DNA from: Microcystis aeruginosa NIES-2549
Lineage (GTDB): Bacteria; Cyanobacteriota; Cyanobacteriia; Cyanobacteriales; Microcystaceae
Reading direction: 5' to 3'
DNA length: 32,000 nucleotides
Assembly: GCF_000981785.2 (NCBI RefSeq)
Contig: NZ_CP011304.1
Location: forward strand, 2,670,001 to 2,702,000
Translations under genes and position numbers: made by a program
Shown: positions 1-32,000 of the stretch, one piece after another
Layout of the letters: each line of letters begins with the position of its first letter
Numbering within the stretch: position 1 is the first letter of the stretch
Notes under the pieces: model-generated
What the model was told of the DNA's origin: nothing
The model's input: only the letters and a program-made list of their open reading frames with translations
The model's database searches: none

Positions 1-2
1 AT

Positions 3-149
3 ACGTTCATCTCGGCCAAGGGCGGTTTTTTAAAAAATCTTAAAATATCATTAAGATTCTTGGTTAAGGAAAATATGGCACAGGAAGTCCCCACAGGAGC
101 GCGCACCGGTGGGGATGCGCCGACCGCCTTCGGTCGGCACGAGGAATAA
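3..149 (+). other. Open frame entering from the left window edge and ending at TAA 147-149. It is either the 3' end of an upstream CDS or a 24-aa micro-ORF from ATG 75.
   Basis: Hand translation of frame 3 gives TFISAKGGFLKNLKISLRFLVKENMAQEVPTGARTGGDAPTAFGRHEE* with no stop from nt 3 to 146. ATG 75 is preceded by AAGGAAAA. I recognise no family. Confidence 0.25.
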
Positions 150-240
150 GCGGTTGAGAGTTTTTTGAATTATCAAGATATGTAACTTAAGTGCGTCTAA
201 GCTGATAACGTTGATCATTAAGTGGGTGGGTGAAATTAAA

Positions 241-444
241 TAGGGTTTGCTGAATAAATCTAAAAACCTTGTTGGGTAAGACTTTTAGACTTTTTTGACC
301 TCAAAAAGTGCCGACCATTGGAGTGATTGGGGGGAAAATTCCTGGACTTTTTCCCTAAAAATTAGGTCATTGACCCCCTCAAAATCGGTAAAACCCCACA
401 CCCCACACCCTGCCCCCACCGAAAAACTTTTTCAGCAGACCCTA
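241..444. mobile_element. MITE copy A, about 200 bp, with terminal inverted repeats GGGTTTGCTGAA / TTCAGCAGACCC and TA at both ends
   Basis: TA-GGGTTTGCTGAATAAA at 241-258 and TTTTTCAGCAGACCC-TA at 428-444 are inverted copies. The interior aligns by eye, reverse-complemented, with 8081-8240. It carries 2 CCCCACA heptamers at 404-417. TA flanks fit the IS630/Tc1-type target duplication. Confidence 0.65.
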
Positions 445-582
445 CTTATATAGGAGCGATCAATCTTTGTGTCCTTTGTGCCTTTGTGGTTTGTTCCACT
501 CGGTCTCGCGTAGCGAGCGCGTTGCGACCGCCAGCAGGACTGTATCTTAGAATACATTTTACCCACCAAACCTAAGAGAGCC

Positions 583-617
583 GTTATGAGGAGAGGCACT
601 CATGCAAGAGGCAAAAG
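583..617. repeat. Left arm of the 35-nt inverted repeat bracketing pilQ
   Basis: The reverse complement of GTTATGAGGAGAGGCACTCATGCAAGAGGCAAAAG equals 2856-2897 except for one extra 7-nt unit in the right arm. Confidence 0.85.
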
Positions 618-625
618 CTTCAGAA

Positions 626-673
626 ACTGATTACTGATTACTGATTACTGATAACTGAAAAAGCTGATTACTG
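626..673. repeat. Heptamer array (ACTGATT/ACTGATA, the complement of the CAGTTAT family): 5 tandem units plus one more unit overlapping the pilQ stop codon
   Basis: Read directly: actgatt actgatt actgatt actgata actgaaa .. gctgatt actg. The pilQ stop (TTA on the + strand, 668-670) and its last codon lie inside the last unit. Confidence 0.85.
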
Positions 674-2770
674 TCGCGGTTGTACGGGGAAACCTTGACG
701 CTGAAGCATTTCCGCCGCATCTTGGCCCGGTTGATAGTTGATACCGAGGGTAGAGGTGGCCGTATCTTCCATGATTTTGGGAGTGAGGAGAATAATCACC
801 TCACTGCGACTATTCTGATTGGTACGACTGCGGAATAAAGCCCCTAAAATGGGAATATCGCCTAAAATAGGCACTTTTGTCTCAGAACTTTGTTGTTTTT
901 CTTGGATAATCCCAGAAAGAATTAAACTCTGTCCATCCCGGAGACGAATTAAACCAGAAGTTAATTCCCGACGAATCAGAGGGGTAAGGGTGTTGACCGT
1001 GAGACCACCGCTATTAAATTGAATCGGAGACCCCGGAGAGGCGATGGTAGGGCTAACCGACAGGGAAATAAAACCGTTATCATCCACCTGATCGACGTTT
1101 ACCGCTAAAGTTAATCCAGCCTCGGCCAGTACAGGGACGGTGGTACGTTCGCCACTGAGAGGATCTACACTTGTCTCGACACTTTCTAGCACTTTCTCGG
1201 TGAGCTTAACGGTGGCCTGTTGACCTTCCTGCACCACCAGGGAGGGATCGGTAAGAATCTTGGCATTTCCTGTCTGAATTGACGCTTGCAGGGTCATCAG
1301 GAATCTTTGGGGATATTGGAAGAGGTCGGGTAGCGTAAAATCCCCTCCATCCGCGTCTGTTGCACCGGGTTGAAAGGGGTTATTAAATGTTCCAAAATTA
1401 GGACGGGCATAGGGAACAACCAGCCCAGTATTTCGATCTGTGACTCTTCCCTGAGTTATATTACTAAAAGGAGCATCCTGAACATCAAAAAAAGGTTCTA
1501 GGGCGGGTGTTCCCTCCCCAGAGAAAACATTATTTAAAGGAACTATCGGCTGTGCAAAAGCCCCCGGTTTGGATGCAGTTGAGCTACTAGGTGGGTTCAT
1601 ATTCCCAAAGTTCACCACTGCCGCCCCGTTATCTTGAACGAAGAAACCATCGTTAAAACCGAAGGAAAAACTACTGTTAAAACGGTCTGTATTGAGCAGG
1701 TTGACATCGATAACTTTGACGTTAACCACCACCTGACGGCGACGAGCATCCAGTTGGGTTAATAAAGAGGTGGCGATCTGGACTTGCCGCGCTTCGCCGA
1801 TTAAATTGATAGAATTAAGGCGATCATCGGCGGCAATTCTTAAACCAGTTAAAAGTAGGGCAGCCCTTGAGCCTTCTGTTTTTTGGGGTTCCAGTGCCTC
1901 TAGGGTGGCGGGAACATCCCGGCGGCCGATGACTCGTCCGGTGAGGGGATCGACGATATCCTCGGTTTTCGAGACTAAACGCTGGTATTCTGCCCCTTGG
2001 GTGGCGAGGAAAGTGGCGGCATTAACGGCCTTAACTTGGTTGAGACGCAGGGTGCGGCTAATCAGATTACGAGCGCCCTGGGGTAATTGCGCCCCGACAA
2101 AGATGGTTTTACCCTGACGGTTGGCCTGGAGTCCGGAAATTAACAACACGGCGTTAAAAATGTTTTCCACCGATTCGTCAGTAAATTCCAAGGAAACTGT
2201 CTGAGAAGTGGCGTTAGCTTCCCCCTGGGCGCTGGTGAAAACGACGTTATAACCGGCAATGTTAGCAAGGGTCATTAACACTTCTCTAGCGGGAGCTTCC
2301 CGCAGTAAAATGCGAGGTATAGTGATATTACGCTCGAATTTGACCTTTTCGGCACTAGCATCGATATTAGAGATGGCAATATCTCCCACCGGTGGGGCGA
2401 CGGCCCGGGGTAGGGTGGGAACGCCGGGGGCTTGGGGTGCGCCTTGAATGATAATTTCCGGATTGGGGACAAGGGGCGCACTTTGGGCAAGTAGTTTTTC
2501 ACTGCCTAAAATGCTGATTTCCTTTTCTACGGCCGCGCTGGAAGGGACAAGCTGATTTAGCGATTTTTGTAAAGTTTCTTTACTAAGCCCTTGCGAAAAC
2601 TTGCCCTGAGCCAAGTCGAAGGGTTCAATTTTTGATGTAAGGGATTTTAACTCTGCATCATGGAAGGAAATGGGGGTTTCGGCCAAGACGCTCAGGGGAG
2701 CCATCAATAAAAACGAGGCAATTGGGGGGATAAACAGGGCATAGCGGGACGGATTCACTTTTAACTTCAC
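668..2770 (-). CDS. pilQ: Type IV pilus secretin PilQ
   Basis: 700-aa ORF with a signal peptide (LLMAPLSVLAETP) and a C-terminal secretin core (KVPILGDIPILGALFRS, SEVIILLTPKI). It is last in a pilM-N-O-Q gene order. Confidence 0.93.
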   Translation of the reverse strand: MKLKVNPSRYALFIPPIASFLLMAPLSVLAETPISFHDAELKSLTSKIEPFDLAQGKFSQGLSKETLQKSLNQLVPSSAAVEKEISILGSEKLLAQSAPLVPNPEIIIQGAPQAPGVPTLPRAVAPPVGDIAISNIDASAEKVKFERNITIPRILLREAPAREVLMTLANIAGYNVVFTSAQGEANATSQTVSLEFTDESVENIFNAVLLISGLQANRQGKTIFVGAQLPQGARNLISRTLRLNQVKAVNAATFLATQGAEYQRLVSKTEDIVDPLTGRVIGRRDVPATLEALEPQKTEGSRAALLLTGLRIAADDRLNSINLIGEARQVQIATSLLTQLDARRRQVVVNVKVIDVNLLNTDRFNSSFSFGFNDGFFVQDNGAAVVNFGNMNPPSSSTASKPGAFAQPIVPLNNVFSGEGTPALEPFFDVQDAPFSNITQGRVTDRNTGLVVPYARPNFGTFNNPFQPGATDADGGDFTLPDLFQYPQRFLMTLQASIQTGNAKILTDPSLVVQEGQQATVKLTEKVLESVETSVDPLSGERTTVPVLAEAGLTLAVNVDQVDDNGFISLSVSPTIASPGSPIQFNSGGLTVNTLTPLIRRELTSGLIRLRDGQSLILSGIIQEKQQSSETKVPILGDIPILGALFRSRTNQNSRSEVIILLTPKIMEDTATSTLGINYQPGQDAAEMLQRQGFPVQPRQ

Positions 2771-2855
2771 TCCTCAACGATTAAGCGATTCAACGGACAA
2801 AAAAACACAATACTCATACTAAATCTGGTTATTAAAAACTGATTATTTATTCCCC

Positions 2856-2897
2856 CTTTTGCCTCTTGCCTCTTGCATGAGTGCCTCTCCTCATAAC
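2856..2897. repeat. Right arm of the inverted repeat bracketing pilQ (35 nt plus one extra CCTCTTG unit)
   Basis: CTTTTGCCTCTTG[CCTCTTG]CATGAGTGCCTCTCCTCATAAC, compared by hand with the reverse complement of 583-617. Confidence 0.85.
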
Positions 2898-2921
2898 TAG
2901 CCTATACTCAACGGATTTAGT
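2894..2921. repeat. 28-nt dispersed repeat TAACTAGCCTATACTCAACGGATTTAGT, copy 1
   Basis: An identical 28-mer is found again at 8621-8648. Confidence 0.85.
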
Positions 2922-2942
2922 ATCACACCGGATGGAAGACTA

Positions 2943-3734
2943 TTATTGGGGCGGACTGGCGGGGGGTTGACCTTCGGCGGCGGGTTGACCTTCAGCAGGT
3001 GGGGGTGGTGCTAATTTCGCTAATTCTTCGGCACTGAGAGGAATAATCACATCGAGGAGAAAGGTGGTAGTCACGGGTTTATCGCCTTGGGGAACGATAG
3101 TGGCTTTATTTTTGCTGGTACTAACCACTTTAACCGTCGATCCTTCCTTGTCCACTTGGGTATTGAGACTGTTCAGCAAAATGAGGGGCTGTAATCTTTC
3201 TAAATCCCGAATAACCTCTTGAGTTTTAGCATAGTTCCCTTCCATCTTGACGTTAAAAGTTTGACGTTTGAGCTTATTATTAACCTCACTACCGAGGGAA
3301 CCATCGGATATCACCACCGGTTCTAGTCCTTGGGGTTGAAAACTAACCAGCTTAACATCGCGAGACTTAAAGATATTACTAACATCTAAGAGAATTGTGT
3401 TTAAGTCCCTTTCTTTAGCAAAAAGCGAGAGAATTTTCTGTTTAATAGCTTTTTTTTGTTGTAACTGACCCTCGATTTTTTGGAATTCTGAAAATTCCAG
3501 ACGGCTTTTTTGTTGATCTACCAGTTGTTGTTTGTTGGCTGCATCGGTTTGCAGTTGCTGCAAGGTATTATAAGCGGGCATCACCCAGTTAAAAAGCAGA
3601 TAGAGGGAGCCAAGTAAACCTAGCATAGCGGCAGCGATGCCACTATTGCGGGGAGTAAAAGTTATCCCGAAAGCGATAGGATACTCCTCAAATTCCTCTA
3701 ATTTCAGCTTCTCAAATTCTTCAGTAAAGGTCAT
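2943..3734 (-). CDS. pilO: Type IV pilus assembly protein PilO-like, with a Pro-rich C-terminal tail
   Basis: 263 aa with one N-terminal TM helix, a coiled-coil (QQLQTDAANKQQLVDQQK) and then a beta-rich domain. It lies between pilN and pilQ, and its start overlaps the pilN stop by 4 nt (3731-3734). Confidence 0.8.
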   Translation of the reverse strand: MTFTEEFEKLKLEEFEEYPIAFGITFTPRNSGIAAAMLGLLGSLYLLFNWVMPAYNTLQQLQTDAANKQQLVDQQKSRLEFSEFQKIEGQLQQKKAIKQKILSLFAKERDLNTILLDVSNIFKSRDVKLVSFQPQGLEPVVISDGSLGSEVNNKLKRQTFNVKMEGNYAKTQEVIRDLERLQPLILLNSLNTQVDKEGSTVKVVSTSKNKATIVPQGDKPVTTTFLLDVIIPLSAEELAKLAPPPPAEGQPAAEGQPPASPPQ

Positions 3735-4501
3735 GGTTGAATAACTCCTTGGCGTTTGAGAGTATTAATCCTAGTGATAACTCCATCCGCTCCATTCCTG
3801 GCGAGATTGGGCAGTTGTTGGGTGGTGGGAGTATCACTTAATTGGGTGGTGATCACAAATTGAACCACTTGGGGGAAAGTAATATTAATATTCTTGTACT
3901 GATTATCCACCTCTACGGGTAAATCGGCCAGGGCAGCACTTTCGATCGCCGTTTGCTTACCCTGTAAAAAAGGGGAAGCTTGTAGGGTTAAAAGATAATC
4001 ATTGACTGCTTCGTAATTACTGGCAAAACCACTGATTTTTAAGCGAGTAGCCGGATTGGCTTGCCCTTGATTGGGGTTCGCGGGAACCTCCACCTGTTGC
4101 ACACTATTTAACTGCACACTAGAAGGAGTTTGTTGGCGAATTTCTTGGAGAATGGCTGACCAAGGCCTAATCTGATTAAATACACCCACCAGAGCTTTAT
4201 TTTCTGCTTCTACCGCCTTTAGTTGCCCTCTGATGTCTTCTAGTTTTTTACTTTGGACTTGTACTTGACCTAATTCCCCGTCCAGTTGCTGAATTTTGGC
4301 CTGAGTTTCGCTGGTTTTCCAACCGACGGTTAAACCGAGTAATCCCGTCAGTGCCAATAATCCGGCCCCCACTCCCACACCGATGAACAGGGGTACTTGT
4401 TTACTCAGGTTAATAAAGGTGGAAATCTCGAAGTTAGAGGTTGTTTGGACTGTTCGGTTAGGATGGCGATCTTTGAGAAAATTAACGTCAAGACTATACA
4501 T
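3731..4501 (-). CDS. pilN: Type IV pilus assembly protein PilN (fimbrial assembly family)
   Basis: 256 aa starting MYSLDVNFLKDR (typical of PilN N-termini), with a single TM helix and a coiled-coil. It starts 9 nt after the pilM stop. Confidence 0.85.
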   Translation of the reverse strand: MYSLDVNFLKDRHPNRTVQTTSNFEISTFINLSKQVPLFIGVGVGAGLLALTGLLGLTVGWKTSETQAKIQQLDGELGQVQVQSKKLEDIRGQLKAVEAENKALVGVFNQIRPWSAILQEIRQQTPSSVQLNSVQQVEVPANPNQGQANPATRLKISGFASNYEAVNDYLLTLQASPFLQGKQTAIESAALADLPVEVDNQYKNINITFPQVVQFVITTQLSDTPTTQQLPNLARNGADGVITRINTLKRQGVIQP

Positions 4502-4510
4502 AATTTTTGT

Positions 4511-5626
4511 CTATACCTCCCGCAATCCTAAACCGAGAACTGTTCCTAAACCAGGTCTTTGGGTATTAGGAATCTCTTGATCGATATCTAGGTTCAGTGA
4601 TGCGATCGGATCGATTGGCATAGTAGTGATGCTAAGACGTTGAGTAAAATATTCATCTAGTTGTGCTAAACCGCCCCCGGGACCTGCTAAAAGTAACTGG
4701 ACAATTTCCAGTTCATCACTTTGGTTAAGATAGAAATTAATCGATCGCCGCAATTCATCGGTTAATTCCCCCAAAACCCGCATCAGTGCCGCCATCCCGG
4801 CGGTAGTAAAGCTTCTGGAAACACTGGTATTGGTGCCAAGACTATCAAAGGCAGTAGTCGGGATTGTCATCCCCAAAAGAATCTCAGGACTGCGGGAGGT
4901 GGGCAAATTCATCGCCCTGGAAAGGGCATTTTGTAGCTGGAAAGTGCCGATGGGGACAGTGCGGGAAAATTGGGGAACGCCGTCCACCACGATGGCGATT
5001 TCCGTGTTATCAAATTCTATATCGACAATAACGGTAGCTTCATTGGAACTAAACTGTCGCAACTGATCGCGAATCGTCCGAATTAGGGCAAAACTATTAA
5101 TTTCTAGCACATCTACCTGTAATCCTGCCTGTTGCAGGGTTTCCAGATAGGCATCGGTGATCTCCCGACGAGTAGCTACCAGCAAAACCTGCACCTTTTC
5201 GATCCCGTCCTCGTCCTGAAAGTAGCCCAGTTTTTGGTAGTCGATATCCACTTCCTCACGCGGATAGGGAAGGTATAAATTAGCTTCATGATTTAAGACC
5301 AGATCGCGTAATTCCTCCTCGTCCAATTCCGAGGGAATGGCGATAATCCGGATAATTGACTCGCGCATGGGGACACCAGTAGCGACTCGTTTGCTAGTAA
5401 TTTTATTTTCCCTGAGGACTTCTTGGATTAATTCCGCTAAAGCGGCGGAATCGACGATTTTTCCCTCCTCAAAGATGCCTTCTGGGATATCCGACGAACA
5501 ATATTTAACTAATTTATAATTTTGTTTCTGTTTGGCGATCTGAGCCACGTTAATGCGCTCTGGGGTAATCTCTAACCCAACACCTTGAGTTTTTTTTGTC
5601 AATAGCTTTTTAAAAAAACTTACCAT
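4511..5626 (-). CDS. pilM: Type IV pilus assembly ATPase-fold protein PilM
   Basis: 371 aa with an actin-like fold pattern (GLEITPERINVAQI, LLAGPGGGL). It is the first gene of the pilMNOQ order. Confidence 0.92.
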   Translation of the reverse strand: MVSFFKKLLTKKTQGVGLEITPERINVAQIAKQKQNYKLVKYCSSDIPEGIFEEGKIVDSAALAELIQEVLRENKITSKRVATGVPMRESIIRIIAIPSELDEEELRDLVLNHEANLYLPYPREEVDIDYQKLGYFQDEDGIEKVQVLLVATRREITDAYLETLQQAGLQVDVLEINSFALIRTIRDQLRQFSSNEATVIVDIEFDNTEIAIVVDGVPQFSRTVPIGTFQLQNALSRAMNLPTSRSPEILLGMTIPTTAFDSLGTNTSVSRSFTTAGMAALMRVLGELTDELRRSINFYLNQSDELEIVQLLLAGPGGGLAQLDEYFTQRLSITTMPIDPIASLNLDIDQEIPNTQRPGLGTVLGLGLREV

Positions 5627-6061
5627 AGATTTTCTGGGGCAGCTCTAAGGGAATTGGTGATCAACAAAGCCAATAATTTTTTGACTTGATTTTATCTAGT
5701 ATCGATCAGGGCAGTAAATTAGTCTATAAACGATCCTGAACGGTTAAATTACCTAGAAAAGGCGAAAATCGAGGGGGAGAGAAGCTATTTCTGTACTCGC
5801 TAACCCGATTATCTGTGTTCAGAGCGAGGTTAATCTTGACTGGGTGAGGGGAGAGGAAGCACCTATTGATGATGATATTGTAATCAATTTTGGTGAAAGA
5901 ACCAAGTCGAAGCTAAAAATTGGCCATTACCCCCCTTTTTTTTCTGCTCCACTAGATCAAGTCAGCCAACCCTAGTTAGAGTACCCAAATATCTCGAGAA
6001 AATTTGAATTTTTCTAGACACTATTTTTTCGTGACTTCAGGAAACCGGCGATCGAATGCTT

Positions 6062-6088
6062 CTGACAGGCGTGATTTTCGCGTATAAT
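6062..6088 (+). promoter_or_regulatory. Candidate sigma70-type promoter for ilvC (CTGACA ... TATAAT)
   Basis: TATAAT at 6083-6088 and a -35-like CTGACA at 6062-6067, with a short spacer of about 15 nt. AAGGAG at 6118-6123 lies 8 nt before ATG 6132. Confidence 0.3.
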
Positions 6089-6119
6089 TAGGAGTTTGCA
6101 CAGTGACAAAAGAAGTTAA

Positions 6120-7124
<1,005 letters not shown>

Positions 7125-7229
7125 TTCTCTTTTTTTTCGCTGTCGGGTTGGGTGCGACTCCGGAATTCTTGCCGTTGTGTCCGCCCCGATACCCGACCCC
7201 CCCCACTCCCCAAAGGGAAAACTTTCTAC

Positions 7230-8018
7230 CTAGTAGATCGCCTCTCGTGATTTGACCAAACCGATCGCCCGTAAACCGGCAATCACACCACAGCCGATCA
7301 CCATACCGACGAGGGAACGAATCAGATTTTCTACGGGAATGATCGGAATTAAAGCGATCCAGACTTCTTCGGGCCAGTTAAAAATCGAGTAGGTAATGGC
7401 GGCGACCCCTAAATGGGAGAGTCCGCTGGCGGTCCAAGTCCCGCCAAAAATTCCTGCCGCTACTAGGACAAAGTTACTACCTTTGATCCAATGGGTAAAC
7501 AGAGTCCGGGTTGGTAGGATAAATAATACCAACGCCGACCAATCGACGAAAGCCCCGGCGATAAAGACCCGTGGCGAAATACCGTTCAGTCCGATCGCCC
7601 GGTTAGCGTAGATAAATAGGGGAATCAGAAAAATTAACGTTAATCCTAACCACCAATAACGGCGTTTTTTGCCTAAAACCATCGTTCCCGCCACAAAACT
7701 GGACAAAATAGCCCCAAAGACCGAAATAGCGGGAATTCCTGCCGTGTAGGGGGCGAGGAAAGCCCCAATTAAGGACCCAATACCACTAGCGATCGACCCA
7801 GCGATCGGGCCGAGTAACCAACCCAAGAGGGGAAAAACCGCTTGACTGAGGGGCATACTACCGCCGGAAGCGAGGACAATGGAGAAGGGAATAAAAGAAA
7901 GGGTAGTGACAATTGCCGCTAAGACGACAATATAGGCGATCGGCGCACCATCAATAGCGGCACTACTGACAGCTTCCACTTTGCGTTCTTCGCCTTCGGG
8001 GATAATATCTAGGGTCAT
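7230..8018 (-). CDS. Multipass membrane protein of unknown function (weak ECF S-component-like appearance)
   Basis: 262 aa with about 6-7 hydrophobic segments rich in Gly/Ala (GPIAGSIASGIGSLIGAFLAP). I recognise no catalytic motif. Confidence 0.6.
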   Translation of the reverse strand: MTLDIIPEGEERKVEAVSSAAIDGAPIAYIVVLAAIVTTLSFIPFSIVLASGGSMPLSQAVFPLLGWLLGPIAGSIASGIGSLIGAFLAPYTAGIPAISVFGAILSSFVAGTMVLGKKRRYWWLGLTLIFLIPLFIYANRAIGLNGISPRVFIAGAFVDWSALVLFILPTRTLFTHWIKGSNFVLVAAGIFGGTWTASGLSHLGVAAITYSIFNWPEEVWIALIPIIPVENLIRSLVGMVIGCGVIAGLRAIGLVKSREAIY

Positions 8019-8080
8019 AAGTAGGGAGGCACAATTATTTCTAGGATGGGTTAGCGGTAGCGTAACATGAGCGGGCGTTG

Positions 8081-8242
8081 GGTGTAGGGTTTTACCGATT
8101 TTCAGGGGGTCAATTACCTAATTTTCAGGGAAAAAGTACCTGAATTTTCCCCCCGATTACTCCAATGGCCGCTACTTTTGGACTTCAAAAAGGTCTAAAA
8201 GTCTTATCGAACAATGTTTTTAGATTTATTCAGCAAACCCTA
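8081..8242. mobile_element. MITE copy B (partial, opposite orientation to copy A), ending CAGCAAACCC-TA
   Basis: The reverse complement of 8081-8240 aligns by eye with 243-400 with scattered mismatches. The far TIR and heptamer block are missing. Confidence 0.65.
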
Positions 8243-8509
8243 CTTAATCATCCCATTCATACGAGTAAGCAAGTCAGAGAATATTGGGATAAGTGGCAGC
8301 AGCAAGGATTATTTTTCTTTCAACTGCCCAAATATTCCTCTGAAATGAATCTTATTGAAACTGAATGGCATCAATTGAAAACTCACGAACTGGCAGGTCA
8401 AATTTTTCCCGATGAGTACGATTTAGCGATCGCTGTTAAACAAGGGATCGAAGCTCGCGCTCAAAAAGGAGGACACGAAACTCACTGTTTTAAGTTTAAT
8501 TCTGCCTAG
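8243..8509 (+). pseudogene. C-terminal fragment of an IS630-family DDE transposase
   Basis: HPIHTSKQVREYWDKWQQQGLFFFQLPKYSSEMNLIETEWHQLK matches the IS630 C-terminal pattern (H.SK.V......GL....LP.YSPE.N.IE..W). The first 26 aa of track ORF 8165-8509 are read-through of the MITE. Confidence 0.8.
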
Positions 8510-8618
8510 CTACTTATAACTTAGGAATTAATCAACAACGAAAGCTTATGCTTGTAGCTAAGTGAAATCATTGATTAAGAGACCTGTACTTTTCAATAAC
8601 TTTTTGCCGCAAACCCTA
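8243..8618 (+). mobile_element. IS630-family remnant (transposase 3' part plus right end GCCGCAAACCC-TA)
   Basis: The terminal sequence TTGCCGCAAACCC-TA at 8604-8618 matches the MITE TIR (CAGCAAACCC-TA). This suggests the MITE derives from this IS family. Confidence 0.65.
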
Positions 8619-8620
8619 CT

Positions 8621-8648
8621 TAACTAGCCTATACTCAACGGATTTAGT
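8621..8648. repeat. 28-nt dispersed repeat, copy 2
   Basis: Identical to 2894-2921. Confidence 0.85.
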
Positions 8649-8712
8649 GTAACTTCGCCAGTCTAAATATTCCGTTATCAGTTAAAAAAGCGAATAGCAA
8701 CAGTCAGCTATT

Positions 8713-9759
8713 TTACGCTTTACTAACCGCAGATTCTAACATAGTAATCGTTCCCCGATTAGCATCAAATTCTACTGCAATGCCGATGGGAATAGTTTCA
8801 ATAATTTCCAAATGTCCGATCATTAAACCCAAACAAGCGGGAATTTTTAAGGGTTGGATATATTCTCGGATCACTTCTTCTAACGTCAAGGAACCATAGT
8901 CACTATTGGCGCTACAATTGCTACATTGACCGAAGATAAATCCAGCTAAATTATCGAAAATTCCCGCTAATTTTAATTGATTTAACAGGCGATCAATTTC
9001 ATAAACATCTTCACCAATATCTTCTAAAAATAGGATAGCTCCGGTAAAATCGGGTAGATAGGGAGAACCCGCGATCGAGGCTAAAGTGGTTAAATTACCG
9101 CCGATTAATTTACCTTTGGCTTGACCTTTAGTAATAGTTTGAATGCGATTTTTTACCTGCATTAAACGATTAGCATCATCGGGATCGGGAACATTTCTAA
9201 AAGTCAACTTTTCCCCAGAAAATAAAACTTGTCGAAAGCTTTCAGTTTGAGCGGTGCGCCAACTAGAAAAGCCATTGGGAGCATGGAAAGTAACTAAACC
9301 AGTTTTGGCATAAATAGCCAATAATAAGGAAGTTATATCACTAAAACCACAGATGATTTTAGGATGACGACGAATTAAATCGTAGTCGAGATAAGGTAAT
9401 AAACGAGCGCTTCCCCAACCGCCGCGAATTGGTAAAATTAAGGCAATAGTATCATCGGCAAAAAATTGATTTATATCCGACGCTCGCTCGCCATCTTTAC
9501 CAGCTAAATAACCATAACTATCTAAAGCGTATTGACCAACTTTTGGCACTAATTTTAGGGCTTTAACTGCTTCGATAACTATGTTCAAATCATCTTCTTT
9601 AAAAGTTGCCCCTGCCGGACTAATAATACCCACTCCGTCCCCCGGTTGTAAATGTGGTGGTCTAATTAGAGGAAAATTACTGCTAAAAACTTTTCTAGGA
9701 ATTAGGGAAAAACTAACAGCAGTTAGGGCAGTAGTAGTAAGAAATTGACGGCGCTTCAT
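8713..9759 (-). CDS. LD-carboxypeptidase (peptidase S66, LdcA-like) with a twin-arginine signal
   Basis: 348 aa with the nucleophile motif GFSDITSL and a C-terminal GHLE histidine region. The N-terminus is MKRRQFLTTTALTAVSF (RR-x-FL Tat pattern). Confidence 0.85.
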   Translation of the reverse strand: MKRRQFLTTTALTAVSFSLIPRKVFSSNFPLIRPPHLQPGDGVGIISPAGATFKEDDLNIVIEAVKALKLVPKVGQYALDSYGYLAGKDGERASDINQFFADDTIALILPIRGGWGSARLLPYLDYDLIRRHPKIICGFSDITSLLLAIYAKTGLVTFHAPNGFSSWRTAQTESFRQVLFSGEKLTFRNVPDPDDANRLMQVKNRIQTITKGQAKGKLIGGNLTTLASIAGSPYLPDFTGAILFLEDIGEDVYEIDRLLNQLKLAGIFDNLAGFIFGQCSNCSANSDYGSLTLEEVIREYIQPLKIPACLGLMIGHLEIIETIPIGIAVEFDANRGTITMLESAVSKA

Positions 9760-10008
9760 CCTGATAGTTTTTAGAGAAATTGCCAGGGAAATAAGAATTT
9801 AGGGATTAAGTAGATAGGTGTTAAAAATTGTCAGATACCCCCCTTATTAAGGGGGGATCGAGGGAAAAAAAGTTTTCACAATTGCCCCAGCTAAATCGAT
9901 TTTTCCCTCAATCCGCATCAAGATAGTTTCTAGGGAATAAGTAACCGTTTCTTGAGATTGATTCATTTGTTCAAGATCTTTTAGTTAATTGTTGCCCTAG
10001 AAAAGCAA

Positions 10009-10521
10009 TTATGCTTCCGATTTTGCCATATCGCGAATGATATCGCCGCGAGTGATAATACCGATTACTTTGTGGGTTTCTTCCTCAATCACTGGCAAAC
10101 GACGCACATGACGATCATACATTAACGAGGCCGCTTCTTTCAAAGGGCGATCAGCTGTGATACTAATAGGTTTATCGGTCATTACTTCCCCCACGGTTTG
10201 ACCGAGAGCTTTATGGAGCAATTTCTCGTGACGGCTAGGATTTTGTAGATAGATGACGCTATCGAGGAGCATAATGTAAGGAGGAGCTTCTACTCCCGTT
10301 TCCTGCCACATAAGGTCAGTTTCGGAGATAACCCCAATCAGTCGCATCTTGTCATCCACCACGGGTAAACCGCTAAACCGCTTTTCGGCCAAAATCTTCA
10401 CTGCTTCCGACAGAGAAGTGTTAGCGGTGACGGTGATGGGATTGGGAGTCATGATATCGGCAACTGTTTTCGTCATCTTAGCGACCTGCGACAATAATGC
10501 TTTCTCTCTCCATCTTATCAT
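10009..10521 (-). CDS. CBS-pair domain protein (the true start is probably ATG at 10476, MTKTVADIMT)
   Basis: Two CBS repeats are visible (VADIMTPNPITV...GLPVVD...GVISETDL and VGEVMTDKPISI...RLPVIE...GIITRGDI). Confidence 0.88.
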   Translation of the reverse strand: MIRWREKALLSQVAKMTKTVADIMTPNPITVTANTSLSEAVKILAEKRFSGLPVVDDKMRLIGVISETDLMWQETGVEAPPYIMLLDSVIYLQNPSRHEKLLHKALGQTVGEVMTDKPISITADRPLKEAASLMYDRHVRRLPVIEEETHKVIGIITRGDIIRDMAKSEA

Positions 10522-10637
10522 TAGGGTAATCAGTCACCGCTTAATTATGACTATTCTTCAATCTTCGGGCGAGAAAATGGTATAAGATAAAAAGGACATG
10601 GGATATTAATTTAGTTAGTTGACAAGGAAAAATAAAA

Positions 10638-11204
10638 ATGATTGCTCAACCTCAATACCCAGAAAGAATGACCCCAGAAGAGTATCTAGAATGGGAAGCT
10701 ACCCAGTCCGGTCGCCATGAATATATTGATGGGGAAATTATCGCCATGACTGGGGGTAGTCTGCCCCATAATGATATTACCTTGAATTTTTACAGAACTT
10801 TATATTCTCATCTCCGTCCGCGAGGCTGTCGGGTGAATGTATCTGATGTGAAAGTACAAGCTAATAATAGTCGTTATTTTTATACCGATTTAGTGATTAG
10901 TTGCGATTCTAGGGATAGAGAATCTCGTAATTTTATTCAACATCCACAAGTAATTATTGAAGTGCTTTCCCCTAGCACAGGCAACTATGATCGCACTAAA
11001 AAGTTACAATATTATCGTCAGATTGCCAGTTTACAAGAATACGTTTTAGTCGATCCCGAATCGATCAGTGTTGAGGTTTATCGTCGCGGTGAAGATAAAA
11101 TTTGGTTTTACTGCGCTTATAGTCAAGGAGAAGAAATTATTCTATCTAGTCTCGATTTTCACTGTGCGATCGAGTTAATCTATGAAGGGATAAGTTTCGA
11201 TTAA
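10638..11204 (+). CDS. Uma2 family (DUF820) restriction-endonuclease-fold protein, paralog 1
   Basis: 188 aa with MTPEEYLEWE...RHEYIDGEIIAMTGGS...H and a later D...EVLSPST (PD-(D/E)xK-like) pattern typical of cyanobacterial Uma2 proteins. Confidence 0.85.
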   Translation: MIAQPQYPERMTPEEYLEWEATQSGRHEYIDGEIIAMTGGSLPHNDITLNFYRTLYSHLRPRGCRVNVSDVKVQANNSRYFYTDLVISCDSRDRESRNFIQHPQVIIEVLSPSTGNYDRTKKLQYYRQIASLQEYVLVDPESISVEVYRRGEDKIWFYCAYSQGEEIILSSLDFHCAIELIYEGISFD

Positions 11205-11275
11205 AGAAAGTTTACAAAAAGGTCAAACCTTCCTAGACTTAAAATAAATACGTCCCGATTGTTTCGATAAATTCT

Positions 11276-12124
11276 ATGTTACCGCCCCTATTAGTCCTTG
11301 ATCCCTTGTTAGAAAACTGGTTACGAGAAGATCTCGGTAGAGGCGATCGCACCACCCAAGCAATTTTCTTCGGTCATGCTAAAATCGGTCAAGCCACTTG
11401 GATTGCCAAGGAAGCGGGAGTTATTGCCGGTTTACCCGTAGCTGAACGAGTTTTTCAACTGCTTAACCCCACTATTCACTTTACCCCCACCGTTGCCGAG
11501 GGGGAATTCTGCCCGAAGTCTAAAGTTATTGCCGAGATAGAAGGTTCCTTCGATGCGCTGTTAATCGGGGAAAGAGTCGCTTTAAATCTTGCCATGCGCT
11601 TGAGTGGGATTGCTAGTGAAACTCGCAAATATGTGGATAAAATTGCCGATTTATCGACAAGATTGGTGGATACTCGCAAAACTACCCCCGGATTGCGAAT
11701 TTTAGAAAAATATGCCTCCGGTATCGGTGGCGCTATTAACCATCGTTTGGGGTTAGATGATGCAATTATGATTAAAGATAATCATATTCAAGCTGCCGGC
11801 AGCATCGAGGAAGCAGTGCGTCGTGTACGGCAAAATATGCCCTATCCTCTCACAATTGAGGTAGAAACCAGCCAATTAGAAGAAGTGAATCAGGCCCTAC
11901 AGCAGCAGGTAGAGATCATTATGTTAGATAATATGGATTTAGAGATGATGCAAACTGCTGTGGAGATGATCCGCAATTTTAATAGTAAAACCAAAATAGA
12001 AGCATCGGGAAATATTACCCTCGATCGCATTCGCAACGTTGCCGAAACAGGAGTAGATTATATTTCTACTAGCGCCCCGATTACCCGTTCTACTTGGTTA
12101 GATATTAGTATGAAAATTGATTAA
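11276..12124 (+). CDS. nadC: Nicotinate-nucleotide pyrophosphorylase (quinolinate phosphoribosyltransferase)
   Basis: 282 aa with WLREDLGRGDRTT, LVDTRKTTPGLR, IMIKDNHI, IMLDNM and ASGNIT. Confidence 0.95.
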   Translation: MLPPLLVLDPLLENWLREDLGRGDRTTQAIFFGHAKIGQATWIAKEAGVIAGLPVAERVFQLLNPTIHFTPTVAEGEFCPKSKVIAEIEGSFDALLIGERVALNLAMRLSGIASETRKYVDKIADLSTRLVDTRKTTPGLRILEKYASGIGGAINHRLGLDDAIMIKDNHIQAAGSIEEAVRRVRQNMPYPLTIEVETSQLEEVNQALQQQVEIIMLDNMDLEMMQTAVEMIRNFNSKTKIEASGNITLDRIRNVAETGVDYISTSAPITRSTWLDISMKID

Positions 12125-12131
12125 AAGGCTA

Positions 12132-12168
12132 TATCAGTTATCAGTTATCAGTTATCAGTTATCAGTTA
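12132..12168. repeat. Heptamer array (TATCAGT = CAGTTAT family), 5 units, between the convergent nadC and DUF62 genes
   Basis: Read directly. It starts 8 nt after the nadC stop and ends about 10 nt before the stop of the minus-strand gene. Confidence 0.9.
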
Positions 12169-12178
12169 TCAGTTTTGA

Positions 12179-13000
12179 TCACTGACTCCTATCTATTCTA
12201 ACCTCGATCGCATCGCCAATATTTAGGTCTAATTGCCTTTGAGCGCTGCCAGTATTGACGGCAACTTCTAACCCCCCGTGACTACCGATAAAAGCGACTA
12301 TTTCCCCCGAAGGAACATCACTGTAGGTGTTTTTTGTGGGGATAATTTTTGGACCCAACTGCACTGACCAATTTTTTCCCTCTAGGAGATAATCGGGAAT
12401 ATTGCTGATTAAATTGCCGAAAATGTCAATATATTGAATTTGACCCCTAATTTTATCTTCCTCGATTTGCGGAACAGCGATCGCTAATTGTTGCAAGCTA
12501 TCGGGATCAATAATCTCACCCAACATTTCTAGGGGTACTCCCCGGGCCAAATAAGCGGCCACAGCAGCAAAAATATCACGACCGTGAAAAGTAGTGCTAG
12601 GGTTAGGGGTGCGCCAATAGGAAGAATTATCGAGATTAACGGCAGATATAGCGGGAGATTGACTTAAAATGCCACTAAATAAACCATTATCTGGACCAAC
12701 TAAATAACCACCGGCAAAACGAATCCCTACCCCGCGTCTTTTGCTTCCTACCCCCGGATCTATAACTGCCAGATGAATAGTGCCTTGGGGAAAATACTGA
12801 TAGGCATTCAGGAGAATAAAACGACCAGCGTAGAGGTCTTGGGGCGAAATTTGATGATTAAGATCGATCGTGCGAGCATGGGGGGCAATTTCTGCGATTA
12901 CTCCCTTGATCATGCCTACATAACCGTCCTGTAGTCCAAAATCGCTAGTAAGGGTTATTAGTGCCTGTTCCGTCATTAGACTTGTCACTATGGTGGCCAA
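12179..13000 (-). CDS. SAM hydrolase / SAM-dependent halogenase family protein (DUF62)
   Basis: 273 aa with ITLTSDFGLQDGYVGMIKGVI, VIDPGVG and FHGRDIFA, as in DUF62 proteins. The start may be the internal MTEQ. Confidence 0.85.
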   Translation of the reverse strand: MATIVTSLMTEQALITLTSDFGLQDGYVGMIKGVIAEIAPHARTIDLNHQISPQDLYAGRFILLNAYQYFPQGTIHLAVIDPGVGSKRRGVGIRFAGGYLVGPDNGLFSGILSQSPAISAVNLDNSSYWRTPNPSTTFHGRDIFAAVAAYLARGVPLEMLGEIIDPDSLQQLAIAVPQIEEDKIRGQIQYIDIFGNLISNIPDYLLEGKNWSVQLGPKIIPTKNTYSDVPSGEIVAFIGSHGGLEVAVNTGSAQRQLDLNIGDAIEVRIDRSQ

Positions 13001-13030
13001 CAGCTTTAATAAATCTTAACGCTAAATTCG

Positions 13031-13044
13031 GTAACTAAAGATAC
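13031..13044. promoter_or_regulatory. NtcA-type binding site candidate GTA-N8-TAC
   Basis: GTAACTAAAGATAC is a perfect match to GTA-N8-TAC. A TAN3T-type box, TATGAT, lies at 13064-13069 (19 nt downstream, slightly short of the usual ~22). It sits between the divergent DUF62 gene and the small ORF at 13112. Confidence 0.4.
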
Positions 13045-13111
13045 AGTTTACTAAGGAGAATGTTATGATTTAGATATAAGGTAAGTTAAGTCGCTCAAAA
13101 GTCTGTCCATC

Positions 13112-13273
13112 ATGAACAAAAATCGTCAGCAAGTCCTAACACAGGCCACCGTCGCTCATAGAGAAACACTCCGCAGAAATTTGCAACACCGACTGGAAGT
13201 AGCTAGAGCGCAGGGAAATGAAGCTTTAGTACGTCAATTGGAAGCAGAGGCGGCCTATTTGCACCTTCGTTAG
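13112..13273 (+). CDS. 53-aa Arg-rich helical protein, possibly PirA-like (PII-interacting regulator family). Absent from the ORF track.
   Basis: Hand translation gives MNKNRQQVLTQATVAHRETLRRNLQHRLEVARAQGNEALVRQLEAEAAYLHLR*. From memory it resembles small conserved cyanobacterial proteins of the Ssr0692/PirA type. I have not aligned it. Confidence 0.45.
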   Translation: MNKNRQQVLTQATVAHRETLRRNLQHRLEVARAQGNEALVRQLEAEAAYLHLR

Positions 13274-13428
13274 ATTTAATCGGTGTTTAGTCATAGTCTA
13301 GTTGTCGGTTTTTGGTGATCGGTATGCCGGTCACTTTTTTTTAGGCGAATTTTTAGGAAAAAAATTGCTGATATCTCCACTGGCAATCCCTAAAATAGAA
13401 AGAACAGCAGTTTACAGATCAAATAATT

Positions 13429-13593
13429 ATGGCTTTTTTCCGGCAATATATCGCCCCGCTCCTGACTATCTTAGTGTTTTTAGTTGCTCTGGTTGCCACC
13501 GGCATCCGGATTTTTTTACCGGCAGATTTAGCCGCACCCGCTCCGATCGAGCCATCCCTGGGCATAATTTTCTCTTATCCTTGGCATGGCTAA
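13429..13593 (+). CDS. 54-aa single-TM peptide whose stop overlaps the GNAT start (ATGGCTAA)
   Basis: Hand translation gives MAFFRQYIAPLLTILVFLVALVATGIRIFLPADLAAPAPIEPSLGIIFSYPWHG*. The hydrophobic core is aa 9-30. It is a better coding candidate than the overlapping track ORF 13302-13649. Confidence 0.4.
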   Translation: MAFFRQYIAPLLTILVFLVALVATGIRIFLPADLAAPAPIEPSLGIIFSYPWHG

Positions 13594-14041
13594 CCTTCCC
13601 GAAAATTATCAGCTGCGACTGGGAAAACCCAGCGATCGCTATCTACTAATTAATTTTCTCACCCGCAGCTATCAAGAATTTTTTCCCGAACAAAAAAACC
13701 TCTCCCATCTAGCTGATACAGTCAGACAGTTTTTTGGCCTCGATACTCCCCTGTGGATCGTCGAAGGGCAGCAAACAGCGATCGCTTGTCTCTGGATGGG
13801 GAGTGCCGTCGATCAGGTGACAGGCGATCGCTATGGTCATATTTTCCTAATTTACGTCGATCCCCAGCATCGTCGCCAAGGTATCGCCAGCGCACTAATC
13901 GATCGAGCTAAGGATTGGGCAAAAAGTCGCGGACAAACCCGCATCGGCTTACAAGTCTTCATCAATAACGACAATGCTCTCAATCTCTACCAAAATCTCG
14001 GCTTTCAAACTCGATCTTTGCTGATGTGGAAAAATATTTAA
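13586..14041 (+). CDS. GNAT family N-acetyltransferase
   Basis: 151 aa with the acetyl-CoA motif HRRQGIASALI followed by NDNALNLYQNLGF. Confidence 0.9.
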   Translation: MANLPENYQLRLGKPSDRYLLINFLTRSYQEFFPEQKNLSHLADTVRQFFGLDTPLWIVEGQQTAIACLWMGSAVDQVTGDRYGHIFLIYVDPQHRRQGIASALIDRAKDWAKSRGQTRIGLQVFINNDNALNLYQNLGFQTRSLLMWKNI

Positions 14042-14042
14042 A

Positions 14043-14088
14043 AACTGTTATCAGTCAGGAGATAGGAGTCAGGAGACAGGAGGCAGCT
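14043..14088. repeat. Heptamer array of purine-rich units (GTCAGGA GATAGGA GTCAGGA GACAGGA GGCAGCT), preceded by one CTGTTATCAG unit
   Basis: Read directly. It begins 2 nt after the GNAT stop. Confidence 0.8.
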
Positions 14089-14095
14089 TTACTCT

Positions 14096-14193
14096 CCCCA
14101 CACCCCACACCCCACACCCCACTTCCCACTTCCCACACCCCACACCCCACACCCCACACCCCACACCCCACTTCCCACTTCCCACTTCCCCAG
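14096..14193. repeat. 14-unit heptamer array mixing CCCCACA with CCCCACT/TCCCACT (STRR-like)
   Basis: Hand-parsed units: 3x CCCCACA, CCCCACT, TCCCACT, TCCCACA, 4x CCCCACA, CCCCACT, 2x TCCCACT, TCCCCAG. Confidence 0.9.
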
Positions 14194-14352
14194 ATATACC
14201 TATAGAGATGGCACTGTCAGCATTAATTATTCCCGATCAAGCCACAAAGGTTAAAATTTGAGAAACACTGGAATACACTGGCAGTCATCGTGGGTAAAAA
14301 CACGCTATTTTATTAACCTATACTAATCGCGCTTTAGGAGTAAGCAGTTTTC

Positions 14353-16359
14353 ATGGATTCCGTGACAACCCTCCAATGTCAAAACCTAACCTGTCTATCC
14401 CCGAACGCTCTCACTAATAGATTCTGTGAAAAATGCGGCACTCCTTTAGTTAAGCGCTATTTATGGATGATGGGTGATTGGGTGAGAACCTATTATCGTG
14501 TTGGCGAGCTAATTGATGATCGTTATTTGGTCAAACAACCACAAATTGTTCTTGATACTAAACCCGCTCAAGCACCCCAAGCGCCGGACGAACCTCCTAG
14601 CTGGATTTCCCTCTACCTAAAATTGTTACCCTTCCATCTCCACATTCCCCAAGTCTATGGCTATATTCCCAGTCCCGATGAACGCTTAAATATGGACATC
14701 TGGCTGTTAGAATACGGCACTATTCCCCTCGACGAAACAGGAGAATTAATTTATCCAGAACTATTGCCCACTCTGGCCGAGGTTTGGTCGCAGGCTTCCG
14801 ATTTAAGGCAAATTCACTGGTTATGGCAAATGGCCAAACTTTGGCATCCCCTCCAGAAAAAAGCTGTGGTTTCTAGTCTGCTTAACCCTTCTCTGACAAG
14901 AGTGAATAATCAGCTGCTGCAATTGCTAGAATTAAGCAAAGACGAGGCCACCGCTCCCAATTTACGAGATTTAGGGACCCTGTGGGCCGGTCTGATCCCG
15001 ACGGCAGCTGCTAATATTCAAGATTTTCTCACATCCCTAACCCAAGAGCTAGAATCCGGTGATCTCGATCGCCCGGAATCCCTGATCACTATTCTCGATT
15101 ATGCACTACAGCACTACGGTAGAGGTCAAGAACGCACCTATGAGATTTTTACCTGCACCGATACCGGTCCGCTGCGGGAACACAACGAGGATGCCTGTTA
15201 TCCCCCAGCTAATCAGGCCATAACCCTGTCTAATGGTCAAAATCCCCTGGCGATTGTCTGTGATGGCATCGGCGGTCAAGAAGGGGGCGAAATCGCTGCT
15301 CAATTGGCGATCAAAACCCTGCCTAGGGAAATTAATCGCAGTCCCACGAGCGATATTGAATTCTATCCCGATAGTCACAGTCTTGTCCTCGAACAGGCGA
15401 TTCGTGTCACCAATGATCTGATCAGTCAACGCAATGATCAGGAGTTGAGACAAGATCGTCGGCGCATGGGTACTACTCTAGTCATGGCCTTTGGCCAGGC
15501 CCAAGAAATGTACGCGGCCCATGTGGGGGATTCCCGCATCTATTGGATTACTACCCACAGTTGTCATCAAGTGACGGTAGATGATGATCTCGCTGACCGG
15601 GAAGTGAAATTAGGCTATCTCCTCTATCGTGATGCCATACAGTATCCCAACGCGGGGGCCTTGGTGCAAGCTTTGGGGATGAGTAGCGCCAATAATCTCC
15701 ATCCCACCGTTCAGAGGTTGATTGTTGATCAAGATTGTGTTTTTCTGCTCTGTTCCGATGGTTTAAGTGATTATGATCGGGTAGAACAATACTGGGACAT
15801 TGAAATTCTGCCTCTTTTGCGGGGAGAGAAAAGCGTGACGGCCGTGGGGGAAAGTTTATTACAACTAGCTAACCAGAAAAACGGTCACGATAACTCCACC
15901 ATCGCCCTAGTTTATTGTCGGGTAGTTCCTGCGGCTGAAACTGTCAGTCCTTTAGTTTATGCTCAGGCCAAAGAACGAATTATTCCCGATCTTGATGACC
16001 AAGATTTTGATCACAGCGGGGACACCTACCCCGGGGAAGAAGTGGTGACGGCAATACCCACTCCCCCCCCCGTATCTTCTTCGGTTCCTAGTCCTACCCC
16101 TCCCCCTCCACCCGCACCCACTACCGTTTCACCCCTAGGGGTGGTAGCGATCGCCGTCGGTGTTCTCGGTTTGCTGGCTGCGATCGCTTGGCAATTCCTG
16201 AGTCGTGATCCCGCTTCCAATCCATCGATTTCTCCCGCACCTGTCACCAGTCCCACTCCAGTGAAGACACCCCCCGCACCCGTTACTGGTCCCACGACCG
16301 GGACGACACCTTCCGCACCCGTTACTGGTCCTAGTCCCCCCAATGCTTCCCCTAACTAG
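14353..16359 (+). CDS. PP2C (PPM) Ser/Thr phosphatase with an N-terminal Cys4 zinc ribbon, a ~240-aa unassigned middle region, and a C-terminal Pro-rich / TM / Pro-rich tail
   Basis: CQNLTC..(12 aa)..CEKC at aa 9-29. PPM motifs are REHNEDA, VCDGIGGQEGG, GTTLV, HVGDSRIY, LLCSDGLSD and GHDNST. The TM segment is LGVVAIAVGVLGLLAAIAWQFL. Confidence 0.9.
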   Translation: MDSVTTLQCQNLTCLSPNALTNRFCEKCGTPLVKRYLWMMGDWVRTYYRVGELIDDRYLVKQPQIVLDTKPAQAPQAPDEPPSWISLYLKLLPFHLHIPQVYGYIPSPDERLNMDIWLLEYGTIPLDETGELIYPELLPTLAEVWSQASDLRQIHWLWQMAKLWHPLQKKAVVSSLLNPSLTRVNNQLLQLLELSKDEATAPNLRDLGTLWAGLIPTAAANIQDFLTSLTQELESGDLDRPESLITILDYALQHYGRGQERTYEIFTCTDTGPLREHNEDACYPPANQAITLSNGQNPLAIVCDGIGGQEGGEIAAQLAIKTLPREINRSPTSDIEFYPDSHSLVLEQAIRVTNDLISQRNDQELRQDRRRMGTTLVMAFGQAQEMYAAHVGDSRIYWITTHSCHQVTVDDDLADREVKLGYLLYRDAIQYPNAGALVQALGMSSANNLHPTVQRLIVDQDCVFLLCSDGLSDYDRVEQYWDIEILPLLRGEKSVTAVGESLLQLANQKNGHDNSTIALVYCRVVPAAETVSPLVYAQAKERIIPDLDDQDFDHSGDTYPGEEVVTAIPTPPPVSSSVPSPTPPPPPAPTTVSPLGVVAIAVGVLGLLAAIAWQFLSRDPASNPSISPAPVTSPTPVKTPPAPVTGPTTGTTPSAPVTGPSPPNASPN

Positions 16360-16425
16360 GGTTGGCTGAAAAAGTTTTTCGTGGGGACAGGGTGTGGGGT
16401 GTGGGGTGTGGGGTGTGGGGTTTGA
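16357..16425. mobile_element. MITE copy C (one end only: TA-GGGTTGGCTGAAAAAGTTTTTCG plus 4 GGTGTGG units)
   Basis: It aligns with the reverse complement of 386-444. The TA at 16357-16358 plus the first G of the element form the PP2C stop codon TAG. Confidence 0.6.
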
Positions 16426-16505
16426 CCTGACGATTGATCGGCTTGTCGGGGGTTGCCAGAGCGAGTTAAGATAAAATGCCTGATTAACTGCCGAGTCTAT
16501 CATAT

Positions 16506-17555
16506 ATGGTTGATGCTGCCACGTTCCCCTCCGACACCTCCGCGATCATTGATGCCTTTGAAACGCCTCTAGAGTTTAACTTTCAACTGCCGGATCCCGA
16601 AGATGAAACCATCCAAGATCACGACTTTCAGCAGCAACTGGATTCTTTTTGGAAAGTCTGCGATCGCTTTGATTTGCAAACGGAAATCTGGCGTGGGCGA
16701 ATTTTGCGAGCTATTCGCGACCGGGAGAAGCAAGGCGGTGATAGTCGCGGTACAGGCTTTTTAAACTGGTTAAAACAGCGAGAAATCACTAAAAGTCAAG
16801 CTTATGCTCTGATTCAATTGGCTAATAGTGCCGATACTCTCCTGGCAGAAGGACAACTGGATCCCGATAGTATCAATAATTTTAGTAAACGCGCCTTCGT
16901 AGAAACGGCCAAATCTGCCCCCGAAATTCAAAAATTAGTCAGTGATGCGGCCCGACAAGGGGAGAGAATTACCCGTCGGGAGGTGAAGCAATTGGCCGAT
17001 GAATGGACGGCTATGAGTTCAGATTTACTACCCGATGAAGTGAAGGAAAAAGCCAGCGACGGCAGTTTACCGGCGCGTCATCTCGCCCCTCTAGTGAAAG
17101 AATTAGAAAAGTTACCCGATACTCATATCGACACTCTCCGTCAAGAAATCGCCGCTAATCCCGATGTGGACACGGTAAAACTAATCACCTCGGAAGCACG
17201 CAGTTTAGCTAAATATCTCGATGCGGCGGCCCAAGTACAAACTCTCCGACGGGGTAATTTAGATATCGAAATGGCTTTAGAAGAAGCTTTGCGCGTCGAT
17301 TGTCTAAATACGGCGGCGGATCTGGTTAAACAAGCCACACAATTAGAGCAGGCCGTGGCTAAACTTTATACTACTTGGAAACGTTTGGGTAGTTTGTCTG
17401 ATCGCCTCTATGTGGATACGGGAGCAAGTAATCCCCATCTGCGCTCGATGTTAACCTGTTTGGAAAGTTTAACCAGTGAAGTGATCGAAGTAGAACTGGA
17501 TGAAGGTGGTCAAAAAATGGTACGTTTACGCATTATCAGCGATGGGGGAAGTTAG
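16506..17555 (+). CDS. Hypothetical protein with an acidic N-terminus and helical body (possible DUF3102-like HTH region)
   Basis: 349 aa. The segment EIWRGRILRAIRDREKQGGDSRGTGFLNWLKQREITKSQAYALIQLAN resembles DUF3102-type N-terminal regions, from memory only. Confidence 0.55.
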   Translation: MVDAATFPSDTSAIIDAFETPLEFNFQLPDPEDETIQDHDFQQQLDSFWKVCDRFDLQTEIWRGRILRAIRDREKQGGDSRGTGFLNWLKQREITKSQAYALIQLANSADTLLAEGQLDPDSINNFSKRAFVETAKSAPEIQKLVSDAARQGERITRREVKQLADEWTAMSSDLLPDEVKEKASDGSLPARHLAPLVKELEKLPDTHIDTLRQEIAANPDVDTVKLITSEARSLAKYLDAAAQVQTLRRGNLDIEMALEEALRVDCLNTAADLVKQATQLEQAVAKLYTTWKRLGSLSDRLYVDTGASNPHLRSMLTCLESLTSEVIEVELDEGGQKMVRLRIISDGGS

Positions 17556-17620
17556 ATGGGAATTATGAATTATGAATTGGCAAGTGGGGAGACTTTTCAG
17601 TTATCCGTGAGCAGTAATTA

Positions 17621-17646
17621 AGTACCTAAGCAAAATTAATTACACA
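17621..17646. repeat. Dispersed repeat AGTACCTAAGCAAAATTAATTAC.., copy 1
   Basis: A 23-nt identical core is shared with 22950-22975. Confidence 0.8.
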
Positions 17647-17658
17647 TATCTACCCCCC

Positions 17659-17686
17659 CTTGCCTCTTGCCTCCTGCCTTTTGCCT
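17659..17686. repeat. Heptamer array CTTGCCT CTTGCCT CCTGCCT TTTGCCT
   Basis: Read directly. It belongs to the same unit family as the CCTCTTG repeat in 2856-2880. Confidence 0.8.
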
Positions 17687-17863
17687 TTCTTCACTAGGAA
17701 ATTTATTTTGCACGACTACTTAGTAATCAGTGGGAAGTAGGGAGCAAAAAGTGTTCGACAAAAGCTCACGCCGAAGTCTGACGGCTGATAGCTGATAGCT
17801 TGCTGCTATAATCTCTGAATATCCTCAACTTTTATGAAAACTTATTAACAGATACTTGACTTT

Positions 17864-19462
17864 ATGCTAAAAATCAAGGAAAAAAAACAAATAATTAGCA
17901 TCAGTTCCATAACTGCGGCGATCTTGCTCAGTTTAACCCTAATTCCTGCCGCTATAGCCAAGGATGTCCTTCTGAGAGTGGGCATTGTCCAACGTTTTGG
18001 CGATGAAGCCAAGGAAAAATTAACCCTGAGCAGTACCAGTGGTGATAATCTCACCCTGCGCGTGGTGGGAGAAGATGGCCAATCCCAAACCCTGCAAACC
18101 AATCGCCTACAATTAGAAGTTATTCCCCGTCCCCTCGCTTCTCCCATCCTCCAAGAAAAAGTCATTTTGAGCGACCACGCCACCTTTGAAACCGCCGAAA
18201 ATAGCGCCAAAAATTGGGCAAAAATGGGCATTAAAGTGGAAATTACCCAACCCGGACGCTGGCAGGTTTGGGCAAAGCGAGAAGTTTATGAAAATCCCCT
18301 AGTGCGGCGTTGGTTGCTGACCAGTTTGCAAACCAAAGGCCACAATCAACCCTATATTAATACTGTTTTACTCAAAGAAAAGCCGCAAGTTTCTTTCCAG
18401 ATCAACGGGGTGCGCTATTTTCCCAAAGAATTAGAAATCGAGAGCCAAAAAAACCTGATTCAAGTTACCCATGGCCCCGATCAGGTACGTTTGTACGGGG
18501 GAACCATGCGCCTACAGCCCAACGCCTACGGCACTTTTACCCTAGTTAATAACGTTCCCCTCGAAACCTACCTGCGCGGGGTTGTACCCCACGAAATCGG
18601 TCATGATGCCCCAGAAAGTGCTACCCGGGCGCAAACTATTATCGCCCGCACCTACGCCCTCCGCAATCTCCGCCGTTTTCAAGCCGATAATTACGAACTC
18701 TGTGCCGATACCCATTGTCAAGTTTATTATGGATTGACGGGAACTAATCCCCGGGCTGATCAAGCGATCGCAGCCACGCGAGGCCTGGTTTTAACCTACC
18801 AAAATGAGTTAGTGGATGCCCTTTATTCCTCCACCACCGGCGGGGTAACTGCCCTCTTTAGTGATGTGTGGGATGGGGAAGAAAGACCTTATCTCCGGGC
18901 AGTGGTGGACTCCCCTAATCGAGTCTGGGATCTGTCGAAACAATCTCTCGCTAATGAGACAACTTTTCGCCAGTTTATTAATCTTAAAGATGGTTTTAAT
19001 GAGACAGGCCGACGGGTCTTTCGCTGGCAAAAACAAGCTTCTTTAGCTGATTTGAGTCAAGACCTAGAAACCTATTTAACACGCAGAAAACATCCCCTTG
19101 CCGACTTCCAGAAAATTCAATGGATGGAAGTGACTAAGCGCTCTCCTTCCGGTCGGATTCTGACTATGACTATTCAAACCGATAAGGGGATTTTGGAACT
19201 GCATAAAAATGAGGTGCGTAGTGCCTTAGGACCACCTCGCAGTACCCTATTCTACATCGATCCTATCTACGATACCAATCGACAGATCCAGGGTTATAAC
19301 TTTATTGGTGGCGGTTTCGGCCACGGGGTAGGATTAAGTCAATTTGGTTCCTATAATTTGGCCCGTTTGGGTTGGTCTCCCGAACAAATTCTCGCTTTCT
19401 ATTATCCCGGCACTATCATCCAACCTCTCAATAATTCGATTGTCTTTTGGCGAGGAAATTAA
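17864..19462 (+). CDS. SpoIID/LytB domain protein (putative peptidoglycan-remodelling lytic transglycosylase family), secreted
   Basis: 532 aa with a signal peptide (SSITAAILLSLTLIPAAIA), then YLRGVVPHEI, RAQTIIARTYAL, YSSTTGGVT and GHGVGLSQFG. Confidence 0.88.
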   Translation: MLKIKEKKQIISISSITAAILLSLTLIPAAIAKDVLLRVGIVQRFGDEAKEKLTLSSTSGDNLTLRVVGEDGQSQTLQTNRLQLEVIPRPLASPILQEKVILSDHATFETAENSAKNWAKMGIKVEITQPGRWQVWAKREVYENPLVRRWLLTSLQTKGHNQPYINTVLLKEKPQVSFQINGVRYFPKELEIESQKNLIQVTHGPDQVRLYGGTMRLQPNAYGTFTLVNNVPLETYLRGVVPHEIGHDAPESATRAQTIIARTYALRNLRRFQADNYELCADTHCQVYYGLTGTNPRADQAIAATRGLVLTYQNELVDALYSSTTGGVTALFSDVWDGEERPYLRAVVDSPNRVWDLSKQSLANETTFRQFINLKDGFNETGRRVFRWQKQASLADLSQDLETYLTRRKHPLADFQKIQWMEVTKRSPSGRILTMTIQTDKGILELHKNEVRSALGPPRSTLFYIDPIYDTNRQIQGYNFIGGGFGHGVGLSQFGSYNLARLGWSPEQILAFYYPGTIIQPLNNSIVFWRGN

Positions 19463-19532
19463 TCAGTTATCAGTTATCAGTTATCAGTTATGAGTTATCA
19501 GTTATCAGTTATCAGTTATCAGTTATCAGTGA
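19463..19532. repeat. 10-unit heptamer array TCAGTTA (one TGAGTTA, last TCAGTGA) starting on the base after the SpoIID stop codon
   Basis: Hand-parsed. TAA is at 19460-19462 and the array starts at 19463. Confidence 0.92.
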
Positions 19533-19610
19533 ACAGGGATATCAGGAGAAAAAAGCTGACGGCTAAAAGGCTAACGGCTAAAAAATCGCCTTCATCTATT
19601 TGACTAAATT

Positions 19611-20300
19611 TTACATCGGTAAACGCTGAATATCTCGGTTAGAACCAATTACCACCATGGCTAAATCCTTGTGTAATCTTTCTTGGGGATTGGGGTTAAT
19701 CTTGAATTTTTCCGCATTACCGACAGCGACAATATTTAACCCATAACGATTACGAATTTCTAACTCTGCTAGGGTTTTACCGTGAAAAGCTTCCGGGACT
19801 TTTAACTCGACAATACTATGTTCGGGATCGAGATCAAATCGTTCTAAAATTGATGGTCTAGTTAAACGGTGCGCTAACTCACAACCGGCATCGTATTCGG
19901 GAAAAACTACTAAATCTGCACCAACTTTTTTTAGTAATTTTCCATGGATTTCTGTGGAGGCTTTAGCGGCGACAAAATTAACCCCCGCTTCCTTACAATT
20001 GAGAGTAGTAATGATACTTTCTTCCACGTATTTACCAATAGCAACAATCACCGTATCGGTTTCAAAAATTCCTGCTTCTCGCAGGGCGTTAGGTTTGGTA
20101 GAATCAAGCTCGATCGCATTATCTACTATTCGATCAGATAACGCTTGTGCTACTAATCCTTCGTCAATATCTGTCGCTACCACTTGATAACCTTGTTTGC
20201 GTAAGGTTTCACAAACGGCTCGCCCAAATCTGCCTAATCCGATGACGGCAAATTGACGATTTTGGGGACGCATACTACTAAAAAATTTAATTGATTGCAT
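19611..20300 (-). CDS. ktrA: K+ uptake system NAD-binding peripheral subunit KtrA/TrkA
   Basis: 229 aa with a Rossmann motif FAVIGLGRFGRAV and a C-terminal RCK-C part. It lies downstream of ktrB. The start is likely the internal MRPQNRQ. Confidence 0.88.
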   Translation of the reverse strand: MQSIKFFSSMRPQNRQFAVIGLGRFGRAVCETLRKQGYQVVATDIDEGLVAQALSDRIVDNAIELDSTKPNALREAGIFETDTVIVAIGKYVEESIITTLNCKEAGVNFVAAKASTEIHGKLLKKVGADLVVFPEYDAGCELAHRLTRPSILERFDLDPEHSIVELKVPEAFHGKTLAELEIRNRYGLNIVAVGNAEKFKINPNPQERLHKDLAMVVIGSNRDIQRLPM

Positions 20301-20348
20301 AATTTTAAGTTAAACTGTTAGGCATTTAAAATGCTGGTGTCAATAGGT

Positions 20349-20376
20349 ACTGATAACTGATAACTAATAACTGATA
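20349..20376. repeat. Heptamer array ACTGATA x4 (one ACTAATA) in the ktrB-ktrA spacer
   Basis: Read directly. It ends 4 nt from the ktrB stop (TTA on + at 20381-20383). Confidence 0.85.
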
Positions 20377-20380
20377 TTAA

Positions 20381-21715
20381 TTATCCCACTAAAAGGTTTT
20401 CTTCGGGGTAATTAATAACTGTTGGTTTCGGATCGCCGATAATAGCCGCTATTAAAAGTATAACTCCTACCCGTCCCAAATACATCATAAAAATAATAAT
20501 TAACTTAGAAATCGGCGATAAAGCGGCGGTTATACCCGTAGATAGGCCGACAGTTCCAAAGGCAGAAACCACCTCAAAAAACAGTTGAATCATTTGAAAA
20601 TCTGTCTCCACAAATGAGATAGCTAGGGTGGAGATAATAATCGCTATAACCGAACCAAAAACCACCGCCATTGACTTTAAAATTAACGGCGTGGGAATGC
20701 GTCTTTGATAAAGAGTCACTTCTTCACGACCTCTTAAAACCGAGCGGGTACAATTATATAAAATCCTAAAAGTTGTGGTCTTAATACCGCCCCCTGTACC
20801 GCTAGGACTGGCACCAATAAACATCAAAGCCATGGTAATTAATAAACCTTCTACGGAAATTTTACCAATATCAATAGTATTAAATCCTGCTGTTCTAGAT
20901 GTTACCGATTGGAACCAAGCGGCCAGCAATTTATCTTTAATTGATAAATTAGCCAAAGTGTCAGTATTTCCCTGTTCAGTAAGTAAAAAAGCTAAGGTTC
21001 CTATCACTAATAAAAATATAGTTGTGCTGATAGCAACTTTATAGTTAAGGGAAAAAACAAAGCCTTTTCGTTTATATTGAAAGCGGTGAATAAACCAAGT
21101 GTAAAACTCGATAATTACCTGATAACCGATACCTCCAAAAATGATCAATCCTGTGATAGATAAGTTAATAATAATTGAAGACTGATAGGACATTAAGTTA
21201 TCTTTAAACAAGCCAAAACCCGCATTATTCCAGGCACTAATACTATGGAATAAAGATAACCACACCGCATATCTAAAATCATACTGTTGGGCGAAGACAG
21301 TTAACATAACCAAAGTTGCTGTTAACTCAAAAACTAGAGTAGTAGCAATCACTGATTTCATTAAACTTTGACTACCTTGCAGGAAAGGTCGATCAAAGGA
21401 TTCTTGAATTGCTAACTTCTGTCTCAGGTCAAATTTTCGCCCAATTAATAACATTAAAAAAGTGGTAGTGGTCATATATCCCAACCCCCCCACTTGCACT
21501 AATAAAGCAATAAATAATTGACCCCAAAAAGAAAAATAAGTACCCGTATCTACTACCGCTAAACCCGTGACACAGACGGCAGAAGTGGAGGTAAAGAGGG
21601 CAACAATTGGGTCATTCCAAGTGCCGCTAGTGGTAGAAACAGGCAACATCAACAGGGAAGTTCCCGCTAAAATTACCGCAATAAATCCCAAGCAAATTGT
21701 CCGGGCAATCGTCAT
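20381..21715 (-). CDS. ktrB: K+ transporter membrane subunit KtrB (TrkH family)
   Basis: 444 aa and multipass, with repeated pore-loop glycine motifs (CVTGLAV, NNAGFGL, RTAGFNT, TVGLSTG). Confidence 0.9.
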   Translation of the reverse strand: MTIARTICLGFIAVILAGTSLLMLPVSTTSGTWNDPIVALFTSTSAVCVTGLAVVDTGTYFSFWGQLFIALLVQVGGLGYMTTTTFLMLLIGRKFDLRQKLAIQESFDRPFLQGSQSLMKSVIATTLVFELTATLVMLTVFAQQYDFRYAVWLSLFHSISAWNNAGFGLFKDNLMSYQSSIIINLSITGLIIFGGIGYQVIIEFYTWFIHRFQYKRKGFVFSLNYKVAISTTIFLLVIGTLAFLLTEQGNTDTLANLSIKDKLLAAWFQSVTSRTAGFNTIDIGKISVEGLLITMALMFIGASPSGTGGGIKTTTFRILYNCTRSVLRGREEVTLYQRRIPTPLILKSMAVVFGSVIAIIISTLAISFVETDFQMIQLFFEVVSAFGTVGLSTGITAALSPISKLIIIFMMYLGRVGVILLIAAIIGDPKPTVINYPEENLLVG

Positions 21716-21724
21716 ATAAATTCC

Positions 21725-22873
21725 TTAGTGAAAGTAGCTAAGAGAAGATTGTTTTTCGGCTAACACTTCTTGATAAACTAACTGTAAGCGATCAATATTT
21801 TTACTGAGAGTATAAGAGTCTAAAACTCTTTGACGGGCTTTTTGACCTAAAATTGTGGTTAATTCGGGATGATCTCGTAAGACGGGCAAGAGAGTTTTTA
21901 ATTGGGTAATTAGTCCTTTAGTATCTAGAACTATTCCCGCACCTTTTAACACTTCCCCATCGGCCCCCACATCCGTAGCCAGACAAGCAACACCGCAGGC
22001 CATCGCTTCCAAGAGGGAAATCGATAAACCTTCGACTAATGAGGGTAAAATAAAGCCGTCAACCCCGCGCAAAATTTCAATTCGTTTATTTTCATCGCCG
22101 ATAAAACCTAACCAGATAATACCATCTTCTTCTCCATAAAAAGGTTTGAGGGAAGGAGTTAACGGGCCATCGCCAACAATGAGCAGTTTGCATCTACCCC
22201 CTAAATTGGTTTTTTTCCAAGCTTTCAATAAAGATTCTACATTTTTCTCCGGCATGATCCGACCGAGATAAACAAATAAACAATCGGCATTATATTGAGC
22301 TTTAATATTCGATAGTCCTGGACAATACTTATTAACATCAACCCCATTGGGAATAATTGCTAATTTTTCTTCGGGAACTCCCAATTTAACTAAAAAATCC
22401 CGTTGAGAGGTGGAAAAAATAATTACCTTATCGTAATTAGCTAAAAAAGGGGCGTGTAGTTGGTAGGTTAATAATTGGGTACTGGAGATGAGATTGCGAA
22501 TTTTACTATCAAAAGCCGGGTGAAAAGTCGCCACCAGAGGCAAATCTAAAGACTCACAAATTTCCGGTAGCAGAAAATCGAGGGGAGACAGGGGTAAGGA
22601 CGCATGAACTAGATCCGGTTTCAGTTCCCTGAGTTTATCCTGTAGAACCCGACTCGATTTCAGGGTGGGAATAGTATAGACTTGGGAACTATAGAGACGT
22701 GGCAGGGTGATTTCGTCGTAAAAGTCCGGCCAATCGCTTACGGTGGGTTTTTCGGAAGAAAAATGCAGAAAACTGACTTGATAATCTCGATCGAGCAGGG
22801 AATTAGTCACTTCTCGCCCATAGGTAACGTTACCGCAAAAAGGAGATTTTTTTCCTAACCAGGCAATGTGCAT
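21725..22873 (-). CDS. dgdA: GT4-family glycosyltransferase, possibly digalactosyldiacylglycerol synthase DgdA (= KtrE position)
   Basis: 382 aa with the E-x7-E motif EGLSISLLEAMACG. It ends 9 nt upstream of ktrB. In Synechocystis the GT gene adjacent to ktrB (slr1508) was described first as ktrE and later as dgdA, so the symbol rests on synteny only. Confidence 0.55.
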   Translation of the reverse strand: MHIAWLGKKSPFCGNVTYGREVTNSLLDRDYQVSFLHFSSEKPTVSDWPDFYDEITLPRLYSSQVYTIPTLKSSRVLQDKLRELKPDLVHASLPLSPLDFLLPEICESLDLPLVATFHPAFDSKIRNLISSTQLLTYQLHAPFLANYDKVIIFSTSQRDFLVKLGVPEEKLAIIPNGVDVNKYCPGLSNIKAQYNADCLFVYLGRIMPEKNVESLLKAWKKTNLGGRCKLLIVGDGPLTPSLKPFYGEEDGIIWLGFIGDENKRIEILRGVDGFILPSLVEGLSISLLEAMACGVACLATDVGADGEVLKGAGIVLDTKGLITQLKTLLPVLRDHPELTTILGQKARQRVLDSYTLSKNIDRLQLVYQEVLAEKQSSLSYFH

Positions 22874-22949
22874 TCAGATTCTCTTAAGAAAAAGTTAATT
22901 TAGCCAAGTATCAGCTTACTAAATTAGCCGTAAAATTAAAAGCCAATAG

Positions 22950-22975
22950 AGTACCTAAGCAAAATTAATTACCCA
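22950..22975. repeat. Dispersed repeat AGTACCTAAGCAAAATTAATTAC.., copy 2
   Basis: Matches 17621-17646. Confidence 0.8.
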
Positions 22976-23042
22976 TCTAAGTCCTCAGCTAAAAATTGCC
23001 CTTTGCAAGAGTGCCTATTTGATAGTTAAAATTCTCGGCTTT

Positions 23043-23198
23043 TTACTGATTCGCCGAGGACTTGCGACGACGACAACGTTCTGAACAGTATTTGACCTCA
23101 TGCCAACAGTTTTGCCACTTTTTGCGCCAAGTAAAGGATAAACCGCAAACAGGACAAATTTTACTGGGAAGATCGGACTTCGAGATCTGACGTGCCAT
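23043..23198 (-). CDS. DUF2256-type small zinc-binding protein (51 aa). Absent from the ORF track.
   Basis: Hand translation gives [51 protein letters not shown]. The pattern CPVCG..FTWRKKW....[11 protein letters not shown] is the DUF2256 signature as I remember it. Confidence 0.75.
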
Positions 23199-23234
23199 GA
23201 TTAAAATTAAAAAGTCAAAAACTGCGCCTTATCT

Positions 23235-24035
23235 ATGAGTGTAGATGAAAATAATCAGAGTTCCCCACTCGATCGCCTGAGAATTATTTTAGTTGAACCG
23301 GCCGGAGCCTTAAATGTGGGTTCCACTGCCAGAATTATGCGTAATATGGGCTTAAGTCGCTTAATTATCGTCAATCCCGCCTGTGATATCCTTGCAGAAG
23401 AAGCGCGACGCATGGCAGTACACGGAATTGAAGTCCTAGAAAACTGTTCACGGGTAGCCACCTTGGGGGAAGCTTTGCAGGGTTGTCATCGCATCATTGC
23501 CACCACCTCGAAACCCCGTCACCTGAATACTCCCCTCGAAACACCCCGGACCGCCTTACCCTGGTTACTCACCCCTAACCTGGAATCGGCCCTAATTTTC
23601 GGGCCAGAAGACCGGGGTTTAAGTAACAGCGAACTGAACCACGCCCAGCGTTTTGTCGGTATTCCCGCTAATCCTCAATATTCCTCCCTTAATCTCGCCC
23701 AAGCGGTGGCGGTTTGCTCCTACGAACTGTATCAAATGGCGACGGAAAATAGGCTCGAACCCCCGGTAGAAACGCTCCCTAATGCCACTTTTGAGGCTCT
23801 AGAAGGCTATTATCAGCACTTGGAGAGCTTTTTGCTCAAAATTGGCTATCTTTACCCCCACACCGCCGCCGCTAGGATGGAGAAATTCCGGCAATTTTAT
23901 CATCGGGCCCGGCCCACGGTGGAGGAATTAGCCCTGCTGCGGGGCATTATCGGTCATATTGAAAGTATCGGGCAACTTTTTCTCGGTCTTGATAGTCTCA
24001 AGGGCAAGAAAAAAAATTCTCCTAGCGATCGATAA
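23235..24035 (+). CDS. SPOUT-class RNA 2'-O-methyltransferase (TrmH family group 1 / TrmJ-like)
   Basis: 266 aa with LRIILVEPAGALNVGSTARIMRNMG, LIFGPEDRGLSN and IPANPQYSSLNLAQAVAV. Confidence 0.85.
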   Translation: MSVDENNQSSPLDRLRIILVEPAGALNVGSTARIMRNMGLSRLIIVNPACDILAEEARRMAVHGIEVLENCSRVATLGEALQGCHRIIATTSKPRHLNTPLETPRTALPWLLTPNLESALIFGPEDRGLSNSELNHAQRFVGIPANPQYSSLNLAQAVAVCSYELYQMATENRLEPPVETLPNATFEALEGYYQHLESFLLKIGYLYPHTAAARMEKFRQFYHRARPTVEELALLRGIIGHIESIGQLFLGLDSLKGKKKNSPSDR

Positions 24036-24050
24036 TAAATCTGGATACCC

Positions 24051-25244
24051 TTGAGGAAAACCGTGACTCGTCAAGTAACTCGTCGTCCCACTAAAGTCCA
24101 ATCCGGCCCTGGGTCCCCTAAGTCTATGGACTCAAACAATAAAAAAAGGCCTGTACCAGTTAAAAAGTCGCAAAAACAACGTAAACCTAACCTAATCGCC
24201 TCTTTTCTCCTTCAGGTTCTTCGCTTCTCTATCCTTGGTGTCGGTTTAGGTGCGATCGCTGGTACAGTTTTAACGGTGGTGGATCCGAGCAAATTACCCC
24301 TACACCCAAAACCCACCGCTACTAATTCCCCGACTCCCCAACCCGTCACCCCAAAACCGACCACGTTAGTTTTAAACGAAAATCTTAGCAGCCTCAACCA
24401 GAAATTACAGGCTTTAGCGGTCAAATATCCGAAATTACAGGCGGGAGCTTTATTTATTGACCTCGATAACGGTGCTTACGCTAATTTTCGCGGAGATACT
24501 ATTTTTTCCGCCGCTAGTACGATTAAAATCCCGATTCTGGTGGCCTTTTTTGAGGATGTGGATGCGGGAAAAATTCGTCTCGATGAACCCCTTGTGGCCA
24601 GTAAGGATGTCATGGCCAGTGGATCTGGGGATATGCAGTATCTAGGAGTGAATAAAACCTATACTGCCCTAGAAACCGCCACTAAAATGAACGTAATTAG
24701 CGATAATACCGCTACTAATATGTTAATCAAGCGCATGGGAGGCAAAAAGGCTCTTAATCAGCGTTTTCAAGCTTGGGGTTTGACCAGTACGGTAATTAAT
24801 AACCCTTTACCAGACTTGGAAGGAACCAATACCACAAGTCCGAGAGATTTGGTGACAATCTTAGGAAAAGTTAATCAAGGGGAATTACTCAGTTTACGTT
24901 CCCGCGATCGTCTATTAAATATTATGCAGGAAACGCGCACTCGCACCCTGCTGCCGCAAGGTATCGAGAAATCCGCCGATATTGCCCATAAAACCGGTGA
25001 TATTGGCTCGCTGTTAGCGGATGCGGGGATTATTGATATGCCCAACGGGAAACGCTATCTAGGAGCAGTAATGGTCAAACGTCCCCACAATGATAGTAAC
25101 GCTAGGACTCTGATTCAACAAATATCGCGCACGGCCTACCAACACTTTAAATGGTATCAAACTCAACCCGCAGCCAAACCGCAACCGGTCGCCCAATCTT
25201 CTCCCTCTCCTAGTCCGGTCGTTATTCCTAGTCCGGGTAATTAG
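24051..25244 (+). CDS. Membrane-anchored class-A beta-lactamase-fold serine hydrolase; start uncertain (TTG 24051, GTG 24063 or ATG 24126)
   Basis: S-x-x-K (AASTIKI), SDN (VISDNTATN) and KTG (AHKTGD) motifs are in the correct order. The N-terminus is basic with a TM helix, and both linkers are Pro-rich. Confidence 0.82.
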   Translation: MRKTVTRQVTRRPTKVQSGPGSPKSMDSNNKKRPVPVKKSQKQRKPNLIASFLLQVLRFSILGVGLGAIAGTVLTVVDPSKLPLHPKPTATNSPTPQPVTPKPTTLVLNENLSSLNQKLQALAVKYPKLQAGALFIDLDNGAYANFRGDTIFSAASTIKIPILVAFFEDVDAGKIRLDEPLVASKDVMASGSGDMQYLGVNKTYTALETATKMNVISDNTATNMLIKRMGGKKALNQRFQAWGLTSTVINNPLPDLEGTNTTSPRDLVTILGKVNQGELLSLRSRDRLLNIMQETRTRTLLPQGIEKSADIAHKTGDIGSLLADAGIIDMPNGKRYLGAVMVKRPHNDSNARTLIQQISRTAYQHFKWYQTQPAAKPQPVAQSSPSPSPVVIPSPGN

Positions 25245-25247
25245 CCC

Positions 25248-25514
25248 CTAGGTTAAATTATTGGCTAAAAGACGGGCTAATTGTTCGGCATTTGCCCGGG
25301 GGGAAAGACGAGGAAGGATTTTTTCCCCCGTGGCTAGTTTTTGACAGAGGACGGGGATTTCGTACTGATAAGCGTTAAACCAATCCTCTCGACTGGTAAT
25401 GTCCCTAATTTCTAACTGCCACTCCGGTTGACGGATTTTTTCTAGTTTTTCTAGCAACCCTTCGCAAAGATGACAGTCCGGTTTACTGTATAAAATTAGT
25501 TCTATGGTAGTCAT
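25248..25514 (-). CDS. Glutaredoxin-like thioredoxin-fold protein (DUF836 type)
   Basis: 88 aa with LILYSKPDCHLCEGL (CxxC) and a later EIPVL. Confidence 0.8.
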   Translation of the reverse strand: MTTIELILYSKPDCHLCEGLLEKLEKIRQPEWQLEIRDITSREDWFNAYQYEIPVLCQKLATGEKILPRLSPRANAEQLARLLANNLT

Positions 25515-25522
25515 AAATATTT

Positions 25523-25762
25523 ATGTTCATTACCTCCACGATTAGTCTCTCATCAACAATTCTACAAACTCCCACACCCCCACCGACTTTAAATAATAAT
25601 TTAGTTAATTCAGGTACTCAAGATCTAGTCTATATCGGTGTGTTTCTTCTGGCAATTACCCTAGTCATGGTTATTGGTATTATCAATCAAAAAATTGAAT
25701 ACGCTCTCATTTTTGCCGCCACTCTCACTATTATTTTAATTGCTTTCCTCTGGTTTTTATAA
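25523..25762 (+). CDS. Hypothetical 79-aa two-TM membrane protein
   Basis: Two hydrophobic helices (VYIGVFLLAITLVMVIGII and ALIFAATLTIILIAFLWFL). I recognise no homolog. Confidence 0.4.
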   Translation: MFITSTISLSSTILQTPTPPPTLNNNLVNSGTQDLVYIGVFLLAITLVMVIGIINQKIEYALIFAATLTIILIAFLWFL

Positions 25763-26016
25763 GTCCTTCAACTAAGGGAATTGAGGGCAAATCCCCCTTA
25801 ATAAAGATTAACGGCTCTCGTTGATTTACCTTCACCTAATTGTTAAGTAATTCGAGTTCAGACTTGACAAAAATCTCCCTAGGACCGAGCGGAAGATTAA
25901 GGGCTGCATCCCACATTTGCAGAAATACCGACAATTAGCAATTATCAGTGACTATTAAATTGGTACAAAAATATGAACAATCGCGTGTAAGCATCTCACC
26001 GAAAAACTAATGCGCG

Positions 26017-26060
26017 GTAGGGTTGATTCATGAATCAACCCTACTATGAATCAACCCTAC
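26017..26060. repeat. 28-bp perfect palindrome GTAGGGTTGATTCA|TGAATCAACCCTAC followed by a third copy of the arm (TGAATCAACCCTAC, 26047-26060)
   Basis: Hand-checked: the reverse complement of 26017-26030 equals 26031-26044. The arm shares TAGGGTT with the MITE TIR. A second hairpin CTACCCC/GGGGTAG follows at 26057-26075. Confidence 0.85.
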
Positions 26061-26217
26061 CCCGTTGGGGGGTAGAACCCTCCAAAAGCTTGGATTTAGT
26101 GATAAAACCGAAAGTAACGCCCGATTTTAGGAGAAAGTTTCCCCTTAAAAATCGCAACTTAGTAGATTTACAAAAATGAGATGTACCCCAAGCAAAACGA
26201 TCGGACTTATAATATAA

Positions 26218-26246
26218 TTGTATTGATTGTGGCTTGTTGCTAGAAT
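26218..26246 (+). promoter_or_regulatory. Candidate sigma70 promoter for the second Uma2 gene (TTGTAT - 17 nt - TAGAAT)
   Basis: TTGTAT at 26218-26223, a 17-nt spacer, and TAGAAT at 26241-26246, about 33 nt before ATG 26279. Confidence 0.4.
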
Positions 26247-26278
26247 CACCCCAAATTGACTCAATGGGTTTATAAACG

Positions 26279-27004
26279 ATGACAACCCTAGATATTGCTA
26301 CTGATATTGTCTGTCCTCCCACCGATTTATGGAGTGATGAACCACCCGTGGAAAGTGATCTGCATTTACAACAAATTATTTTATTATTATCTTGTCTTGA
26401 TTGGCTCTGGCAAGATAGAAACGATTACTATACCTCGGGCAATTTGACTATTTATTATAACGAAAGACAACTGAAACAGCGAGATTTTTGTGGACCAGAT
26501 TTTTTCGTGGTTTTAGATACAGAGAAACGTCCCAGAAAAAGTTGGGTCGTCTGGGGAGAAGGGGGTAAATATCCCAATGTAATCATCGAAATTCTCTCCG
26601 ATTCCACCGCTAATGTGGACAGAAAAGCCAAAAAGGAACTATATCAGCATATTTTCCGGACTCCTGAGTATTTTGGGTTTGATCCCAATACTTTAGAATG
26701 GCAAGGATTCACTTTAATCGAGGGACAATACCAACCGATTACCCCTAATGAAAACGGTTATTTATGGAGTAAGCAACTAGGATTATATTTAGGGATTTTT
26801 GCCAATAAATTGCGCTATTTCACCGAATCGGGTGAATTGGTTCCCACCCCTCAAGAGTCGGCCCAACAGGAAAGATTAGCGAAAGAACGGGAAAGATTAG
26901 CCAAAGAACAGGAAAGATTAGCCAAAGAAAGAGAACAACAACGGGCGGAAAAATTAGCCCAAAAGCTGCGAGAATTGGGCATTAATCCCGATGAAATTGC
27001 TTAA
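26279..27004 (+). CDS. Uma2 family (DUF820) endonuclease-fold protein, paralog 2, with a C-terminal charged-repeat tail
   Basis: 241 aa. SDLHLQQIILL, GNLTIYY, PDFFVV and NVIIEILSDST fit the Uma2 pattern. The tail is ERLAKERERLAKEQERLAKEREQQRAEKLAQKLRELGINPDEI. Confidence 0.85.
   Translation: MTTLDIATDIVCPPTDLWSDEPPVESDLHLQQIILLLSCLDWLWQDRNDYYTSGNLTIYYNERQLKQRDFCGPDFFVVLDTEKRPRKSWVVWGEGGKYPNVIIEILSDSTANVDRKAKKELYQHIFRTPEYFGFDPNTLEWQGFTLIEGQYQPITPNENGYLWSKQLGLYLGIFANKLRYFTESGELVPTPQESAQQERLAKERERLAKEQERLAKEREQQRAEKLAQKLRELGINPDEIA
26870..26932 (+). repeat. 3 x 21-nt in-frame tandem repeat (GAAAGATTAGC[G/C]AAAGAAC[G/A]G) encoding ERLAKE[R/Q]
   Basis: Read directly inside the Uma2 CDS. Confidence 0.85.
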
Positions 27005-27187
27005 ATATCCGATTGGGGGTGTTAGGGTGGAAACTATGGCGCAATTTTTCCTTAATTGCTAGGCATTAACACGAGGAATCCGAAGGTTAGCCCTATTCTT
27101 CCCTAGAAATCATGGCAAAATCTACTTAACCCCCACTGATGTTATAATAATGACCAAGGGCAACAATCTTCAAATATAATTAATGCC

Positions 27188-28255
27188 ATGGTGCAAAAAA
27201 TAGCTTTTTTTAATCATAAAGGTGGAGTCAGCAAAACTACAACCACTTTTAACCTTGGTTGGATGCTTGCTGAGAAGGGCAAAAGAGTAATTATTGTCGA
27301 TACCGATCCCCAATGTAACTTAACTGGTATGGCTTTGGCTAAAGAAAGTGAAGATAGGGAGGAAAGACTACAAGCAATCTACAATACTTACTCTAATATT
27401 AAAACAGCTTTAGCACCTGCTTTTGAGTCTCAACCGAGATTAATTGAAGCTGTGGACTGTATTCCTATTGATGGTCGTGATCGTTTATTTCTATTGCCCG
27501 GTCATGTGGGGTTAGCTGAATATGAAGTTACCCTAGCTATTGCTCAAGAACTTAGTGGGTCAATTCAGGCTTTAAAAAATCTCCCCGGTGCGATTACATA
27601 TTTATTAGACAAAACTGCCGAAAGATTTGAAGCTGACTATATTTTAATCGATATGAGTCCCAGTTTGGGGTCAATAAATCAAAATATACTGATGACCAGT
27701 AACTTTTTTATTGTGCCAACCACGCCGGATTTTTTCTCGGTTATGGCTATCGATTCTTTAGCTAAAATCTTGCCTAAGTGGCACCAATGGGCTAAGGCAG
27801 CTAGTGCTTTACCAATTCTCAAAACAGCCAACTATCCCTTTCCCGAAGTTGACCTACATTTTTTGGGAACTATTGTTCAGAACTATCGAATTATTCGTGG
27901 TAAAGAAACAAAAGCCTTTGAAAACTGGATTAACACAATCGAGGAAAATATCGGCAATAAAATGATTCCAGCCCTAGAAAAAAATGGCATGATGCTACCG
28001 AAATTTATCTACGATCAGAATGGTGTACCAGACTGCTGTACTCTAGTAAAAATTCCTAATTTTAATAGTCTTATTGCCTTATCTCAAGAGCATCAAATGC
28101 CTGTTTTTGCGCTAACTGCTGAACAATTGAAATCAGCTAAGTGGCAGGGTAAAGTGTTAGGTAAAGCCCAAGAAAAACAAGAGGACTTTAAAAGTATTTT
28201 TTCTGACTTAGCAGACAAAGTTATCGGTCTTACCTCCGAAGATTTATGCAGTTAG
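27188..28255 (+). CDS. ParA/MinD-family (SIMIBI) P-loop ATPase, atypically long, with no ParB partner
   Basis: 355 aa with a deviant Walker A NHKGGVSKTT (aa 9-18, including the signature Lys11), A' VIIVDTDPQ and Walker B YILIDMSPS (aa 151-159). About 100 aa lie beyond a typical ParA core. Its stop overlaps the next ORF by 10 nt. Confidence 0.88.
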   Translation: MVQKIAFFNHKGGVSKTTTTFNLGWMLAEKGKRVIIVDTDPQCNLTGMALAKESEDREERLQAIYNTYSNIKTALAPAFESQPRLIEAVDCIPIDGRDRLFLLPGHVGLAEYEVTLAIAQELSGSIQALKNLPGAITYLLDKTAERFEADYILIDMSPSLGSINQNILMTSNFFIVPTTPDFFSVMAIDSLAKILPKWHQWAKAASALPILKTANYPFPEVDLHFLGTIVQNYRIIRGKETKAFENWINTIEENIGNKMIPALEKNGMMLPKFIYDQNGVPDCCTLVKIPNFNSLIALSQEHQMPVFALTAEQLKSAKWQGKVLGKAQEKQEDFKSIFSDLADKVIGLTSEDLCS

Positions 28256-29007
28256 CCATTGAACAATTTCGCCTTAGTATTACCCGCGTTCGTGACTTGA
28301 TCGCTATCCACAATTCCCTCAAATCTCAGACTACTTCCGCCCTAGATGTATCGGATATCCTCAGAGCCGCTTTAGTCCTGACTGTGAGCGCTTTAGATTA
28401 TTATATTCACGAAGTGGTTACTCTAGGAATGCTAGAAATTTATCGAGGCCAACGTTCAGAACCTTCTCCCACTCCTAACAGTTCTCAATCTGCCTTTTCT
28501 CGTTTTCAAGTCTCCTTGAATGGCGCAGGACAAGAACGATTGATAGCTATTAGTATTGGCTCTTGGTTAGAGAACGAAATTCAACAAAACTACGGTTCTT
28601 TTTTTGATCAAGAATCTCGCTCAATTTCCGAGGTACTACCAATGATTGAAAATCTCCTCACCAACAAACTTAATAGTAATTATTGGCTAGAGACTGAAAT
28701 TAGAGAAAACCTCAGATATAAAAGCTTTCAACAACCGGACAAGATAGCGGAGGCCATTAGATTAATTTCAGCCAAGAAATTGTGGGAAGAAGTGGCCAGC
28801 AAACTAAATAAACCAGCCAAAGATATTAAAAGCCAACTTAGCATAATTGTTGATCGAAGGAACAAAATCGCCCACGAAGCTGATATAGACCCGAGTTACG
28901 GCATTGGCAGTCGCTGGAATATCGATGAAAATCTCGTTAATGATGCCGTTACCTTTATAGAACAGCTTGTTGAAAATATCCATCAGGTACTTGAGGACAT
29001 CCACTAG
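28246..29007 (+). CDS. Putative HEPN-domain protein (R-x4-H motif), candidate RNase effector
   Basis: 253 aa with a predicted all-helical composition. VDRRNKIAHE contains R205-N-K-I-A-H210 (nt 28858-28875) near the C-terminus, plus an N-terminal helix pair (LRAALVLTVSALDYYIHEV). The ATG lies inside the last codons of the ATPase gene (ATGCAGTTAG). Confidence 0.6.
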   Translation: MQLAIEQFRLSITRVRDLIAIHNSLKSQTTSALDVSDILRAALVLTVSALDYYIHEVVTLGMLEIYRGQRSEPSPTPNSSQSAFSRFQVSLNGAGQERLIAISIGSWLENEIQQNYGSFFDQESRSISEVLPMIENLLTNKLNSNYWLETEIRENLRYKSFQQPDKIAEAIRLISAKKLWEEVASKLNKPAKDIKSQLSIIVDRRNKIAHEADIDPSYGIGSRWNIDENLVNDAVTFIEQLVENIHQVLEDIH

Positions 29008-29153
29008 CCGAGAATTTCCCCGGCAGTCAAGCCATAAATACTTATGATTTCTCAAGGAATTATAACAATTATTAAATAATGTGTAGTTTTGTATACTGAT
29101 GTCAGGAACTTAGATACAATATCAAGTGGCGTAAGATATATAGAGATTAGCTA

Positions 29154-30872
29154 GTGAGTCGGCATCAAGACAGTCAAACTGACCGGAAACGAGAAGAAAC
29201 ACAGTTCACTCCTTACAGTGCAGCAGCGATCGCTCAACAATACCGTTACAAATCTTGGCAATTGTTCGGCCGCGCTTTCGTGATTATTTGGTCTTTAGGA
29301 TTATTTCTGCTCAGTCTCCTCTGGGACAAATGGACAAAGCAAGAAGAAGCCAATAAATACAGGCGTGCCAGCGAACTTAGGCAAATTCTCACCCGTTTAG
29401 GTCCCACCTTCATCAAAGTCGGTCAAGCTCTCTCTACCCGTCCCGACCTCGTTCGCAAAGACTTTTTAGACGAATTAGTTAAACTGCAAGACCAACTTCC
29501 CCCCTTCGATAACGACATCGCTTTTGCCATTATCGAGACAGAATTGGGGATGCCTGTAGAAAAAGCCTATCGAGAAATATCCCCCACCCCTGTGGCTGCC
29601 GCTAGTTTAGGACAGGTTTACAAAGCGATACTCCCCACCGGTGAAGAAGTAGCCGTTAAAGTGCAACGGCCCGGGCTGCGGCCGCTTTTAAGCCTTGATT
29701 TATACCTAATGCGCTGGGCTGCCCAAAAGTTCGGTCGTTTATTACCCCTCAATCTCGGCCACGACCTCACCCTGATTGTCGATGAATTCGGAACCAAACT
29801 CTTTGAGGAAATCGACTATCAAAACGAAGGTCGCAACGCTGAAAAATTCGCCACCAACTTCCAAAATAACCCCGAAGTTAAAGTTCCCAGTATCTACTGG
29901 CGTTATAGTGGTCGCCGCGTCCTCACCCTAGAATGGATTGATGGCTATAAACTCACCGATACCGAGAACATCAAAGCTTTAGGATTAGACCCCAATAATA
30001 TCGTTAAAATCGGCGTAACCTCTGGATTACAGCAACTCCTTGAACACGGCTTTTTCCACGCTGATCCCCATCCGGGTAATCTTTTCGCCACCTTTGATGG
30101 TCGCATGGCCTATATCGATTTTGGCATGATGGATCAGTTAGAGGAGGAAACTAAAGAAACCCTCGCTAGTTGCGTCGTCGATTTAATTAACAAAGACTAC
30201 GAAAACCTAGCCAGCAACTTTGTCAAACTGGGATTTTTAACCCCAGAAACCGATATAAAACCAATTATTCCGGCTCTAGAACGAGTTTTAGGCAATGCCA
30301 TCGGTCAAAGAGTCGGTGACTTCAATTTCCGCACCATTACCGATGATTTCTCCGAATTGATGTACGAGTATCCCTTCCGGATTCCCGCCAAATTCGCCCT
30401 GATTATTCGTTCCCTCGTCACCCAAGAAGGGGCAGCCCTCACCCTCGATCCTAACTTCAAAATCGTCCAAGTGGCCTATCCCTACGTCGCTAAACGTCTC
30501 CTGACCGGGGAATCGCCCCAACTGCGCCGACGTTTATTGGATGTACTGTTCAAAGACGGTAAATTTCAGTGGCAACGCCTAGAAAACATGATTACAATGG
30601 CTCGATCGGAAAGTAACTTCGATTTACTGCCCACAGCGCAATTAGGCATCACTTTTCTTCTCTCGGAAGAAGGTCGTTATCTGCGTCGTCAATTGCTATT
30701 AGCTTTGACGGAAGATGACCGTCTCCACACGGCCGAAGTGCAACGTCTCTGGGGTTTAATTCAAGGAGAATTGCAACCGCGACGACTCTTGGATGTGGCC
30801 ATGAGCGCTTTTCGGGAATTATCGGCCCAAGGTGTGGCCGCTGTCCTTCCGGGAGAAACCAGTTCGCGTTAA
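29154..30872 (+). CDS. ABC1/UbiB-family atypical kinase (GTG start)
   Basis: 572 aa with LGPTFIKVGQALSTRPD, AAASLGQVYKA, VAVKVQRPG, FHADPHPGN and IDFGMM. Confidence 0.93.
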   Translation: MSRHQDSQTDRKREETQFTPYSAAAIAQQYRYKSWQLFGRAFVIIWSLGLFLLSLLWDKWTKQEEANKYRRASELRQILTRLGPTFIKVGQALSTRPDLVRKDFLDELVKLQDQLPPFDNDIAFAIIETELGMPVEKAYREISPTPVAAASLGQVYKAILPTGEEVAVKVQRPGLRPLLSLDLYLMRWAAQKFGRLLPLNLGHDLTLIVDEFGTKLFEEIDYQNEGRNAEKFATNFQNNPEVKVPSIYWRYSGRRVLTLEWIDGYKLTDTENIKALGLDPNNIVKIGVTSGLQQLLEHGFFHADPHPGNLFATFDGRMAYIDFGMMDQLEEETKETLASCVVDLINKDYENLASNFVKLGFLTPETDIKPIIPALERVLGNAIGQRVGDFNFRTITDDFSELMYEYPFRIPAKFALIIRSLVTQEGAALTLDPNFKIVQVAYPYVAKRLLTGESPQLRRRLLDVLFKDGKFQWQRLENMITMARSESNFDLLPTAQLGITFLLSEEGRYLRRQLLLALTEDDRLHTAEVQRLWGLIQGELQPRRLLDVAMSAFRELSAQGVAAVLPGETSSR

Positions 30873-30908
30873 AGTGTTTAAGGTCAACATCGGTTAATCA
30901 CTTTTTCT

Positions 30909-31286
30909 ATGGATTATTATTTTCTGCCCCAACCGCCCTATTTTCTGGTTGTTGCCGGTTTGTTTATCGGTATTACCTGCGGGGCCGCTTTTGAAGCTAG
31001 TCTCAAGCAAGTGGTTAACAATTGGTATAAAAACAAGGGTTCAGACGATCAAAATCTTTTAAAATCCAGTTCCTTACAAATTCCTTTTATTGGTATTTGT
31101 GTAGGAATCTGTCTTTTCCTTGCCTCGGGATTAGATATATTTATTCTCAATGGTTGGGTTGCCTACGCTATCTCTCTCCCGATGACTATCTTTATCGGTG
31201 GTTTGGTTTGGAGTCAGTTAGGGGAATTATTAGGCCAATTACAGCGCGGCGGTTCTAAAGAAATTGACCTCGATTATCGGGGATAA
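30909..31286 (+). CDS. Hypothetical small membrane protein (3 TM segments)
   Basis: 125 aa with hydrophobic segments at aa 8-28, 56-78 and 82-102. I recognise no family. Confidence 0.5.
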   Translation: MDYYFLPQPPYFLVVAGLFIGITCGAAFEASLKQVVNNWYKNKGSDDQNLLKSSSLQIPFIGICVGICLFLASGLDIFILNGWVAYAISLPMTIFIGGLVWSQLGELLGQLQRGGSKEIDLDYRG

Positions 31287-31413
31287 TTGGGAGGCAGCAA
31301 ATATTTAGGACTAAGATCATCGGTGTTAGCAGATAGGAAAGAGCAACTTCCCCACAACTAACACCAAAACCCTAGTTATACCCAATTTACCAGCTATTTT
31401 GGCCCGCAATTAG

Positions 31414-32000
31414 ATGCAAAAACCTTTAGCATGGCATTGGCGATCGCTACCCCTGCATCAGCGCACCGGTTCCGAGGTTTTTGCCTGCTTATTCGCCCAA
31501 GATGCGATCGCTACCTTACTAGAAAGTCCCTATCCGGGTAATTCCCTCTCCCGTTACTCTCTTTGTGCTGGTTCCCCGCGTCAGCTTTGGACCCCCGCAC
31601 TGGGCGAAATTTTGCCCTTTTTAAGCAGTTTACTCCCCCAAACTCGATCGGATGTGCTTCCCGATCATCTTCCCTTCCATGGCGGTTGGTTGGGGTGGTT
31701 AGGCTACGATTTAGCTTGGGAAATAGAAAAATTACCCGACAGGAAAGCTGATACTCTCCCTTTTCCCGTCGCTTATTGGTATGAACCAGATAGTTTTGCC
31801 CTTCTCGATCACCAAGCACAAATTCTCTGGTTAGCTGCCACTAAACCCGAAGATTTAGATAAATACGAACAATCTTTAACCACTAACCCCGATTTTGAGT
31901 TCATCGATCCTCATCCCTCTCCCTTAATCTTTTATACTTCTCAACTCGACTACGAAAAAGCTGTTAAAAAAGCCTTAGATTATATCAGAAAAGGCGATAT
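31414..32000 (+). CDS. Aminodeoxychorismate / anthranilate synthase component I family protein, 5' part (runs off the window; not in the ORF track because it has no stop)
   Basis: Hand translation from ATG 31414 (preceded by in-frame TAG 31411-31413) gives MQKPLAWHWRSLPLHQRTGSEVFACLFAQDAIATLLESP...LPFHGGWLGWLGYDLAWEIEKLP...YEKAVKKALDYIRKGD. This parallels E. coli PabB (LPFQGGALGLFGYDL, F.QVQEYLHSGD). Confidence 0.8.
   Translation, partial: MQKPLAWHWRSLPLHQRTGSEVFACLFAQDAIATLLESPYPGNSLSRYSLCAGSPRQLWTPALGEILPFLSSLLPQTRSDVLPDHLPFHGGWLGWLGYDLAWEIEKLPDRKADTLPFPVAYWYEPDSFALLDHQAQILWLAATKPEDLDKYEQSLTTNPDFEFIDPHPSPLIFYTSQLDYEKAVKKALDYIRKGD

Follow-up and report, generated by a model that had tools for sequence, protein, structure and literature searches.

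A ParA/Soj-type ATPase gene and a HEPN-family gene appear, from their sequences, to constitute an obligate, translationally coupled pair in Microcystis aeruginosa NIES-2549, which we favor, by a small margin of belief, as a self-sufficient conflict module of two genes, of the toxin-antitoxin (TA) or abortive-infection type. The genes (MYAER_2717 and MYAER_2718) lie in a 32,000-nucleotide stretch of contig NZ_CP011304.1 (positions 2,670,001 to 2,702,000), hereafter the window, whose features are collected in Table 1. Cas13, Csm6, RnlA, AbiD/F, and many TA systems use HEPN RNases as effectors, and the central mechanistic question for HEPN systems is how each RNase is held in check. To our knowledge, ParA/MinD ATPases have been described as motors for positioning and not as toxin regulators.

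Table 1. Features of the ParA–HEPN locus (positions counted from the first nucleotide of the window).
Feature	Position	Strand	Basis
Accessory cassette, solely the ParA–HEPN pair, 1,989 bp	27029..29017	.	Alignment to empty sites
Cassette leader with candidate promoter, extended -10 TGTTATAAT at 27140-27148	27029..27187	+	Read from sequence
Predicted ParA/Soj-fold deviant Walker A ATPase, 355 aa, MYAER_2717	27188..28255	+	Pfam, AF2, Foldseek
Deviant Walker A, NHKGGVSKTT (signature K11, P-loop K16; with preceding F: FNHKGGVSKTT)	27212..27241	+	ORF translation, orthologue alignment
Walker A'/switch region, VIIVDTDPQ (D38, D40)	27287..27313	+	Translation, alignment
Walker B, ILIDMSP (D155)	27641..27661	+	Translation, alignment
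ParA stop/HEPN start overlap, 10 nt, ATGCAGTTAG	28246..28255	+	Read from sequence
Predicted RiboL-PSP-type HEPN protein, 253 aa, MYAER_2718	28246..29007	+	PF18735, phrog_13503, AF2
Cyanobacteria-specific insert, ~aa 95-143, duplicating the following WLExEIR...SFQQ helix	28528..28674	+	Local alignment, family comparison
Predicted HEPN catalytic motif RRNKIAHEAD (R204 R205 N206 ... H210 E211 ... D213; with preceding D: DRRNKIAHEAD)	28855..28884	+	Family alignment

The upstream protein, which carries the annotation ‘regulatory protein CII’, matches the Pfam profile PF13614 (AAA_31) with E=1.6e-31. Its AF2 monomer model (pTM 0.85) finds its best Foldseek matches in the Soj proteins of H. pylori and T. 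thermophilus (E~1e-11; for H. pylori Soj, E=1.8e-11, prob 1.00, TM 0.72 on target), so that, as modeled, MYAER_2717 has a bona fide ParA/Soj fold. The initial annotation had read intact Walker A, A', and Walker B motifs in this ORF, and all of these statements were confirmed: the residues K11/K16, D38/D40, and D155 are invariant in 29 cyanobacterial orthologues, and D155 is invariant family-wide. The Walker A lysines are gone from the ParA of Prochlorothrix and of one uncultured genome, whose HEPN is intact. A conserved loop, LAPAFESQP, is specific to the ParA family of the pair and absent from Soj.

MYAER_2718 is a predicted HEPN-family member by curated profile, matching PF18735 (HEPN_RiboL-PSP) over aa 13-251 with 55.7 bits (E=8e-15) against a gathering cut-off of 28.4 bits, and phrog_13503 with E=2.5e-32. 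The proposed HEPN assignment thus held, as did the guess that the protein might already bear a family label, namely RiboL-PSP-HEPN, from the 2013 HEPN survey. The MAE_28990/MAE_18760 model, PF18737, scores 17.2 bits, under its cut-off of 26.8, and NCBIfam has no family for the protein. The R205-x4-H210 motif, also noticed at the outset, belongs to a conserved set: R204, R205, N206, H210, E211, and D213 are invariant in 46 sequences and in 13 family members of maximal diversity, among them copies from phages and plasmids, and RRNxIxHExD plus D37/R40/D51/H55 is invariant in cyanobacterial, acidobacterial, phage, and plasmid HEPN copies. AF2 predicts an all-helical structure (pLDDT 83.5). A Foldseek search of PDB and BFVD gave no significant structural match, with HepT/HEPN chains appearing only weakly (E~1-5, prob <=0.16), and PDB sequences searched with the HEPN profile gave no match below E=0.39. 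The local alignment of the cyanobacterial insert with the following helix scores 49, versus 20.7 +/- 4.0 for shuffles, of which 1/2000 reaches 49; the insert is missing from ~200-aa HEPN relatives.

The two genes are tightly linked. In 93/95 related loci, spanning cyanobacteria, Terriglobia, plasmids of Burkholderia, Pf prophages of Pseudomonas, and viral contigs, the HEPN gene is directly preceded by a ParA gene (~340-357 aa), a linkage that rules out chance adjacency and answers the question, raised by the initial annotation, of whether homologues share this neighborhood. As that annotation also stated, the HEPN ATG lies 10 nt inside the first ORF, but this geometry is strain-specific: the family-typical overlap is 17 nt (69/78 loci, Microcystis to Terriglobia), and in the window, an additional A (CCGAAGATTT; other Microcystis have CCGAGATTT) shifts the last four ParA codons.

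A coupled downstream gene in the ParB position, the PHROGs category ‘ParA-like partition protein’ for the ATPase, and the presence of the pair on plasmids and episomal filamentous phages would fit a partition or maintenance system, in which ParA segregates a replicon (the Pf replicative form or a plasmid) and the HEPN-fold protein is a non-catalytic adaptor replacing ParB. We consider this highly improbable. The predicted catalytic HEPN residues are invariant family-wide, most copies of the pair are chromosomal, and MYAER_2717 falls under every curated NCBIfam partition-ParA cut-off (68 vs 180 bits for NF041546; 59 vs 348 for TIGR03453). The window contains neither a centromere-like repeat nor a replicon; in agreement with the first reading of the locus, no ParB-like gene occurs among the neighbors profiled across 17.9-31.3 kb, and a repeat search of 26900-29300 found no centromere-like array. 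Moreover, loss strikes HEPN and spares ParA (see below), the opposite of the pattern expected for a motor that depends on its adaptor.

Within Microcystis, the pair forms a polymorphic cassette, and a check for presence and absence across the genus, suggested earlier, found 2/10 places empty. At the empty sites (L099 and L102), Uma2 directly adjoins ABC1, and alignment places the cassette junctions at 27028/27029 and 29017/29018, where empty sites carry 11 nt, TGCCCAACTCA. Uma2 was considered as a third component and rejected for the cassette, as it is retained in the empty-site strains. The promoter of the leader is a candidate only, because the consensus-based promoter/terminator scan, uninformative overall, detected no strong pairing of -35 and -10 elements there. 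Rfam finds no RNA family in 26800-29300 and therefore offers no evidence of an RNA antitoxin. The flanks are housekeeping genes; in Microcystis, the locus is not part of a defense island, a setting that the initial annotation had proposed to check for.

The pair decays unevenly, and in Microcystis it is repeatedly HEPN that is disrupted. HEPN is broken beside an intact ParA in seven loci (L001, L006, L047, L054, L071, L077, and L105), through a MITE insertion in L071; the converse, an intact HEPN without an intact ParA, is limited to L024 (IS replacement) and perhaps L075. This amounts to 7 HEPN losses vs at most 2 ParA losses, an asymmetry that would indirectly favor a toxic effector neutralized by its partner, several of the pseudogenes coming from MAGs and thus being possible assembly errors. 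Within Microcystis, dN/dS of the pair (ParA 0.21-0.36, HEPN 0.25-0.76) is higher than that of the flanks (0-0.36, mostly <0.2).

Outside Microcystis, the pair is patchy across phyla and is found on mobile elements. Pseudomonas Pf filamentous phages hold it in an accessory region; it adjoins the integrase in Pf phage WX-TY and includes the Soj-like Orf317 in the Pf1-like P. aeruginosa prophage AY324828, probably Pf5 of PA14, where Orf317 would correspond to PA14_49030 and the HEPN ORF following it is unannotated. Conjugative plasmids of Burkholderia glumae and four IMG/VR contigs also carry it, and the HEPN partners from Pf phages, plasmids, and viral contigs likewise exceed the PF18735 cut-off. 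In other genomes, TA genes lie nearby (MazE/PIN, HicAB, PemK, PaREP1). Microcoleus has a second, paralogous ParA–HEPN pair that is acidobacteria-like.

Several features of the cyanobacterial copies would instead suit a domesticated housekeeping system, in which HEPN is an RNA-processing or turnover nuclease located or regulated by a ParA-type positioning ATPase, e.g., by nucleoid tethering, in analogy to ParA/MinD ATPases that position non-DNA cargo. Both proteins are 62-75% identical between Microcystis and Nostocales, Oscillatoriales, and Leptolyngbya; dN/dS of the pair across cyanobacteria is 0.10-0.23 in five clades, i.e., under purifying selection; and the trees of ParA and HEPN are roughly congruent with taxonomy. 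The copies are partly syntenic, the same fused ABC permease/ATPase gene standing upstream in 21 loci from several orders, the neighbors in Crocosphaera are housekeeping genes (e.g., mutS, enolase), and every 250-aa orthologue carries the clade-specific insertion. On cyanobacterial plasmids, no copy of the pair came to light. Such conservation and partial synteny are atypical of defense genes. Yet a housekeeping role is rather unlikely for a pair that is dispensable in Microcystis (empty sites, repeated HEPN pseudogenes), patchy across phyla, present as a second, acidobacteria-like copy in Microcoleus, and carried by Pf phages, conjugative plasmids, and viral contigs.

The reading as a conflict module is favored by the invariance of the predicted HEPN catalytic residues from cyanobacterial to phage copies, the near-constant upstream ParA with its conserved 17-nt overlap, the Microcystis presence/absence cassette with its HEPN-biased decay, the phage and plasmid carriage, a dN/dS above that of the flanks, and the TA genes that neighbor the pair elsewhere. 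The layout is that of a TA system, with a small bicistronic operon, the regulator first, overlapping genes, and a presence that varies between strains, and the same architecture was independently predicted to be a TA system (PMC3710099). Several points argue against the module: the identity, low dN/dS, taxonomy-like trees, and shared ABC neighbor in cyanobacteria speak more of a domesticated cellular gene than of a fast-evolving defense gene; an ATPase of 355 aa would be unusual as an antitoxin; L024 keeps an intact HEPN without ParA; and the Microcystis flanks are housekeeping genes, with no PADLOC model matched beyond the P-loop and no significant Foldseek HEPN match. The two-gene abortive-infection or TA-like system proposed in the initial annotation is thus partly supported, through the indirect evidence of cassette behavior, HEPN-biased decay, and mobile carriage.

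Alongside the observed linkage, cassette behavior, selection pattern, mobile carriage, and family assignments, a mechanism can be proposed. HEPN RNases are normally dimeric, with a composite R-x4-H active site. The downstream protein would be a HEPN endoribonuclease, and translational coupling would supply the ParA-type ATPase in fixed proportion to it. ParA would bind the RNase and hold it inactive, and its nucleotide state, possibly also its DNA-bound state, would set RNase release or assembly of the active dimer in response to a putative trigger. If ParA is the inhibitor, a Walker-A-dead ParA beside an intact HEPN, as found in two lineages, would be tolerable. On phages and plasmids, the module would stabilize the element or exclude competitors, and in cyanobacteria, it would now be a long-resident chromosomal copy. 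We found no functional study in the literature on RiboL-PSP, MAE_18760, ParA–HEPN pairs, or PA14_49010-49030.

ParA might, conversely, be an activator that senses an infection cue and whose ATP/DNA-dependent dimerization joins two HEPN protomers into an active site. NTP-driven dimerization governs the HEPN/KEN nucleases RNase L, Ire1, and Csm6, an analogy that, with the dimeric nature of HEPN RNases, the invariant ATPase motifs of the 29 cyanobacterial orthologues, and the family-specific LAPAFESQP loop, would accommodate such a role. We think it quite unlikely, since the two lineages without Walker A lysines retain an intact HEPN, a finding that also complicates the ATP-gated switch envisaged earlier, and since HEPN-biased decay and an antitoxin-first gene order suit an inhibitor better. 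In a further reading, which we regard as rather unlikely, the ATPase would switch an immune RNase on or off according to nucleotide and DNA state: each ParA monomer would hold one HEPN protomer, and a change in ATP level or DNA state at infection would make or dissolve the ParA sandwich dimer and so make or break the composite HEPN site, the system being vertically kept in cyanobacteria with a clade-specific helix duplication and its relatives mobile on filamentous phages and plasmids. If true, this would be the first ParA-family protein serving as a defense sensor.

The composition, taken at first as without a characterized precedent, is not conceptually new. Anantharaman, Makarova, Burroughs, Koonin, and Aravind described in 2013 dyads of a ParA/Soj-like ATPase and a MAE_18760-family HEPN as predicted TA systems, proposing the ATPase as the antitoxin; for RiboL-PSP-HEPN, the same survey gives ParB, not ParA, as the partner (‘operon with ParB’; PMC3710099). 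Those dyads, whose family is named after a Microcystis locus, likewise place a ParA/Soj SIMIBI ATPase beside a HEPN that is catalytically intact by motif, as two genes in one operon, whereas the HEPN studied here falls in the sister family PF18735 and is sub-threshold for PF18737. HepT-MntA (HEPN-MNT, type VII TA) offers a comparable small operon of overlapping genes, in which the gene of an enzyme antitoxin directly precedes that of an R-x4-H HEPN RNase toxin, and HepT structures are among the weak fold matches of MYAER_2718. Unlike here, the antitoxin is a nucleotidyltransferase and acts by AMPylating the toxin; it has no sequence relationship to the ParA-type ATPase, which is three times larger, and the HEPN families differ. 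The anticodon nucleases PrrC/RloC and other NTPase–HEPN fusions share the control of a HEPN-type RNase by a P-loop NTPase in defense (discussed in PMC3710099), but use an ABC-type ATPase fused in a single polypeptide and restrained by a restriction-modification partner, in contrast to a separate ParA/MinD-type ATPase.

Chromosomal Soj/ParA-Spo0J and the cyanobacterial McdA-McdB positioning systems resemble the pair in ATPase fold and motifs and in a partner gene directly downstream, but the pair lacks a ParB, centromere, or McdB-like partner, and MYAER_2717 is ~100 residues longer, with a family-specific insert. Identity with McdA/McdB was rejected: the downstream protein does not resemble McdB, and McdA itself is only a distant fold match (Cyanothece McdA, Foldseek E 1e-8). 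By sequence profile, the closest solved protein is the uncharacterized structural-genomics target DIP2308 of Corynebacterium diphtheriae (PDB 3pg5; E=1.1e-22), also among the leading Foldseek matches of MYAER_2717, which shares the extended ~360-aa architecture but only 22-25% identity. A PADLOC check, which the first reading had recommended, returned no defense system: no PADLOC-DB 2.0 system matches both proteins, its matches being limited to a 38-residue P-loop (PDC-M28B), plus Csx1 and PD-T4-2_B at E>0.01.

As the architecture was already predicted in 2013 for a sister HEPN family, the novelty of the Microcystis pair is moderate. The family of the pair comprises about a thousand 50%-identity clusters, occurs in several phyla and in Pf prophages, and is therefore a large family of predicted ParA–HEPN pairs. 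The present analysis adds empty sites and natural knock-outs from Microcystis, naturally occurring ATPase-dead variants, and, in a Pf1-like P. aeruginosa prophage, a tractable homologue; with these, the 2013 prediction can be put to a direct test. Should the cyanobacterial copies prove domesticated, they would provide an example of a mobile toxin module turned cellular gene.

The two genes of the pair, with the cassette that holds them and two altered relatives, are listed below. On re-reading the sequence, the ParA motifs, the HEPN R-x4-H motif and the 10-nt ORF overlap described in the initial annotation were all borne out. The ATPase is an exact match of AKE65057.1 ('regulatory protein CII'; MYAER_2717 assigned by adjacency), and the HEPN protein of AKE65058.1 (MYAER_2718). 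The overlap is 17 nt in other Microcystis and in 69 of 78 related loci; it is 10 nt here because of a single extra A (CCGAAGATTT, window 28225-28255), which shifts the last four ParA codons (SEDLCS-stop versus SEIYAVSH-stop in other Microcystis). This base is probably genuine, since the identical protein appears in two NCBI records.

Features of the ParA-HEPN pair and of the loci compared with it
Feature	Location	Strand	Description
ParA-type ATPase gene, 355 aa	27188-28255	+	deviant Walker A NHKGGVSKTT, A' VIIVDTDPQ, Walker B ILIDMSP
HEPN gene, 253 aa	28246-29007	+	motif DRRNKIAHEAD; start 10 nt within ParA ORF
Cassette, 1,989 bp	window 27029-29017		alignment of empty versus occupied sites
Walker-A-altered ParA, Prochlorothrix	L079 4947-6026		NHNGGDSTAL
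Walker-A-altered ParA, uncultured genome	L088 4962-6017		KGGVGNTT

In Pfam profile searches, the ATPase matches AAA_31 (E=1.6e-31) and also CbiA, and its predicted structure (pTM 0.85) superposes on Soj/ParA structures (Foldseek E~1e-11). Its nearest solved relative by sequence is the uncharacterised 361-aa DIP2308 (3pg5, E=1.1e-22), and it falls below all the curated NCBIfam models for partition ParA, MinD and BcsQ. The HEPN call for the second gene was upheld by a match above the gathering score of PF18735, HEPN_RiboL-PSP (E=8e-15); the match to PF18737, the MAE_28990/MAE_18760 model, is marginal and under the cut-off (E=0.006). The HEPN model is all-helical (pLDDT 83.5). Foldseek against PDB and BFVD found no significant structural neighbour of it and a PDB sequence search no relative, and its PHROGs family, phrog_13503, is filed as unknown function. 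The most diverse relatives assembled keep D37, L39, R40, S48, D51, H55, R70, F161, Q162, W180, R204, R205, N206, H210, E211 and D213. An insert (window 28528-28674, aa ~95-143), absent from the shorter ~200-aa form seen elsewhere, repeats in tandem, and in diverged form, the helix that follows it, WLExEIR...SFQQ (WLENEIQQNYGSFFDQ versus WLETEIRENLRYKSFQQ; alignment score 49, shuffles 20.7 +/- 4), and is common to all 250-aa cyanobacterial orthologues examined.

The ParA-HEPN pair is real and obligate. The window ParA was sought by tblastn in 80 loci from a genome-collection scan, a sample drawn with peptide patterns of the query that gives no measure of how many cyanobacteria lack the pair; it lies directly upstream of HEPN in all but two: L004 stops at a contig end, and in L024 the ParA position is taken by an IS transposase. 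Overall, both genes are present in 93 of 95 loci, confirming ParA as the immediate upstream neighbour of HEPN homologues. In L024 (4795-5809, a Stigonema MAG), the HEPN ORF downstream of the transposase is intact and reads AHQAD in place of AHEAD. Pairs of a ~350-aa ParA and a ~200-aa HEPN with a 17-nt overlap also occur in a Terriglobia MAG, an uncultured genome and Microcoleus. No third gene constantly accompanies the pair among the loci compared, and no Rfam RNA lies within or beside it.

Ten Microcystis places were located through the adjacent Glrx-like protein and read: seven hold an intact pair, one a frameshifted HEPN, and in two Uma2 abuts ABC1. The presence of 27.0-29.1 kb across Microcystis, raised in the initial annotation, thus proved variable, with 2 of 10 places empty and 11 nt in place of the cassette. 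HEPN is broken and ParA intact in four of nine species-level Microcystis genomes, through one stop codon, two frameshifts and a 95-nt insertion, and HEPN stop codons also occur in two Nostocales genomes, several of these pseudogenes coming from MAGs. The insertion (L071 6541-6635, Microcystis sp. M015S2) splits the gene past codon 188 and resembles a MITE, with 8-nt terminal inverted repeats ATAGCGGT...ACCGCTAT. In comparisons within Microcystis, ParA has a dN/dS of 0.21-0.36 and HEPN one of 0.25-0.76; flanking genes have 0-0.36, mostly below 0.2. A partition system is unlikely, because the catalytic HEPN positions do not vary, no centromere-like repeat array was found at 26900-29300, and decay runs opposite to expectation.

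The pair is flanked by housekeeping genes (SpoU methylase, beta-lactamase-like, Glrx-like, Uma2, ABC1 kinase, TrkAH). In all Microcystis, the gene immediately before ParA, on the same strand, is a Uma2-family gene (PF05685, window 26279-27004); it is retained in empty-site strains and has same-strand counterparts directly upstream in ~14 Nostoc loci (e.g., L050 4183-4839), whose Uma2 proteins are only distant relatives. This proximity could reflect a loose functional link or, given the great abundance of Uma2 in cyanobacteria, chance. The Uma2 C-terminus (window 26850-27004) is a repetitive, coiled-coil-like ERLAKE(Q/R)ERLAKE tract that differs in length by strain (227, 234 or 241 aa). At the empty site of L099 (6261-6431; window 27005-27028 + 29018-29040), a short palindrome, GGGGTG...CACCCC, spans the point occupied by the cassette in other strains. 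Six of the ten places (L096, L098, L099, L101, L103, L105) carry an IS605 OrfB/TnpB (Cas12f-like) gene inserted between TrkA and SpoIID; the window is without it (site ~19460-19610).

The main rival reading, a domesticated cellular RNase system, draws on the synteny of the cyanobacterial copies and their strong conservation. For both proteins, Microcystis shares 62-75% identity with Nostocales, Oscillatoriales, Crocosphaera, Trichodesmium, Arthrospira and Leptolyngbya; five cyanobacterial clades show a dN/dS of 0.10-0.23; sequences cluster largely by taxon in neighbour-joining trees, which are simple distance trees; 21 loci from several orders have a fused ABC permease/ATPase gene upstream; and no pair was found on cyanobacterial plasmids. 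Together with the common insert, these features point to a long stay on the chromosome under constraint, an uncommon history for TA or defence genes. Not every copy conforms: three Crocosphaera genomes carry a much more divergent ParA (52-54% identical to that of the window) beside a normal HEPN (71-74%), which points to faster evolution or replacement of the ATPase in one lineage. Within that genus (L007, L023, L025, L081), dN/dS is 0.42 for ParA and 0.16 for HEPN. In the additional 200-aa-type pair of Microcoleus, ParA, not HEPN, clusters with the Terriglobia and uncultured-genome copies.

Pairs more distant still, with HEPN 24-43% and ParA 36-53% identical, also stay together. They are carried by the Pseudomonas filamentous phage WX-TY, the Pf1-like prophage record AY324828, Burkholderia glumae conjugative plasmids and four IMG/VR contigs, and all of their HEPN partners pass PF18735. 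AY324828 annotates ParA as 'Orf317, similar to Soj' and leaves the HEPN ORF without annotation (L090 4001-4528, AY324828.1 positions 417-935); at 175 aa versus ~200, this ORF may be truncated, as it stops a few residues past the catalytic motif. Mooij et al. listed PA14_49030 as a Pf5-specific 'putative regulatory protein' (PMC3820363), which we infer to be the ParA gene.

The two-gene TA or defence proposal stands in part: the obligate pairing, HEPN profile and cassette behaviour favour it, while PADLOC found no system matching the pair and the flanks are housekeeping. The best-supported reading, a plausible one, is a TA- or abortive-infection-like module in which ParA is predicted to restrain or gate a HEPN RNase, given the regulator-first order with conserved translational coupling, the pattern of gain and loss as a cassette, occurrence on plasmids and in the accessory slots of Pf prophages, TA genes adjoining the pair in other genomes, and decay biased to HEPN. 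In two lineages (Prochlorothrix and an uncultured genome), the Walker A lysines are lost and the HEPN partners retain every invariant residue; such losses would be tolerable were ParA an inhibitor, and harder to explain were ParA-ATP the obligatory activator. The TA-like and domesticated readings may each hold, at different stages of evolution.

The 2013 survey of Anantharaman et al. reported dyads of a ParA/Soj-like ATPase with HEPN proteins of the MAE_18760 family and suggested that the ATPase serves as antitoxin; it tabulates Ribo L-PSP-HEPN as an 'operon with ParB' (PMC3710099). A literature search found no experimental study on any ParA-HEPN pair or on the Pf5 genes concerned. The novelty is moderate, the pair being a variant of a kind already predicted computationally, and one that lends itself well to testing.
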